IMG/VR virus record: IMGVR_UViG_3300007511_000003
Coordinates: 1-64,000 of that record
DNA: 64,000 bases
DNA from: a virus
Reading direction: 5' to 3' (one strand)
Shown here: positions 1 to 64,000 of the stretch, piece after piece
Layout of the letters: the number at the start of each line of letters is the position of its first letter
Numbering within the stretch: position 1 is the stretch's first letter
The notes under the pieces: generated by a model
Databases searched by the model: none
Seen by the model: the letters and a program-made list of their open reading frames with translations, nothing else
Told to the model about the DNA's origin: nothing
Made by a program: the position numbers and the translations under genes

Positions 1-150
1 CAACGTCCCCATACGGCTGCCCAGTTGTTGCAGGTTTTACAAGATATGGAAGCTCACAAGGCGGTGGTTACTGCAAACTACCATGCCAAAGTTTCCGCTC
101 TCGAGGCTGCAGCTGACGTCGCCTCTATCACAGCCGTTTCTTGGGCTTGA
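1..150 (+). CDS. 3' end of a DUF4376-like / tail-fibre assembly protein (partial)
   Basis: Frame 1 is open from the window edge: QRPHTAAQLLQVLQD...AAADVASITAVSWA*. The HTAAQL...I.AV.W ending is typical of fibre-associated chaperone-like proteins. Confidence 0.5.
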   Translation, partial: QRPHTAAQLLQVLQDMEAHKAVVTANYHAKVSALEAAADVASITAVSWA

Positions 151-162
151 GGTTAATGGCTC

Positions 163-513
163 GTGGCAGCAGGGAAACTTGATTTTCTGATCGAACAGGG
201 CGCGACATTTTACCACCGTTTACGCTGGCTTGGGGAGGATGACCTCCCCATCCAGCTGGACGGATACATGGGTAGAATGCAGATTCGTGAAGCCATTGAC
301 GCTGAAGAAGTACTCCACGAATTAACATCTTGTAACGGTCAGATCAGCATTAATGGCCCTACTGGGGAAATTGTGCTTGCGATCCCTGCCTCAGACACCG
401 AAGCCTTTGCTTGGGTATCCGGTGTTTACGATCTTGAGATTGTGTCTGCTGATGGATATGTCACACGTTTAATCGCAGGGGACGTATCAGTGTCTCCAGA
501 GGTGACGCGATGA
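163..513 (+). CDS. virion structural / baseplate-associated beta-sandwich protein
   Basis: IEQGATF...RMQIR...GVYDLEI...RLIAGDV.VSPEVTR pattern common in phage structural proteins; GAGG upstream. Confidence 0.55.
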   Translation: MAAGKLDFLIEQGATFYHRLRWLGEDDLPIQLDGYMGRMQIREAIDAEEVLHELTSCNGQISINGPTGEIVLAIPASDTEAFAWVSGVYDLEIVSADGYVTRLIAGDVSVSPEVTR

Positions 514-537
514 CTATCATGTGTACGGGGTTTAATC

Positions 538-1014
538 ATGTCAATCATCGTATCGGAGAGGGACTGCCAAACGGTAGTTGAATCCACAGGAGCCTCCGAT
601 ACGAAGGTCGTAACCCACGATCCAGTTACACATGTTGTCCAAACAGGAGAACGGGGACCAAGGGGTTTACAAGGACCAAGGGGTTTACAAGGACCTCCCG
701 GTATCGGGGCCTTGGCTTCCACATCGACTGAGGTGGCGGTCGGGGAACAAAAAAACGTGTTTATGATTCCTTCGGCTGAGATTGGGTTTTCGCACAAATG
801 GATAGTTGACATTGAGGGGGAGGACGGCAGCAGTTTCGCCTTGGAAATACTTGCCAAACCACAGGCGGCAGAAGTTGTTTTCTGTTGGGAGTATATAGGT
901 GATGACCTCCAGTTTAATGTTGACGTTGCATATGATGCGTCAGGTCTGGTGATGCGTTATGAGAACCTACACTCAGCGGATGTACTGGCTGAAGTGGTTA
1001 TGCTGAAGGGGTAA
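538..1014 (+). CDS. collagen-like repeat protein
   Basis: GERGPRGLQGPRGLQGPPG; 18-bp tandem duplication ggaccaaggggtttacaa at about 655-690. Confidence 0.55.
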   Translation: MSIIVSERDCQTVVESTGASDTKVVTHDPVTHVVQTGERGPRGLQGPRGLQGPPGIGALASTSTEVAVGEQKNVFMIPSAEIGFSHKWIVDIEGEDGSSFALEILAKPQAAEVVFCWEYIGDDLQFNVDVAYDASGLVMRYENLHSADVLAEVVMLKG

Positions 1015-1018
1015 AAAC

Positions 1019-1243
1019 ATGGCAGAAATATCGGTCGATAAACTGGGCCTTGCGGCTTACATGAAGATGAAAGGTTGTCAGGTCGTGAGGGTCCAACCGC
1101 GGGCCATTATTTTCGACATTGATGACCAAAAGGACATGCAGGCCTGGACATTAGAGTACAGCCAAAGCTGCTGCCGGTTACATGACTTCAACTTATGTGA
1201 CCTGCGTAACATGCAGAGGCAGGCCTCTCAATCCGAAGGCTAA
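1019..1243 (+). CDS. hypothetical protein (DUF5659-like)
   Basis: D.LGLAAYM..KG motif; packed directly after the previous gene. Confidence 0.4.
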   Translation: MAEISVDKLGLAAYMKMKGCQVVRVQPRAIIFDIDDQKDMQAWTLEYSQSCCRLHDFNLCDLRNMQRQASQSEG

Positions 1244-1432
1244 GTCTCCCTACTAACGAAAACCGCCTGCGGCTGAGTATGGAGTGGGTCGCGGTTACAA
1301 GTGTCAGGTCATGTGGGAATTCTCCCATCTGCTTGATCTTGGTTCCTGAGTATGAGATTGTGGATGTGTATGTGCGTGTGGCTGATATACCAAGTAAATC
1401 AGATACTCACTTCCAAATAGGAGAGTTTTCTC

Positions 1433-4400
1433 ATGTCTGTTGAATACAAAAAGATGCATGGCTTGGAGATGGCGGATGCTTCGCACATCAAGAATGCCGT
1501 GGTCGAAAGTTTTGCGTCAAACCCTACCCCAACCGTAGCCGGTCGGTGGTGGTTCAATACAACCCTCAAGGAGTTTATGTTCAGTGGCCTTGACGGCGGC
1601 GGAGGTGTTATCACTGAGCAGGTACATTCCAAGGCCGACTTTGACACTTGGGTTGCCCTGCTTGCTGCCACCGCAACTGGTGGCCCCCTGGTGGGTTACA
1701 GTGGACAGGTTGGTTCCAACGGTCAGTTCAGTACGTCTGCCGCCCAACTGGATTCCACCTTGGACACCATCACCTTGGCAATCGACGCCGACCGTCAAGA
1801 AGAGGTTGATTGGCGCGCGATCTTGGCGGCCACCACGGCCACCAATGGTACCAACAAAGTCGGTTATCAGGGTCATGCCGGTTCCAACGGTAACCTGACC
1901 GTTTCGACCGTCAGTCTGAAGTCCAGTTTGGACCAAATCATCGACGCCATCGATCAAACCCAACAGGATATTATCGACAATGCTTCCAGCGGTGGTCAAG
2001 GTCTGTCCGACCTGCAAGCTGAGTTGGATGTGACCCAGAATGCTTTGGGTACGATGATCAACGTTGACGGTACCTTCAATACCACGGCCCTCGATGGCGG
2101 CAACTACATGGATGCCTCCACCGACGTGGCTTCTGCCGCGTTGGCACTCGACACCCAGATCAAAGTTAACGCTGACGGTCTGGCCCAGGAAATCATCGAC
2201 CGTGGTGCTGCCGACGATAACATCCAAGCAGAACTGGATGCCACCCAGGCTTCCATGGGTGCCATGATGGACGCCAATGGGGATTATGTTGCCCATGTTG
2301 GTTCCAATTATCTCGGTTCCAACTCTGACGTTGCCGAAGACCTGACGGATTTGGACAGCCAGCTCAAGACCGTTACCGACGGCCTGGCTCAAGAGTTGAT
2401 TGACCGGGCTGCCCAAGACGCTCTGTTGCTGCCTCTCGCCGGTGGTACCATGTCCGGTGGTATTGCAATGGGTTCTCAGACCATCAGTAACATGGCAAAC
2501 CCCAGTGATGCCCAAGACGCCGCCACCAAGATTTACGTGGACAACTTGGTGACTGGTATTACCGCCAAGTACAGCGTGCGTTATGCGGTATCCAGTAACG
2601 TTGCTGATCTGGGTGCTTTCACCGTGGAGCAAGACGGTGTGACTGGTGTGGCTGATGATCGTGTTCTGCTGTTCGGTCAGACGGACCCGATCGAGAATGG
2701 CCTTTACATCGTCGGTACCGTTACCACAGGTTCTGCTGCGTTGACGCGTGCGGATGATTTTGACGGTACCCCCGATAATGAAGTACCACCCGGCGCCCAT
2801 GTCTTTGTTTCCGAAGGTACGCTCAACGGAAACAACGGTTACAGTGTGACCTCCAGTGGTTCCTTGGCTCAACAAAACCATGACGTTGGAACCGATGACA
2901 TTACCTTCACCCAGTCTTCGGGTGCCGGTCAGATCATCGCGGGTAACGGCCTCAGCAAGAACGGTAACGAACTGTACATCAACTTTGGTGCCGGTATTGA
3001 AATGCGGCCCAATGATGAAGTCGGTGTTGATGTTCGTGCCACTGGTGGTGTTTTCTGTACAGTTGACGGCACAGCTCAATCCGACGATGCCGGCGCTGAA
3101 CTGGCGATCAAGATTGACACCACAGACGCTACCCACGGCGCCACCCTCTCCACCTCCGCCAGCGGTGCCCGGGTTGCTCAGGCTGTTATCGACCTGATCA
3201 ACACCAACGAAAGCGGACTCGCTCAAGAGATTACGGATCGAGGTAACGCTGACACAGCCATCCAAGCCGAACTGGATGATACTCAAGCGGCCATGGGTGC
3301 CATGATGGACGCCAATGGAGATTATGTCGCTCACATTGGTTCCAATTATCTTGGTGGTAACAGTAACGTGGCTGAGGACCTCACGGACCTCGATACCCAG
3401 GTCAAGACCAACACGGATGGCTTGGCTCAGGAAGTCACCGACCGTGGCGACGCTGACACGGCCCTTCAGGCTGAGTTGGACGCCACCCAAGCTGCTATGG
3501 GCGCCATGATGAATGCCAGTGGCAACTACGTGGCACACACCGGCAAGAACTACATCAACGGTAACGCTGATGTAGCGTCTGACCTCATCGACTTGGATGC
3601 TGCGATCGGCGCCAACGTTTCCGATGGTAACTACATCCTGGCCGCCAACACTGTACAGGCCAATATCGCGGCTCTGGACGCGGAATTGGGTTCGGATGCG
3701 GATGGAAACTACACCGCAGCCTCCAACACCCGGGCGGCCAATCTGGCGGCTTTGGATACTGCAATCGGTGCCAATCTTGCCAACGGCAACTATGTTTTGG
3801 CTTCGAACAAAGTCCAGGCCAACATCACGGCTCTTGATACCGCAATCGGTGCCAACGTCGGTGACGGCGACTACATCCTGGCCGCCAACAAAGTCCAGCA
3901 GAACATCACCGCGTTGGATGTGGCTCTTGCAGCTCTGGCCAGTCAACAGGCTGGTGACAACAGTGCTTTGCAGACGGAAGTTGACAACATCGAGACCGCT
4001 GGCGGTGCGATGATCAACACTGACGGTACCTTCAACAACACAGCGTTGAATGGTTCCAACTGGATGGGTTCTGCCACGACTGTTCAAGGGGCTTTGGAAG
4101 CTCTGGACACTGAGGTCGGTGCCAATCTTTCTGACGGTTCTTACGTCTTGGCCGCCAACACTGTCAATGCAAACTTGACAGCACTGGATACCGGTCTCGA
4201 CACCGAGGTTACCAACCGTACCAATGCTGACACGGCTATTCGCGCGGACGTGAACGCTCAGAAGTACACCTATGAGGCGACTTCGGCGGCGACTTCCTAC
4301 AGCTTGGCCCACAACTTGAACACCAGTTTCCCACAGATCACCGTGTTGGTGCAGGACGAAGACCTCCTGTATTACAACCACGGTGTGCTGGTTCGTATTG

Positions 4401-4486
4401 ATAACGCCGACAACATCACCATCACATTGACCGAATCACGTAAGGTCAAGGTAATGGTCCAGAAGATGGAAAACATCCCGTCGTAA
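1433..4486 (+). CDS. large repetitive fibre/structural protein (1017 aa)
   Basis: GGAG RBS; repeats QAELDATQ.AMGAMMDANGDYVAH and shorter AANTVQANI.ALD..IGAN repeats; DAATK.YVD and ENGLY.V fibre motifs; C-terminal HNLN domain. Confidence 0.75.
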   Translation: MSVEYKKMHGLEMADASHIKNAVVESFASNPTPTVAGRWWFNTTLKEFMFSGLDGGGGVITEQVHSKADFDTWVALLAATATGGPLVGYSGQVGSNGQFSTSAAQLDSTLDTITLAIDADRQEEVDWRAILAATTATNGTNKVGYQGHAGSNGNLTVSTVSLKSSLDQIIDAIDQTQQDIIDNASSGGQGLSDLQAELDVTQNALGTMINVDGTFNTTALDGGNYMDASTDVASAALALDTQIKVNADGLAQEIIDRGAADDNIQAELDATQASMGAMMDANGDYVAHVGSNYLGSNSDVAEDLTDLDSQLKTVTDGLAQELIDRAAQDALLLPLAGGTMSGGIAMGSQTISNMANPSDAQDAATKIYVDNLVTGITAKYSVRYAVSSNVADLGAFTVEQDGVTGVADDRVLLFGQTDPIENGLYIVGTVTTGSAALTRADDFDGTPDNEVPPGAHVFVSEGTLNGNNGYSVTSSGSLAQQNHDVGTDDITFTQSSGAGQIIAGNGLSKNGNELYINFGAGIEMRPNDEVGVDVRATGGVFCTVDGTAQSDDAGAELAIKIDTTDATHGATLSTSASGARVAQAVIDLINTNESGLAQEITDRGNADTAIQAELDDTQAAMGAMMDANGDYVAHIGSNYLGGNSNVAEDLTDLDTQVKTNTDGLAQEVTDRGDADTALQAELDATQAAMGAMMNASGNYVAHTGKNYINGNADVASDLIDLDAAIGANVSDGNYILAANTVQANIAALDAELGSDADGNYTAASNTRAANLAALDTAIGANLANGNYVLASNKVQANITALDTAIGANVGDGDYILAANKVQQNITALDVALAALASQQAGDNSALQTEVDNIETAGGAMINTDGTFNNTALNGSNWMGSATTVQGALEALDTEVGANLSDGSYVLAANTVNANLTALDTGLDTEVTNRTNADTAIRADVNAQKYTYEATSAATSYSLAHNLNTSFPQITVLVQDEDLLYYNHGVLVRIDNADNITITLTESRKVKVMVQKMENIPS

Positions 4487-4503
4487 GCTGATTGTTTCAC
4501 AAC

Positions 4504-4527
4504 GGGGGCCATCGTAAGGTGGCCCCC
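4504..4527 (+). terminator. GC-rich hairpin after the fibre gene (terminator or stabilising stem)
   Basis: gggggccatc-gtaa-ggtggccccc; no U-tract follows. Confidence 0.45.
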
Positions 4528-4546
4528 ACCCAAATAGGATCGCTGA

Positions 4547-4750
4547 ATGTTACAAACGCTTGAAAACGTCAACCTAGACCACGTAACCTCCATTGAGGAC
4601 ACGATAGGCCTAGTTATATCCTGTTTCGACGAGATGGAGCGGGAAGCAGCAAAGGGCCTTTTTATGTCCAGGCGCAGACGTTTGCAAGAAGCCATCCAAG
4701 AAGTAGACAAGGTGTATGCTCGGATGGATGCCCTTGTTATAGGGATTTGA
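4547..4750 (+). CDS. hypothetical protein
   Basis: ORF with AGGA upstream, helical composition. Confidence 0.5.
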   Translation: MLQTLENVNLDHVTSIEDTIGLVISCFDEMEREAAKGLFMSRRRRLQEAIQEVDKVYARMDALVIGI

Positions 4751-4971
4751 GTATGGAGACGCCTGAAAAACAGGTTGGTGTGTGGCTGGGAATGTGTAGA
4801 CGTAACCTTAGGAACTTTCAGGTAGAACATCCTGAAATGTCACCTGGGGACAAGCTCCAGTTTATCCAAGAACAACGTCGCCTGCTTAAATCCCTTGAGG
4901 ATGTCTTGAACAGGAAAGCGTTCGTAACAGGAGTAGATCCTAGTAAATTTGACCATTCAGCCCAACGATAG
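4747..4971 (+). CDS. hypothetical protein
   Basis: ORF coupled to the previous gene; the start may be the ATG at 4753. Confidence 0.45.
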   Translation: MSMETPEKQVGVWLGMCRRNLRNFQVEHPEMSPGDKLQFIQEQRRLLKSLEDVLNRKAFVTGVDPSKFDHSAQR

Positions 4972-5033
4972 GGAGCGCATGACATGAGAATCACAGCACC
5001 GTCAGCACCCCCGGTTTATAATGGAGGTGCCGC

Positions 5034-7928
5034 ATGAGTACCACGCAACGTATGCTTGCCCACCAAGCGATTCCGAAATCAACCCGGATCACTTGGGAAA
5101 GCGATACCGTCTTTCCAACTAGCCCAGGCATTGGGCAGATGGCGTTCGTCAATCAGATCCTTTATCTTTACACGTCCATTGGTGGCGTGGAGATGTGGTT
5201 TCCCCTGACCAATGCCAAAGACAGCTATGTTCATACACAGGCTGTTTCTGCCACAACCTGGACCATCACACATAACCTGGACAGCACCGACTTCGGTTAC
5301 CACGTTTATGACTCCAATGGGAATGTCATGGACGTGCCGATCGACAACGCCAGCATTACCTCTAACAGCTTCGCCATTGAGCTGACGGAGTCTATGGCTG
5401 GTAAAGTGGTGGTGTTCGTCAACACGGAACTGCTGGCGCCAAGCATGAAAGCCAGCGTTGCTTACTTCGACACGTTACAGTCGAATACCGGCGACACAAT
5501 CAACTTTTCTGCTCATCTGGTACCAACCGATGACATTACCTGGGATATCGGTACATCCGGTAACCGGGTGCGTGACATCTACGTTGGTCCTGGTTCGGTC
5601 CACATCGGTGACGAGGTAATACTGAACGCCACTGGTTTGATCGTGAGTCCTCCCGCCGCACCAACGGACTTGAGCGAAACGCCGTTATCCCAGGCCTCTC
5701 AGTATACCGCCATTCCCTTTACCTATGATCCAGGCGGAGGTGACGTTACCATTAATCCGACCTATCAGTTGAAGACTGTCGGTGGGGTGGTGTACGAAAT
5801 GGTGTTGGACCTTGCGACCAACAAGATTCGCTTTGACGCGGACGGTGTTGCAGCTGACGCCACTGTGGTTGTCAAAGGGATGGAAATTGGGTCAGGTGGT
5901 TTGACTCTTACCTCTGGTAACGTCGGCGCTGTTGATGGTAACTTCAGCGGTAATGTCGTTGTAACCGGAAACTTCACTGTCAACGGTACCACCACAACTG
6001 TCAACACCACTGAGTTGGATATCAGTGATAACATCTACCGTCTCAACGCTGACCATGTGGGCATTCCTTCACAGAATGCTGGTTTTGAAGTCGAACGTGG
6101 TGATGAACTTGATGCAGCCATGCTTTGGGTTGAGGCGGCAGGTAACTTCCAATGCGGTATCAGTGGAAGTTTGCAGCCCATCGTGTTGGACAACGACAGC
6201 CGGTTGATTGATAGCCGGGTCTGCAATAACACCTTCGACAACATCGGCACTGCAAGGACCAACCTCGAGGTTTATTCAACGGCTGAGCTTGATACCTCTC
6301 TTGGCCTAAAGGCCGACCAGACCTCTCTGGATACCCATACAGGGGATTCTGACATTCACTTCCCTGTGAACGATAGCTTGTCTACGAACGCTGTGATCTG
6401 GACAGCGGCCAAAATCGTGGATATGCTGAGTGGTTATTCCAGTGGCGCGCACACCCATGCCGTTGAAGACAACACCAACGTGACGATCACCAACGTTGGA
6501 AACCTGGAAGTGATGGCCTACAATCTGTCGGGTGGCCAGTGGAACAACATGACTCCGGCAGAAGCCGGGCTTGCCACTGCCTCTGACTTGTCATCTCATG
6601 AAGGGGACGCTGCCAATCCACACAGCGTTACCAAGGCTCAGGTAGGTCTTGGAAGCGTGGCAGATGCTCTTCAACTGGTGGCTGCCAATAATCTGAGTGA
6701 CGTGACCAACATCACGAATGCTCGGAGTAACATCGGGGCCGCCTCAACTTCCGACCTTACCACGCATACCACCAACGCGGCGCTCCACTTCGTCATCGAT
6801 GATGGGAATTCGGCGGCCAATGAAGCTTGGTCAAGCAGCAAGCTGACCACGGAATTCGGGCTCAAGTTGGATGCCTCTGAAAAGGGCGCAGACAACGGGG
6901 TGTGTGAACTGGTTGGGGGACTCGTCCCCAATAGCCGACTCGATGCTAGTGTCTTGGGTCAGGTCGAATACCAAAGCGGGTGGAACGCCAACACCAACAC
7001 GCCGACGATCCCTGCCGCTGCCTCAGGTAACAAAGGTCATTACTATGTTGTAACCACAGGAGGTTCCACTGACGTTGATGGTGTGACTGACTGGGTTGCC
7101 GGTGACATGCTGATCTCCAACGGCACTACCTGGGACAAGATGGATAACACGGCCAACGTGACTTCGGTTGCGGGTAAGACCGGTCCTGTTACTTTGGTTG
7201 CTTCTGACGTTGGTCTCGGTAACGTTGTCAACGCCCTGCAGTTGCAAGCTGCCAATAACCTGAGTGACCTGGTGAACGATGCCACCGCTCGGACCAACTT
7301 GTCGGTCTATAGTCAGGCAGAAGTGGATTCTCACACGGGTAACTCCGCCGTCCACTTTATCCTCAATGACACCGGAACTGCCAACAACGAAGGTTGGTCG
7401 GCCCAGAAGATCAACAGTGAAGTCGGTGCCAAAGCCGATGCCGCGGACCTGACTTCACATACTTCTGACTCTGGCAACCCTCACGGGGTAACCAAAGCTC
7501 AAGTGAGTTTGGGGTCGGTCACGGACGATGCCCAGCTGGCGATTGCCAATAACCTGAGTGACCTGAACGATGCTCCTACCGCCCGTACCAATATGGGTCT
7601 GGACACCGTTGGGTTGACGGAAAGTAACGACACCACAATGTCCAGTGGTGGTCAGATCACAGCCAACAAAGCCATTATGCAGGTACATTCTGCAGGTGGT
7701 GAGGTTACGTTGAGCGGTACTGCCCAGATCGTGGCTGGTGTTGGAGGTCAGGAGGTGAAAGTCCTCGGAACCAATGACACCAACTATGTGAAGCTTACCA
7801 ACGGGGCTGGCTTGATCTTACAAGGTAACATCCTCCTGAAGTATGGTGTGATGATCACCTTGATGTATGTTGCCAATCTCAGTGCCTGGGTGGAGGTCAG
7901 TCGGAACCAACCGATTGTTGCAGGATAA
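5034..7928 (+). CDS. large tail-fibre/structural protein (964 aa)
   Basis: GGAGG RBS; YVHTQ...WTITHNL domain, GNFTVNGTTTTVNTT, NPHSVTKAQVGLG, repeated NNLSD...ARTN, WNA.TNTP and VTSVAGKTG fibre motifs. Confidence 0.8.
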   Translation: MSTTQRMLAHQAIPKSTRITWESDTVFPTSPGIGQMAFVNQILYLYTSIGGVEMWFPLTNAKDSYVHTQAVSATTWTITHNLDSTDFGYHVYDSNGNVMDVPIDNASITSNSFAIELTESMAGKVVVFVNTELLAPSMKASVAYFDTLQSNTGDTINFSAHLVPTDDITWDIGTSGNRVRDIYVGPGSVHIGDEVILNATGLIVSPPAAPTDLSETPLSQASQYTAIPFTYDPGGGDVTINPTYQLKTVGGVVYEMVLDLATNKIRFDADGVAADATVVVKGMEIGSGGLTLTSGNVGAVDGNFSGNVVVTGNFTVNGTTTTVNTTELDISDNIYRLNADHVGIPSQNAGFEVERGDELDAAMLWVEAAGNFQCGISGSLQPIVLDNDSRLIDSRVCNNTFDNIGTARTNLEVYSTAELDTSLGLKADQTSLDTHTGDSDIHFPVNDSLSTNAVIWTAAKIVDMLSGYSSGAHTHAVEDNTNVTITNVGNLEVMAYNLSGGQWNNMTPAEAGLATASDLSSHEGDAANPHSVTKAQVGLGSVADALQLVAANNLSDVTNITNARSNIGAASTSDLTTHTTNAALHFVIDDGNSAANEAWSSSKLTTEFGLKLDASEKGADNGVCELVGGLVPNSRLDASVLGQVEYQSGWNANTNTPTIPAAASGNKGHYYVVTTGGSTDVDGVTDWVAGDMLISNGTTWDKMDNTANVTSVAGKTGPVTLVASDVGLGNVVNALQLQAANNLSDLVNDATARTNLSVYSQAEVDSHTGNSAVHFILNDTGTANNEGWSAQKINSEVGAKADAADLTSHTSDSGNPHGVTKAQVSLGSVTDDAQLAIANNLSDLNDAPTARTNMGLDTVGLTESNDTTMSSGGQITANKAIMQVHSAGGEVTLSGTAQIVAGVGGQEVKVLGTNDTNYVKLTNGAGLILQGNILLKYGVMITLMYVANLSAWVEVSRNQPIVAG

Positions 7929-7960
7929 CCCACCTTTCCACATGTCGTATGTTCGACCAC

Positions 7961-7993
7961 ACAAGGGGCGAGTTACCCCGCCCCTTGTTTTTT
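7961..7993 (+). terminator. rho-independent terminator
   Basis: acaaggggcg-(8 nt)-cgccccttgt followed by a T run. Confidence 0.75.
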
Positions 7994-8046
7994 CACTAAT
8001 TTTATTTAAGTGGTGGATAACACAATGACTATGAGGTGGAACATTC

Positions 8047-8418
8047 ATGGATTTTTCAGTAATCGAACAGTTTCAGGGCCTTGGGTGGGTTCTGGTACTG
8101 GCCATTCTTGGAGGAGTTAATAGCTTCCTTAGAAGGTACTTGGATAAGGGGTATTCGAGTTCCTTATCCAAGGTCGGCTTCTTCTTTGCGTTCTTACATA
8201 GCATTCTGTCTTCTGCCTTGGCCGGTATGGTTGGTTTCTGGGGTTGTAAAGAATTTGAACTATCCCCACATTGGACTGCCATTGTTGTAGCTATGTCGGG
8301 ACACATGGGTGCTCGTTGGTTATCTCTGGCAGAACGCCTGCTTACATCAAAGGTTACAAGTGCTGTTGGCGTAGACCCCAAGGAATGTCCTGTCCCTGAA
8401 GAAGGAAAGCCTAAATGA
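8047..8418 (+). CDS. holin-like membrane protein (LydA-type)
   Basis: Three hydrophobic segments, LAILGG...SALAG...SGHMG.R pattern; sits in the lysis region. Confidence 0.65.
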   Translation: MDFSVIEQFQGLGWVLVLAILGGVNSFLRRYLDKGYSSSLSKVGFFFAFLHSILSSALAGMVGFWGCKEFELSPHWTAIVVAMSGHMGARWLSLAERLLTSKVTSAVGVDPKECPVPEEGKPK

Positions 8419-9090
8419 GAAAGCAAACCGCTTTATGGACCCTTCCACCTGGCTGGCCCGGGGGTGAGAACGCAGGACAAGTTATTCCAAGGGGTGGGGA
8501 TCCAGACCCAAACGCTGAACCAGGAGTCGTTCTTCCGATTCAGCATTACACTGCTCTATTGAGTTCTGACGGAACCGACAGCGGTAGCCAGAACATGGCT
8601 GTCAATGGTTCCTCTATACCTTCTTTATTTTATCTCGAAGCCAACTCTGACTTCACGATCTCCATCATGCACATAGGCATCGTTATTGTGGACGATGACG
8701 TTCGACACAACCGGTTTGGGTCTATCCCTGCCGGTTCAATCGTGAATGGGTGGGATTTCTTTGTCCAAAAAGGTGGTCAAGAGGGGCCTATTGTAAGTGG
8801 GGCCAAAACCAGTGGGGAAATCATTGTACAAACAGGTGCTAATGATCCCTATGGTGACGGAGGTACTGCCTTTGAGTTGATAGGTTACCAGAACCAAAAG
8901 AACGCGCATACCATCCCTATAGGGTAGGGTCCATAATGCCTGGGGTATCCGATTGGTTAAGGGGAGTAGTGATCGTATCGTATCACGTGTTAGTGATGAT
9001 CTTTCCAACCTTGAAAGCTTTTTTATAACAGTCCATGGTTTCAAAATTTTCGGTTCGAGTACCCTAGGTACAGGGTTTGGTGGAGGCTAG
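8415..9090 (+). CDS. phage structural-type protein, apparently frameshifted near 8925-8950
   Basis: ORF 8415-8927 (NMAVNGS..P..F) stops at TAG; another frame continues GIRLVKGSSDRIVSRVSDDLSNLESFFITVHGF to TAG 9090. Confidence 0.45.
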
Positions 9091-9110
9091 ACCTCCGAGT
9101 TATGTGAGGA

Positions 9111-9380
9111 GTGCACGAGATGAATAGTGGTATGGTTGTGACCAACGAGTGGGGACACCGTAAAAGCTTATTTCAAGAGCGCACGTTTGCAACGTGTTGT
9201 GACCTGATGGTGTCAGGTATTTTTGGGTTGCTTATTTACCTGGGAGGCACGGCCTTGAAATTGCCGGTGAACACCATAGTGTTCTTGGTGGCAATCGGAT
9301 CACACTTGGGCACTCGATCATTATTTCTTTACTTTCAGGGGAAGGGCACCAGTCCATGGTGGCTTTCCTGGCTGGGTTAG
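9111..9380 (+). CDS. second LydA-like holin paralogue
   Basis: VSGIFGLL...VAIGSHLGTR resembles SALAGMV...VAMSGHMGAR of 8047-8418. Confidence 0.5.
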   Translation: MHEMNSGMVVTNEWGHRKSLFQERTFATCCDLMVSGIFGLLIYLGGTALKLPVNTIVFLVAIGSHLGTRSLFLYFQGKGTSPWWLSWLG

Positions 9381-9389
9381 AGGATTACT

Positions 9390-9980
9390 ATGGCTCTTCC
9401 TGCTCTCTTGGGATTCATCCCCAGTATTATCAAGTCAGGTGTAGATGGTTTCTTCCGGTTTAAAGAGGGGGAACAAAAGAAGGAGGTCACCCGACAAGAG
9501 TTTGAGCTGGCCAAAGAACAGCTGGCAGCAGACATTGAGTTTCGGTTTCTGGAGGAGATGCGGAAACCAGACAGTGACTTCCGCAAGTTTGTCCTGGACT
9601 ATGAAGGAAAAGCAGAGGACATGCATCCTGTGGTCCAGTTTATCCGCGCCTCTGTACGTCCTGCCGTTACCTACTGGGCCCTTGTTATCATCACCTGTGT
9701 CATGTTTGGTTGGGTTGACGGACCCACATTAAAAGCCAACATGGAAGCCATCCCACCCAAGCTATGGTCGATCTTTGAGATCGTGTTTGGTTTCTGGTTT
9801 GGTGGTCGTGCGTTGATGCAAGGCATCCAGACGTACAAGGATGGTCAAGCCAAAGTCGCACGAGAAGAAATGCGTACCCGTGTGGAAGAAGCCCAAGCCA
9901 AGGTCCAGATTGCTCAAGCTCAGCGCCAGCAAAAAGAGGCTGAGGGAGAGGATGACGACAAGAGCTGGTTCAACTGGTAG
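9390..9980 (+). CDS. holin of the 3TM / GTA-holin type
   Basis: RASVRPAVTY, TM segments and FGFWFGGR motif; upstream of a peptidase. Confidence 0.65.
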   Translation: MALPALLGFIPSIIKSGVDGFFRFKEGEQKKEVTRQEFELAKEQLAADIEFRFLEEMRKPDSDFRKFVLDYEGKAEDMHPVVQFIRASVRPAVTYWALVIITCVMFGWVDGPTLKANMEAIPPKLWSIFEIVFGFWFGGRALMQGIQTYKDGQAKVAREEMRTRVEEAQAKVQIAQAQRQQKEAEGEDDDKSWFNW

Positions 9981-9989
9981 GAGCCGACA

Positions 9990-10598
9990 ATGGACCTTGG
10001 TATAAAGCTAGGACCCAATTTTACCCTTCTTGAGTTACTGGATTCCCAGATAGCCCAGCGACACCCGGATATTTGGAAGGAGCAGATGAACCCTCCTGAA
10101 TGCGTGGTCGGGTGTCTACAAAATCTGGTAACCCACTGCATTCAGGTTGCGCGTACAGAGATCGGGTTTCCGATCATGGTGAGCAGTGGGTGGCGGTGCC
10201 CTTCCTTAAACGAGAAAGTAGGCTCCGAACCGACATCCCAACACCTGAAAGGGCAAGCCGCCGACCTGGTCCTTCCAAGGTCCTTCCTTGCTTCCAAAGA
10301 GCCAGGAGTGTTAAGGCTGCGTCAACATATCGAAAGGCGCGTACAGGACCTTACAGGGGCAGGAATACGGCAAGATGTAGGTTCCAACTTCTACCTGTGG
10401 GCTTACCTGGTCTTGAACCGGGAACGTTTGCGGATTGATCAGGTGATCCATGAGTTTGGGTCGGGTCCTGGTCAACCTGGATGGATTCACGTGTCATCTG
10501 TGCCAGGGTCTGTAGGTCGGCAAAAATTAACAGCCCTTGGTGGTTGGGTTAAGAACAGCCCGCGTTCCGTCGAGGAAGCCCTGAGTTACGGCACATGA
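9990..10598 (+). CDS. peptidase M15A-family endolysin
   Basis: NFTL.E, SSGWRC..LN..VG, SQH..GQAAD and WIHVS zinc motifs. Confidence 0.85.
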   Translation: MDLGIKLGPNFTLLELLDSQIAQRHPDIWKEQMNPPECVVGCLQNLVTHCIQVARTEIGFPIMVSSGWRCPSLNEKVGSEPTSQHLKGQAADLVLPRSFLASKEPGVLRLRQHIERRVQDLTGAGIRQDVGSNFYLWAYLVLNRERLRIDQVIHEFGSGPGQPGWIHVSSVPGSVGRQKLTALGGWVKNSPRSVEEALSYGT

Positions 10599-11032
10599 AA
10601 GAGCTTCGTGTGCTTGGTAGTATAGGCACTATTAAGGGTGTGCTCGATGTAATACGAAAAGCCTATAAAAGGGACCGCTTGGGTAAAGAAGGAGGGACCT
10701 GCCATTCACGCACAGGGATAAGTTTACACCACCCGGAAGTGCAAGCCGCTGACGAAGTAGTGTTATTAGGTGGAACTAAGCGTGGAAATTTTATTTCCCA
10801 TTCTATCATTACACGTAGTAAAACCGGTATTATTTTTGACTGTTATGGAGGTCCTTGCCTCGATGTTTGTAATCCACGAGTGGAAGGAAAGAGGATATCC
10901 TTTGACGGAACTAACTATATTTATTGGTTCCAACCCCGACGAGGGGATAAAAACAAAACCCCTTGGGGTGAACCTGTTAAACAGAAGGCTGTCGTAGTCA
11001 GGAGATTTCCTGTCTCTATGTTTACGAAATAA
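10595..11032 (+). CDS. hypothetical protein
   Basis: ATGA overlap with the preceding gene; visibly AT-richer. Confidence 0.5.
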   Translation: MKELRVLGSIGTIKGVLDVIRKAYKRDRLGKEGGTCHSRTGISLHHPEVQAADEVVLLGGTKRGNFISHSIITRSKTGIIFDCYGGPCLDVCNPRVEGKRISFDGTNYIYWFQPRRGDKNKTPWGEPVKQKAVVVRRFPVSMFTK

Positions 11033-11041
11033 GGACTTAAG

Positions 11042-11434
11042 ATGCCCAATCTTGTCATACCATACACGCTGCCTGACAACTACACCTACGACCCAAACAA
11101 GATTGAGGTGGTGGATGGGCACAGCCAACTAAAGACTGCCGGTGTGTGGTCTGGTCTTGTCGCCTATTACAGGATGGAGGAGATGTCCTGGAACGGTTCC
11201 TCTGGGGAGGTCAAAGACAGCTCGCCCAATCATTATGATGGGGTCGCCTATGGTGGTCTCTCGACAAACTCTGCAGGGTTGATAGGACGGTGTGGACTTT
11301 TTGACGGGTCCAACGACCGCATCAAGGTACAGTCTACCTCGATCTCCAGCATCATCTCTGGGTCAAGGCCCTGTTTCTCGTCAACCAGCCGCTCCAAGTA
11401 TGTTCTCATGCCTCTCATGGCGCCCTCCTGCTAA
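11042..11434 (+). pseudogene. truncated LamG/concanavalin-A-like structural protein
   Basis: GLVAYYRMEE.SW.G...EVKDSS...GLFDGSND.I is a LamG-type N-terminal motif; the sequence loses family character after about 11340. Confidence 0.6.
11340..11418 (-). pseudogene. 5' fragment of a small phage early gene
   Basis: AGGAG RBS, then MRGMRTYLERLVDEKQGLDPEMMLEIE; lies downstream of a sigma70 promoter. Confidence 0.5.
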
Positions 11435-11458
11435 TCGTTAACCTACCCTACGATTCTC

Positions 11459-11487
11459 AGTGTATAGAAGGGCCCTGTCGGCGTCAA
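11459..11487 (-). promoter_or_regulatory. sigma70-type promoter
   Basis: Minus strand reads TTGACG-17 nt-TACACT. Confidence 0.65.
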
Positions 11488-11491
11488 CACG

Positions 11492-11515
11492 AAATCCACC
11501 AAGGAAGGTGGATTT
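11492..11515. terminator. hairpin downstream of the primase gene
   Basis: aaatccacc-aaggaa-ggtggattt perfect 9-bp inverted repeat. Confidence 0.55.
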
Positions 11516-11535
11516 TTCATATCTTGTTGGTATCG

Positions 11536-12495
11536 TTACCTTATTGCGATCTTACGTCGTAGCTTTTGCCTCCACTCCCGTGGCATGTTGGCCGGATCCA
11601 CCGACCGTCCCAACTCATCCGAAGCTTGCTTGAGCTTCAACACAGACACCCGTGCCAGTCCCTTGAGAGACCGCCAAACGTCATTGGAGGCCGCTACCCC
11701 GGCTTGGTCTCCGTCAAAGGCCAGGACTATCTTGGGGGCCTCCAGACTGAGTAACAAATCCCTCTTTTCTCGGCCCCAGTTCTTGGCGCCCAGGACCGCC
11801 AACGCCGGTATGCCCTTGTCAATGAGGGCCAACGCATCTCTGGGCCCCTCAACCAACGCTATGCCCTTATTATCCTGTATCAGTGTCCGCACATGGTCGA
11901 AAGGGAATAGACCTTTATTCTTCACCCATGGTCCTTCACTGGTCACATAAGACAAGGCACCTCTCTTCTTCCTCATGCGGGCACGGACGGCTCCCTCCAG
12001 GTGGCCGTTCACCCATACCGGTAACAGCAGGGACGTGGTTTCCTCTTTGGAATCAAAGATAACTTTGGCGTCTACCGCTTGCATGGTAGCCCGCGTCACA
12101 CGTCTCCACTCTGGGTCCTTGAAAGTGAATAAGAGGCCGTCCCCATAATATTGGGCAAAGTCATCCAAAGTGGTACCTGTATGAAATAATTTTCGTTTGA
12201 TACTACGCAGGTCCACCTTGCCTACACGTGTGCCTTGGAATTGGTGGCTGGCTATCTTCTCGAGGTCCAACGTTTTTGCCAGTTGATTCCAATGCCCTTT
12301 AACACCGCAGCCAAAACAATGGAAGTAGCCTATTGGAACCACAGAGTCGTGACCAATATGTATGCTACAGCTAGGTACCGTTTCATGGTGGTAGGGGCAG
12401 CAGATCTTCACATGGCTACCTGAGTACTGCTTGGATATGTGAAGGCGTTGGACTTCGCGTTGGACAATTCTGAGGGCTTCTGACTCTGCAAGCAT
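11536..12495 (-). CDS. dnaG: DNA primase (CHC2 zinc finger + TOPRIM)
   Basis: CPYH...PSC...FHCFGCG zinc finger; LVEGPRDAL and FDGDQAG TOPRIM motifs. Confidence 0.9.
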   Translation of the reverse strand: MLAESEALRIVQREVQRLHISKQYSGSHVKICCPYHHETVPSCSIHIGHDSVVPIGYFHCFGCGVKGHWNQLAKTLDLEKIASHQFQGTRVGKVDLRSIKRKLFHTGTTLDDFAQYYGDGLLFTFKDPEWRRVTRATMQAVDAKVIFDSKEETTSLLLPVWVNGHLEGAVRARMRKKRGALSYVTSEGPWVKNKGLFPFDHVRTLIQDNKGIALVEGPRDALALIDKGIPALAVLGAKNWGREKRDLLLSLEAPKIVLAFDGDQAGVAASNDVWRSLKGLARVSVLKLKQASDELGRSVDPANMPREWRQKLRRKIAIR

Positions 12496-12554
12496 GGCAT
12501 GCTCCTACAATAAACTTGTAAATATAACTCACAATCAATTTACAGAGGGTTCTC

Positions 12555-13550
12555 ATGGTACACCAAATATTGGAAATCTTGGCCCAAGGCCAGTATAAGA
12601 AGACAAAGTATGGCCTTAAGTACGAGGCCATGACCAACGACCAGCAACCAGAACCGGAGCGCCTACCCGAACTACGACCATCCTCGTTTCCAATGTGTTC
12701 TATCCTGACGTTGGAGCAATGGGTTCGTCATAAGCAAGGCCTCCCACGACAACAGGAATGGACAGGTGATTACTATTGTGACGTTGGAACCACTCTTCAT
12801 GCGGTCTGTGAACGATGGATGGGACGCAGGGGCCGACTGTTCGGGAACTGGAGATGCGTGCAGGAGAAATGCCCTTCTAAGGCTGTTCCTACCCAGACCC
12901 CCAGCACAGTAAACAAGTGCCCTCAATGCGGGGCCCAAAGGCATTACGTCGAGCTGGAGGTCAAGTACAAAGGCATTACCGGTCACATTGATGTGGTGGT
13001 CCAAACGCGTGGCGGGTACATCATCGGGGATTACAAAACCACCAGCTTGGAGAAGCTCGGTGGTTGGATCGACAAGCGGGCCAAGAAACTAGGTAAGCCA
13101 AGTCGGTACCTCGTGTCCGAGAAGTACGTAGCCCAGATTAACTCCTATGCCTACATCTTCAGGCGCCTGTTCAAGAAGAAGGTGGTAGGGTGCTCTTTGT
13201 TGTTTGTGGCTCGGGATGATCCGCGGGCGTTCCAAGAGTTTCATATGCCCTATACACAGGCCAACAGCCAACGGATTCGCGGATTCCTTCGACAACAAAC
13301 AGAGGCATTTCAGGCAGCAGAGAAGTCGGTCAAGACAGGGGATCCACGATGGGCCTTCGATGCTCGCATGTGCCAGCAACAACAAGGTACTGACCTTGAT
13401 TACTACAAGAAATCGGCCAAGAAATTCTTTTACCGTGATTGTCCTTGGTTTAAAACGTGCGTTGGAGGACAACAGGCATCCAAATGTAAATCAAGGGTGG
13501 GGGCCCGGTTCAAACGGATGGGCCTTCGTTCCAGGGGTAATACCCTATAA
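12555..13550 (+). CDS. Cas4-like PD-(D/E)xK exonuclease
   Basis: RPSSFPMC, GTTLH, GHID...GDYKT, Q..SY motifs and C-terminal cysteines. Confidence 0.75.
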   Translation: MVHQILEILAQGQYKKTKYGLKYEAMTNDQQPEPERLPELRPSSFPMCSILTLEQWVRHKQGLPRQQEWTGDYYCDVGTTLHAVCERWMGRRGRLFGNWRCVQEKCPSKAVPTQTPSTVNKCPQCGAQRHYVELEVKYKGITGHIDVVVQTRGGYIIGDYKTTSLEKLGGWIDKRAKKLGKPSRYLVSEKYVAQINSYAYIFRRLFKKKVVGCSLLFVARDDPRAFQEFHMPYTQANSQRIRGFLRQQTEAFQAAEKSVKTGDPRWAFDARMCQQQQGTDLDYYKKSAKKFFYRDCPWFKTCVGGQQASKCKSRVGARFKRMGLRSRGNTL

Positions 13551-13573
13551 CCGTATCAATTGAAAGGGTAGTC

Positions 13574-14468
13574 ATGTTAAGACTGAACTCCAAAGGATCT
13601 GAGGTGCGAGACCTACAGGTCAAACTCAACGAGTTCCTGGGTAAACACAACCAGGCGCTCCTCGTTACAGACGGGCACTTCGGAGAAAAGACCGAGGACG
13701 CCGTCATTTTTCTGCAGGAGAAAAAATGACCTGTTGCCGGACGGTATTGTTGGTCCCAATACCATGGAGGCCCTCGGCGTCAAGGTAAAGTCTCCCGAAC
13801 CACTGTTCCATCTTGGAAGCACCCCTGCCCCGGCTCCTTTGGTGAAAGTACGGGCACATGAGTACAAGGATGGGTACAATAACTTCCGCCTCCAAGGGAA
13901 CGCTGCAGCCGCCTATGAAAGTGTGCTCCAGAAAGTAGAACAGGCAGGGGCTTTGATTACCTCCAGTGGTTCCCTCCGTGGTCTCGGTGCCAAAGTGGGT
14001 GCCGCCCGGTCCGCTACTTCCTTTCATTACTCGGGCCTTGCCCTGGACCTTGGGCTTGCCTCAGGTATGAACAATCCCCACAGAGATCCGATGGTGTGTA
14101 CCTGGGATGGGGATTCCAGCGGGCGCCGGTTCCGTGTTTATGCTCGGGCAGAACATGGCGAACAAATGACGTTGGACGCCGTCTCCTACGACAAACGCCA
14201 AGGGGGTATCCGGGTCACCGGCAAGTTTATCGATCTGACGGCACTTTTTGAAGCCAAGGGTTTCGAGAGGATCCGATGCCGTAAGTCCTTCCTGCATGGT
14301 GGGTCCTACCTTGGGGCCGAGTGGTGGCACTTCCAGTTTACCAAGAACCTTGTCCGAGGGACCTCCACTTTCGGCGAGCAACTCCTCAAGGTTTACAGCC
14401 TCCGTGAATTGGAAGGTACTCCTCCCTGGCGGTTCCGTGACCGTGTGTTCGGCATAAACTGGTTCTGA
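13574..14468 (+). CDS. modular endolysin (peptidoglycan-binding domain + M15-like peptidase) interrupted by a +1 frameshift
   Basis: MLRLNSKGSEVRDLQ..L...DGHFG.KTE.AV..LQ stops at TGA 13727; the +1 frame continues LPDGIVGPNT...SFHYSGLALD...EWWHF. Confidence 0.8.
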
Positions 14469-14529
14469 CTCATGTGGAGCCTGTCCTACATTTTGGCTCA
14501 GGCTTGGCGGCTCCTCGTGCATAGATTTC

Positions 14530-15027
14530 ATGACCACGAGGATGCTGCCTTATATACCAACGATTTTGCCAATGGAGAGCATGATGGCCTTGCGAAAGAT
14601 TGACCACTGTTGGGAACGTTTTGGGACCGAAAACTGCCCTCATGCCACCGTGGACAACAACGTGTCTGACTGTGTTAAACCCCCATTACCTGTTACACCA
14701 GGTGTCCTAAGTTCTTTGGGGCGTAGGGTGTTTATGTTTCCACCAAAGTGGGAGTCTGCTTACACCAAGTACAATCGGCTGTACCTCCTTGATGGTACAG
14801 CCGCCGAACGCTGGTTTGCAGACATGGATTTATTAAATACTATTCGATCCTACGGTTGGTATTATTCGCCCCTGGCCTGGCTGATTTGGATTATCACTCG
14901 GGTTGGTGGTGGGCCTTATTGGCCTTTTTGCTGGAGGTGGAATTGCGGGTGGCCTTGGCCCCAGAAGTTGTGGTACTGGGAACAGGAATCCTATGAATAT
15001 TGGGAACGTTTTGACGAGGAACAATAA
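14530..15027 (+). CDS. degenerate DUF1353/PLA2-like protein
   Basis: C-terminus ER..AD..L...RVGG.PYWP..WRW..G resembles the C-terminal domain of 55393-55917. Confidence 0.45.
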   Translation: MTTRMLPYIPTILPMESMMALRKIDHCWERFGTENCPHATVDNNVSDCVKPPLPVTPGVLSSLGRRVFMFPPKWESAYTKYNRLYLLDGTAAERWFADMDLLNTIRSYGWYYSPLAWLIWIITRVGGGPYWPFCWRWNCGWPWPQKLWYWEQESYEYWERFDEEQ

Positions 15028-15028
15028 C

Positions 15029-16015
15029 ATGTCCAAATGGTTGTATAAATACGTAGAGAAGGACCACTATGTCATTCTGTGGGTCCAGGACAAGAAGAAG
15101 CTTGGGCAGGTCGTCAAGAAAGACACTGACTACCTCCAAGTGGTGTTGGAAGAAGGCCGTCCTGATCCTGAGACGCGCCAGGAGCTCACCATTGAGCCTG
15201 CCGATGTTATCCTCAACCTTGGACCAGAACCCGTCCATGGGTCCGTCCATGGCTGTAAGGTCGAACCTTGGCACCAAACGGTGGACAGTGATTTCTGGGG
15301 CCAAATCCACTTCTTCCGTAAACTTTGCAAGGAAGACAAGGCCGAGCTCAAGAAAGGTATGCACGCAGCCCAGAAGGCGCTCAAGAAACACCGGCTATCG
15401 GCGTTCCTTCCCTTGGACGTTGAAGTGCGTCCTGCCCAAGGGAAGTACAGTGGACGTTACAAGTACAGGCAGAAAGGCACAGATACCCTGACCCTGAACC
15501 CCAAGGACTTCCATCCCGCGTCTGTACCTCACCTTGTTACTCACGAGTCGGCACACGGGGTTTGGTTCCGGATGGTACCACAGCACCTCAAAGCTAAGTG
15601 GGTCCAGCTTTATCATGCCTATACCGAGTTGACTGCCTCTACCCCGCAGGAGATTGCCACCCTTCGTGAGGAACTCGAACGGTCCAACATGACAGTCGGC
15701 CAGTTCAAGAAGGCATCAGGCATGACCGACATGCTGAAGGAGTGCCTTGATTATGTAAAAAGAAAGCACGGGCTGACGGTACAGCACGTTGACATCCTTC
15801 TGGACTCGGATGAATCTGTGGCTAAGTATTGGCCCAAAACCATCCAGTTGTTTGACATCGACATACCTGTAACCGATTATTCCAAAGAGTCACCGGAGGA
15901 ATTCTTTGCGGAGTCGTTGGCCATGTACCTCCTTGGAACCAAACTCCCTTCTCGGATTGAAAAAGCCATCCGACAGACCCTCCAAAAAGTGGATCGTTCC
16001 AATGATCCTGGGTGA
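15029..16015 (+). CDS. zincin-like metallopeptidase
   Basis: THESAHG (HExxH) and downstream EEFFAE; start reassigned to ATG 15029 after GAGGA. Confidence 0.65.
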   Translation: MSKWLYKYVEKDHYVILWVQDKKKLGQVVKKDTDYLQVVLEEGRPDPETRQELTIEPADVILNLGPEPVHGSVHGCKVEPWHQTVDSDFWGQIHFFRKLCKEDKAELKKGMHAAQKALKKHRLSAFLPLDVEVRPAQGKYSGRYKYRQKGTDTLTLNPKDFHPASVPHLVTHESAHGVWFRMVPQHLKAKWVQLYHAYTELTASTPQEIATLREELERSNMTVGQFKKASGMTDMLKECLDYVKRKHGLTVQHVDILLDSDESVAKYWPKTIQLFDIDIPVTDYSKESPEEFFAESLAMYLLGTKLPSRIEKAIRQTLQKVDRSNDPG

Positions 16016-16352
16016 CCTCTTATTGGTGGTGGGTATATACTGGTTGACACTGCGGCCAGTTTGGTTGACTTTGAAGGTAAACCTATTATTACATTCCTCA
16101 AGGACCTACCCCTTGACGGTAGGGGTAATGCAGGAAACAGCGCGGGCCTTCCCTTCTACCTGGACCCATGATGCGAACATGAAATGGCCTGCCTTACACG
16201 CGGAATTACAACGCTTGGGATGGTGTTGGAAAAGCGATTACCAATGGAATTTTATCCTACGGTTCTGCACGCAGAACGACCTTATTAGGTGGGATGGAAC
16301 TTCAGGTGTAAATAGAATGGTACGCGGAAACCACTCATGGGAACCGCAATAA
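16002..16352 (+). CDS. hypothetical membrane-anchored protein
   Basis: MILGDLLLVVGIYWL N-terminal hydrophobic segment. Confidence 0.45.
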   Translation: MILGDLLLVVGIYWLTLRPVWLTLKVNLLLHSSRTYPLTVGVMQETARAFPSTWTHDANMKWPALHAELQRLGWCWKSDYQWNFILRFCTQNDLIRWDGTSGVNRMVRGNHSWEPQ

Positions 16353-16364
16353 GGAGAGCAGATA

Positions 16365-17888
16365 ATGATACCAGGAAAATATGAGTTTATCCCGGCAGGG
16401 ATGTTTTATCCTAACCATGGTGGTATGGGGATTTATGTACGGTACCGCGGTGGGGACAACCGCGTTGTATTGAAGTCCCACAGCCCTTGGCATTCCCATG
16501 TCCAATGCCCTGACCGTGAGCTGTACATGGTATGGGATACCAATTATGCCTATGGAAACCACCCAACGGATGGAAGCTGGGATCGGTTCGTGGTCTTGTC
16601 CCCATTCCACGAAAGACAAGCTCAGGACTGGGGTATTCCAACGTTCATGCTCAATTACTTCCAGGTTATGACAAAGGGCTCCCAGAACCATGCTACGCGT
16701 AGGAACGGCAAACGAGGGAAGATCAATCTGGTATGTGATAGCGGAGGGTTCCAGATTCTGACAGGTGTTGTTGAATACCTGGATCCCGTGCAAATTGTTG
16801 AGTGGTATAATGAGAACGTGGACATCGGTCTCGTTCTGGATATCCCTGGTCATGTTAACTGCCATGATACTTACCTTCGGGCGGCTGAGGTACAACGCAA
16901 AAACACCGAGTTGATGCTGAAGCACAAGGCACCGCACTTGGAACTCATGAACATTTTTCATGGGGCCTTTGCCGAGGACAAGGCGGCGTACCGTGAGGTG
17001 TGCGAACACCCAGACATCAACCGCCTCGCGCTTGGGTCTGCTTATTTCGGCAGCATCATGAACAGCATCGATGATATATTTAGTGTTGTAACCACCGGCC
17101 GCAAGTATGACCAATACCATGTTCTTGGGGTTTCAAACGTCCTCCAAGTAATTTTACTTATGCGCATGGCGGCAAAGGGTTTTGCACCTTTGATTACCAG
17201 CGACAGTAGCAGTCATATTGCGGAGGGTACGGTTAAGAGATACCGCTTGTACCCGCATATTGGGGCACATGGCAGGTCGTTTGATATTGGGGACAATACC
17301 AACTACCCAAACCCCAAGAACACCTTGCCATGTAACTGCCCGGTGTGCGAGAACATCAAATACATGGACGTGTTGGCAGCCCTAGACAGTAACGTCGTTA
17401 ACATGATGCTGATGTACCACAACATTTTTGCGGTCCAAAAGTATTACCAAGCGATGGCCGAGATCACTCGCGAGGCTTCTACCACCGAATTGAAACAGCT
17501 AACGAGACTCCAAATGTCTCGGGCTCGTAGTGGTCGCCAGGAGATGATGCGGGGCCTTGATTATATCGACCACATTTGTGACCACGGCGTGGATAAAGCC
17601 CGCCAGAATTACCACTTTTACCTGTCTAAAGGTTTGTTCGGAGGTGGTCCAATGTCTGGGTTCCAAAAGGAAGGCCAGCCCAAGAAAACAGTGGTCGATG
17701 GCAACCTCAAGCATATGCAACGTATTATCGGTCTATACGAGGGTGACCGAAGTGGTCTTGTACATGGACAGAAACCACCCAAACGCCGACTCGTGAAAAA
17801 CCTTGCTGCCTATGCCAAGGCTCGCGTTCCTCCTGGGATGGATCAGAAGAGGAAAGGAAGCTCCAAACATGCGGCAGGAAACGTGTAG
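16365..17888 (+). CDS. TGT-family guanine transglycosylase (Tgt/DpdA-like)
   Basis: DSGGFQ, HVLG, SDSSSH, CNCPVC...HN zinc site. Confidence 0.8.
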   Translation: MIPGKYEFIPAGMFYPNHGGMGIYVRYRGGDNRVVLKSHSPWHSHVQCPDRELYMVWDTNYAYGNHPTDGSWDRFVVLSPFHERQAQDWGIPTFMLNYFQVMTKGSQNHATRRNGKRGKINLVCDSGGFQILTGVVEYLDPVQIVEWYNENVDIGLVLDIPGHVNCHDTYLRAAEVQRKNTELMLKHKAPHLELMNIFHGAFAEDKAAYREVCEHPDINRLALGSAYFGSIMNSIDDIFSVVTTGRKYDQYHVLGVSNVLQVILLMRMAAKGFAPLITSDSSSHIAEGTVKRYRLYPHIGAHGRSFDIGDNTNYPNPKNTLPCNCPVCENIKYMDVLAALDSNVVNMMLMYHNIFAVQKYYQAMAEITREASTTELKQLTRLQMSRARSGRQEMMRGLDYIDHICDHGVDKARQNYHFYLSKGLFGGGPMSGFQKEGQPKKTVVDGNLKHMQRIIGLYEGDRSGLVHGQKPPKRRLVKNLAAYAKARVPPGMDQKRKGSSKHAAGNV

Positions 17889-17900
17889 GGAGACACATAG

Positions 17901-18311
17901 ATGGCACATTTAACAGCCGCTCAGTTGATCAAGCTCACAGACGGGCCCAGGAGAAAGAGGGCTCAGTTTGTGCGTATCGCTGGCGCCAAGAAATACCGTA
18001 CCAAGAAAACAAAACAGGGTGTGATCAGGGCCTCCGTTCGATGTTTGAAGCCTCATGGTTCCGGGCGTATGCATGGGGTGGAGATTCGAGCCCTTACCAA
18101 GCAATATAAAATCAGCAAAGGTCCGGTACGCGTGTGGTGTACTTGCGAAGACTTTATGTACCGGGAGGAATACCCTTTGACCAAGTTGGATGCTAGCCGC
18201 ATTCGTTGGTCCAATGGTATGCCGGCTGTTGTGACGAACCCCTACAACATCCCCTATGTGTGCAAACACTTGGCCAAAGTGCTTGCTACCGCCATCAACA
18301 AACGTATGTAA
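17901..18311 (+). CDS. SWIM zinc-finger protein
   Basis: WCTCEDF...CKHL (CxC...CxH). Confidence 0.65.
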   Translation: MAHLTAAQLIKLTDGPRRKRAQFVRIAGAKKYRTKKTKQGVIRASVRCLKPHGSGRMHGVEIRALTKQYKISKGPVRVWCTCEDFMYREEYPLTKLDASRIRWSNGMPAVVTNPYNIPYVCKHLAKVLATAINKRM

Positions 18312-18315
18312 CCCG

Positions 18316-19293
18316 ATGGCCTACGATTCTTCGATAGTTTCCAGCTTAAAGACCGTTAAGGAACAAATCCAAGGGAATTATACCAGCAGCCAACTCTTAC
18401 AGGTACTCGACCGGTTGTTGGAACAAGCGATCGTACCTATCATTGAAAACACTACCTTCATGGACCGCATTGTGTCGGTGATTATTGGCTGGTACACTGA
18501 CAACCCATGCCGCAAGATCTCATCGATCGGGAGGGAGAAGACATTTTCCCTCCTATTTTTGTACCTGGCGGCCAAGACGGTGCGTGCCAAAAAGCGGATT
18601 CTACGTCAGTTGAGGTTGGAGCGTAACATCCTGATATCCACCATCACGTTATTCTTGGAGCACGTGCGGCCCTACAGGGACCTCATGATACGCAAGATCA
18701 AAACCAAGGATCCTTTTCGCAGGGCCTCCCTGCAACAAAACTTGGATGACATTGAAAAGCAGGTAGGTGCGGTCTCTGAGGTTTATCCAATGTGTGAGAC
18801 CGTTACCTATTGGTTGGCCGAGGCTATGCGGTTCAAAAATATGATCCTTGAGAAGTACATGCGGCATATCGTAAACAGAGCCCATGCCTTCCAATCCCAA
18901 AGTGGTTCTCGCGTAGACATCGAAGACCTCATCCAAAACTTTGTACTGGCGGCCTCCAAGGCTATTGACAAGGCGGATGCCGGCCAAGGAACCCTTACCA
19001 CTTATATTAACCACTGGTTAAAAAACGCCAGCCACAACAGTATAAACGGACATGAGTATGGGGTGGCGTATGTTATCCCACAGTCAGTAAAGTCCAAGAT
19101 CGCGAGAGGAGAATCCCATGACTTTAACCTAGCCCTTGCCCTAGACGACAAATCTTTGGCCCCACAACTTATGGTGGACCCTGAAATAGGCATGGAACAG
19201 CGCATGGAACAGGACCTAATTAGGCGGTTGGCCAAAGCCGCAGACCCAGAGGGGTTTGCTCGCATCGCCCTCAGTATCCCAGAGGTATTGTAG
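18316..19293 (+). CDS. phage-encoded sigma70-family transcription factor
   Basis: Region 2 motif EDLIQN...A..KAIDK.D..QGTLTTYI..W; start probably MAYDS at about 18316; no clear region-4 HTH. Confidence 0.7.
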   Translation: MAYDSSIVSSLKTVKEQIQGNYTSSQLLQVLDRLLEQAIVPIIENTTFMDRIVSVIIGWYTDNPCRKISSIGREKTFSLLFLYLAAKTVRAKKRILRQLRLERNILISTITLFLEHVRPYRDLMIRKIKTKDPFRRASLQQNLDDIEKQVGAVSEVYPMCETVTYWLAEAMRFKNMILEKYMRHIVNRAHAFQSQSGSRVDIEDLIQNFVLAASKAIDKADAGQGTLTTYINHWLKNASHNSINGHEYGVAYVIPQSVKSKIARGESHDFNLALALDDKSLAPQLMVDPEIGMEQRMEQDLIRRLAKAADPEGFARIALSIPEVL

Positions 19294-19360
19294 GTGGATT
19301 CATTAATATGTAAATGGACGTTGAGCCGAATATAAACCCAAAGAGTATGGAGGAGCACCA

Positions 19361-20770
19361 ATGGCCAGACAACTACGTCGTTCGCCAAAGAAAGGGTTCG
19401 CTGACAGTAACCCAAATTCCAAGAAACCCAGGTTGACCGATATGGTTGACGTCTTCCCCTTCCCCAAAAAGAAGGATGACTGGTTGACGCTGCGGCTGGT
19501 CGGTAACGTCACCAGCTATGCCCAGCACTGGATTGAGATCCTGAGTGAGAAGAAGGGTAAAACCAAGTTTCCCAAACAATGCCTGAATTGGGACCCAGAG
19601 ACTGAGAGCCACGACACGACCAAAAAATGTCCATACTGCAGATGGGTAACGAACCTGCAGATCTCGTACTACTCAAATGCCATTATTCGGGACTTACAAG
19701 AACGCCAACCACGCAAAATCAGTCGGCCTTCCAAGGAAGAGGACGCCAGCGGCTTCAAAGATAAGGGTTCTGATTCCTGGACACCCGTTCGGGCGGTACG
19801 TATCCCTCCAACGTTGGCAGCAAAGTTCAAAAGCCGTAGTAACCTTAATGTCCGCCGTAATCGCAAGACAGGGGCCAAGACCGCCTATGACCTGTCAGAC
19901 CCCAAATACGGCATTGACGTACATGTGTCGTTTGATCCTGACGCCAAGGGTAGTGCCATGTACGACGTGGAGAAAGGTGATCGATCGCCTTTGACGGAAG
20001 AGGAGATGGACTACCTTATCTACAAGCTGGAAGGTCTCATGGAACCAGAATCGGTTACCGCCGCCCGCAAGGAGATCGATCGCCTCCGTGAGTCTGGTAA
20101 TCTGCCAGACGCTGAGGGCGATAAAGACTACGCCACCAGCGACGATGAGGATGGTTACGATGGTGACGTGGACTACGATGGGGAAGACGGTGACCTGGAT
20201 GGTTACGATGGAGACAGTGGCTATGACGGGGAAGAAACTGCTCCCAAGTCGTCGAGGTCTCGGAAGTCTTCTGGCAAGAAAAAGAAGGACACGGAACCTG
20301 AGTATGAAGGCGACGGCTATGATGGTGATGAGGCGGGTGACTATGATGGTGATGGCGAGTATGACGGAGAAGGTGATTACGAAGGGGAAGAGGAAGAGGA
20401 AGAGGAAAAGCCTGCCCGCGAGCCACAATCCAGTCGGTCCAAGAAAAAGAAGGAGCCAGAGCCGGAACCTGAATACGAAGGTGACGGTTACGATGGTGAC
20501 GAGGGTTATGATGGGGAAGACGATCCTCCATTTGATCCGGACCCCCCAAAGAAAAGCCGGTCCAAGAGTAAGGCACGTTCTTCCTCACGGCAGAAGCCAA
20601 AGCCCAAACCAGCTGAGGACGACTACGATGGGGATGACGGACCTATTGATGATCTGGACGACGTAGATGAACCGAAAGAGAAGTCCACACGGTCCAGCAA
20701 ACGCAGTTCCAGCAGGTCCAAGGCAAGGTCGGGTACGAAAACACGTTCTCGCCGATCAAGTCGTAGGTAG
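19361..20770 (+). CDS. putative ssDNA-binding protein with a long disordered tail
   Basis: N-domain with HW, C...CPYC (gp32-like zinc pattern) and YYSNAIIR; acidic YDGD-repeat tail; one short ORF upstream of recA. Confidence 0.6.
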   Translation: MARQLRRSPKKGFADSNPNSKKPRLTDMVDVFPFPKKKDDWLTLRLVGNVTSYAQHWIEILSEKKGKTKFPKQCLNWDPETESHDTTKKCPYCRWVTNLQISYYSNAIIRDLQERQPRKISRPSKEEDASGFKDKGSDSWTPVRAVRIPPTLAAKFKSRSNLNVRRNRKTGAKTAYDLSDPKYGIDVHVSFDPDAKGSAMYDVEKGDRSPLTEEEMDYLIYKLEGLMEPESVTAARKEIDRLRESGNLPDAEGDKDYATSDDEDGYDGDVDYDGEDGDLDGYDGDSGYDGEETAPKSSRSRKSSGKKKKDTEPEYEGDGYDGDEAGDYDGDGEYDGEGDYEGEEEEEEEKPAREPQSSRSKKKKEPEPEPEYEGDGYDGDEGYDGEDDPPFDPDPPKKSRSKSKARSSSRQKPKPKPAEDDYDGDDGPIDDLDDVDEPKEKSTRSSKRSSSRSKARSGTKTRSRRSSRR

Positions 20771-20797
20771 GTCCTTACAGGGCCCTTGTTGGTAAAT

Positions 20798-20830
20798 GAG
20801 GGTCGGTCTGTGACATGGCCGACCCTCTTT
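20798..20830 (+). terminator. rho-independent terminator
   Basis: gagggtcggtc...ggccgaccctc followed by ttt. Confidence 0.65.
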
Positions 20831-20845
20831 ATATGGAGTAAAAAG

Positions 20846-21109
20846 ATGGTTACGACAAACTGGGAACCCGGAAACGATTATGGGATTAGGCTTTCGGATG
20901 AAACCGGGGACTCTCGCACGGAAGAGGAGTTAACTGGGATGGTGGAACAAATTCAGAATGTGGCCAACATGTATGGATTCGACCTTTCGGCTACCGGCGG
21001 GTGGTCTTCCTTTGTTAAAATGATGGCTGGTGAGGATGCCTTTACCCAAAACCTCAATCAAAAGGTTGGTAACCTGGACCAGATGACAACGGAGGAGCCT
21101 CATGAGTGA
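20846..21109 (+). CDS. hypothetical protein
   Basis: GGAG upstream of MVTTNWEPG; overlaps the recA start. Confidence 0.5.
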   Translation: MVTTNWEPGNDYGIRLSDETGDSRTEEELTGMVEQIQNVANMYGFDLSATGGWSSFVKMMAGEDAFTQNLNQKVGNLDQMTTEEPHE

Positions 21110-22430
21110 TGCCTTTGTTCCTGACTATGCAGGAGTAATCAACAGCGTTGACAAGTCCTTCCGCCTCAGTAGTGGTCAGATGGATGCCACTACCCGGAGA
21201 GCCACGGCTTTGTCAACAGGCCTGTTAGTGACTGACCTTATCATGGGAAGCGGTGGCCTCCTCCCAGGTGGTATGTATACTTTCTTCGGCCCAGAGGCCG
21301 CCGCCAAGTCAACCCATTCCTACCACATCTTGGACGCCGCCGTACAAAAGGATGTACCTATCCTCAATGTATGGGACTATGAGAAGTCTATGGACCCATC
21401 CTATTTGGAGGGGATTTCCAGCGGGCGTCTCATTGCCGAGGACATTTTTGGAACCCCGGATGGTAAAGGTGGGTGGTCAATTCCACCTCGCGTGCGGTAC
21501 TACGATGAAGTACTTGGTCAGGTCTTTTTTGACAGTATGTCGGCCATGCTCCGACGGTTGCCTGATAAACGGTTGGTAGACGGGGACTGGTTCTACGTGT
21601 GGTCGAATACCAAAGCCCACCAGAAGATGCTATCGGGTAAGTACAGCAAAACCCTGTTCTCCAAGACCAACGAGTTTTGGATTGAAGCCCCTGATGGAGG
21701 CCTCCAGTCTCTAATCTTTGTAGATAGCTGGCCCGGTATGTTGGCGGATGACGAGGATGAAGCATCCAACGCCATGGCGGTCGAGGCACGGATGTTCTCC
21801 AAGCAGGTAAAGCGGGTGAAATCCAAGCTTCGCAAGAAAGCGGTGGCTCTCATCGGTGTCAACCAGCTTCGCCTCAAGCCTGCCCAGATGTATGGGTCAC
21901 CTGAGTATGAACCGGGTGGTGAAGCCCTTAAGTTTTGGTCGGACTTTCGTCTCCGTCAGAAACCTCGGGCAATCCCGCATGGAAAGGGCCAAATCGAGGT
22001 AGAGGATTCTGTGCTGGAAGACGGTGCAGAAGACCAGTACAAGTACATCCACGTCCAGTCCATTAAGAATAAGTATGGCACGCCCTACTTGGATGGGTGG
22101 CACCGGATTTGGTTCGAGGATCATAAAGGCCGCGGGCGTGGTTTTTGTCCTGTCTGGGATACCTTCCAGTACCTCAAGATGACTGGCCAGGTGCAGGGTA
22201 ACATGAAGAAAATGCGTATTACGATGGAAGGGTTTCCTTATGACGGGACCCTTTCCTGGTACGATTTCAAATCGCTGGTGTTGTTGAAGGGGCAGCGCGG
22301 TAAGAAGTTCTGTCACGACATTGGCATTACACGCCCACCCAAACTTCGGGAACGTTGCTTCCAGCAACTCCAGTATGGAAAGGCACAGGCCCTCCGCGTG
22401 GCGGAGAAAAAGAGGAGTAAGAAAAAATGA
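21102..22430 (+). CDS. recA: RecA/UvsX-like recombinase
   Basis: STG....D..MG.GGL, Walker A GPEAAAKST, IFVDS, NQLR, YEPGGEALKF, KNK motifs. Confidence 0.85.
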   Translation: MSDAFVPDYAGVINSVDKSFRLSSGQMDATTRRATALSTGLLVTDLIMGSGGLLPGGMYTFFGPEAAAKSTHSYHILDAAVQKDVPILNVWDYEKSMDPSYLEGISSGRLIAEDIFGTPDGKGGWSIPPRVRYYDEVLGQVFFDSMSAMLRRLPDKRLVDGDWFYVWSNTKAHQKMLSGKYSKTLFSKTNEFWIEAPDGGLQSLIFVDSWPGMLADDEDEASNAMAVEARMFSKQVKRVKSKLRKKAVALIGVNQLRLKPAQMYGSPEYEPGGEALKFWSDFRLRQKPRAIPHGKGQIEVEDSVLEDGAEDQYKYIHVQSIKNKYGTPYLDGWHRIWFEDHKGRGRGFCPVWDTFQYLKMTGQVQGNMKKMRITMEGFPYDGTLSWYDFKSLVLLKGQRGKKFCHDIGITRPPKLRERCFQQLQYGKAQALRVAEKKRSKKK

Positions 22431-23369
22431 GTACCGATTTTTGGTCAGACGGGAAGGCCGACCTCAAGATTTTTGACATTGTGGACAAAGCCCAACATCC
22501 CGTATCCTTGCAGGACATACGACACATGTTGGATTTACCTGAGGACCAAACCACGTATCTGAAACTTACCCAACGGTTGAGTGGTTTGATAAAGTCGGAA
22601 GACTTGCAAAGGGTTCGTCACAAAGGAGGAGGTCGCAGTCGGCCCTACTACTATTTTTCAGCAGACAAGGACGAGGAATGGGCCCTGTCGTGCCTGACAA
22701 AAACAGAGGAGGAACCTGTTAAGGCAGAAGAGCTTCCCACAAAGCCGAAACCTGTTACAGAGAAAAAGGACTTGGCTCCTGCAGCAGCAAAATCTCTGGT
22801 GCCACCAAAGGAAGAGATAAAACCGGTTCCGCCTGCCGTCAAAGAAAAGCCTGTAAAGGAACCAGTAAAAGCAGAGCCAACGAAGGTTAGAAAACCCGAA
22901 CCGCCCGAGGTCCAGGTAGATCAAACCTCTCCTCTTGACGGCTTTGTCCAACCCCTCCCTAATCATGAAAGGCGCAAACTTATGGATGCCTTCTTGGAGG
23001 TGTGTATCATCCAGTCGAAGAAAGGCCCTCCCTACCTTATAGATTACCTTACAGATTACCTTTGGATCGGTGGTTCAAAAGGCTTTGGGTATACCCAAAG
23101 GTGGTCACTGTGAAATCTATTTTCGGGCCAAAGATCGGAAGATGACCCTGTTGTTTTATCCGGCCTCTACCGGGGACTCCTTTACTCTGCGACATGATTC
23201 CCAACGCAGTAGTAAGAACGTATTTATCCGTCTCTTGATGGCTACTGGATTCCCTACCGTGGATAAAACCACACCGATCTTGGAGATGGATGAGATGGAG
23301 TTGGTCGTTGACGGAAAATCTGTACAGGGTATCCAGTTTGACTTTCCAGGCCGGAAGACATACCGATGA
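22427..23369 (+). CDS. winged-helix protein with a Pro/Lys/Glu linker; possibly one gene frameshifted near 23070
   Basis: N-terminal wHTH-like segment; overlapping ORFs 22427-23113 and 23070-23369 with no clear RBS for the second. Confidence 0.4.
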
Positions 23370-23818
23370 AAATATATTTGGCGTCTACTGCATGTAACCG
23401 TCTGTTTATACAAGCCATCCAATACTATCTCGGGCAGAAAGTACAGGCTACCTTGGAGTTTGTCAGTCATTGGTACTGGAAACCGCCTATTGATAGTGTA
23501 CCAGAGCGAGCCGAGATGGACTACCAAGGGGTACAAGAGGCAGACATAGTGATTGCTTTTGGGCCACATGGTGAAGGCACAACCAGTGAAATGGGGTATG
23601 CTTTGGCCCAGTATACCACGGTGGTATATGTTCCTGCTTGGTGCCATAAAAATCGCATCCCCCTCCCAGCAGGTATGCTTCACAAATACAAGGGACCGGA
23701 ATTATTGGATGCCAAGAGCCCTGGTTGGGTGGTCGAAAAGTTGGAGGACTTGGTGGAAATGTTGGAAGCTTTGTACCAGGATAAACAAGACGGACTGTTG
23801 GCACCAACAGATGGGTGA
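23366..23818 (+). CDS. nucleoside 2-deoxyribosyltransferase-like / dNMP N-glycosidase
   Basis: KIYLAS, D..GV.EAD..IA, GT.SE.GYA.A motifs. Confidence 0.7.
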   Translation: MKIYLASTACNRLFIQAIQYYLGQKVQATLEFVSHWYWKPPIDSVPERAEMDYQGVQEADIVIAFGPHGEGTTSEMGYALAQYTTVVYVPAWCHKNRIPLPAGMLHKYKGPELLDAKSPGWVVEKLEDLVEMLEALYQDKQDGLLAPTDG

Positions 23819-24278
23819 TCGTAAAACAATCACCCGGGCCCTTACAAAAGCAGGCGTCGGATACTGGGTTAAGAAGGGTTTTGGTGTCACCCCTGAAATA
23901 GGTGTCCTACCATGGGGCCGACGTAGAGCAGACCTGCTGGCAGTCAACCAAAAAGGTGTGTTAGTGGTGTGCGAGGTCAAGAGTGGTTTGTCTGACTTCC
24001 GAGCCGACAAGAAATACGAGCAGTACCTTCCACACTGCAACAAGATGTATTTTATCGTGCACGACAAAGACTGGATCGAACCATTCAAGGACACTCTGAA
24101 AAGCCAGGGTATAGGCATCCTGTGGTTGAATCCTAAAACAGGTCTCTTGAAGTCCATACTGTCGGCCCCTCACCGAGAGATGCCTAAGGGTAACAAGAAG
24201 GCTATCGTCCTCCGCATCGCTTGGAAGGCATCCAAGTTCAACAAAAGTAACACCAAACGATACCGCGTTTTCTTATGA
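23811..24278 (+). CDS. MmcB-family PD-(D/E)xK nuclease
   Basis: RRADLLA...EVKS..SDF..D.KY..YL..C motif. Confidence 0.75.
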   Translation: MGDRKTITRALTKAGVGYWVKKGFGVTPEIGVLPWGRRRADLLAVNQKGVLVVCEVKSGLSDFRADKKYEQYLPHCNKMYFIVHDKDWIEPFKDTLKSQGIGILWLNPKTGLLKSILSAPHREMPKGNKKAIVLRIAWKASKFNKSNTKRYRVFL

Positions 24279-24291
24279 CAAGGGACCAATA

Positions 24292-24534
24292 ATGAGCTTT
24301 TTTATTCAAGCATTGGAGGACGTGGCGGACCTCCTTGAACCATTTAATTTCCGCCCCTCGGACACCGAGGATGAGTGCCTGACGTGTATGAAAGGTAGGC
24401 ATTTCCAGTTAAACCCTTCACGTTATGATAGGGTCACCACCTGTGAAGTCCTCAGCCATTTCAAAATACTGGAGGTTGGGGAAGGTATGGTCTGTGACCG
24501 ATACGACTACAATTCGTCTGGATTTAATAGGTGA
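24292..24534 (+). CDS. hypothetical Cys-containing protein
   Basis: CLTC...C...VCD.Y pattern. Confidence 0.45.
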   Translation: MSFFIQALEDVADLLEPFNFRPSDTEDECLTCMKGRHFQLNPSRYDRVTTCEVLSHFKILEVGEGMVCDRYDYNSSGFNR

Positions 24535-24806
24535 ACATAATTTCGGGCCTTGCGGTAGATTGCTTGTACATGTCGATGATGTACCCTACTGAGACAGTCA
24601 TGGAATTGCTGGATGACATCCATTATGCCCCTGGGTTCTCTGAGTTAATACAACAAGGGATGGTAACAATAGATGTGGTGGAACAGTCTCTGCATGTGTA
24701 CAGCACGTCATTCATGGTGATGCCCAAAGGGCAGGCGTTGATAAGGGCACTAGAGATCGAAAGTGGGAGGGCTTCACCAGGTCCGCCTATTACCCTACCT
24801 GGATAG
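24531..24806 (+). CDS. hypothetical protein
   Basis: Coupled ORF between flanking genes. Confidence 0.4.
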   Translation: MNIISGLAVDCLYMSMMYPTETVMELLDDIHYAPGFSELIQQGMVTIDVVEQSLHVYSTSFMVMPKGQALIRALEIESGRASPGPPITLPG

Positions 24807-24815
24807 GAGTACCTC

Positions 24816-25838
24816 ATGTCGGTAGAAGGTGTGTTCATAGGAGACCTCCATCTGGATGGCCTCCGTAAGTTGTTCCCTGACAATCATTTGGACCTACAAA
24901 TGGCAGAGTTCCGCAAACCACTGAGGTATGCGGTTGAACTCGGTCTCAACTTTGTTATCCTTGGTGGGGACATTTCCCACAATACTAGGCTTTCATACGA
25001 AGCCCAAATGGCGTTCCTTGAGGTCCTCCACGAGTACGATGGAACGTTAGACATCCATGTTATCCTGGGTAACCATGACGTTCGGAACAAAGACCTCCAC
25101 AGCCTACAACCACTTGTACAATTATGCAGGATGGAGAAATTTCGTACCATCTACATTTATGACCGTCCTAACCGTATCCAGTTGGATGGAACGGTCATTA
25201 ACTTTCTTCCTTTTCCCTATGACTGTCCTCCTTTTTCCTTGGGACCCACGGTTAATATTGGGCACTTAGAAACAACAGGTGCCCGCCGAGATAATGGCCA
25301 ACGGATTACCAAGGGTTGGCGTCCTACGAGAGACCAAGACATCTGGTTAATGGGGCACCTCCATCTCAAGCAAAAGACGGGTAATGTGTGGTACCCCGGC
25401 ACGCTCTACCAGATGAACTTTGGGGAACCCTTACCCAAGGGATGGATGCACTTTATTCTGGATACACGTAATAACCAGATTGACGCTGACATAACGTGGA
25501 TCCAGAACGAACCAGCGTTTCGCCTAGTTAACTTGTCCATCGAGGTAGAGGCAGACCTAGATAAAATTGAGTCCAATCCATTACACCGATACAAGCTATG
25601 GTTGAAGAGTGGTGTAGTATTACCTCCTGGCTTCCTGACAGCCCATCCAAACGTCTACAACGTTGTTGGGTACAAACATCGGCAAGAACTCTTATCCCTT
25701 GAGGATACGGCCGTAGATGGTCCGCAATGGGATCTCCTGACAGGGCTGGATGTTTTCCTGAAGGATAAGGGAGCTACACGGTCCCAAATTCGTCGGGGAC
25801 AACAATTAATAGAAAGCTTCTTAAAGGACGCGACATGA
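24816..25838 (+). CDS. sbcD: SbcD/Mre11-like metallophosphoesterase nuclease
   Basis: GDLH, GGD, GNHD, GHLH, YPGT..Q.NFGE motifs. Confidence 0.85.
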   Translation: MSVEGVFIGDLHLDGLRKLFPDNHLDLQMAEFRKPLRYAVELGLNFVILGGDISHNTRLSYEAQMAFLEVLHEYDGTLDIHVILGNHDVRNKDLHSLQPLVQLCRMEKFRTIYIYDRPNRIQLDGTVINFLPFPYDCPPFSLGPTVNIGHLETTGARRDNGQRITKGWRPTRDQDIWLMGHLHLKQKTGNVWYPGTLYQMNFGEPLPKGWMHFILDTRNNQIDADITWIQNEPAFRLVNLSIEVEADLDKIESNPLHRYKLWLKSGVVLPPGFLTAHPNVYNVVGYKHRQELLSLEDTAVDGPQWDLLTGLDVFLKDKGATRSQIRRGQQLIESFLKDAT

Positions 25839-26689
25839 CTGCCAATACTGCCGTTGGATTTACTGTCCAACACATGGAACTCCAAGATGAGGTAGAGGTA
25901 CTTGAGATTGAGTGCCAGCAACTGGAGACCAAGAGAGCCGAGTTTCAAGGGATGATGGACGATCTTGATGGTTGGTTGCAAGCAGAGCTGTCAGAAGAGG
26001 ATGAGATGATAACTCACCTTGAAACCGCCTGCCGTGATCTCTTGGACCAACATCGTAAATTACAGGAGCGACACAACCAAGAGGAACCTAACAAACCACG
26101 GGGGCCAAACTTCGAAACCAATTTTGAAAAGCGGCAGGAAAAGCAAAAGGTTAAACCAAGCTCAGAAGCCAAAAGGTTGTTCCGCCGCATTAGCCTGTTG
26201 TGCCACCCTGATAAAACGCCGGGTAAAACCTGGCTCCACGAATTTTTTAAGATGGCGTCAGAGGCCTACGAGAACAACAACGTCAAAGCTCTGTTGGATA
26301 TATGGGATGGGCTGGTAAAACTAGGGCGGGGTAAGAAAAAAGGTACAGAGGTGAACCTTCCGGACCGTCCAGCCTATGACAGGTTGGTGGCCAGACTCCG
26401 AAAAAGGCACGGCATCTTACTAGGCCGTATCCAAGAATTGCGGGCGGAGATAAATACCCTAGAGAATTCCGAGGGGCACAACAACTGGAAGTTGTGGCAA
26501 ACCCCTGTAGGGAGAGCACACGTCATTGAAAACACACGTGCCCAACTTATAGCCAAGTACCAAACGTTCCAAAAACAGATGGAACGCATCCAAGGGGATA
26601 TAGAGCGGATGAGGAATCCTGAAAAAGTGAACGTCACCTTTGGTCATGAAGGTACCACAGTTAACTGGGGACAATTCTGGAAACTGTAA
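25835..26689 (+). CDS. coiled-coil protein with a J-domain-like segment
   Basis: K.LFR.I...CHPDK...F..A..AY, containing the HPD motif. Confidence 0.65.
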   Translation: MTANTAVGFTVQHMELQDEVEVLEIECQQLETKRAEFQGMMDDLDGWLQAELSEEDEMITHLETACRDLLDQHRKLQERHNQEEPNKPRGPNFETNFEKRQEKQKVKPSSEAKRLFRRISLLCHPDKTPGKTWLHEFFKMASEAYENNNVKALLDIWDGLVKLGRGKKKGTEVNLPDRPAYDRLVARLRKRHGILLGRIQELRAEINTLENSEGHNNWKLWQTPVGRAHVIENTRAQLIAKYQTFQKQMERIQGDIERMRNPEKVNVTFGHEGTTVNWGQFWKL

Positions 26690-26728
26690 ATTAAAGGTAT
26701 ATGAACACAAAGCCGTAGGAGCCGAGAT

Positions 26729-27409
26729 ATGCCACCAGTAAAAGGATGGGCCCAGAAGTACAGGCCCCAAAAGTTAAGCCAAGTCGCAGGTCAAAAGTCT
26801 ATTGTTACCACGTTTCGGGGTAACATTGAAAAGGGTGAGATTCCCAGCGCCTACCTTCTGACAGGTCCAAGTGGATGTGGTAAAACCACCATCGGTCGGT
26901 TGATCGCCAAATACCTGAACTGTACAGAGATGACAGGGTGTGGTAAATGTGATTCCTGCGTCGCCTTACAGGAAGGCCGCCATCCTGATATCGAAGAGTT
27001 CAACATGGCAGACAGCCGGAAGATCGAGGACGTTCGTAACTTAATCGCCCGCAGTAGATTTATGTCCACCCATCGCCTCCGTGTCTTTATCCTTGACGAA
27101 TGTTTCCCTCCAGACGCGGAGGTAGAGGTGGCCCCTGATCAGTGGGCCACCATCGAGGATATTTGTCAAAATCCTGATAGATACCCAGAGGTGTTATCCT
27201 ATGATACAAAGGTAGGTAGGATAGAGGCCCAACCTGTAATTAGCAGGACACCAAAGGAAGCCAAGCCCGATCAAATGGTACGTGTCGATCTTGAGGATGG
27301 ATCCCATCAAGACTGCACGGATACACATAAGTGGTGGTCTGTCACGCGTGGACGTATGGTAGAAGCCCAAGAGCTTTTAGAGGGGGAGGAACTTTTGGTT
27401 CGCGATTAG
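26729..27409 (+). CDS. dnaX: clamp-loader DnaX N-extein (124 aa) + N-intein (102 aa)
   Basis: KYRP, GPSGCGKTT, zinc cysteines, FILDE, then intein block A CFPPDAEV (from 27101) and block B TDTH; stop at 27409. Confidence 0.92.
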   Translation: MPPVKGWAQKYRPQKLSQVAGQKSIVTTFRGNIEKGEIPSAYLLTGPSGCGKTTIGRLIAKYLNCTEMTGCGKCDSCVALQEGRHPDIEEFNMADSRKIEDVRNLIARSRFMSTHRLRVFILDECFPPDAEVEVAPDQWATIEDICQNPDRYPEVLSYDTKVGRIEAQPVISRTPKEAKPDQMVRVDLEDGSHQDCTDTHKWWSVTRGRMVEAQELLEGEELLVRD

Positions 27410-27610
27410 ACTCCCGCTGTAAGTAAGGCCTTGTTTAAAATCGGTTTCCCAAATGTATACCACATTGTAACCTGCCAAGACTAGCCGTAATAACCTGTCC
27501 ATAGTTTTGCGGTATAGTGTTTTGGCAGTTACTTTGCGGTTAAATGGGTGGCACTTATGGTCAGGCTTGAATTTGAAAGGGGACCCGTGGTAATGATTCT
27601 CCGATGTAAC
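27377..27610 (-). pseudogene. start-less remnant of a Vsr-like homing endonuclease
   Basis: Minus frame reads ...HYHGSPFKFKPDHKCHPFNRKVTAKTLYRKTMDRLLRLVLAGYNVVYIWETDF...; no start codon before the YHG motif. Confidence 0.75.
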
Positions 27611-27635
27611 TTATCTAAATTAGTGAGAGGAATTT

Positions 27636-28553
27636 ATGAAAACTGTTAAAGTCAAAAAAGTCACGCGGTTGGGTAATCCGTGTCAACGCGTATATGATAT
27701 CGGTGTCGCTAAGAACCATAATTTTTTCATTCGACCAAAAGGCTCCACAAATAGCGTCCTGGTATCAAATTGCCACCAGTTAACGCCTCAGGCAGAGCAA
27801 GCCCTCTTGAAACCGCTGGAGGATCCTCCAAGTCACGTCCTATGGATTCTTGGCACCACAAACCCAGAGAAGTTGGCGGCTGCCATCAAGGGGCGTTGTC
27901 ACCATTTACCTGTGAAACCTTTAGGGCACCAGTCCATTATTCGACGCCTCCAACAGATTGCCAAACGAGAACGTGTTACTGGCCTCGAGGAACCTCACTT
28001 TAAGGCCATGGCGAATCTGTCAGGTGGTCAGATGCGTGACGCCATTGGTATCTTGGAAAATACCAGTTCCTTCATTGCAGGGCTCGGCACAGATGTTGAA
28101 CCTGAAGCTCTGTCCAAGATTATCGAAGACCAAGCCATCCAAACGGTTGACAGTGTTTTGGATAACATTGCAAGCGCCATCTTGGTAGGTCTGTACACGA
28201 ACAGTACCCGCATAGTGTGCAGAGAGATAGCCAAGACTACGGAGTTCGTGCCCCTCATGCAAAAATTAATGGACCTCAACCAATACATGGTGGACAGGGC
28301 CACGCTCCATTTTGATAGCAGGGGTCAACACCCAGCGGTGTTTGCCAGTGTATCCCGGAAGAACCTGCACAGGGCGATGTTAAAGCGGGAGTTCGACATC
28401 AAGAGGAACCTCGGTCTATTACTACGTGTCCATAATTTAATATTGGATGCTCGGGCTGAGATGATGACCTTTGTAACACCTGAAAGGTCAATGCTGGTTG
28501 CTCGGCTTGGGCGTATGTCAGGTATCCACCGACAACGTTCAAGGAGTAAGTAA
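27636..28553 (+). CDS. dnaX: C-intein (45 aa) + DnaX C-extein (260 aa)
   Basis: GAGAGG RBS; VYDIGV..NHNF block F, VSN|CHQL splice junction at 27770/27771, then ALLK.LE.PP, TT, GRC and G.MRDA clamp-loader motifs. Confidence 0.92.
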   Translation: MKTVKVKKVTRLGNPCQRVYDIGVAKNHNFFIRPKGSTNSVLVSNCHQLTPQAEQALLKPLEDPPSHVLWILGTTNPEKLAAAIKGRCHHLPVKPLGHQSIIRRLQQIAKRERVTGLEEPHFKAMANLSGGQMRDAIGILENTSSFIAGLGTDVEPEALSKIIEDQAIQTVDSVLDNIASAILVGLYTNSTRIVCREIAKTTEFVPLMQKLMDLNQYMVDRATLHFDSRGQHPAVFASVSRKNLHRAMLKREFDIKRNLGLLLRVHNLILDARAEMMTFVTPERSMLVARLGRMSGIHRQRSRSK

Positions 28554-28814
28554 ATGAAATGGATGTTAAAGAGCTTCCGTTACATGCAAGCGGAATTACT
28601 ATACGTGTTCCCAGTAATTGTGTTCCTGTGCGGTCTTATTCTTGGCTGGGGTTCCCACGAACATGTCTTTGGTCACAAGTCTCCTAATGTCCTGCATAAA
28701 GACACTCACGTACCTCTAGTAAAAATGCACCGACAACTACAACTTGAACATGAAGAGTGCCTTGAGTGTCATGGTAAACAGGGTGACCCGCATGTAATCG
28801 GGGAAAAGCCATGA
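28554..28814 (+). CDS. small membrane protein with a CxxCH motif
   Basis: TM segment FPVIVFLCGLILGW; CLECH near the C-terminus. Confidence 0.5.
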   Translation: MKWMLKSFRYMQAELLYVFPVIVFLCGLILGWGSHEHVFGHKSPNVLHKDTHVPLVKMHRQLQLEHEECLECHGKQGDPHVIGEKP

Positions 28815-29089
28815 AAGACAGACGCCACGTTATCCGTACCCTGATGGAGCTCAAATCCCTGATACCCATCGCCATATTCATCGCCGGTATGGTATTTGGT
28901 TGGGCTTCCGACCCTGTTGTCAACTTCTCCTGGAAGGGGCATTACCTGTTCCCCCGGAAGGTGTTGAACGGTTGCGTTCTCCATGGCACCCATTATGATT
29001 GTGCAAAGGAGACGGTACTGCGTTGGGCACAACCTGAAGACCTGGTACCTAACAAACCAACCAATCCTGACGGGACTCCAACTAGATAG
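28811..29089 (+). CDS. small membrane protein
   Basis: TM segment IPIAIFIAGMVFGW. Confidence 0.5.
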   Translation: MKDRRHVIRTLMELKSLIPIAIFIAGMVFGWASDPVVNFSWKGHYLFPRKVLNGCVLHGTHYDCAKETVLRWAQPEDLVPNKPTNPDGTPTR

Positions 29090-29097
29090 GTACCTAC

Positions 29098-29217
29098 ATG
29101 CCAACGAAGAGACGACACTATACCCTCAAAACGTTGGTCCATCTCTGGCATCAAACTAACCTCGTGTTACCAATCATATTCTTCCTATTAGGATTGTTTA
29201 TCGGTTGGTGGCTTTAA
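29098..29217 (+). CDS. 39-aa membrane peptide
   Basis: MPTKRRHYTLKTLVHLWHQTNLVLPIIFFLLGLFIGWWL; below the ORF-track cut-off. Confidence 0.5.
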   Translation: MPTKRRHYTLKTLVHLWHQTNLVLPIIFFLLGLFIGWWL

Positions 29218-29235
29218 TCATGGGAGAGCCGACCC

Positions 29236-31704
29236 TTGATACAGTTCACTCGTTTGCGTTTGGCCAATATTGTTTATTACCGGGAAGCCTCCCTTGACCT
29301 AGACCATCGTGGTCTTACGGTAATCCGAGGCCAAAACTTTAATGTCCCAGCCGGACTCAAGAAGTCCAACGGTAGTGGTAAATCCCTCCTCGTTTCAACC
29401 ATCCCCAACCTGCTGTATTCCAGTTCCCCCATCATCTGGCAAAACAAATCCAGGGCCAAGAAAGACATACACCGTAAAGGTAGCCGGATCCAACTCGATT
29501 TGACCATCGACGGTGACAACTATGAGCTGGAGAAAGGTCAGAGAGGAGCGTCCCTTAAGTACCGGATACACAAAAACAAAGACAACCTAGAACCACGCAC
29601 AACGACTATAGCCGAGGAAATGGTCCAGCAGATCGTCCCTATTAATGAGGAGCAGTTCTGGTCCCTGGTCTACCTTGACAGTCGCAGACCGTTTGTCCTC
29701 CACATGGGTACAGTTGCTCAGCGTATGTCCTTCTTCAGTGACCTGTTTGTTTTAGATGATTTTGACCAGTTGAAGGGTAGGGTACAGAAGCAAATCCGGA
29801 AACTCCAGGCGGAACAAGCGGTGTATGAAAGCCGACAAAAAGACGTGGTTGAGCTAACCAGTAGGGTACAGGATATTGATATTACCCAACTGAGGGTCCG
29901 GCATGACAGGTACCAAAAGGAACTGAAGTCCTTGGTCAAAGGACAGGACCATAGGCACAAGGCTATCGCAGACCTCCGGCTGGCAGTGTCCCACCAAACA
30001 GAGGCACTGGATAAATTATCTGGTTTGACTGCTGAATACCTTGCCTCAATAGACCGCCCAATCACTATATTTGACATGACCGCCTCAGAGTTATTGGAGT
30101 TCCGGGATTCTCTGGGGGCCAAGATAACCGGGTTAGAACAAAAGCATGAAGCACACCAAGAGTGGAGGCATTGGCGCCGATCTACGAAAGCCTACAGAGA
30201 CCAGCTCAAGCATATTACGGGCCAGAAAAAGGGCTTATCAAAGCCTCCAAAAGATGGGCAACAACAGATCGAACAGGACCGGCAACAACGATCTGACCTC
30301 CGATCCAAGTTACGAGAAACGCGAGCCCAGTATGAGAAGGTAGGTCGCCGGATTAAATCCGCCCGCAGAGAACGCAAGCAATACGGGGAGGCGTTGGGTC
30401 GAGTAACAGGTCCGTGTAAGGACCTAGGGCTGGACCTAGAGGAGTTAGGGGTCCAAGGGACCCTACAGAAGTTATCTGGGGTCCTAGGGGACCTACGGGG
30501 GCAGGAACGCGACTTTAAACGTTCCCTTCACTTAATGTCCCAACACATGGAACACGCTGAGGGTGGCCAGTGTACGGTGTGTCAACAGGACTTGTCCAAG
30601 GTTCAAGCGGAATCCATCCATGATACCCTTCGCAAACGTTTGAGCCAGTTACGTGCCAAGCGTAAACGTAGGGAATCTCTGGTACAGAAGCTACAAGAGG
30701 TACCAGAGGTTATTACCTATGACCACCTCAAGGAACAACAGCAGGAACTGAGAGACCATTATAATCAACTATGCAGTCAGAAAGATAAACGAAAGGACCG
30801 CTCCAGAGAGTTCGACAAATGGAGGGCATGGTGGGACCTTGACAACCAGGAACAGGCATTACGTGTACCCAAGAGAACGGGTGAACAAGCGTCGGATCCC
30901 TCTAAAATCGAGAACGAATTAAGGGACCTACGCTGGATGTACGGCCAGCTGGAGTCTTTGGTTTACGTGGTACCCAAGTTGGTGGCCCTGTGGGACCAGT
31001 TCGGTACACGAGACGTGTCCAAATTGCGGGCTAAACGGCAGCATCTGGAACAAAAGGTTGACCAACAGAAAACCCGATTGATGGACCTTCAACGGAGAAC
31101 CCCACGTTTACAGGTCAAGATAGAGCAGTATGAACAGGATACCAAGAGGCTGGCGGACCTGGAGGCGGAGGGCCAAAAATTGAAGGATCGTCTCAAGGAC
31201 CTACCTGTTCTCAAGATGCTGTCTGATGCGTATTCCCCTAAGGGCCTAAAGTCCCTGGTGGTCCAACAGTTGGCAGAAACAGTACAACAGAATATGAACG
31301 TCTATGCTCGACACCTGTTCCATGAACCAACGGAGTTCGAGTTCCAGATAGGACCGAACAAGTTTGACGTGTTGTTTCATAGGGTAGAAGGTAGTAAAAC
31401 GGTGACGGCTGATGTGAGGTCCCTCAGTGGTGCGGAAGGGCGGGCGTTTAATATGCTGCTTTTGCTTGGTGTCCTGCCCCTAATTCCGGCCAACAAGCGT
31501 ACCAACATTCTCGTGCTTGATGAGATGACGGCTAACATGGATGAAGGTGGACGGGACCTGTTTATCCAGGAATTCTTACCCGCCCTCAACAGGGTGATCC
31601 CTCACATCATTGTGGTTACACCAACTGACGAGGAGTACCCACAGGCCCGGGAGTTTGTGGCCCAAAAGAAAGGCCAAAAGATGCGGTTTATCCCTGTTAT
31701 GTAA
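29236..31704 (+). CDS. sbcC: SbcC/Rad50-like ATPase
   Basis: NGSGKS Walker A, coiled coil with CTVC hook, LSGAE signature, LVLDE Walker B. Confidence 0.88.
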   Translation: MIQFTRLRLANIVYYREASLDLDHRGLTVIRGQNFNVPAGLKKSNGSGKSLLVSTIPNLLYSSSPIIWQNKSRAKKDIHRKGSRIQLDLTIDGDNYELEKGQRGASLKYRIHKNKDNLEPRTTTIAEEMVQQIVPINEEQFWSLVYLDSRRPFVLHMGTVAQRMSFFSDLFVLDDFDQLKGRVQKQIRKLQAEQAVYESRQKDVVELTSRVQDIDITQLRVRHDRYQKELKSLVKGQDHRHKAIADLRLAVSHQTEALDKLSGLTAEYLASIDRPITIFDMTASELLEFRDSLGAKITGLEQKHEAHQEWRHWRRSTKAYRDQLKHITGQKKGLSKPPKDGQQQIEQDRQQRSDLRSKLRETRAQYEKVGRRIKSARRERKQYGEALGRVTGPCKDLGLDLEELGVQGTLQKLSGVLGDLRGQERDFKRSLHLMSQHMEHAEGGQCTVCQQDLSKVQAESIHDTLRKRLSQLRAKRKRRESLVQKLQEVPEVITYDHLKEQQQELRDHYNQLCSQKDKRKDRSREFDKWRAWWDLDNQEQALRVPKRTGEQASDPSKIENELRDLRWMYGQLESLVYVVPKLVALWDQFGTRDVSKLRAKRQHLEQKVDQQKTRLMDLQRRTPRLQVKIEQYEQDTKRLADLEAEGQKLKDRLKDLPVLKMLSDAYSPKGLKSLVVQQLAETVQQNMNVYARHLFHEPTEFEFQIGPNKFDVLFHRVEGSKTVTADVRSLSGAEGRAFNMLLLLGVLPLIPANKRTNILVLDEMTANMDEGGRDLFIQEFLPALNRVIPHIIVVTPTDEEYPQAREFVAQKKGQKMRFIPVM

Positions 31705-31734
31705 ATAGGTAGAAACCAACACACTAGGAGAAAC

Positions 31735-31968
31735 GTGATGCACAATAAACCAATGGATGTTAATCTTCTTCCAGCATTGGCTGGTGGGTTGCAAGGCGGC
31801 ATAGCCATGAATGATGCTCAACGTATGGTGTCCCAGTTGCAGGAGTCTCAAGGAGGTCGGCGCCGTTCTATGTCCACCGGCACCTTGACCGCCAAGCAAA
31901 AGGCCATCCGTAACAAAAAGCGGTGCCAGCAAAAGAAGAGCCGTCGGGCGAACAGACCAAAGAAGTAA
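31735..31968 (+). CDS. small basic hypothetical protein
   Basis: GGAG RBS; Lys/Arg-rich C-terminus. Confidence 0.45.
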   Translation: MMHNKPMDVNLLPALAGGLQGGIAMNDAQRMVSQLQESQGGRRRSMSTGTLTAKQKAIRNKKRCQQKKSRRANRPKK

Positions 31969-31971
31969 TCC

Positions 31972-32226
31972 ATGGAGACCTATGTTCGTCGTAAATGGTT
32001 GAACCCGAAAGGGCCCCAGACGAGTTCGGTTACTGCCTTCCACGGCGAGTCCTACTGGGGTAGGACTCTACGACCCACTACATTTCTTAACATCAAGGAT
32101 TGTAACCATTCGGTTAAACTCCACGTCTACTCGGATGATAAACACCACCGGAAGTTTATCAAGAAACTCTGCAGGTTGGCCCGCGAGATTACACGGTTCG
32201 CCGACTGGTTGGAGCGTCAACAATAG
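31972..32226 (+). CDS. hypothetical protein
   Basis: RKWLN...I.DC..SV.LH...F.KKL pattern seen in phage hypotheticals. Confidence 0.5.
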   Translation: METYVRRKWLNPKGPQTSSVTAFHGESYWGRTLRPTTFLNIKDCNHSVKLHVYSDDKHHRKFIKKLCRLAREITRFADWLERQQ

Positions 32227-32234
32227 GAGCCGAC

Positions 32235-34160
32235 ATGCCGATCAGTTATATCAGTACACTCAACAGAGAGCAGAAGGTGGCAGCCACCTACCTTGGTCCC
32301 AAGAAAAACGTCTTGTTACTGGCTGGAGCCGGGACCGGGAAGACCCGAACCTTGGTGGCACGCGCTGAACACCTCATGCGTCAAGGGGTACGGCCCAACA
32401 GGATTGCTCTCCTGACGTTTACCCGACGGGCCACCCATGAAATGAAAGACCGCCTTCAACAGGTGATGCCTAAGAACACCAACCAGCAAGCAGGGCCCGT
32501 TGTACACACCTTCCACATGTTTTGCATGATGATGTTGCGTCGGCACTGGAAGCAGCTCAAGTTTGACACCAAGATGGTTATCATTGACCAGGAAGACCAG
32601 CTGACGCTTATGAAATACGCCCTCGGAACTGTCAAACGACCAGAGGACATGCCCAAGATTTGGGACCTCATGAACTACTATTCTTATGCTCGCAACACAG
32701 GCATCGCGCCTGCCGAATGGTTGCGTAAAGCCCTTCCACAACAGGCTCACCCATTAATTCCGGCCATCCTCCAAATATTTCGGGCTTATAGTGACCGAAA
32801 GAAAGCCCGCGGTTACATGGATTTCGATGACATGCTGTACATGGTGGCACGTAGGCTGAAGCGGAGTAACCGTATTCGGTCCTATGTTGCCGGTCTGTTT
32901 GACCACATGTTGGTGGACGAGATGCAAGATACTAACCACCTTCAGTGGACGATCCTTCATCAGTTGGCACAAGCCGGGGTGCGTCTGTTTTGTGTAGGCG
33001 ACGATGCGCAGTCCGTATACGCGTTCAGAGGTGCCGACTTCCAAAACGTCCACAACTTTGTCGCCAAGATTCCCAACGCCGTGAAACTCAAGCTCGAGTT
33101 GAATTACCGCTCAACCCAAGAGATACTGGATTTGGCCAACCATATGCTGGCCCAAAGCGATCTGAACTATGACAAGAAGCTGGAAGCCTATAGAGGCCCT
33201 GGGAATGATCCACAGGTTTGGGGCTTTCAGGACCCGACGGTAGAAGGACAGTGGATACAAGAGGACATTTCCAAACGGCATAAAGCCGGTGCCAAGTGGG
33301 GAGATCATATGGTGCTAGTAAGAACCGCCTACCAAGCCCGTGACCTCGAGGGCTTCCTCTTAAACGAGAAAATTCCCTACCGGATGATTGGTGGTAAAGG
33401 TCTGTTGGGTACACAACACGTCCGAGACTTTCTGTCCATGATACGCGCCGCCCGATCACATCGCGCTGACATCCACTGGACCCGATACCTCAACCTGTGG
33501 CCACGTATTGGTCAGGTAACATCCACTCGGTTGGTAGAGGCTGTTGAGCGGTGTGCCAATGTTGGGGAAGCCCTTAACCGAGTGGATGAAATCCTGGGCC
33601 GTAAAATGGTCACAGATGGCCTACGCAGTATTGCCCGGAACCGGAAGTCCCCTATACGCGCCCTCCGCGCTGCGAGGAAGCACTTTGATCCAATTCTGGC
33701 CGCAAAGTATAAGGACGAATGGGAAAACAGGAGGAAGGACCTGGAGGTCGTTGTCAAGCTCAGCGAGAAGTTCAAGACCTTGACCCAGTTTCTGGAGTCT
33801 TACACGATTGACCCCATCACCGAGAAGGGTGTTGATGCCAACGATGGGCTCGTAACCATCATCACCACCCACTCTGCCAAAGGTGCTGAAGCCCCTACGT
33901 GTTACGTGATGGGTGCCCAGCCTGGTTTCTTCCCACATGAACGTAGCCTCCACGATCCAGAAGAGGTTGAGGAGGAGCGGCGGGTGTTTTATGTCGCCCT
34001 CACTCGGGCCGAGAACAATCTGATACTTACCCGCACCCGCAGTGCGTTGGCTTACGGACCAGAGTTTCTGGTGGCAGGGGCTGGGTCCGCCTACCGTGAG
34101 ATGGAAGAGCGTTTGGAAGACAGTCAAGGGTCTGTGATGTTAGTCGACAGGATTATGTGA
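32235..34160 (+). CDS. uvrD: UvrD/PcrA-family SF1 helicase
   Basis: AGAGTGKT, VDEMQD, VGDDAQSVYAFRGA, NYRS, HSAKG.E, EERRVFYVALTRA. Confidence 0.92.
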   Translation: MPISYISTLNREQKVAATYLGPKKNVLLLAGAGTGKTRTLVARAEHLMRQGVRPNRIALLTFTRRATHEMKDRLQQVMPKNTNQQAGPVVHTFHMFCMMMLRRHWKQLKFDTKMVIIDQEDQLTLMKYALGTVKRPEDMPKIWDLMNYYSYARNTGIAPAEWLRKALPQQAHPLIPAILQIFRAYSDRKKARGYMDFDDMLYMVARRLKRSNRIRSYVAGLFDHMLVDEMQDTNHLQWTILHQLAQAGVRLFCVGDDAQSVYAFRGADFQNVHNFVAKIPNAVKLKLELNYRSTQEILDLANHMLAQSDLNYDKKLEAYRGPGNDPQVWGFQDPTVEGQWIQEDISKRHKAGAKWGDHMVLVRTAYQARDLEGFLLNEKIPYRMIGGKGLLGTQHVRDFLSMIRAARSHRADIHWTRYLNLWPRIGQVTSTRLVEAVERCANVGEALNRVDEILGRKMVTDGLRSIARNRKSPIRALRAARKHFDPILAAKYKDEWENRRKDLEVVVKLSEKFKTLTQFLESYTIDPITEKGVDANDGLVTIITTHSAKGAEAPTCYVMGAQPGFFPHERSLHDPEEVEEERRVFYVALTRAENNLILTRTRSALAYGPEFLVAGAGSAYREMEERLEDSQGSVMLVDRIM

Positions 34161-34166
34161 AGGGCC

Positions 34167-34664
34167 ATGTCAAGCCTAACCGTAGGATCACGCGGTTTTC
34201 TCCTTCCAGGGCTTGAAAAACCCGTCGTCGTGTCTAACAAGGATTGGGATCTCATGGTTATGGCGGTGTGTCGTGACCTACAGAGTCTTAGTATCACCTC
34301 AGGTTCTCGGTGTTTATTGGTGGCACCTACCGGACCACACCCATTAAGTGCCCTCTTGAGTGAGGGCATTTTGAGGGTTCCTGCCTCTGTCTTGGCAGTC
34401 GGGGAATACAAACCACATATTCCTTGTGCTTTGAACCTGCTCCAACATGGACATTTTAACACCTTAATAATTGGGCAACGTGGTGCCAAGTTATTGTTAG
34501 ACGCAAGGAGGTCGTACGAGGCGGTTATCGAACCCTTGTCACCCCTTGCCTTGGACCAAGTTGTAGTCTTTGGTCCAATTAAAGACCGACAGCCAATAAG
34601 AATGCCAGGATTTAGTCATCAGGTTAAAAGGTTACAAACACCTGGTGTCCTACCTTGTTTGTAA
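34167..34664 (+). CDS. hypothetical protein
   Basis: ORF tightly packed in the operon. Confidence 0.45.
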   Translation: MSSLTVGSRGFLLPGLEKPVVVSNKDWDLMVMAVCRDLQSLSITSGSRCLLVAPTGPHPLSALLSEGILRVPASVLAVGEYKPHIPCALNLLQHGHFNTLIIGQRGAKLLLDARRSYEAVIEPLSPLALDQVVVFGPIKDRQPIRMPGFSHQVKRLQTPGVLPCL

Positions 34665-34696
34665 ATAAAAGGCAGAGACCATCTATAGGAGTCGAT

Positions 34697-35761
34697 ATGA
34701 AAGCATTGTATGGAGTAACAACACACGGGATGGAATTTGTCGCCAAAGCCGTGTCCCGGTACAAAAGGAGCCTCCCGGAGGCCAAACAAAAGCGGTTGAA
34801 GACTCAACTGTTAGGGTTCGACGAAAAGATTAATCCACGTGCGTTGGTAGTCCTGGTACCAACGCTCCAGTGGTTCTTGCAAAACCTACGGGAGTTTAAC
34901 AAGAGTCGGGCGGTGGTATTCGTGTTCGACAACCCCGTCCAGTGTGACATGTTGGATCCCATCAACCTGTTAGATGTCCGCGAGATGCGTCATAGTTACC
35001 AATATGAACTCCAGCAACTGACGTTCGATGACATCCGCGAGGCTATCCAAAAGGGACTTAATAATAGGCACCAGGTGGAGGTGACCCGTGAAACAGTGGA
35101 CATGATCCCTCGGATGTTGTACACAACCAGGGTGTCCTTCTTGAGTCCCCTCCAGACCTTCCTGTACCGCATCCCGGACACGACTGTCCGGGCAAAGGCT
35201 CGAATTTGGATCTTCCGTTGGATGGCATCAAAACGGACGCCGGAAGAACTTGAGCAGAAGCTCGCCCGTGTGATAGGGTATGACAAAACGCCTGTATCGG
35301 TGACACGTATCCTGGAGTTCTTTGAAACCGACACTGGACAGAAAGGACGGGCGGCACTGGCCGAGTATGTCAAAGGTAAGAAGGTTGGCAAGGCACCAGG
35401 TTACGCCTTGTTGTCAAAAACGCATGGTTTGGATGCCTTCGACATCAAGTTTGTGGTGAGGGCCATGCGGAAGGCAGATTACTGGCAGTTTCCAGAGAAA
35501 GACGCCATGGAGCTTTTTAAGACACGGAAGCTTCCACAAGCCCAGGCCAAGCTCTATGGCTTCATCCTAAGCTACCAGGATGAACATGGAATGTTGCCGA
35601 CAGTAACGGAATTGTCGGCTCACAGCGGAATGGCCAAGTCGGGACTGCCCACGGCTGTCCGTAAGTTGGAGGGCCGTGGTTATGTTAGACTCCCTTCCGC
35701 CAAAAGTAGGATCCAATTAATCGAACGTACGACAGAAGCTGAAACAGAGGTAGACGTATGA
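34697..35761 (+). CDS. protein with a C-terminal LexA-type winged HTH
   Basis: Q..LY.FI..Y..EHG..PTV.EL......S.....V.KLE..GYV; start reassigned after GGAG. Confidence 0.55.
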   Translation: MKALYGVTTHGMEFVAKAVSRYKRSLPEAKQKRLKTQLLGFDEKINPRALVVLVPTLQWFLQNLREFNKSRAVVFVFDNPVQCDMLDPINLLDVREMRHSYQYELQQLTFDDIREAIQKGLNNRHQVEVTRETVDMIPRMLYTTRVSFLSPLQTFLYRIPDTTVRAKARIWIFRWMASKRTPEELEQKLARVIGYDKTPVSVTRILEFFETDTGQKGRAALAEYVKGKKVGKAPGYALLSKTHGLDAFDIKFVVRAMRKADYWQFPEKDAMELFKTRKLPQAQAKLYGFILSYQDEHGMLPTVTELSAHSGMAKSGLPTAVRKLEGRGYVRLPSAKSRIQLIERTTEAETEVDV

Positions 35762-36153
35762 CCAACCCAAAAGATTTGACTCTCAATGAGTACCAACAGT
35801 TAGCTGGTAGAACTGCCAGCACTACCAGCAGTTCTTTGGAAGACCTCGAACATGGAGTGATGGGGCTCGTCACTGAGGCTGGTGAATTGACGGATGCCTT
35901 CAAACGCCATCGGTTCTACGGCAAGGAACTGGATATTGACAATATCCGAGAGGAACTGGGTGACCTCCTTTGGTACCTCGCGTTGGCTGCTCATGGAACA
36001 GGCCTTTCTCTCGGTGCCATTGCCGACATGAACATCCGTAAGTTGAAAGCCCGTTATCCCGAAGGCTTCACCCAAGAAGCAGCTCTCAACAGGGATATAG
36101 AGGCAGAACAGGAGGCAATGACACCGAGAGAAAGTCTGGCTGAGGACTGGTAG
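35758..36153 (+). CDS. MazG-like NTP pyrophosphohydrolase
   Basis: GL..EAGE...EELGDLLWY...NI.KL..RYP. Confidence 0.85.
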   Translation: MTNPKDLTLNEYQQLAGRTASTTSSSLEDLEHGVMGLVTEAGELTDAFKRHRFYGKELDIDNIREELGDLLWYLALAAHGTGLSLGAIADMNIRKLKARYPEGFTQEAALNRDIEAEQEAMTPRESLAEDW

Positions 36154-36163
36154 GGAGACCATA

Positions 36164-36385
36164 ATGTTGTTTAAGGTAGGGAACAAGGTCTTCACAACCC
36201 AGGACGGTCCTCTATTAGTTGTATTTACCGCCGAAGATCTTGAGAACATCAGGAACATGGAACCAAAGGCCCGACGGTATGCCATCTTTGATAGCTGTCA
36301 CTTTGAAGGCAAGGCACATATCGAGGCATGGATGAAGGATACACCAACAGGGGAAGACCCCACAGAATTTGGAGCCGACTTATGA
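36164..36385 (+). CDS. hypothetical protein
   Basis: GGAG RBS, coupled ORF. Confidence 0.5.
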   Translation: MLFKVGNKVFTTQDGPLLVVFTAEDLENIRNMEPKARRYAIFDSCHFEGKAHIEAWMKDTPTGEDPTEFGADL

Positions 36386-36552
36386 AAGCACACAGATACC
36401 ACGATTTTTGCGCTGGCCACCGCGTGGTTGGCCACGAAAACAAATGCCGTCACCTCCATGGCCACAACTACCGGGTGACTTTTTACTGTGAATCCCAAGA
36501 GTTGGATGGTGTTGGTCGTGTTGTTGATTTTGGAGGACGTAACCATGGGTAA
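36382..36552 (+). pseudogene. queD: truncated QueD (N-terminal ~51 aa only)
   Basis: FCAGHR...KC.HLHGHNY...VVDFG, then an early stop. Confidence 0.75.
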
Positions 36553-37078
36553 CACCTTCACGATTACACGAAAAATTGAAATTGATGCGGGTCATCGTGT
36601 CCAAACACATGGGTCCAAGTGCCGTAACATTCACGGTCATCGTTATACCGTCGAAGCCGTGTGTAAAGGGTTCCTTTACTTGGAAGGGGAACAAACGGAC
36701 ATGGTGGTGGATTTTGGGTTCTTGAAGACCTGCATGATGGATATTATTGATGTAGGGTGTGATCATGGTTTTATTCTGTCCATCCAAGATCAGCAGCTTT
36801 GTCCGGTATTCATCCATGACTTTGGCCGACACGTCTCTGCCATACAGAAAGCGTGTGATGAGAAGGGGTATTGGAATTCGCAAGAAAGTGACGTTGAGAC
36901 TCTCCAAGGTACCAAGATTTATGTGGTACAGGGCATTCCAACCGCAGAGGTCTTGGCACAACACTGGTACCAACGTCTCAAAGAAGAGGTTCAAAAGAAA
37001 TTTGGAAAGGATATCCTACACCAAGTGCGGGTGTATGAAACACCTAACAGTTGTGCAGTATATCCCGGACACGTTTAG
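36545..37078 (+). CDS. queD: 6-carboxytetrahydropterin synthase QueD
   Basis: DAGHR, KCRNIHGHRY, MVVDFG, DHG, PTAE.LA, VYETP motifs; GGAGG RBS. Confidence 0.88.
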   Translation: MGNTFTITRKIEIDAGHRVQTHGSKCRNIHGHRYTVEAVCKGFLYLEGEQTDMVVDFGFLKTCMMDIIDVGCDHGFILSIQDQQLCPVFIHDFGRHVSAIQKACDEKGYWNSQESDVETLQGTKIYVVQGIPTAEVLAQHWYQRLKEEVQKKFGKDILHQVRVYETPNSCAVYPGHV

Positions 37079-38243
37079 GTTCCATGTGGTACCAGTTATG
37101 TGGTAACGGGAGTCGGCTACCAGCAGGGTCCATCACAAGGAGTTTAAATCGGAATCCAGCTTTTAAGCAGGCTTTCGCTTTGGCTTGAGTCATTTCCAAT
37201 CTGGACCTTCTACCACAGAAGGTCCATAAGGATTTGACTTCCACTAATATGTTACGTATAGGAATCCAAAGGTCTGGATAGTATTTCCTATTACGTCCAC
37301 CCAAATGGTAGGGAACCACAGGTAGATTATCATTGGCGCTCGTTTTTATATTTTCGGCAGGTATTTCTGTATTGGCCAAAATCCAAAGGATGGCTTGTGG
37401 TTCATACCCTTGGACTTGCACAAAGCGGTCTCCGAGTTTAAAATCCTTAGGTTGGAAAGCCTTTTGTCGTGCACATACCGGGCACCCTGAACCACGAATA
37501 ACCATGCTTGGTTCAGCTTTCCATGTGTGGTTTTTAACACATTGGTGTCGGATGGCTGAGTTCGCCCCAACATATTTTTCGAGAACTTTAATCGTATTAC
37601 CATGCATGTGTCTTACTTCCCGTAGGTATTGTTGGGGGTGTTTTCTTTTCCGTGATTGGGCACATGAGGGGCAACCACATCCAGAAGTTACTGATTGAGT
37701 TGATGCCGCCCATCGGTGATGACATAGATGGCATTTGTACCGAGATTTTTGTCGAGAACCCGGATTATACTCTAACACTTGGATAGTTGATCCATGGATC
37801 CTTCTTAGCTTTTTCTCGTAGGTAGTTAATGGTACCTTGGTTCCACGATGACGGTCCGCACAAATGGGACAATTGGTAGCTCTCAGTGCTCGGTAGGGAG
37901 AAGTCTCCCAATCGGTACTACACCTAAGGCATCGGTGTAATATAAAATGATTGGCTCCTCGGTATTGTTCCAAGCAAATTAAGTAACCTTGGTGCTTAGC
38001 TTTTAACTGTTCCAAGTAGTCCTCGTGGGTCCATGTTCGATTTCGTGTGTTGCAAGCAGGACAACCAGCACCTCTTAAAATAACGCCTGGTTTGGTGTAC
38101 CATTTATGGTTACACTCAAGGCATTGGTGTAGGATTTTAATTCTTCCTTTGACGTAGGATCCGAGGACTTTAATTTTATTTCCATGTGGTAGCTGTTTGA
38201 TCGCCTTTTTGTAGGTTTCTGTAGTATACTTAACACCGCGCAT
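37044..38243 (-). mobile_element. free-standing putative homing endonuclease (zinc-ribbon repeats + PD-(D/E)xK domain)
   Basis: Four repeats ending in CPxC, C-terminal YYPD...VEVKS; opposite strand, AT-richer, overlaps the queD 3' end. Confidence 0.7.
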
Positions 38244-38318
38244 CCTATTTCTCCCGTGTATAAAAAGGTTATCTATTAAATTAGTATGTAAATAGACTTC
38301 AATAGGGAGGTAAACAAA

Positions 38319-38951
38319 ATGAACGACATTGATTGGGAACAAGAACTAGGGGCTGGAGGCGCCCTCTGGATCCATGACGGCAATGGGCCTCACGCCCTGC
38401 TTACATCTGGCAACCACAGTGATGGCTTCTTCAACGCCAGCCAGGTAATCAAACACCCGACCTTGGTTTTGGATGTTTGTCTCCACTGGAAGGACCTTAT
38501 GGCCTCCCATGACTTTCATTGGGTAATCGGGTCTGCCATGGGAGTAGTAACGTTAGCCCACCAAATGGCTTTAATCCTGGGAGGGTCTATTGGTGGAGAC
38601 GTGTATACAGGCTTTACCGAACCCATGAGGGATGATGACGGCGAGAAGCAAATGGTCCTTAAGAGGTTTACCTTGGAACCGGGCCAACAAGTGTTGGTAG
38701 TCGAGGATGTATTAACCACCGGTGACACCACACGGAAGACCATCCAGGCTATCAAGGTACAAGGAGCCAAGGTAACGATGGTAGCAGTTATACTCAACCG
38801 AAGTGGTCACCGACATATTAATGGCCTACCTATCGTGTCCTTACTTGATAAACAACTCCAGATTTGGCCTCCCCATATGTGCCCACTCTGTGCGGACGGT
38901 TCTGAAGCTGTCCGCCCAAAAGAAAACTGGGACCTGTTAACAGCGTCATGA
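38319..38951 (+). CDS. pyrE: orotate phosphoribosyltransferase
   Basis: LLTSG.HS..F, VLVVEDVLTTG PRPP motif, CPLC...KP-type C-terminus. Confidence 0.8.
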   Translation: MNDIDWEQELGAGGALWIHDGNGPHALLTSGNHSDGFFNASQVIKHPTLVLDVCLHWKDLMASHDFHWVIGSAMGVVTLAHQMALILGGSIGGDVYTGFTEPMRDDDGEKQMVLKRFTLEPGQQVLVVEDVLTTGDTTRKTIQAIKVQGAKVTMVAVILNRSGHRHINGLPIVSLLDKQLQIWPPHMCPLCADGSEAVRPKENWDLLTAS

Positions 38952-39160
38952 GTGCCTCGGAGTTAGAAAACTGGTACCGATCCCAAGTTACCACTGCTTC
39001 ACCTTCCATTGTACAAGGAATACGAAACTTGAAGGGTATCTTACAAACGGGACAATACACAAGAACCCTATCTGCTGACAACCAATTGTTGGTAGTGGTT
39101 TTAATGAAAAACAACCAACCTGTTTGGCGGTATGAACTCTGGGTTTTGGAGACGTTATGA
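38948..39160 (+). CDS. hypothetical protein
   Basis: ATGA-coupled ORF. Confidence 0.45.
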   Translation: MSASELENWYRSQVTTASPSIVQGIRNLKGILQTGQYTRTLSADNQLLVVVLMKNNQPVWRYELWVLETL

Positions 39161-39603
39161 CAGACGAGCAAATGCAGCAACTGTTGGATAAAGTGGTTCG
39201 GTTGGCAACGGAGGACGGTTATCCCCCCGAACTGACGAACAAGAACAACCTGCTTGACGCCCGTACAATGAAGATGACGACCACTGAGGAAACGTTCATC
39301 CGCCATTTCATTGAGGCTTACAGTTCCAAAGCCGGTATCATTTGTGTGATGGAACATGCTCTCGATGTATGGATGCGTCGGTATGAGGTACTTGAAAATA
39401 GTACCACTTATCACTACGCAGTGGTAACAGTACCAACACAACAGGGGTACGCTTTACGTCCGATTTACCAATCCAATAAGGATGGACATGGCTTTGATGC
39501 CCTCGGTCTTTTGAAGGACCAACCACCGGGGTCTATTGTGACCTTTCACACAGACCTGACGGCAGAACGGTTTTTTGCTGCCATGGATATATTGAAAGGA
39601 TAA
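39157..39603 (+). CDS. hypothetical protein
   Basis: ATGA-coupled ORF with GGAG. Confidence 0.5.
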   Translation: MTDEQMQQLLDKVVRLATEDGYPPELTNKNNLLDARTMKMTTTEETFIRHFIEAYSSKAGIICVMEHALDVWMRRYEVLENSTTYHYAVVTVPTQQGYALRPIYQSNKDGHGFDALGLLKDQPPGSIVTFHTDLTAERFFAAMDILKG

Positions 39604-39605
39604 GA

Positions 39606-39962
39606 ATGAAAAAGCTGGTTGACATCCCGGCTCCTAGGGTTAGGGTCCCGCTCCGTCCAGACCTAAATGAAGACCCACCAACACAAGGTGCCGCCTTTAA
39701 AGTAAAGTCTCCTGTGTCCGGACACCTAAGAGTGATTGCAACGTCATCCGATGGTTGGGACCACGTTTCTATCAGTCATAAATCCAGGATTCCTCTTTGG
39801 AAGGAAATGGAGTTTATCAAACGTATGTTCTTTCACCCGGACGAGGTGGCATTTCAGTTACACGTACCTCCAGCCAAGCACATTAACTACCATGCCAATT
39901 GCCTTCACTTATGGCGACCGCATGACCAACCAATCCCACTCCCTCCTATTGAAATGGTGTGA
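39606..39962 (+). CDS. conserved phage hypothetical protein
   Basis: GWDHVS.S...R.P.W.EM..IK..FF...Q.H...CLHLWRP motif. Confidence 0.6.
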   Translation: MKKLVDIPAPRVRVPLRPDLNEDPPTQGAAFKVKSPVSGHLRVIATSSDGWDHVSISHKSRIPLWKEMEFIKRMFFHPDEVAFQLHVPPAKHINYHANCLHLWRPHDQPIPLPPIEMV

Positions 39963-40171
39963 TCATGACCATCAAGACCTTACCGCAAACGGAAGAACCA
40001 TCGGTTCCTGATTACGGGGCCTTTCGCGTAGATGGATTCTATCCAGCCGAATACCCAGGGCTACCTAAAGGTAAAACCCTTAAACAGGTGGCAGAAGACA
40101 GTGCCAAACTCAATCCGGGGACCCTAAGGGTTGAGACCGTAGACGGAACGGTTTTGTGGAGGGCAGAATGA
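39959..40171 (+). CDS. hypothetical protein
   Basis: Coupled ORF. Confidence 0.45.
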   Translation: MIMTIKTLPQTEEPSVPDYGAFRVDGFYPAEYPGLPKGKTLKQVAEDSAKLNPGTLRVETVDGTVLWRAE

Positions 40172-40671
40172 AAATCAAGATCCTGTATACAGAGCAACAA
40201 ATTGCCGAACAAGTTGACGAGCTAGCGGAAAGAGTGGTGGACCGGCTCGGGCATTCTTTCCATGTCCTGTGTGTCCTTCAGGGCGCCTACATGTTTACCG
40301 CCGACTTGATGCGGGCCCTCGATCGCCGCGTTGCGAAGCCAACCCTGGGGTTTATCCAGGTGCAGAGTTACCAAGGGACTGAAAGCCGAGAGCTCAAGCT
40401 GGTTCAAGATTGCGGAGACCTACAAGGTAAAAGTGTGGTGGTAGTCGAAGATATTCTCGATACAGGTCAGACCCTTCGGTGGTTGAACGATCATCTCCGA
40501 AAGAAGGGTGCCCGCGAGGTCCTCAACTGTGTGTTGCTGGACAAGTTCAAGGCGGAACGTTGTGATCGTCTGTATGGGTTCCAATGTCCAGATGAGTTTG
40601 TGGTTGGTTACGGCTTGGATCATAATGGCCGGTATAGAGGGCTTCCTCACATCGGAGTGTTGGAGAGTTAA
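40168..40671 (+). CDS. hpt: hypoxanthine phosphoribosyltransferase
   Basis: VL.GA..F.ADL.R, SY, VVVVEDILDTG.TL, FVVGYGLD...YR.LP. Confidence 0.9.
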   Translation: MKIKILYTEQQIAEQVDELAERVVDRLGHSFHVLCVLQGAYMFTADLMRALDRRVAKPTLGFIQVQSYQGTESRELKLVQDCGDLQGKSVVVVEDILDTGQTLRWLNDHLRKKGAREVLNCVLLDKFKAERCDRLYGFQCPDEFVVGYGLDHNGRYRGLPHIGVLES

Positions 40672-40857
40672 ATGATCACAATCTTTTATATCGTGTACCT
40701 TATGCTGGGTCTAGGTACAGCTTTTGGTACCTCCTATGTATCTGACCTACTTCTGTACGACGGGCTCAAACATAGGATTGAGAACCTAGCCATGTGCCTC
40801 CTGATAATCCTAACGTGGCCTGGCGTGTTCGCTTTCAAGGTTAGGATAAAACGGTAG
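40672..40857 (+). CDS. small membrane protein
   Basis: Two hydrophobic segments, WP motif. Confidence 0.45.
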   Translation: MITIFYIVYLMLGLGTAFGTSYVSDLLLYDGLKHRIENLAMCLLIILTWPGVFAFKVRIKR

Positions 40858-40928
40858 TAAAGGTAGTATCCGTATGGCTGAACAATGTAAGACTTTCCCA
40901 CCCACAACAACAAGAGAGGAAAGAGTAG

Positions 40929-41324
40929 ATGAGTGCGTTGAATGCAATTTATGAAACCGTTGGCGACCTTCAGGATGACCTGTTACAAGCTGCGTTGGTC
41001 CAAAACAATCTGACCTTAGTCAAGGAGATTGGTCGGAAGGCTGACCTGGACCAAGGGTTGGAGTGGAAGGATGTGGCAGGCATCTTGGGGAAGTTGGTCC
41101 CTGAATTGATGGATGTGGCCACCACTTTCAAAGAACTGGAAGGACAAGCCAAGAGAGAGTTCGTTGTGGACTGTCTGTGGGTCTTGTATAAGACCATAGA
41201 CCCTAACATCCCTTGGATTCCAGAGCCAATGGAAACTAAGCTCGAACGATTGGTAGTTACTCGCCTGGGTGAGGCAGCCGTGGAGGCCGCCTACACCCTT
41301 GGTAAGATGGTGGGACGGTTCTGA
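40929..41324 (+). CDS. hypothetical protein
   Basis: GAGGA upstream; DPNIPWIPEP.E motif. Confidence 0.5.
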   Translation: MSALNAIYETVGDLQDDLLQAALVQNNLTLVKEIGRKADLDQGLEWKDVAGILGKLVPELMDVATTFKELEGQAKREFVVDCLWVLYKTIDPNIPWIPEPMETKLERLVVTRLGEAAVEAAYTLGKMVGRF

Positions 41325-41361
41325 CTCCTTGCTTTCTACCCCCTGATGGTTCGACTATTCT

Positions 41362-41388
41362 TGGGGACCTTTGCGGTCCCCACTTTTG
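41362..41388 (+). terminator. rho-independent terminator
   Basis: tggggacc-tttgc-ggtcccca followed by ctttt. Confidence 0.7.
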
Positions 41389-41399
41389 CGTCCAGATGC

Positions 41400-41428
41400 T
41401 TGACAAATCCATTCAGATGTGGTATACT
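41400..41428 (+). promoter_or_regulatory. near-consensus sigma70 (early) promoter
   Basis: TTGACA-17 nt-TATACT with an extended TGn. Confidence 0.8.
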
Positions 41429-41480
41429 ATAAGTATAGGGTGCGTATTGGGCGCGCTCTACACAGAACTAACCAAACCCG

Positions 41481-42449
41481 ATGGAGGGTAATATGAACAA
41501 GAACAACAAAGACAAAGACCGAATCCTGCTGTTTGATCTCTTATGTAGTACACAATTAAAGTTCGGTAAGCTTTTGAAGAAACAAGAGCGTGATGTAGAC
41601 CTGGACCTAGGTAACACATTGAGACAGTGCGCCTTGTTTGACGTTGACTCCACCTTCCCTGGGAAGTTTGATGAGAACACCCAACAGATGTTAGAAGAAG
41701 TAGTACTACCCTTCCCAGTTACAGGTGTACAGTTCGATGTGGACAACAAGCCGTTGGTACTCTTACGTGATACCGAAGTAGATGCCAAAGGCTTCAACAC
41801 CACCAGGCTTCATATAGAGATAGGTCCCATGCAAGACGATGGCTTACCTTTCCGTCAACAGGGCCTCACAATCTATTATCTGGCCCTATCAAAGGTACTT
41901 ACAAGTTTGAATCTAAAAGAGGACGAAGTTAGTATAAATGTACTATACCTATCAGAGTACGTTATAGGGGCCAAGGGTACCACGGCTAAAGCTCTCGACC
42001 GCCCTACTTTTTACAACGCAGATGGAACGGTGGATCATATGGATCCTGATAGTGTGTGGTCTGTCAAAAGTTCGATAGTAAAGACAATGGGGACTATTGC
42101 TAGGATCGGAGATATGAGGCGTTTTATTGTGGAGTCAGAGGTTAGTGCTAAGCCGTTGTCCTATCGACGTAGACCCGCTGCGAAATTCGGGCAAAAGAAG
42201 GTCTTCCGCAGCCTTACCCTACCAGAAGTACACACGTTAGGTTTGGGTCAACAGAAAGATCAGAACCCTGACACCCCGTCAAAACAACGGACAATTGCCC
42301 CTCACCCAAGGCGTCGTCATAAACGTGTACTTCGTAGTCCTAGGTGGGGTAAACGACAAGGTGAGGTGATTGATGTAAAGGCTTGCTGGGTGGGACCTAC
42401 TGAAATCAAGGACCGTCATGTCATCCACAAGGTAAGGATTGACTTGTAA
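41481..42449 (+). CDS. putative early protein
   Basis: Follows the strong sigma70 promoter; C-terminal PH.RR.H.R...WVG motif; the start may be ATG 41493. Confidence 0.55.
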   Translation: MEGNMNKNNKDKDRILLFDLLCSTQLKFGKLLKKQERDVDLDLGNTLRQCALFDVDSTFPGKFDENTQQMLEEVVLPFPVTGVQFDVDNKPLVLLRDTEVDAKGFNTTRLHIEIGPMQDDGLPFRQQGLTIYYLALSKVLTSLNLKEDEVSINVLYLSEYVIGAKGTTAKALDRPTFYNADGTVDHMDPDSVWSVKSSIVKTMGTIARIGDMRRFIVESEVSAKPLSYRRRPAAKFGQKKVFRSLTLPEVHTLGLGQQKDQNPDTPSKQRTIAPHPRRRHKRVLRSPRWGKRQGEVIDVKACWVGPTEIKDRHVIHKVRIDL

Positions 42450-42557
42450 ATAGGTATAAAGCCATCAGACCTATTTGTGTGCTCGGACTTAGCCTGCCTC
42501 CTACTGGCTAAGAGGCTAATTTTGGTCAATGACCACCAACACTAAAGGGAAGAGGGG

Positions 42558-43184
42558 ATGAGCAGAAGCGGCAAATTTGATAAGATCAAGATTAGTCTTC
42601 AGGAATGGCTTCGCGGCCAAACATTCACCCGTGCCCTTGAGGCTCTGGAGTGTGGGCTATCCTTCCACACAGGTACACGCAAGGACGGCCACACTCCAGA
42701 GTTCAGCCATCAGCTAGAGATTGCTCACTATATAAGAACCTTACCTCTTGGGGAGAACCTGGAAAACTGCTTGATTGTGGCGTTCCTACATGATGTTGTT
42801 GAAGACCACTACACAACCTTGGATGCGCTGGAAGCCAGGTTCGGACCCTTCATTCGAGAATGTGTGGATGTCCTTACCAAACAGGGTCGATGGACGGACA
42901 AAGCTAGGCGAGAGTATTACAGGAGGCTAGGCACCAATTGTGTGTCCTCTGTGGTTAAAGGCGTGGATCGTATGCACAACGTCCAGTCTATGCAACATGT
43001 GTTTACCGTCAATAAGCAACAGAGGTACCTCCGGGAAGTGGAGAGGTGGGTGCTTCCAATGCTAAGACAAGCACACAAAGCCTACCCTTCTCAAGAAGCA
43101 GCCTACGAGAACATCATGTTTGTTCTGCAAGGTCAAATTGATCTCATCCGTCACATACATGTAGCCCAAGCCAAAGCTCGCTAG
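42558..43184 (+). CDS. HD-domain (p)ppGpp-hydrolase-like protein (Mesh1/SpoT type)
   Basis: H.G.RK.G..P...H, FLHDVVED, LTK, VK..DR.HN. Confidence 0.75.
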   Translation: MSRSGKFDKIKISLQEWLRGQTFTRALEALECGLSFHTGTRKDGHTPEFSHQLEIAHYIRTLPLGENLENCLIVAFLHDVVEDHYTTLDALEARFGPFIRECVDVLTKQGRWTDKARREYYRRLGTNCVSSVVKGVDRMHNVQSMQHVFTVNKQQRYLREVERWVLPMLRQAHKAYPSQEAAYENIMFVLQGQIDLIRHIHVAQAKAR

Positions 43185-43229
43185 GCACCATACTCCTGGC
43201 TCTTGTAAATATAGCTGAAGGAGGACCAA

Positions 43230-43385
43230 ATGAATATAAACCGATTTTTCTGTTGGATTGGGTGGCACGAATGGAAGTACCAGTATCAAGTAGGCCCAGA
43301 ACCAGCCGACCGTCAATGTTTGCGGTGTGGGCGGTTCCAATACTTTGACGACTTTGACGACACTTACAAGGACTACACGACATGA
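43230..43385 (+). CDS. small DUF1660-like Cys protein
   Basis: GGAGG RBS; FC.IG.H.W...C.RCG. Confidence 0.5.
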   Translation: MNINRFFCWIGWHEWKYQYQVGPEPADRQCLRCGRFQYFDDFDDTYKDYTT

Positions 43386-43496
43386 CCATTACTGAATTTA
43401 TCCAGTACCTGAACCGTGAATTCCGTGAAGGCGCGGGCAAGACCCTGATAAACAGGTAGGACATGCCCCGGAACCAGATTCCACGGGCTTTGTTTG

Positions 43497-43505
43497 TGAT
43501 ATAAT
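43497..43505 (+). promoter_or_regulatory. extended -10 promoter
   Basis: TG-A-TATAAT directly after a hairpin and T-rich tract (43465-43495). Confidence 0.6.
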
Positions 43506-43512
43506 GCTTTAC

Positions 43513-43593
43513 AGCCCTTTGTGGGTGTTGGTGGCCAAAGACCTAAGGGGTGCCCATCTTAGGAACCTGGCTCTTGAACAGTGTCCACCCAAA
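43513..43593 (+). ncRNA. candidate structured ncRNA resembling the apical arm of 6S RNA
   Basis: Irregular long hairpin gtgggtgtt/aaca-tccac, ggcca/tggct, cctaag/cttagg with a GGTGCCCA loop, in an intergenic gap behind a promoter. Confidence 0.4.
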
Positions 43594-43598
43594 CTACC

Positions 43599-43775
43599 AT
43601 GAGGACCACTGTCCTGACCCTGGTGATAGGGTCAATCTTACTCAGCGCCTTCCATTGGTTAGTGCCTGAAACACCTATTACAGAGGTGGGGGTTGTTGTA
43701 ACCCCGATTGCCGTAGCCCTGGCTTGGGCCATAAACCATTACTGGAACCAATATGACAAAGATAACCCACATTAA
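43599..43775 (+). CDS. small membrane protein
   Basis: Two TM segments. Confidence 0.45.
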   Translation: MRTTVLTLVIGSILLSAFHWLVPETPITEVGVVVTPIAVALAWAINHYWNQYDKDNPH

Positions 43776-43800
43776 CATAACTGTTCATTGAGAGGTTGCC

Positions 43801-44646
43801 ATGACTACCTGGTGGAAAGTTGGTGTAATTTTGATGGTAATGATGTTCGTGGTGGTGGCCTGTATGTCTGCTGTGGACATGAGACGGACAGTTCCCGTGA
43901 TGGCCCCTCCCGACCATCCTCCCCAAACGGCTCCTATTGGAGGTGGCCAAGGTGGAGCCGGGACTCCTGGGGCTTGGCCAGAAGAAGCCATGGAAGGAGA
44001 GGCAAGCCCTGAGTACGAACCACCGCCCAGCATGGAAGACCAAGGTTACTCGCCGCCAAATCATCACGTATGGAGTTACTTAAAGGCTTATGATTCCGAG
44101 CCTGCAGGGTACGCCATGTACACTTATGTCCTGGCCGCCCGTAAAGTAATAGAGGGCCAGCCTGCCCAGGTGCGGTTACAGGCTCTTGTCGAAGCAGTAC
44201 AGGCATCCACTACTAGCGACGAAATGTCCCGAATAGCTTTGGACCATGCAAATCTTTTTCTAATACCAGGAGGCGATTACTACCACTATGATCTTTCTTT
44301 GTTAGTGTTACAACAATTCCGCATTACGATGAGTTCCCTTGGTAAAAAGCTGGATCGAGCCGGTCCTTACTTGGTGTCGGTCATCTACCCAGCATCCCAT
44401 GTAGTTGAGCAGACCCTCATGCGGAGACCTGTGGAGACGCCCATCCTGATTGCGGACCTGTCCAACACTAGTCCCGCTGTTATGCGAGACCTTGTAAGGA
44501 TGTATAAGTCTCGACTCAGCGGACCAATGTTAACCCAACCTGTAAATGAATTTAAGAGTTTGAGGCTTCAACTAGCCTCTATACTGACCACCGCCGATGA
44601 CTACCTGTTATTGATCGGCAAGCACCTGAAGGAGATAAAGGGATGA
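43801..44646 (+). CDS. secreted or membrane-anchored hypothetical protein
   Basis: N-terminal hydrophobic segment with VAC (possible lipobox), Pro/Gly linker, GY.MYTYVL domain. Confidence 0.55.
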   Translation: MTTWWKVGVILMVMMFVVVACMSAVDMRRTVPVMAPPDHPPQTAPIGGGQGGAGTPGAWPEEAMEGEASPEYEPPPSMEDQGYSPPNHHVWSYLKAYDSEPAGYAMYTYVLAARKVIEGQPAQVRLQALVEAVQASTTSDEMSRIALDHANLFLIPGGDYYHYDLSLLVLQQFRITMSSLGKKLDRAGPYLVSVIYPASHVVEQTLMRRPVETPILIADLSNTSPAVMRDLVRMYKSRLSGPMLTQPVNEFKSLRLQLASILTTADDYLLLIGKHLKEIKG

Positions 44647-45065
44647 AGATCCTGAAGTTTGAAGAGGTAACGGACGAAATGATGCCTGACCTGGACCACC
44701 TGGAAGCCATCCATTTGGTGGCTTTTGACATGGGGTACCTAATGGGTAACATGTTGGAAGACCAAGGGTTGTTGTTGCAGGCCGAAGGAACCTACGACAA
44801 GGAACAGGGTATCTTTTCTATCAAGGAACCCTTTGTCTTCTGCCACTCCATGTTCCAACCACTTGATGGGGCCAAGGTTCACGATGGTGTGATACGACTG
44901 GCTTTCCAAGGGACCTATGCTTGGGGTTGGAAACTTACCTTCGAAGATAACGCCGAGGCGATCCTGGTTCACAACGATGGACCACGAAAGCAGGCGTTCA
45001 ACCATAAAACCGGATACGTTACGGTAGCTCCTGATGATACCAACTTTCGATCAACCGTTCATTGA
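44643..45065 (+). CDS. hypothetical protein
   Basis: ATGA-coupled ORF. Confidence 0.5.
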   Translation: MKILKFEEVTDEMMPDLDHLEAIHLVAFDMGYLMGNMLEDQGLLLQAEGTYDKEQGIFSIKEPFVFCHSMFQPLDGAKVHDGVIRLAFQGTYAWGWKLTFEDNAEAILVHNDGPRKQAFNHKTGYVTVAPDDTNFRSTVH

Positions 45066-45636
45066 TCAACACGGGTGGGTGGCAGGTGTTGATGAAGCCG
45101 GTCGTGGTCCATGGGCTGGTCCTATCGTGGTAGCGGTAGCCGATATAGGAGGTCAACAGTTTACGGGCCTGGACGATTCCAAAAAACTTAAAGAACACCA
45201 ACGCGAGCGCCTATATGAGGAGCTAGGTCGCAAGAAGGATGTTCGGTGGGCTTGGGCTCAGGTATCAGCCCGACGTATTGACAAGATAGGCATCGACCCT
45301 GCCACCCGTAGGGCCTTAAAAGAGGCTTACCAAGATTTCCGGCCACCTTTCCTTATGATTGATGAGATGTCTATCGACGTGCCAGCACCTCATCAATTCT
45401 TCATTAAAGGGGATACTCAAAGCCCATCCATTGCAGCCGCTTCTATTGTAGCCAAAGTGGTGCGTGACAGGATGATGCTGGAACTGCACAAAGAATTCCC
45501 ACAATATGGGTTTGACCGACACAAAGGGTACGGGACCGAACTCCATCGGAAAATGATTGTGAAGCATGGACTCTGTAGAGCCCACCGGAGGTCCTACAAA
45601 CCCATTAAACGGTATCTGGGTGGGTTTACACCCTGA
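45034..45636 (+). CDS. rnhB: ribonuclease HII
   Basis: GVDEAGRGPWAGP, DDSKKL, KGD, IAAASIVAKV.RD, HKGYGT, HRRSY. Confidence 0.92.
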   Translation: MIPTFDQPFIDQHGWVAGVDEAGRGPWAGPIVVAVADIGGQQFTGLDDSKKLKEHQRERLYEELGRKKDVRWAWAQVSARRIDKIGIDPATRRALKEAYQDFRPPFLMIDEMSIDVPAPHQFFIKGDTQSPSIAAASIVAKVVRDRMMLELHKEFPQYGFDRHKGYGTELHRKMIVKHGLCRAHRRSYKPIKRYLGGFTP

Positions 45637-45684
45637 CCAACTAGGACCTCCCGTAGGTCCTTACACAGCAAGGAGCCGAATAAA

Positions 45685-46656
45685 ATGTTACGAGAAGCCA
45701 TTGACCGCCTCGACGATCAGATTTCATCCATTGGGTTTGGTGGAGATTTCTCTCCCGTCTGCCACCAACTCGCCCAGTTGGTTACACAGGTGTGGCCTGA
45801 ACGAGATAACGTTCCTCGGGACCAACTCCAAGACCTTTCTGGCCTTTGCCTGGAAATGTTGGATCGAGGTGCCGTCAAGATCTCGGAACCAGACCCCAGC
45901 GGGCACAAACATGACAACGGGATACCATCCTACGTCATCAATGATTGGCCCAAGCTTGGTATCTTGATGTGGTTCAAGAGCCATGACATGGAGGTGATGC
46001 GCACCAAGTCTACTTCGGGACCCGGTATGCAGGCGATCGACCAGATTGCCTACGACAAAGTACCACTCAAAACCAGTCGGTGGGGTAAACAGGATTTTGA
46101 AGCCCATGGCTTCCGCGTGGTTCCCGGAGGTGTTATCCGTTACGGAGCCTATATAGCACCCAACGTTATCCTGATGCCGTCTTTTATTAACCTGGGGGCC
46201 TACGTTGACAGCGGTACCATGATTGATACCTGGGCCACTGTCGGGTCCTGCGCTCAGGTCGGGAAGAACTGCCACATTAGTGGTGGTGCCGGTCTTGGAG
46301 GGGTACTGGAGCCCATTAACGCACGTCCTGTTATTGTTGAGGACGATTGCTTTATCGGTGCCCGGTCAGAGGTTGCGGAAGGGGTGGTGGTCGGCCGTGG
46401 ATCGGTGTTGAGTATGGGTGTCTATATTGGCGCCTCCACGCCGATCCTGAACCGTAAGACGGGCGAGATCACTACTGGTTATGTGCCACCCTACTCGGTG
46501 GTGATTCCAGGGGCTCTACACAAAGGCCAATGTGGGCCCTCCGAAACGATGCGTGGCCTTTATATTGATTACTCTACCTATGCCGCAGTTATCGTCAAGA
46601 CCGTAGACGAAAAGACACGGGCATGTACTAGTATCAACGACCTACTGAGGGACTAA
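45685..46656 (+). CDS. dapD: tetrahydrodipicolinate N-succinyltransferase
   Basis: YDKVPLK, FRVVP, MPSF.N.GAYVD.GTM.DTWATVGSCAQ, GGVLEP, TSINDLLR. Confidence 0.93.
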   Translation: MLREAIDRLDDQISSIGFGGDFSPVCHQLAQLVTQVWPERDNVPRDQLQDLSGLCLEMLDRGAVKISEPDPSGHKHDNGIPSYVINDWPKLGILMWFKSHDMEVMRTKSTSGPGMQAIDQIAYDKVPLKTSRWGKQDFEAHGFRVVPGGVIRYGAYIAPNVILMPSFINLGAYVDSGTMIDTWATVGSCAQVGKNCHISGGAGLGGVLEPINARPVIVEDDCFIGARSEVAEGVVVGRGSVLSMGVYIGASTPILNRKTGEITTGYVPPYSVVIPGALHKGQCGPSETMRGLYIDYSTYAAVIVKTVDEKTRACTSINDLLRD

Positions 46657-46658
46657 TC

Positions 46659-46871
46659 ATGACCACACAAGAAGACCTGAACAACCGATTTACCTACCAT
46701 CCACCCAAGCCAGGGCAGGCGGATCGTTATGTCAAGATTCGAGACACTGCCCACGAATTTGCCTCCTTGCTCAACGACGAATGCCCAGATAGCCGGGAGA
46801 AGTCGGTGGCTTTCACCAAGTTGGAGGAGGCCGTTATGTGGGCTAACGCCTCGATCGCGAGGAACGAGTAA
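46659..46871 (+). CDS. Acb2/Tad1-hairpin-like small protein
   Basis: FTYHPP...CP.SREKS.A.TKLEEAVMWANASIAR. Confidence 0.55.
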   Translation: MTTQEDLNNRFTYHPPKPGQADRYVKIRDTAHEFASLLNDECPDSREKSVAFTKLEEAVMWANASIARNE

Positions 46872-47227
46872 TGTCCAAGACCTTGACCAAAGCCGCCTTG
46901 ACCTACATCGGGGAAGCCATTCGAGCCACCATGCAGAGCATGGGTGCCTTCATTGGTGACGACGTAGGCTACCAGCGGTTCAAACAAACAGCCGTCCAGC
47001 ACTTGGGGACCACTGCCCGCTTACCTCAGAATTGGGGCTGGCGTGTATCTATCCCTGAGGACCTTAATACGCCAGAGGTCAAGGACAAACATGAAATGTG
47101 GGTCCTTGTCCGCATCACCACCGACGATGGAGTAGTTCATCCTGTCCGAGTACATGTGGCACCTCGCTATGGGGACGTACTCGGAATCAACCCTGTTATT
47201 CAAGTCAAGTACACACCAAAGGAGTAA
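46871..47227 (+). CDS. hypothetical protein
   Basis: TAATG-coupled ORF. Confidence 0.5.
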   Translation: MSKTLTKAALTYIGEAIRATMQSMGAFIGDDVGYQRFKQTAVQHLGTTARLPQNWGWRVSIPEDLNTPEVKDKHEMWVLVRITTDDGVVHPVRVHVAPRYGDVLGINPVIQVKYTPKE

Positions 47228-47230
47228 ACA

Positions 47231-47432
47231 CATGGCCCTCGTAGCAGTCGTAGTAAAATACAACAAAGAAGGCGCTCTCAGCGGTCCGCATAAGGAACGC
47301 CTGGCCTACCTACAAGGTCAGGTTTTGCCGGGCCCGAATGGCGAACCCCCGACAAGCCAGGACCTACATGTACATGTCCACAACCACCGAACCGACACTC
47401 TGGATTCTGAACTCAAGGAGGCCTCCCTATGA
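47231..47432 (+). CDS. hypothetical protein
   Basis: GGAG upstream of MALVAVVVK. Confidence 0.4.
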
Positions 47433-47932
47433 CCATCAAACGTGTACCGCTTTTAACCCGCTCCGGTTACGGTTTGTGGAGTGCTTTCGTTAACCTGTTA
47501 TACTGGGGGTTCAACTTCTACCGGTTACCAGGAGCCCTCAAGGAGCTCAAGCACATCGATTCACGTGTGACCGGTCCGCGGGCTACCACAAACATTGAAG
47601 CCTATATGCGGGGCTTCCAGTGGACGGAAGACAAACCCACCGATTGGAAGCCCTGGGTTATCACGATCTTGGCCCGCAAGTTGAAGGATGACTGTGATGG
47701 CGCCGCCACTTTGGGTAAATACCTGTTCGACCAAGGTGGGCGTCCTGCGAGCCTGTTTTTGTTGAAAGGGCCTGACGGCAACCACATGGTGGCGGTCACA
47801 GATGACAGTAACTTTATGGTGTCGAACGCCAATGTGGTAAAGTTACACGACGTAATTGGTCCATACCAAGAGCCCTATCAGAAGGTCCTTGGCTACCACA
47901 ATGGCCAATACACTTCCATCCAAAAGTGGTAA
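47429..47932 (+). CDS. transglutaminase-like cysteine protease fold protein
   Basis: DDCDGAA...HMVAV resembles the GDCED...H.V motif. Confidence 0.4.
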   Translation: MTIKRVPLLTRSGYGLWSAFVNLLYWGFNFYRLPGALKELKHIDSRVTGPRATTNIEAYMRGFQWTEDKPTDWKPWVITILARKLKDDCDGAATLGKYLFDQGGRPASLFLLKGPDGNHMVAVTDDSNFMVSNANVVKLHDVIGPYQEPYQKVLGYHNGQYTSIQKW

Positions 47933-47945
47933 GAGGGAGGCAGTG

Positions 47946-48467
47946 ATGACCCTTGGTCACCCGAGAATCATGGTTTTTATTGACGGGTCCAATTTCCATT
48001 CTACTTTAAAGGCTCTTAACCTAGACATCTGTTACAAACGTTTACATGCGTACTTGAGTGACCAAGGGGTCGTTCAACGCATCTACTATTATACCGCGTT
48101 GGATGAGGGTGATTACAATCCCCTTAAACCCTTGGTAGACTGGATGCACTACAACGGTTATCACATTGTGTCCAAACCAGTAAAAACCTGGAAAGCCCCT
48201 AATGGTGACGTCCGCCGTAAGGGTAACATGGATGTGGAGATGGCTGTAGACATGCAATCTTTCGCTGATAATTATGACACGGCTTTCCTGTTTACCGGGG
48301 ATGGGGACTTTCGGTACCTGGTTGACAAACTACAACAACTAGGTAAGAAGGTAGTTGTTGTGTCTACCAAGAAAACGGACCCTCCAATAGCGGCGGACGA
48401 ACTACGTCGCCAAGCCGATGAGTTCCGCGACCTGGTGGAAATTAAAGATAACCTTGTCAAGAAATGA
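47946..48467 (+). CDS. NYN/LabA-domain protein
   Basis: FIDGSN, KGNMDVE.AVD, GDGDF, DELRRQAD.F; GGAGG RBS. Confidence 0.88.
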   Translation: MTLGHPRIMVFIDGSNFHSTLKALNLDICYKRLHAYLSDQGVVQRIYYYTALDEGDYNPLKPLVDWMHYNGYHIVSKPVKTWKAPNGDVRRKGNMDVEMAVDMQSFADNYDTAFLFTGDGDFRYLVDKLQQLGKKVVVVSTKKTDPPIAADELRRQADEFRDLVEIKDNLVKK

Positions 48468-48633
48468 GGGCCCGAGATATAAGTGCCTTCATTGGTATAC
48501 TGAGGGACCACTGGGACCTCTTTTGCCAGGACTGTAAATGGTTTAAGAGAGACGCACAACATTCCTGCACTGGTTGGTGCACCAAATTTGACAAATTCGT
48601 AACCCTACACTGGGGTTGCCGAGGAGACTATAA

Positions 48634-49395
48634 ATGACACTATTATACAAGGGTAAAGCAAAGGAACTTCATACCGTGAAAGACGCGGGCTTGTTGCGGA
48701 TGTTGTTCTGTGATGACACCAGTGCCTTTGATGGCAAAAAGACAGACCAGCTGGCAGGCAAAGGTCGGTTGAACGGCCTGTTCAACTGGCATATTATGCA
48801 GCTTCTGCGGAGTAACAACGTCCATACCTGCATGGTGGACAAGTTATCTGACACGGAATACCTGGTAGCCCAGCTGAAGATGTTTAAAGTAGAAGTCATC
48901 GTACGTAACGATGCGACCGGTTCTTTCTGTCGGCGTTACGGCTCAGAATTTGAGCTCACCCAGTTCGACCCTCCACTGGTAGAGTTCTGTTACAAGTCCG
49001 ACGAACACGGTGACCCTTTGATCAACATGCCGGCCATTGTGGCCCTGGGCTTGGCGACCAAAGAAGAATTACTTACCATGCAAGACCTGGCCCTCCACAT
49101 CAACAGTGTCCTCCGCCGTTTCTTTGGTCAACGAAAGCTGAACCTCGTCGACTTCAAGTTGGAGTTTGGCACTACCACACACCCATACAAGGTACAAGGC
49201 GAGGACAGGGCTCCTGCTGGGTTTGGGTGGACAGAGGATGTATTGATGCTGGGTGACGAGTTCTCCCTTGACAGTTGCCGCCTGTGGACCAAAGAAGGCA
49301 GAGGCGAACGGTGGTGGCGGTGGATCCGTCACGACCTAGGGCCGGTCATTGAGGGTTACCAAGAGGCACTCGATGCTGTCACAGGAGGCCTATAA
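48634..49395 (+). CDS. purC: SAICAR synthetase
   Basis: LY.GKAK, DD.SAFDG, EV.VRN..TGS, YKSD...DP, LVDFKLEFG, DE.S.DSCRLW. Confidence 0.88.
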   Translation: MTLLYKGKAKELHTVKDAGLLRMLFCDDTSAFDGKKTDQLAGKGRLNGLFNWHIMQLLRSNNVHTCMVDKLSDTEYLVAQLKMFKVEVIVRNDATGSFCRRYGSEFELTQFDPPLVEFCYKSDEHGDPLINMPAIVALGLATKEELLTMQDLALHINSVLRRFFGQRKLNLVDFKLEFGTTTHPYKVQGEDRAPAGFGWTEDVLMLGDEFSLDSCRLWTKEGRGERWWRWIRHDLGPVIEGYQEALDAVTGGL

Positions 49396-49784
49396 TGTTA
49401 GAAGCTCTAAACTGCCCTGCTTGTGGTGGCTATGCCATTACCTCCAACGACCTCGAGGGACAACGATTCTCGGTCCAAGTGATGTGTGATGATCCTGTGG
49501 ACTGCGGGGTTGCGGGCCCTGTGGCTTATGACACGATACCTGCTGAGGAATCTGTGTCCAACAATATGCTGGACCACAAGTTGGAGCACGGGCACTGGCC
49601 TCAGAACATGACTCATGTCACCCAAGCCGCAATCGAACGGTGGAATAAGATGGTGGGCCAAGACAAGCAAGAAGTTATGGTCCTACGTCAGTATGGTAAC
49701 AAAGATTGTACTATAATGGCGGATGAACACCTTACAAAGCTGAGGGATCAAGGTAACTATACTGACATGGAGGACAGGGCATGA
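49395..49784 (+). CDS. Lar-like zinc-ribbon hypothetical protein
   Basis: L.CP.CGG...V.C...CG..GP...AI.RWN. Confidence 0.5.
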   Translation: MLEALNCPACGGYAITSNDLEGQRFSVQVMCDDPVDCGVAGPVAYDTIPAEESVSNNMLDHKLEHGHWPQNMTHVTQAAIERWNKMVGQDKQEVMVLRQYGNKDCTIMADEHLTKLRDQGNYTDMEDRA

Positions 49785-49975
49785 CGCGGGAAGAACTACA
49801 AAAAGCCGCCGACAACAAGGTTCCTGCCCAGGTAGGCTCTAAATCAGGTAGAGTCCATGCCTACGATATTGCAAGGGATCGGGTTGCTATCCAACTGGAT
49901 GATGAACAAGACCTACACTGGGAACCTATTCGAAACGTCCTGGTGATTCGCGGTATCCTGAGAGTGGTGACATGA
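49781..49975 (+). CDS. hypothetical protein
   Basis: ATGA-coupled ORF. Confidence 0.45.
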   Translation: MTREELQKAADNKVPAQVGSKSGRVHAYDIARDRVAIQLDDEQDLHWEPIRNVLVIRGILRVVT

Positions 49976-50224
49976 CTACCCATAAGCTTCCTGACGGTCC
50001 TGTTCCGGGGACCTCCACACACCAGACTCCTTAGGTGGAGAATGGTTATGGCGGGTTGGGAAGGATGGAGTAGGTCAATGGAAACCGGTTATAACCGACC
50101 TCGAGCTCGAAACATCCTTTCCCAAAGAGCCAGTAATGGGCCAAGCCCATGAGGACAAGGCGGGTAGAATATGGACATGGACCCCGACAACGGACGATAA
50201 TATTTGCAGATGGAGGTACCTGAA

Positions 50225-50791
50225 ATGACTACCTACCCTTGGAGTCTTGAGGAAACTATCAGGAACCTCAAGAGAGGTTCCCAAAGTCCTACCCTAATCC
50301 AACAGTTGGTCGAAGCCTATGAAAAACTGTTGGGTAATGGCAGGCGCCCCTCTTGGGACCAACACTGGATGAATGCTGCTCACATGGCCAAGCAGATGTG
50401 TACCTGTCAATCCAGAGCTGTAGGGGCAGTATTCGTCCAAGATAAACGTCTGTTAGTATCAGGGTTTAACGGGGTGCCTGCCAAGTACCCACACCCAACA
50501 AGCTGTTTGCGTAAAGACCGAGGGTTCAAGACTGGCGAAGCTTTACACCTTTGTCCTTGTATGCACGCGGAACAAAACGGTATCTCCAATGCTGCCCGAC
50601 ATGGTATTGAGTTGAAGGACAGTACGGTATACGTGACTTGTATGCCCTGTCAGATGTGTATGGGTATGCTGGCAAACGTAGGCATTAAACGGGTGGTGTA
50701 TGACGGGGAGTATCCTGCAGCCGAAACGAGGGATGCTATTGCCAACTATGCAAGCATCCAACTCCAACAATTAGGTGATCTCAATGAGTAG
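50225..50791 (+). CDS. dCMP deaminase
   Basis: RPSWD, R.VGAV, GFNG.P, HAEQN, PC.MC; start after GGAGG. Confidence 0.88.
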   Translation: MTTYPWSLEETIRNLKRGSQSPTLIQQLVEAYEKLLGNGRRPSWDQHWMNAAHMAKQMCTCQSRAVGAVFVQDKRLLVSGFNGVPAKYPHPTSCLRKDRGFKTGEALHLCPCMHAEQNGISNAARHGIELKDSTVYVTCMPCQMCMGMLANVGIKRVVYDGEYPAAETRDAIANYASIQLQQLGDLNE

Positions 50792-51737
50792 GATCTGGGA
50801 CTGGATATGTGGACGGCCTCGCTGGCCTCCCAAGAACTGGAAGGGAACCAAAGTCAAGGGAATGGTGGGAAAGACCTACGGCCAATTAACGGTGTTGGAA
50901 GAAAGCCCTGAGAGGGCCTCCAACGGGGCTATAATATATTTGTGTCTTTGCGTATGCGGAAAACGTTTGGAGGTCATAGGCACGGTACTCCGGCGTAAGA
51001 AATGGCCAAAGCATCACTGTGGGTGCCTGAAAAAACCCAGAGTTGTGGTAAAGCAGGGACCGAAAAAAGAGTCCCTCGCCCAAGAGATCGTTCCTAAGTT
51101 CGATCTGCCTGCCATTAACGATGGGTACCCTATGCCTACCCATCACAGTGGGGCCAAACGACCTGTTATCCGAGAACGACCGGAAGAGACCCGTGTACTG
51201 GACACCACTAAGCAAAAGCTAGCTGTTTTGCAAAAGGTGACAGGACAAACCACCGTCACCGCAGAGTCCCCTGTACAAAGAAAAAGACGCCAACAAGCCG
51301 TTTGGCAGGCCATGGAAAACAGGTGGAGGATAGAGAAGTCCGAGGACTTCAAAATGGGGATCAACCAAAACCATCGGATACGTCTCCACACGGAGCCCTG
51401 CGTAGCTTACTTTATGTGCCCAAATTGTGGGCAGTCCCTGGCAGATCAGTGCGACACAGGATACCCACAACTGCGACTTGACCAAATGATGGGCCCTTAC
51501 CTTGAGGTTGTTGCCATGGGCAGAGAATCAAATTGCTGTAAGTTTGGTTTCATGGTCCTGGTAGCGATCCAGTCTCAAGAGGATGGTACTCTTTTCAAAG
51601 GCCACAGCCGCCGTTGTCAACCGACAAGAACACCAACGATTACTGGAGCAACAGGATGGCTCGAAACAAGGATAACACCAATTTACCCACCCGTGATTTT
51701 TATACATGCAGAAACTGTAATCAGAAGCTTATGTTAA
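50784..51737 (+). CDS. hypothetical protein with an HNH-associated zinc module
   Basis: G.TYG.LTV...CLC.CG...CGC N-terminal module; no HNH catalytic core recognised. Confidence 0.45.
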   Translation: MSRIWDWICGRPRWPPKNWKGTKVKGMVGKTYGQLTVLEESPERASNGAIIYLCLCVCGKRLEVIGTVLRRKKWPKHHCGCLKKPRVVVKQGPKKESLAQEIVPKFDLPAINDGYPMPTHHSGAKRPVIRERPEETRVLDTTKQKLAVLQKVTGQTTVTAESPVQRKRRQQAVWQAMENRWRIEKSEDFKMGINQNHRIRLHTEPCVAYFMCPNCGQSLADQCDTGYPQLRLDQMMGPYLEVVAMGRESNCCKFGFMVLVAIQSQEDGTLFKGHSRRCQPTRTPTITGATGWLETRITPIYPPVIFIHAETVIRSLC

Positions 51738-51862
51738 GCGGCCCTGAGAGGCGGCAGGGCACCAGGCAGGTATTCTTATACAGAAACCAATTCTCTCATA
51801 AGTGCGTCGATGGTAAGTACGGCATACTTGAACTCCAATACTACGAAATGCAGGGATAAACA

Positions 51863-52516
51863 ATGTTGAGTCCACTACGCAAACCCGAGTTTTTTCGTTT
51901 CTGCATGGAACACAAAGCGCTCCGTTTTGGAAACGTCACCCTACCATCTGGTACAGTATCCCCTTATATCTTCAACCCTGGCGAGATTCTCAATGGGTTC
52001 GGGTTATCGGTCTGGGGTAAGTTTATGGCCGAAGGTCTGGACGCTGACTGGGGTATCGGTCAAGACTTTAACCTAGTGTGGAGTCCGACTGGTGGGGTTC
52101 CGCACCTCATTTCTACCGTCATTGGCATCAACGACCTCCACGCCTTTCGTATGACCTACAGCTTTGGAGATGAACAAGGTTTCCATGGTGATCCTCAGAT
52201 TTATGGGTCCAAGGTCGTCCTGTTGTTCGATCAGATTACTGATGGTAAGGAGATTGAGGAAGCCCTGAAATGGATGCGTCCACATGGGTGTAAGCCTGTT
52301 GGTGTGTTGGTAGCCCTTGACAGAAGGGAACGAGTTCCGAATGGGCACACACAACACGCGTCCATCATTGAGATGGAGGTTAAGACTAAGGTCCCCGTCA
52401 AGTGCTTGGTGACGTTTAACGACATGATCAGGTTTGTGCGTGAACAACTAGGGCCTGAGTCTCCACAGTACAGAAGCCTAGTCACACATAAAGCCAATCA
52501 AGGGATTGACAAATGA
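51863..52516 (+). CDS. divergent second orotate PRTase-like protein
   Basis: ALRFG..TL.SG..SPY.FN.G and VALDR.E are present, but the PRPP motif is degenerate (VVLLFDQITDG). Confidence 0.7.
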   Translation: MLSPLRKPEFFRFCMEHKALRFGNVTLPSGTVSPYIFNPGEILNGFGLSVWGKFMAEGLDADWGIGQDFNLVWSPTGGVPHLISTVIGINDLHAFRMTYSFGDEQGFHGDPQIYGSKVVLLFDQITDGKEIEEALKWMRPHGCKPVGVLVALDRRERVPNGHTQHASIIEMEVKTKVPVKCLVTFNDMIRFVREQLGPESPQYRSLVTHKANQGIDK

Positions 52517-52857
52517 AAATCTGGTTGGATGACGAACGCCCTGTTCCTGATTCCAGCTGGAAAGCCGTGCGTTGGCCCGAAGAAGTTATTGCCCTCTTGG
52601 AGCAACATGGACCAAACGTTTTAAAGATTAGCCTGGACCATGATCTTGGTGACGTTGGATCCAACAAGGAACGAACAGGTAAACAGGTTCTCGATTGGAT
52701 CGAGGAACAAGTAGTATTGTACGGGTACCATCCACCTCTGATATACGTTCACACAGCCAATCCAGTAGCAAGGCAAGTGATGTGTGATATAGTGGCCAGG
52801 ATTTATGCAGTGGCCACCTTATTAATGGACAAAGGAGGCGGTTGTGAATCAATATAA
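52513..52857 (+). CDS. cyclic-phosphate-processing receiver-like domain protein
   Basis: IWLDDER, ISLDHDLG, TG..VL.WI, VHTANP. Confidence 0.75.
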   Translation: MKIWLDDERPVPDSSWKAVRWPEEVIALLEQHGPNVLKISLDHDLGDVGSNKERTGKQVLDWIEEQVVLYGYHPPLIYVHTANPVARQVMCDIVARIYAVATLLMDKGGGCESI

Positions 52858-53146
52858 GAGGGAACCAGAGGTCCCGGCTTTCCCAACCTTTGGGCTGTAT
52901 GCCTGTCATCTTTGTGATAAGAAATGGGCAGCCTCTGGATCAGATATGGTTGGTCATAGGGAGACATCCATGGAGAATGGCACTGTAAGGCATAATTGTC
53001 AGGATGGGGAACGTGGGTACGTAAGGATAACCAAGGCATGGAGGAACATATCAGACGAAGAAGTAGAATCCCTCCGATCCCTGTACTCCACCTATGGGCA
53101 GCAACAACACCAGTATACGCTGGATCTTGGTAGCGGAGGAATTTAG
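52844..53146 (+). CDS. hypothetical zinc-binding protein
   Basis: C.LC...H.C.DG..GY; similar to the ORF at about 51656-51859. Confidence 0.4.
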   Translation: MNQYKREPEVPAFPTFGLYACHLCDKKWAASGSDMVGHRETSMENGTVRHNCQDGERGYVRITKAWRNISDEEVESLRSLYSTYGQQQHQYTLDLGSGGI

Positions 53147-53203
53147 GGAACCTTATATCTGTTGGCAGGAAGTAGGAAACACATTCTTTAAACGGAGTAA
53201 CAG

Positions 53204-54595
53204 ATGAAAATTACCCTTTATGACGGACAGGATTATGACCCCGAGACCTTGGCTATGTTACAGGCTTTCTATAGCCGGAGCCCAAAACCGATTGCCGATC
53301 GGGTTGCAGCCATGGAGAAGGACCCAAGACCTTTGATGGACCAGTACTATGTGGGGTATGGCCACCGTTCTATTGGTGACTGTGGAACCACTACGGTCTT
53401 CATGGAAGGTGTGTCCATGTTATTCGCCAAAGCCATCCAGGACTGGCCCCTCTACAGTGGGCAAGAAGGCTCGACCCGTTACATGGACTTTGGTAAAGGT
53501 GGTTGCGTCAATCCAGTAGGGTCGGCAGATGGGATGCAGATCCAACAAGGGTGGTTTGCCTTGTACAACCGTTATATGCCTCTGGTACGTGAGGCCTTGG
53601 CCAAACGTCACCTCTTCGAGTTCAAAGGGCAGGAGAACCCTGGTACGGCAAGGAAAGAGCATAATAGATCTATCAGTGCCCGGGCTTTCGACATTTGCCG
53701 TAGCCTCCTTCCATGTGGAACGCTCACTCAACTATCTTGGACGACAAACCTCCGACAAGCCAACGACCACCTAATGAGGCTGAGAGCACATCCGTTGGAG
53801 GAAGTACGCGAGACATCGGCCAAGGTGTACCTACAATTGGCGGAAAAGTACCCGCATAGTTTCAGCCCTGACCATTACGCTGGCGCTAATTTTAATTCAG
53901 GCGCGTTTAAGGGTGTGAGCAGCCAACAACATCTGGAGTACCACCAAAAGTACCCTGGGATCTTCTACGGAAATCCAGAATTGGATACGTTTTCCAGTAA
54001 CGATCTGAAAAACGGTGGGCTGGAATGTAGTACCGAACTTCTGGACTTTTCGGGTCTTTCCCATGCCCAAGGGGCACTGGAAGATCGACCTCGAGGTACA
54101 GAGGTACCACGGTATTTTGATCAATTCGGTGTCCTACGTTTTGGGTTCCTGTTGGATTTCGGATCCTTCCGGGACATCCAGCGCCATCGTAACGGTGTGA
54201 TTCGTATGCCTGTAGTAACAAGAGCTTATGATCTCCACCCTTGGTACTGGGGTCAGTACCAAGACCTTTTGAGTGGGTCCTTATTTACAGGTCTATGCTC
54301 ACATATCCAGGATCTCTTGGCGCGGGCGGAAAGGCTCCAAGCAGAACCTAGAGTAGAACAATACTACCTACCTATGGGGCTTCAGGTTCCAGTGTTTGTT
54401 ACCTGGACCGTACCTCAATTGGCGTATGTGGCTGAGTTACGTTCGGGTCGTGCGGTACATCCAACGTTACGTGTAGTAGCCCATCGTATTGGGCAATGGG
54501 CGCAAGAAAACATTCCAGGTTTAAAGCTCTACCTCGATAACGAACCTGACGGGTTCCAACCTGTACGAGGAGGGCAAACCATCGAGAGGAAATAA
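53204..54595 (+). CDS. thyX: flavin-dependent thymidylate synthase-like protein (tandem ThyX type)
   Basis: YSRS, YGH.SI, STRY, FD..R.LLP, FRDIQRHR, ELRS...HP. Confidence 0.75.
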   Translation: MKITLYDGQDYDPETLAMLQAFYSRSPKPIADRVAAMEKDPRPLMDQYYVGYGHRSIGDCGTTTVFMEGVSMLFAKAIQDWPLYSGQEGSTRYMDFGKGGCVNPVGSADGMQIQQGWFALYNRYMPLVREALAKRHLFEFKGQENPGTARKEHNRSISARAFDICRSLLPCGTLTQLSWTTNLRQANDHLMRLRAHPLEEVRETSAKVYLQLAEKYPHSFSPDHYAGANFNSGAFKGVSSQQHLEYHQKYPGIFYGNPELDTFSSNDLKNGGLECSTELLDFSGLSHAQGALEDRPRGTEVPRYFDQFGVLRFGFLLDFGSFRDIQRHRNGVIRMPVVTRAYDLHPWYWGQYQDLLSGSLFTGLCSHIQDLLARAERLQAEPRVEQYYLPMGLQVPVFVTWTVPQLAYVAELRSGRAVHPTLRVVAHRIGQWAQENIPGLKLYLDNEPDGFQPVRGGQTIERK

Positions 54596-54873
54596 TGCAA
54601 ATCGGTCCACCAGTTTTCCCACATGAAAAAGCGGAATGGGAAAAGCCTACCCGCATTATTCAACGTCAGGATCCGGATACTGGGTGGTTCATCACGATCC
54701 CTATGGATGAGTTAAGGGCAGGGGACGTATTCAGGCACTATGAACCTGACGGCAGGCTTATCGTGGATAAATATGGTCGCAGCCAGTTTATCACCACGGA
54801 AGACCCACGACCAGTGGATCCACATAACGTGTTTGAGTTCACCGTCAACATCAAACACTGGGAAAACGCTTAG
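54595..54873 (+). CDS. hypothetical protein
   Basis: Coupled ORF. Confidence 0.45.
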   Translation: MQIGPPVFPHEKAEWEKPTRIIQRQDPDTGWFITIPMDELRAGDVFRHYEPDGRLIVDKYGRSQFITTEDPRPVDPHNVFEFTVNIKHWENA

Positions 54874-54879
54874 GAGCCG

Positions 54880-55158
54880 ATGATGACAGGAACCAGAAAA
54901 GACTTCGCGCCAACCATTCATTCTAAGGACTGGGAATCCGCCGACAATGAACTGGTGTTAAACAAAGGAGAGGCAGGGGATGGTATTACTACGGGCTTTG
55001 GGGGTATCCGTATCCTGCGCGGTACAAAGCCTGATTTTTTGATCAGATTTACCGAGAGTGGCCAACGCCAGCCAAATTATTGGCTCTTAAACCTTGGAAC
55101 CACAAGAAGGTATAAACCAGGGCCACAAGTACCCTTCGTGTTAACAGAGCCGAGATAA
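54880..55158 (+). CDS. hypothetical protein
   Basis: GGAGCCGA leader. Confidence 0.45.
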   Translation: MMTGTRKDFAPTIHSKDWESADNELVLNKGEAGDGITTGFGGIRILRGTKPDFLIRFTESGQRQPNYWLLNLGTTRRYKPGPQVPFVLTEPR

Positions 55159-55392
55159 GGAACAATATAATGGATTCTGAACCCTTGCTCGCTCTCCTGA
55201 GAGAATGTAACAATGCTCTTACCTTATTCCGCAAAACTAAGTACGAGGGCAGTGACCTTGAGCTACGCGTCCGACGCCAATTAGGTCTCCCTATCCGGAG
55301 AGTCTCTACCATGGCTTGTACGAGTCCTACTGAAAGTTGCAGTCCAGGAAGCGTTGTTGTCCCACCACATATGAGACCAAGGAGCACGTAGC

Positions 55393-55917
55393 ATGATTTT
55401 CGGACGCCAGGACTATAACCGCCGGATTGTGGATAAAGCTGGTTTAATCCCCGAGGATGAACCGGTATTCTTGATTCGAGGGCAGGATCCAGTAGCTGTA
55501 AAGGTGGTAAAATACTGGGCTCAAGTCACTGCCAACCGAAACCGGGGACCTTCTGATGTAACCCAGAACGCTCTCCAACAAGCAGAAAGGATTGTTCTCT
55601 GGGCCAACAAAAAGCCGGTGGATATACCCACACCAGAACCAGAGGAAGACCTATCCTATCTGGAACCATTCTCCACTGATGGGTGTTCAATGTTTCCGGA
55701 TGGTAAGTGGAGAGAGTGTTGTGTGGAACATGACAAGGCATATTGGAAAGGTGACCCCGAGGATAAAGAGGGTCGCCGCAAAGCAGACTTAGAATTGATG
55801 GCGTGTGTTGCCAGGAAGGGATACCCCTTCACCGCGTTCATCATGTACGTGGGAGTTAGAATAGGTGGGAGTTCCTGGTGGCCCACCTCTTGGCGTTGGG
55901 GTTACGGGAGAAAATGA
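55393..55917 (+). CDS. two-domain protein: DEPVFL.R domain + PLA2/DUF1353-like domain
   Basis: IPEDEPVFLIRGQD; TDGCS.FPD...CCVEHD.AYW.G...AD.EL..CV. Confidence 0.6.
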   Translation: MIFGRQDYNRRIVDKAGLIPEDEPVFLIRGQDPVAVKVVKYWAQVTANRNRGPSDVTQNALQQAERIVLWANKKPVDIPTPEPEEDLSYLEPFSTDGCSMFPDGKWRECCVEHDKAYWKGDPEDKEGRRKADLELMACVARKGYPFTAFIMYVGVRIGGSSWWPTSWRWGYGRK

Positions 55918-56375
55918 AGACAACGACGAAGGTACAACATTTGGTAGTAGTACCCTACCGATTTAAGGACGAAGCCCTTGAATTCCTCGTCTGTATTGAG
56001 GACCATCCAGTGTGCGAGGTAGAACCTCTCTGTGCTATCCTCAAGGAGTTGGAACCCTCAGATTCTTGTACCCGCGAGGTAGCCCTGTCCACGTTTGACA
56101 CGATGGGCTATGACTTCCCGATCGAGGCCATGATTCCTCTTGGTAAATGTTGGTTGTCCAAAACAGAAACAACCATCTGCCATTTATACACGGTTAACCT
56201 GACCGACAAAACCCCAGTTTCAAAAGGGGACTGTAAATGGATATCAGAAAAGTCGGTCGTGGCATCGCCCGACCCTTTGGTACACATTACAATCAATAAA
56301 TTGCGGAACCTACCACCAGGAGTAAAAGGAGATGATTCGCTGGTTGAAGAAGACGGTCAGGAGCCGATTATCTGA
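55914..56375 (+). CDS. degenerate NUDIX-fold protein
   Basis: V.VVPY...LG....SK......LY.V.L pattern; Nudix box eroded. Confidence 0.4.
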   Translation: MKTTTKVQHLVVVPYRFKDEALEFLVCIEDHPVCEVEPLCAILKELEPSDSCTREVALSTFDTMGYDFPIEAMIPLGKCWLSKTETTICHLYTVNLTDKTPVSKGDCKWISEKSVVASPDPLVHITINKLRNLPPGVKGDDSLVEEDGQEPII

Positions 56376-56670
56376 CCGACGACCCAAGGTGATTGAAGAC
56401 TGGTGTCAACAATTTGGCATCGCATTAGTGACCCAATACCACATGCCCTTTCATTGTGGTCAACTGGCACAATTAGCCTACTCCTCAATACCAAACAAGA
56501 GCTGCAGTAGCCTAGTGTGCTCGAACTGTGGTCTGCAATTAACGCAGGTCGAGAACAACCTGTGGATGTTGAAACACCGACCTACTGTTAAGAAAGTGCG
56601 TCCAAACCCTGACCAGGAAGAATTACACCAGATGGCTATGGCATACTTCCCCTATGAAGAACAATATTGA
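56332..56670 (+). CDS. hypothetical zinc-finger protein
   Basis: HCG...CSNCG. Confidence 0.4.
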   Translation: MIRWLKKTVRSRLSDRRPKVIEDWCQQFGIALVTQYHMPFHCGQLAQLAYSSIPNKSCSSLVCSNCGLQLTQVENNLWMLKHRPTVKKVRPNPDQEELHQMAMAYFPYEEQY

Positions 56671-56688
56671 CCATTAGGAGCCGATTTA

Positions 56689-58839
56689 ATGGATTACCAA
56701 CCCGCATCTCAAGATACCATTGAGAAGAAATACCTGCTTCGAGACCACCAGAACCGACCAGTAGAAGACATACCAGGCCTTCACTTCAGGGTAGCCAAGG
56801 CATTGGCGGGCCAAGAGACAGAAGACAAGAAAGACTACTGGGAAGAACGGTTTCTCTGGGCTCTTGAAAACGGTGCAGTTCCCGGTGGAAGGATTATTGC
56901 CAACGCAGGCGCCCAAGACTACAAACCAGCTACGTCCCTCATCAATTGCACGATGAGTGGGACTATCCTGGATGATATGGATTCTATTCTATCATTGGTC
57001 CGTGAAGCGGGATTAACCCTCAAGGCTGGGTGTGGAATCGGATACGACTGGAGTTGCTTGCGACCATCAGGGGCCTTTGTCGGAGGGGCAGGCGCCTACA
57101 CCAGCGGGCCCATATCTTTCATGCACATTTATGACAGTATGTGCCGCACTATCAGCTCTGCAGGGGACCGCCGAGGAGCCCAGATGGCGACCATGGATAT
57201 CCGGCACCCCGACATTGAAGCCTACATCCGTGCCAAGCGGGAGCCTGGTGTCCTAACACAGTTTAACCTGTCTGTGTTGTTTACACAGGACTTCATGCAG
57301 GCAGTTGAAGAAGACAAAGACTGGAACCTGATTTTTCCTGTTCATTCTGGAGAATGGTGGGACCAAGAATACTTAGGTACTTGTGCCGTTGACAGAGATC
57401 CCCCACCCCCTATCGAATACGACTGGGTATGGGCACACTGGCCGGGCACGGAAGACCATCCCCATAAAAACCGGAATGGTGGGGGGACCGTCCCATGTAA
57501 GATTTACCGAATGATTAGGGCCCGTGACCTATGGCAAACGGTCATGCAGTCTGCCTATGACTTTGCAGAGCCAGGATTTATGCTGGTTGACAGACTGAAC
57601 GACCAGAACAACCTGTGGTGGTTGGAAGAAATCCGTGGAACCAACCCATGTGGAGAACAACCCTTGCCGCCGTATGGTGCCTGCCTGTTGGGATCCATCC
57701 TCTTGACAATGTTTGTAGACAACCCATTCACTGACAAAGCTACGTTTAACTTTGAAGGGTTCAAGGAGGTAGTACGGGTATTCACTCGTATGTTGGACAA
57801 CGTGGTGGACATCTCTGGGCTCCCGTTGGAGAAACAGCGAGAAGAAATTCTCGCCAAACGTAGGCATGGTATGGGGTTTATGGGTCTGGGTTCTGCTTTA
57901 GCTATGATGGGTGTTCCTTACGGATCGGAAAAAGCCCAGGCTTTCACCGAGGAGGTTGCCAAGACAATGGCAATCACTGGGTGGGAAGTAGGGGTAGAGC
58001 TGGCGAAAGAGAAGGGCGTGGCCCCTGTGCTGGACCAGGAATATGAAATCACTGCCGAAATACGTCATCGGCTGAAAGATTACCTAGGTGGGGATTTACG
58101 AATAGGGGACAAAGTAAACGGCTCTCTTTTACTTGCATATGGGTCCCGATACCTGGCCCAGTTCCCAAAGGAACTCAGGGCCGCCATTGAAAACCACGGA
58201 TCTCGGTTTACCCACCACACGTCCATCGCACCAACAGGGACCATCAGTTTAGGGTTTGGTAACAATTGTTCAAACGGTATCGAGCCAACGTTTGCCCAAC
58301 GATATGGTCGCAACATCACGCAACCAGATGGGTCCAAGAAGAAGGTGAAGGTATACTCAGCAGAGTTGATGGCGTATGCTAAATACATGACACGATCCAG
58401 AGGTGACGCGGTTTATGAACCTGATGACCTCCTGGACTACCCCAACGAGGTAGGAAACAAGCTACCGAAAGGATTCGTTGACACCGCTACCATTACGCCG
58501 GAACAACACTTGCGGATGCAGGCAGCAGCCCAAAAGTGGGTGGACTCCAGTATATCCAAGACCATCAACGTACCAGAAGACTTTCCGTTCGAGGACTTTA
58601 AGGGTGCGTATTTGTTGGCCCACCAACTAGGCCTAAAGGGTTGTACCATGTACCGCCCGAACCCAGACCGTGGTGAGGCTATACTGGTGCGTGAAGAGGA
58701 GACTCCGGCTATCATTGTGTTTGAGACAGAAGCCGGACCAGTAGAGGTACCACGAAACCAGATGATCGACTACCAAGGTGAGCAAGTATTGGCCCAGGAA
58801 TTGTGGCAACGCCTGCGACAAGAAACCCAAACAACATGA
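56689..58839 (+). CDS. nrdJ: class II (adenosylcobalamin-dependent) ribonucleotide reductase
   Basis: PGGRI.ANAG, SLINC, RRGAQM, TNPCGEQPL, KRRHGMG, SIAPTGTIS, DSSISKT.N, LKGCT.YR. Confidence 0.92.
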   Translation: MDYQPASQDTIEKKYLLRDHQNRPVEDIPGLHFRVAKALAGQETEDKKDYWEERFLWALENGAVPGGRIIANAGAQDYKPATSLINCTMSGTILDDMDSILSLVREAGLTLKAGCGIGYDWSCLRPSGAFVGGAGAYTSGPISFMHIYDSMCRTISSAGDRRGAQMATMDIRHPDIEAYIRAKREPGVLTQFNLSVLFTQDFMQAVEEDKDWNLIFPVHSGEWWDQEYLGTCAVDRDPPPPIEYDWVWAHWPGTEDHPHKNRNGGGTVPCKIYRMIRARDLWQTVMQSAYDFAEPGFMLVDRLNDQNNLWWLEEIRGTNPCGEQPLPPYGACLLGSILLTMFVDNPFTDKATFNFEGFKEVVRVFTRMLDNVVDISGLPLEKQREEILAKRRHGMGFMGLGSALAMMGVPYGSEKAQAFTEEVAKTMAITGWEVGVELAKEKGVAPVLDQEYEITAEIRHRLKDYLGGDLRIGDKVNGSLLLAYGSRYLAQFPKELRAAIENHGSRFTHHTSIAPTGTISLGFGNNCSNGIEPTFAQRYGRNITQPDGSKKKVKVYSAELMAYAKYMTRSRGDAVYEPDDLLDYPNEVGNKLPKGFVDTATITPEQHLRMQAAAQKWVDSSISKTINVPEDFPFEDFKGAYLLAHQLGLKGCTMYRPNPDRGEAILVREEETPAIIVFETEAGPVEVPRNQMIDYQGEQVLAQELWQRLRQETQTT

Positions 58840-58860
58840 CCTGTTTGATAAGGAAGTAGC

Positions 58861-59085
58861 ATGGTGTCATTTATACAACGGTGTACCCATCGTGAATGTC
58901 CTGATGGTAAGGTAGGGGAGCCCGCGTCTTATGTTGTTTGTCAAAGATGTTGGAGGGGGTCCATTTGCCGTACATGTAAATACGCGGAAGACAGACCATA
59001 CGTGAATCGTTGTACCACGGCACTAGCTTTGGTACTGTCAGGACTAGGGATTCACCTTTTAATTACATTGGGTACATCCCTTTAA
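58861..59085 (+). CDS. small Cys-rich membrane-anchored protein
   Basis: Several CxxC pairs, C-terminal TM segment. Confidence 0.4.
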   Translation: MVSFIQRCTHRECPDGKVGEPASYVVCQRCWRGSICRTCKYAEDRPYVNRCTTALALVLSGLGIHLLITLGTSL

Positions 59086-59104
59086 CGTAACCAAGAGGGC
59101 CGAC

Positions 59105-60025
59105 ATGGATAATACAGAACGACCAACCGGTAATTTGGCACAACAAGCGGAGGGCATGTCTTTCCGCCTCCCAGACCTGATCAACCAACGAGGTCAGATT
59201 GTACCGCGTAACAAGAGTGAGGAGGTAGAACTCCAACAGCTCTACAAAGCGTTCGGTGTAGAACCCCTTGGCAAGAAATACCGCAAACGCCAGGAAGCCA
59301 TCAACAAAGTCGAGAAGGACATGCCGATCCTGGCCTGTACGATTGTTTCTGTTGGTCAAGCAATGACCATCAAGGGCATCTGTCGGTTGGTAAACAAGCA
59401 AGACTTATGGCCCCTCTACCAACGGATGAAAACCAACCGTGAGAAGGTACGCATCCAACAAGAACAAGAACTGGTGATAAAGCAGCAGCAAGCGGCTTTG
59501 GCCAAGCATCGCCAGAAACAAGGTACGACACAGATTCCTGAAGGCATCCCTGTGAAAGAGGGTGACGGGGTTGTCAGTATTAGTTTGGACCAACCCATCA
59601 TGCCACAGGCAGACGAGCCCCTCGAGTTTGAGGACCAAGAGGGATTACCAGAGGAACCGACACCCGAAGAGTTGAAGCAACTTGTAGGAGAAACCTTGGG
59701 TATGAATCCTGACGAGGTTGTTCTACCGATAGAGCCTGAAGGTATTGCGGAGGAAGATCCAGGTGAGGTAGTTGAGTTCGCCGACAAGATGGGCACCCAA
59801 GACACCATAGAGATAGAGATGGATGGTAATGACGTGTCTGGCCAGGAATTCGGTCAGGATGTTCCACCTGTGTCGTTGGAGACTCCTGTAGATCCAGAAC
59901 CTCTTAAAAAGGTGACGGTCGAAGAGGTGGCACCCGCCGTAACCATCACACGACCTGGCGAAGAGGCCAAACAATTTCCTGATGCCTCCAGCAACCAAGC
60001 TGTTCAGTGGGGTACACCGAAATGA
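59105..60025 (+). CDS. hypothetical protein with an acidic disordered C-half
   Basis: Long ORF with Glu/Pro-rich tail. Confidence 0.55.
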   Translation: MDNTERPTGNLAQQAEGMSFRLPDLINQRGQIVPRNKSEEVELQQLYKAFGVEPLGKKYRKRQEAINKVEKDMPILACTIVSVGQAMTIKGICRLVNKQDLWPLYQRMKTNREKVRIQQEQELVIKQQQAALAKHRQKQGTTQIPEGIPVKEGDGVVSISLDQPIMPQADEPLEFEDQEGLPEEPTPEELKQLVGETLGMNPDEVVLPIEPEGIAEEDPGEVVEFADKMGTQDTIEIEMDGNDVSGQEFGQDVPPVSLETPVDPEPLKKVTVEEVAPAVTITRPGEEAKQFPDASSNQAVQWGTPK

Positions 60026-60787
60026 GTATCCAAATGATGATAGACCTGGAGACGTTAGGTTTGGAACCCGGCTCCGTTATCTTGTCCATTGGTGCCGTTG
60101 TATTTGATCCCAATGCAGGATGGGTTCCTGATTTACCCCCCTATTCCAGAGGATCCCAATTCCATTAACGAAGTCCCTGGCTATTTTTACGCCAACATTG
60201 ATCCGGAGGACGCCCAACAACAAGGCTTGACAGTGGATGCCGGGACCGTCAAATGGTGGATGAGACAATCCAAGGAAGCCAGCTCTTACTTGGAGGTAAA
60301 CCAACGTCCTCTCCAAGACGTGCTCCATGACCTATACTATTTCTGCCTGAAGACAGCCCATGAGGCTCGGGCATCAGCCCCTCAATTCCTGCATAATGGA
60401 AAACCTATCGAGGTGCAAGACATAAAATATTTACGGGTATGGGGACATGGGGCGGACTTTGATCCTGTGCTATTGCAACAGGCCTTCCGTCTGTTTAAGG
60501 GTAGCGAGATTTCCCGCCCTTGGGGTCACCGGATGGCCCGTGATACCCGCACTGTTTTTGACCAGGTATGGCCCCAACTCGGAGGGCAGTACCCACACAA
60601 TACCCTACTTCCGGGTACAAACCACCTTCGACATATTGCGTGGGTAGACGCATGGCGACAAGCCCATGCAGTGTGTTGTGCTTACCACCAACTAGGGCTG
60701 ACAAATCAAGAATGCCCCTGTGACCGCCAAGCCGACTGTTTGGACGTAAACGAGGAATCTCATGGAAACACAAACAACCAAACCTAG
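60022..60787 (+). CDS. DEDD 3'-5' exonuclease (Rv2179c/ExoVIII-like) with a +1 frameshift at C6 60136-60141
   Basis: MIDLETLG..PGSVILSIGAV.FDP in one frame; T.KWW..Q, WG.GA.FD, RDTRT, H.A..DA..QA in the +1 frame. Confidence 0.8.
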
Positions 60788-60974
60788 ACTACCTTCCCGA
60801 AACGACGGTCGGTATTATATTCAGCAATGGGACGCTGGACACGCTGTTATCGACAAGGATAGGGGAGAGACAGAACCGGTCCTTATTACCGACAGTTACG
60901 AAAGAGCCTGTGATTTCATTGAAGGGCTTTGGGGAGAACAAGATGCAGAGGAGGAACCGACGGATGGACCTTAA
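60762..60974 (+). CDS. hypothetical protein
   Basis: GAGGA RBS. Confidence 0.45.
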   Translation: METQTTKPRLPSRNDGRYYIQQWDAGHAVIDKDRGETEPVLITDSYERACDFIEGLWGEQDAEEEPTDGP

Positions 60975-61139
60975 GGAGATGCGCGAATTTTGGCACGCAA
61001 AGAACCCTTCCAGACCTTTGCGTGCCCCCAAACCCGAGGATATTCCTCAACCAAAGAAACCTGATAGAGGGTCGCTCCTGGTCCACAGTCGGCACCTATG
61101 TGGATGTGACATGGGCAGACCTTGCGAAACAGTGTGACC

Positions 61140-61481
61140 ATGGCTGAATGTGTTTTCCCTGATGAAGGCGTAACATTGGTACCGACCCTTGAGGAGTATA
61201 TTATCCAAGAGGGTTACGTTGATGGTACCTGTTTTCCCAACACGTTTTTCGTAAACATCCTGTGCTGTGCTCAACACTACATTGCCGACATGGAAGACTG
61301 GATGGAAGCTCATACTAATGGGGAGCCTGTGGGTACGAAAGCGTTTGGGGGCCTCAAGGGAATGTGGGTGACAGGATGGACAGGAAAACAAGCGTCCGGT
61401 GATATGAATTTTCGCCGGTATGCCATCCGGTATGCGGGTCCTTCTGGGGACCCATGGGAGTTCAATTCATTTGTAGTATAA
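61140..61481 (+). CDS. hypothetical protein
   Basis: ORF in the operon; start uncertain. Confidence 0.4.
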   Translation: MAECVFPDEGVTLVPTLEEYIIQEGYVDGTCFPNTFFVNILCCAQHYIADMEDWMEAHTNGEPVGTKAFGGLKGMWVTGWTGKQASGDMNFRRYAIRYAGPSGDPWEFNSFVV

Positions 61482-61491
61482 GGGGCCGAGT

Positions 61492-62598
61492 ATGTTTGCA
61501 AAGAGAATGGTGGAAAGGGCACAAGAGATTGACAGCCGGGTAATCATAGGTCTGGATCCAGATCTGTCCAAGATGCCGCCAGAAGTACAAAAAGAAGCCC
61601 AAGAAAATGGAGTAGGGCTTTCCTCTGTCATTGGGTCCTATCTTCGGCAGGTTATTGAAGCCACCCGCCAACACGCGGTGGCGTTCAAGCCTCAAGCTAC
61701 TTTCTACGAACAATTCCAACGGGATGGTCTGGAGGTCTTGGAATACGTGATCGAAAGCCTCCGGGAACTTGGTCAGATTGTCATCTTGGACGCCAAGCGG
61801 AATGACATTGGCAACACCGCAGCCGCTTATGGAAGAGCTTGGTTAAACTCCCGGTCAACTCATGGTTTTCCCAACCCTTGGATGGTTGATGCAATTACAG
61901 TAGCACCTTACATGGGCAAGGATTCTGTTCTTCCTTTCCTGGACGCCAACAGGGATGCTGGAGTGTCCCTCCTCTGTCGGACCTCCAACTCTGGGGCCGA
62001 TGACTTTCAGGACTTTTCTGACAACATGGGTGGGTGTTTATATGAAAGGGTGGCAGAAAAAGCACATGACTGGGGGAAGGACTATCGACCCCTCCATTGT
62101 AAATACTCCAATCTTGGGCTTGTTGTAGGGGCCACCAAAGACATACGAGAGGTGCGATCGATCCGGCAGTTTAATAAACGGGCTTTGTTCTTGATGCCTG
62201 GTATTGGTGTTCAAGGAGGATCGATCGAAACGATCGTAGCTGGGGCAGGACCTGACTTACTAGGCGCCTATGCGGCAGCGTCACGGTCGGTATTGTATCC
62301 AAAGAGAAGGACTAAAGAGGAACAAGCGTTGTGGGACGGAGAGAACTGGCCAGAGTTTATCCGTCTTCGGTGTGAAGAGGAAGCTCGTCTGTTGAAGGAA
62401 GCCATCCAAAAGCGGTTCGCACTTGAAAGGTGGCGGAACAACTTAAAGAGCAAGGATATCGTGGTACACAACGGGCAACAAGAAGTGCTGGAAGGAGTTT
62501 ACACCTCTCAGGATACCTTGATGGGCAGGATCCGCAAGTCAGGAGCCAAGGTCATCAATGTCCCAGTGTCAGAGTTTAATCCAGTTTCACAAGGTTAA
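61492..62598 (+). CDS. pyrF: orotidine-5'-phosphate decarboxylase (with C-terminal extension)
   Basis: GLDP, FKPQ..FYE, ILDAKR.DIGNT, PYMG.DS, RTSN, VVGAT, PGIG.QGG, SRS..Y. Confidence 0.92.
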   Translation: MFAKRMVERAQEIDSRVIIGLDPDLSKMPPEVQKEAQENGVGLSSVIGSYLRQVIEATRQHAVAFKPQATFYEQFQRDGLEVLEYVIESLRELGQIVILDAKRNDIGNTAAAYGRAWLNSRSTHGFPNPWMVDAITVAPYMGKDSVLPFLDANRDAGVSLLCRTSNSGADDFQDFSDNMGGCLYERVAEKAHDWGKDYRPLHCKYSNLGLVVGATKDIREVRSIRQFNKRALFLMPGIGVQGGSIETIVAGAGPDLLGAYAAASRSVLYPKRRTKEEQALWDGENWPEFIRLRCEEEARLLKEAIQKRFALERWRNNLKSKDIVVHNGQQEVLEGVYTSQDTLMGRIRKSGAKVINVPVSEFNPVSQG

Positions 62599-62650
62599 CT
62601 GTAAATAAACCCTGAGCGTTCACCCAACTATTACCAGAAGGAGAAGTACT

Positions 62651-63028
62651 ATGGCCGATGAGCCGAAGACCGAAACACCCCAACCCCCTGCGCCCACAGT
62701 AACTGCCCTGCCCGGAGAGAACGGGATCCAGCCGCCAGAGCCGATGGGAGCACGCCCACAAGGCCCCACGATTACCATGCCCATCGTCGAGCTGGCGGAA
62801 GCCTTGACCACCGCTTATGTTGACGGATTCAACTCAGCCGCGGCAGGCGTTACCTTAATCAGCCGGAAGTTCAACCGCGAACAGCATAAGCAAGCCACGA
62901 TCGTGCGAATTGCCAAAGCGGTCGGCGCCATCAAAGAGCCGGTTAAGGAAGCCCCTCCAGAGGGCCAGCCTGCCACTGACGCTCCGGCTGAGGCCAATGC
63001 CGAGGCAAAACCCCCGCAACAGGAATAA
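62651..63028 (+). CDS. hypothetical Pro/Ala-rich protein
   Basis: GGAG RBS; TGTAAATA upstream. Confidence 0.55.
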   Translation: MADEPKTETPQPPAPTVTALPGENGIQPPEPMGARPQGPTITMPIVELAEALTTAYVDGFNSAAAGVTLISRKFNREQHKQATIVRIAKAVGAIKEPVKEAPPEGQPATDAPAEANAEAKPPQQE

Positions 63029-63998
63029 AATCATCTGGGCGTTTCAACTCACCTTTATGTTCCCAACGGACAAGGGCTTCGACTGCTTCTACCTTGTTGG
63101 CCCCCAGGTTTATTTTAGGTTGGTATACCAGATAAAACTCACCTTTTTCCAGACCTTCACGGACGGAGGCTTCTATTTCAACACGACGGCAAGCTTTCTC
63201 TTGCATTTCTGGATGATAAAAGTGGAAGGTACCACGTCCAGCATTCTTGGATTCATACATTGCACTGTCGGCACTCTTGAGCAGGTCTTCTTGGAGTTCT
63301 GCGTCGTCTGGGTAGACTGAGATACCGATTGAACAGGAGATGAAAATGTTCTGCCCACACAGCTGGAAGGGTAACGTTAACTGTTCCAGAATCTTACGGG
63401 CAACCAACTCAACATAACAGGGATGGGTGATACCTGTCAGGATAGTAGTGAATTCATCCCCTCCAAGACGGGCTACAGTATCCGACTGCCGCACGCAACT
63501 CTTGATACGGATGGCTACCTCCCGCAGCAAGTCATCCCCTGCGTCGTGTCCGAGAGTGTCATTCACCCACTTGAAACGATCCAGGTCAATAAACATTAAC
63601 ACAACCTGTTCTCTGTGCCTCTTGGCGGCATACATAGACTGTGACAAACGGTCCAAAAATAGGCTGCGGTTGGGTAACCCTGTCAGTTTGTCCCTCTCTA
63701 CCTGGAGTTTTAGCTGGTGTTCCAAATACCTCCGTTTGATTAAACACGCGACTGTCGAAGCTACCACGCCAAGGAAATCCTGTTCTTCCTTATTCACAGG
63801 ATGCCCTTCTTCCAGATATAGGTTAAGTACTCCCAAGAGCTTATCAGCATCCATGATGGGCACTACATAATGCCCATGAGGAACCATGCCCTCGAATGTA
63901 AAGTCATGTTGGTGGTCCACTTTATCGGCGAAGAGGAGGCTCTGTGATTGCAGTACTCTACCACACAGACAATCCCCTAGTTTTATAACCGCGCATTG
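62943..63998 (-). CDS. GAF-GGDEF diguanylate cyclase-like protein with a truncated EAL domain (5' partial)
   Basis: Frame open to the window edge; CLCGR...PHGHY GAF, D.LTGLPNR, DLDRFK.VND..GH..GD, RQSD, ARLGGDEF; EAL domain ends after PDDFIPVA. Confidence 0.85.
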   Translation of the reverse strand, partial: QCAVIKLGDCLCGRVLQSQSLLFADKVDHQHDFTFEGMVPHGHYVVPIMDADKLLGVLNLYLEEGHPVNKEEQDFLGVVASTVACLIKRRYLEHQLKLQVERDKLTGLPNRSLFLDRLSQSMYAAKRHREQVVLMFIDLDRFKWVNDTLGHDAGDDLLREVAIRIKSCVRQSDTVARLGGDEFTTILTGITHPCYVELVARKILEQLTLPFQLCGQNIFISCSIGISVYPDDAELQEDLLKSADSAMYESKNAGRGTFHFYHPEMQEKACRRVEIEASVREGLEKGEFYLVYQPKINLGANKVEAVEALVRWEHKGELKRPDDFIPVAGVLPRHWPQPERQWQAGPLEGLP

Positions 63999-64000
63999 TA

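Follow-up and report, generated by a model that had tools for sequence, protein, structure and literature searches.

How might a jumbo phage obtain an intact clamp loader from a dnaX-like gene that is interrupted at its Walker B motif? The window analysed here (64,000 nt, positions 1-64,000 of the 169-kb IMG/VR record IMGVR_UViG_3300007511_000003) comes from an uncultivated phage whose record is about 65% complete, with about 35% of the genome unsequenced. An earlier note, made from the letters of the window, had described DnaX as far as Walker B, a 102-aa N-intein (IntN), a TAG stop, a 226-bp gap and a 45-aa C-intein (IntC), with a GAGAGG ribosome-binding site and a separate start for the C-half, and each of these elements was found where it had been placed (Table 1). 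On the evidence of sequence comparison and predicted fold, we put at about 85% the probability that a class-1 mini-intein, naturally split in two, interrupts a DnaX-like clamp loader right behind the Asp-Glu of Walker B.

Table 1. Coordinates of the split clamp-loader locus within the window
Feature	Position	Strand	Basis
N-half ORF, 226 aa: DnaX residues 1-124, 102-aa IntN and TAG	26729-27409	+	
N-extein, DnaX-like clamp-loader ATPase residues 1-124	26729..27100	+	TIGR02397, PF13177, orthologue P0003
N-intein (IntN), 102 aa, then TAG stop (27407-27409)	27101..27409	+	TIGR01445 score, alignments
3' end of decayed endonuclease gene, ~67-73 codons	27377..27598	-	tblastn and blastp
27-bp stretch, deletion site in the population	27506..27532	no strand	alignment A1
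Shine-Dalgarno-like GAGAGG	27625..27630	+	sequence reading; 5 nt upstream of ATG 27636
C-half ORF: 45-aa IntC, then Cys+1 and DnaX C-extein	27636-28553	+	
C-intein (IntC), 45 aa	27636..27770	+	TIGR01443, PRK07373, Npu DnaE IntC match
C-extein, Cys+1 (27771), DnaX residues 126-384 and TAA stop	27771..28553	+	dnaX_nterm, PF13177

The two exteins divide the features of a clamp-loader ATPase between them. The N-extein, which ends ...RVFILDE, contains Walker A (GPSGCGKT), a Cys4 zinc module and Walker B (ILDE), and the C-extein, in which Cys+1 is followed by HQLTPQAEQALLK, contains sensor 1 (TTN), the GRC arginine-finger motif and the lid and collar domains. The dnaX_nterm model (TIGR02397) matches the N-half over model positions 4-126 (123 bits) and the C-half over the adjoining positions 123-288 (92 bits), and PF13177 matches them with 60 and 44 bits, respectively. 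The dnaX_nterm scores lie below the equivalog cut-off of 250, both singly and summed, and all DnaX motifs are present; for the spliced protein, phage DnaX-like, gamma-length clamp-loader ATPase is the most fitting name. Against the syntenic, intein-free orthologue P0003 (385 aa) the exteins abut exactly and without a gap, with 74% identity over the N-extein and 58% over the C-extein, and they likewise adjoin exactly in alignments with the relatives that have a contiguous mini-intein at this site. The predicted spliced product has 124 + 260 = 384 aa (43.0 kDa) and the junction ILDE-CHQL; this length and junction had also been proposed in the earlier note.

All residues needed for class-1 splicing are present in the two intein halves. 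Cys1 of IntN (27101, in CFPPD) directly follows ILDE and occurs in seven of seven aligned N-side sequences; block B reads T73-D-T-H76, within a family pattern of T/S-x-x-H followed by KWWSV, and IntN ends in the acidic tail EAQELLEGEELLVRD. In IntC, block F (VYDIGVAKNHNFF) supplies D21 and H28, and block G ends VLVS44-N45, immediately before Cys+1. The penultimate residue is thus Ser and not His, as had been noticed beforehand, and DnaE split inteins likewise end in SN. The acidic/basic character ascribed to the halves is borne out by their net charges, -12 for IntN (pI 4.4) and +8 for IntC (pI 10.7). IntN aligns over its full length with the contiguous (cis) inteins of P0082 and P0081 and with four other split N-halves, and IntC was aligned with eight other IntC sequences and the two cis inteins. 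Across these halves, which are only 31-50% identical, Cys1, T/S-x-x-H, the block F Asp and His, the terminal Asn and Cys+1 are conserved.

Profile searches, which the earlier note had proposed as a check, lend support to the intein assignment. IntC passes the TIGR01443 (intein_Cterm) cut-off of 15.6 with 24.5-28.6 bits, matches the start of PRK07373, a model for the C-terminal DnaE fragment, and has Npu DnaE IntC as its best PDB sequence match. IntN, at 22.9-24.4 bits, is borderline, just under the TIGR01445 (intein_Nterm) cut-off of 24.5. Among solved inteins the family profile (A2) matches Npu DnaE (2KEQ/4KL5; E 8e-10), the Spl DnaX mini-intein (7CFV; 7e-8), NrdJ-1 (3e-7) and gp41-1 (5e-6). 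The cis intein of P0082 (residues 127-271), which is 54% identical to the window IntN and 60% to the window IntC and stands in for the window's own halves, is predicted to fold as a HINT domain (pLDDT 95.2); the best Foldseek matches of this model are inteins, headed by the Npu DnaE intein (TM 0.76-0.81). Together with the conserved residues and the range of alleles described below, these matches support the split-intein reading with which the work began.

One insertion site is found in three states among relatives. Alleles that lack an intein and are collinear over the site occur in P0003 (ILDE/FHQV) and P0083 (LLDE/CHQLT), and contiguous 145-aa mini-inteins, in which only a few residues link the two halves, occupy the same site in P0081 and P0082. 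The third state is the split one. Split N-halves ending with IntN number 22 among the best 150 representatives of public proteins clustered at 50% identity, and a survey of IMG/VR, queried with an alignment of C-halves, and of other metagenomes gave 25 further split clamp-loader loci. Split clamp-loader inteins are therefore common in viral metagenomes. A scan of IMG/VR with the N-half as a single protein gave no match, nor did a nucleotide search against annotated phages. No split DnaX was found in cultured phages, where IntN-like matches lie solely in other genes. The clamp loaders of Pseudomonas phage Peetri and Vibrio phage GR11A are whole, and a candidate case of dislocated dnaX halves in GR11A was rejected.

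The same record contains a second split intein at 85-90 kb, in the gene for a family-A DNA polymerase (PolA). The clamp-loader and PolA inteins of this genome are 33% identical in IntN and 43% in IntC.

The 226 bp between the halves (27410-27635) preserve a trace of how the gene may have been broken. Between the halves there is no free-standing homing-endonuclease gene of the kind described by Dassa et al. (2009), only a 3' remnant of about 70 codons. In comparisons confined to a tiny search space, this remnant matched the C-terminal ends of two intact antisense ORFs, P0097 and P0096, at E 5e-11 and 2e-9. Upstream stops close its frame, and it lacks the zinc-ribbon array of the N-terminus as well as the first nuclease motifs. 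An intact antisense endonuclease gene (380-465 aa) lies between the halves in the relatives L004, L005 and P0002, the last being the closest split relative, whose 380-aa ORF is known from the gene table. The final 33 nt of the remnant overlap the end of IntN, the same geometry as in L004 (33 nt) and L005 (36 nt). The remnant was also considered as a copy of the other endonucleases of this genome, and this was rejected, as it has no similarity to those at window positions 37044-38342 or genome positions 87448-88593.

Erosion of the remnant can be followed within the phage population. Positions 27506-27532 are missing from two of the six other contigs in alignment A1 (L010 and L013); the stretch has the direct repeat TTTGCGGT on either side, and elsewhere the spacer does not differ among the seven sequences. 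An endonuclease gene that has decayed and is still losing DNA, next to two intein halves that are both intact, is the pattern expected from selection for splicing. No terminator-like site and no promoter-like site better than chance was found in the spacer, and the lack of a terminator was counted in favour of co-expression of the two genes; the predicted RNA fold (z = -0.76) lends no support to a regulatory RNA. For the endonuclease itself, no Pfam match was found in the nuclease part and no match in a PDB sequence search with P0097:330-459. Its AF2 model has a pLDDT of only 52, with DUF723, DUF559 and DUF2726 as leads from the Atlas. The motifs FEFLG..WHGDP and GYNV.W.WE resemble those of Vsr, and the enzyme may have a Vsr-type core (PDB 1CW0).

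Could the division of the gene be less real than it appears? As the source is metagenome-derived, the true gene might have a contiguous intein, with the stop, spacer and restart produced by mis-assembly or a frameshift. However, 13 contigs from different samples, assembled in three pipelines (ENA, JGI and Logan), show the identical two-ORF layout, which argues against assembly error; in this region they hardly differ and probably derive from one phage population, and hence are not evolutionary replicates. The spacer contains several stops in each of the three forward frames, and relatives have, at the same place, an endonuclease gene whose 3' end is homologous to it, whereas the cis relatives connect their halves by a few residues only. 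An artefact is accordingly extremely improbable. Joining of the halves by read-through, frameshifting or another genetic code is ruled out by the stops in all frames, by the different reading frames of the two ORFs and by stop usage in the genome, where TGA ends 43 long ORFs, TAA 40 and TAG 15, such that TAG is an ordinary stop and the code is standard. The halves are separate ORFs, one with its own stop and the other with its own start, and no reading frame connects them, as expected of a naturally split intein.

A different objection is that the gene is dead, the endonuclease insertion having left pseudogene fragments while the phage draws on its host's clamp loader or on another gene within the 35% not sequenced. 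The neighbouring endonuclease gene is clearly decayed, and in a record that is only about 65% complete a whole second clamp-loader gene could lie elsewhere, although no other PF13177 gene was found in the 169 kb. Nor was a sliding-clamp gene (PF00712) found in the record, which leaves the clamp system of this phage incompletely known. Yet both ORFs are full length with all catalytic and ATPase motifs intact, decay is confined to the spacer and spares its flanks, and the two-gene state, with its splicing residues, has been kept in dozens of phages that have diverged to 31-50% identity. We consider loss of function very unlikely. It is also highly improbable that the intein halves serve as a high-affinity, non-covalent dimerisation module for the two DnaX fragments and are retained in a two-chain ATPase that never splices. 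The charge complementarity of -12 and +8 would give tight binding whatever the chemistry, and the penultimate His is missing, but a 147-aa HINT domain would then occupy the ATP site, immediately behind the glutamate of Walker B, and there would be no reason for Cys1, TxxH, the block F Asp and His, Asn and Cys+1 to be conserved throughout the family. Moreover, the DnaE split inteins, the closest solved relatives with an SN ending, are reported to be highly efficient trans-splicers in papers listed in PMC11766414.

A naturally split intein that splices in trans would account for the locus as follows. The two adjacent genes would most likely be co-transcribed and then translated separately, giving a 25.6-kDa precursor (DnaX 1-124 with the acidic IntN) and a 34.2-kDa precursor (the basic IntC with DnaX 125-384). 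The intein halves would associate, with their opposite charges probably guiding them, and together form a single HINT domain. Splicing would then proceed by an N-S acyl shift at Cys1, trans-thioesterification to Cys+1, cyclisation of Asn45 of IntC and an S-N shift, yielding the 384-aa, 43-kDa clamp loader with its ILDE-CHQL junction. Only after this reaction would Walker A and B, from the N-half, be joined with sensor 1, the arginine finger and sensor 2, from the C-half. The split itself probably arose when an antisense free-standing homing-endonuclease gene, still intact in relatives, broke a contiguous mini-intein; in this phage the gene has since been deleted except for about 220 bp of its 3' end.

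This arrangement has a clear precedent. Fractured genes were described by Dassa and colleagues, with gp41, IMPDH, DnaE, NrdA, NrdJ, ligase and terminase named as hosts, and gp41-7 as a split intein whose endonuclease gene has been lost (step III; Dassa, London, Stoddard, Schueler-Furman, & Pietrokovski, 2009; PMC2677866); none of the words 'clamp', 'DnaX' and 'gamma' appears in that paper. As at the dnaX locus, the break falls in a conserved motif of a phage gene for DNA metabolism, adjacent ORFs end and start with intein halves, and a free-standing homing-endonuclease gene lies, or formerly lay, between them. With only a remnant of about 70 codons, the window matches the derived endonuclease-less state of gp41-7, in which the halves have likewise stayed neighbours, and not the full fractured arrangement, and it differs from gp41-7 in that the remnant is still recognisable. 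A further difference is one of orientation: the published loci have three ORFs on one strand, whereas in the L004, L005 and P0002 contigs the endonuclease gene runs on the opposite strand and shares 33-36 nt with the 3' end of IntN. The layout is real and conserved, and the locus is a further example of an arrangement known since 2009, representing the fractured-gene pathway at the stage of endonuclease loss in a new host gene.

Among solved inteins, the best sequence and structure matches are the cyanobacterial DnaE split inteins (Npu and Ssp; 2KEQ, 4KL5, 4QFQ and 1ZD7). They share with the window intein Cys1 and Cys+1, the VYDIGV..HNF block F, a penultimate residue other than His (S-N) and the pairing of an acidic IntN with a basic IntC; the split point is the canonical one in both, and IntN stops at the same column of the alignment. 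However, host protein and insertion site differ, identity is only 23-25%, and IntC has 45 aa in the window, as against 36-37 residues for the Npu IntC chains of known structure; the dnaE halves are cellular and lie at separate loci, whereas those of the window are 226 bp apart in a phage. It is the cyanobacterial DnaX inteins (Ssp DnaX; Spl DnaX, 7CFV) that have the same host family and insertion point. In agreement with the earlier note, the PolIII-gamma inteins directly after Walker B (point 'a') are contiguous, and the survey that described them found them in Cyanobacteria only (Novikova et al., 2016; PMC4760082). These inteins carry Cys1 and Cys+1, as does the window, but the Ssp DnaX intein has been split only artificially (PMC11766414), whereas the window intein is split naturally. 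With profile A2 scoring 35.8 bits against the cyanobacterial DnaX intein and 42.2 against DnaE, the window intein is no closer to the former, and recent transfer from DnaX inteins is not indicated. We found no published account of a DnaX or clamp-loader intein that is split in nature.

The window pair combines a 102/45-aa division at the canonical split point with charge complementarity, dozens of variants and a second, related split intein in the same genome. Given these DnaE-like traits, the family could reasonably supply new split inteins, possibly orthogonal to one another, should trans-splicing occur as the sequences suggest; the practical gain would be incremental, since many split-intein tools exist already. 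A bolder idea, which we think unlikely, is that the clamp-loader and PolA inteins are kept as a naturally orthogonal set, with trans-splicing gating replisome assembly after infection. If so, splicing of both inteins would be a post-translational checkpoint, or a protection from host interference, and not merely the scar of a selfish element.

For the evolution of split inteins, the dnaX site offers a series at a single position: intein-free, contiguous mini-intein, split with an intact antisense endonuclease gene, and split with a decaying one. The series speaks for the gene-breaking model of Dassa et al. (2009) at the step of endonuclease loss, and the antisense orientation of the endonuclease is new to that model. 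For the phages themselves, the clamp loader would be an addition to the replication proteins that they assemble by protein trans-splicing.

A DnaX-like clamp-loader gene is divided here between two ORFs, each of which carries one part of an intein, and re-reading of the sequence shows the earlier note's description of both to be exact. The ATPase elements are shared out between them: Walker A, Walker B and the zinc module fall in the N-half, and the C-half, which is preceded by GAGAGG 5 nt ahead of its start, supplies sensor 1, the arginine-finger motif GRC and both the lid and the collar domain. A functional ATPase cannot be formed from either precursor alone. The dnaX_nterm model is matched over positions 4-126 by the first ORF and over 123-288 by the second, the two exteins (the flanking DnaX parts) adjoin without a gap in a joint alignment, and the predicted spliced clamp loader has 384 residues. 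Joining of the halves by read-through or recoding is ruled out because all three forward frames of the 226-bp spacer contain stop codons, the ORFs occupy different reading frames, and all three stop codons are in normal use in this genome.

Intein-related features of the window and of the whole virus record (G000)
Feature	Position	Strand	Description
dnaX N-half	26729-27409	+	DnaX-like ATPase through Walker B (ILDE), then 102 residues (IntN), first Cys, TAG at end
dnaX C-half	27636-28553	+	45 residues (IntC) ending VLVSN, then Cys and remaining ATPase
Endonuclease remnant	27598 to 27377	-	Aligns with last ~67 residues of antisense proteins of split relatives
Free-standing endonuclease gene	37044-38342	-	Intact, 432 aa, antisense to surrounding operon
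1090-aa frame	G000:C1 66713-69982	-	Contiguous intein of ~490 aa, LAGLIDADG-type motifs; outside window
Fractured family-A DNA polymerase	G000:C1 85462-89944	-	Loci L002, L048, L050; outside window
ORF between polymerase halves	87448-88593	+	Intact, antisense, 381 aa, overlaps both halves

A profile check against intein models and known split inteins bears out the assignment. The intein C-terminal model scores above its cut-off for the pair and the N-terminal model marginally below, and 16 sequences (two contiguous inteins together with split N- and C-pieces) align well, with conservation of Cys1, of T/S-x-x-H in block B, of Asp and His in block F, and of both the terminal Asn and Cys+1. The profile of this alignment matches solved inteins, best of all Npu DnaE (E 8e-10), followed by the Spl DnaX mini-intein (7e-8), NrdJ-1 (3e-7) and gp41-1 (5e-6). 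The predicted fold of a contiguous relative is an all-beta HINT domain (pLDDT 95.2) with the Npu DnaE intein as its best structural match, and IntC of the window, taken alone, best matches Npu DnaE IntC. The split point is canonical, contiguous relatives having 145 residues against 102 + 45 here, and the net charges are -12 for IntN and +8 for IntC. In its S-N ending, its pattern of charges and its best matches, the pair points to behaviour like that of the DnaE split inteins.

The spacer records the loss of a homing endonuclease gene. In two split relatives, L004 (a 163-kb JGI contig) and L005, an opposite-strand ORF of 459-465 aa lies between the halves; P0002, the closest of the split relatives, has a 380-aa antisense ORF there in its contigs. 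In all of these the 3' end of the ORF and the end of IntN share 33-36 nt. The encoded proteins carry repeats of the treble-clef zinc-ribbon type (DUF4379) and have matches among the PHROG endonuclease families. A test for Vsr-likeness found no PDB or Pfam match for their nuclease part, whose predicted fold reached only pLDDT 52, and the Atlas offered no more than leads to DUF723, DUF559 and DUF2726. The remnant in the window aligns with these proteins (E 5e-11 and 2e-9) through the motif H-G-x-P ... GYNV..W.WE..F..G...SG, and overlaps IntN by 33 nt, as in the relatives. Its frame is closed upstream, and the zinc-ribbon array and first nuclease motifs are missing. Within it, 27 bp bordered by a direct repeat, TTTGCGGT, are absent from two of six further contigs from this population, which are otherwise identical in this region. 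The decayed remnant and this additional deletion show that the endonuclease gene is lost and still eroding, while the flanking intein halves are intact. The window also has a free-standing endonuclease gene, whose product has four or five zinc-ribbon repeats and matches PHROG 681 and 559 (endonuclease); on comparison it proved unrelated to the remnant.

The spacer shows neither a terminator-like site nor significant RNA structure, and in the simplest reading both ORFs would be co-transcribed and then translated separately. The rival, much less likely reading of the interruption as an assembly artefact has to be set against an identical two-ORF layout in ENA, JGI and Logan assemblies of several samples, 13 contigs in all, which at assembly level uphold the TAG that the earlier note wanted confirmed. 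A dead gene, likewise improbable, would fit a locus in which the endonuclease is decaying, and has to be reconciled with intein halves that are intact. Association of the intein halves without splicing, a third improbable rival, would be served by their opposite charges; the conserved residues are consistent with splicing by the standard class-1 pathway. Judged from sequence, the pair very probably trans-splices in vivo (probability roughly 0.85).

Every state of this one insertion site (intein-free, contiguous and split) is found among public proteins. P0003 (385 aa; 74% and 58% identity to the N- and C-extein) reads ILDE-FHQV without an insert and shares the gene order of the window: Metallophos nuclease, DnaJ-like, clamp loader, 86-aa ORF, SbcC-like and UvrD helicase. 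In P0083 the site reads LLDE-CHQLT, so that Cys at +1 also occurs natively. A contiguous mini-intein is carried by P0081 (516 aa) and P0082 (517 aa), while P0002, P0004, P0098 and P0099 are split N-halves and P0075-P0080, P0084, P0085 and P0092 are C-halves starting with IntC. Related inteins, both split and contiguous, also occupy neighbouring sites in clamp-loader genes (P0115, P0119, P0120, P0123, P0125, P0127, P0128, P0130, P0131, P0150, P0155, P0180, P0218), some three residues past Walker B (DE.H.|C, mostly DE[LIF]HQ|C) and others downstream, after ...A[AEQ]Q|C or ...AQE|C, which suggests that the family has shifted between nearby sites.

An exhaustive HMMER search covered 1.84 billion representatives. 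Of its best 150 matches, 104 are clamp loaders without an intein and 22 are proteins (212-680 aa) with IntN at the protein end; 19 more have hits to both halves of the intein, which is contiguous in nearly all of them, and five have hits to IntN alone. Scanning IMG/VR with the C-half alignment gave 32 loci; with L004, L005 and the window counted in addition, 26 loci are split and five contiguous. The intervening ORF is co-directional in 18 of the split loci and antisense in two, and in six, the window among them, the halves lie under 300 bp apart. These counts show the split arrangement to be widespread in viral metagenomes. In the IMG/VR loci L019, L021, L025, L032 and L041 the intervening gene is lost, leaving gaps of -29 to 278 bp (the ORFs overlap in L032).

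The fractured hosts described by Dassa et al. (2009; PMC2677866) are gp41, IMPDH, DnaE, NrdA, NrdJ, ligase and terminase, and their text mentions neither DnaX nor a clamp loader. The state in the window is step III of their gene-breaking model, as in their locus gp41-7; unlike in their loci, the endonuclease gene of this subfamily is antisense. PolIII-gamma inteins are described from Cyanobacteria only, at a single point directly past Walker B, with no mention of a split form (Novikova et al., 2016; PMC4760082), and the Ssp DnaX splits in the literature are artificial only (PMC11766414). In the full-text literature searched, which lacks much of what appears by subscription, clamp loaders with a natural split intein did not turn up, nor did any split clamp-loader intein in annotated cultured phages; the clamp loader is therefore a new host gene for a known fractured-gene arrangement.

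The window forms the opening 64 kb of an IMG/VR virus record of 168.9 kb, whose completeness CheckV estimates at ~65%. Since almost all of its genes lie on one strand and include virion proteins, SSB, a UvsX-like recombinase, helicase, ribonucleotide reductase and an SbcCD-like pair, its source is an uncultivated jumbo phage. The nearest clamp loaders in annotated phages (25-31% identity) belong to Vibrio, Xanthomonas, Erwinia, Burkholderia and Pseudomonas phages of 200-265 kb. Neither a beta-clamp gene (PF00712) nor a second PF13177 clamp-loader subunit was found in the whole record; the clamp served by this loader may be encoded in the third or so of the genome that the record lacks.

Two more inteins occur in the record. 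One is contiguous, with junctions ...EGFL|CLAEGS ... VVHN|SGD in a frame whose extein has no Pfam match. The other fractures a family-A DNA polymerase into an N-half of 464 aa (3'-5' exonuclease domain and 98-aa IntN, ...AGEF|CIHPES) and a C-half of 690 aa (46-aa IntC ending VLVHN|C and DNA_pol_A domain). The same antisense layout is seen in an unannotated fractured gene of the cultured Vibrio phage vB_VcorM_GR11A (L055; MT366761.1 4110-9358), where GR11A_00006 (a 'hypothetical' protein of 779 aa) has an IntN-like domain at its end, the antisense GR11A_00005 (271 aa) overlaps its 3' end, and GR11A_00004 is a 'helicase ATP-binding domain' protein. The polymerase and DnaX inteins share 33% identity in IntN and 43% in IntC, and the presence of two related split inteins in one infected cell raises the question of their natural orthogonality.
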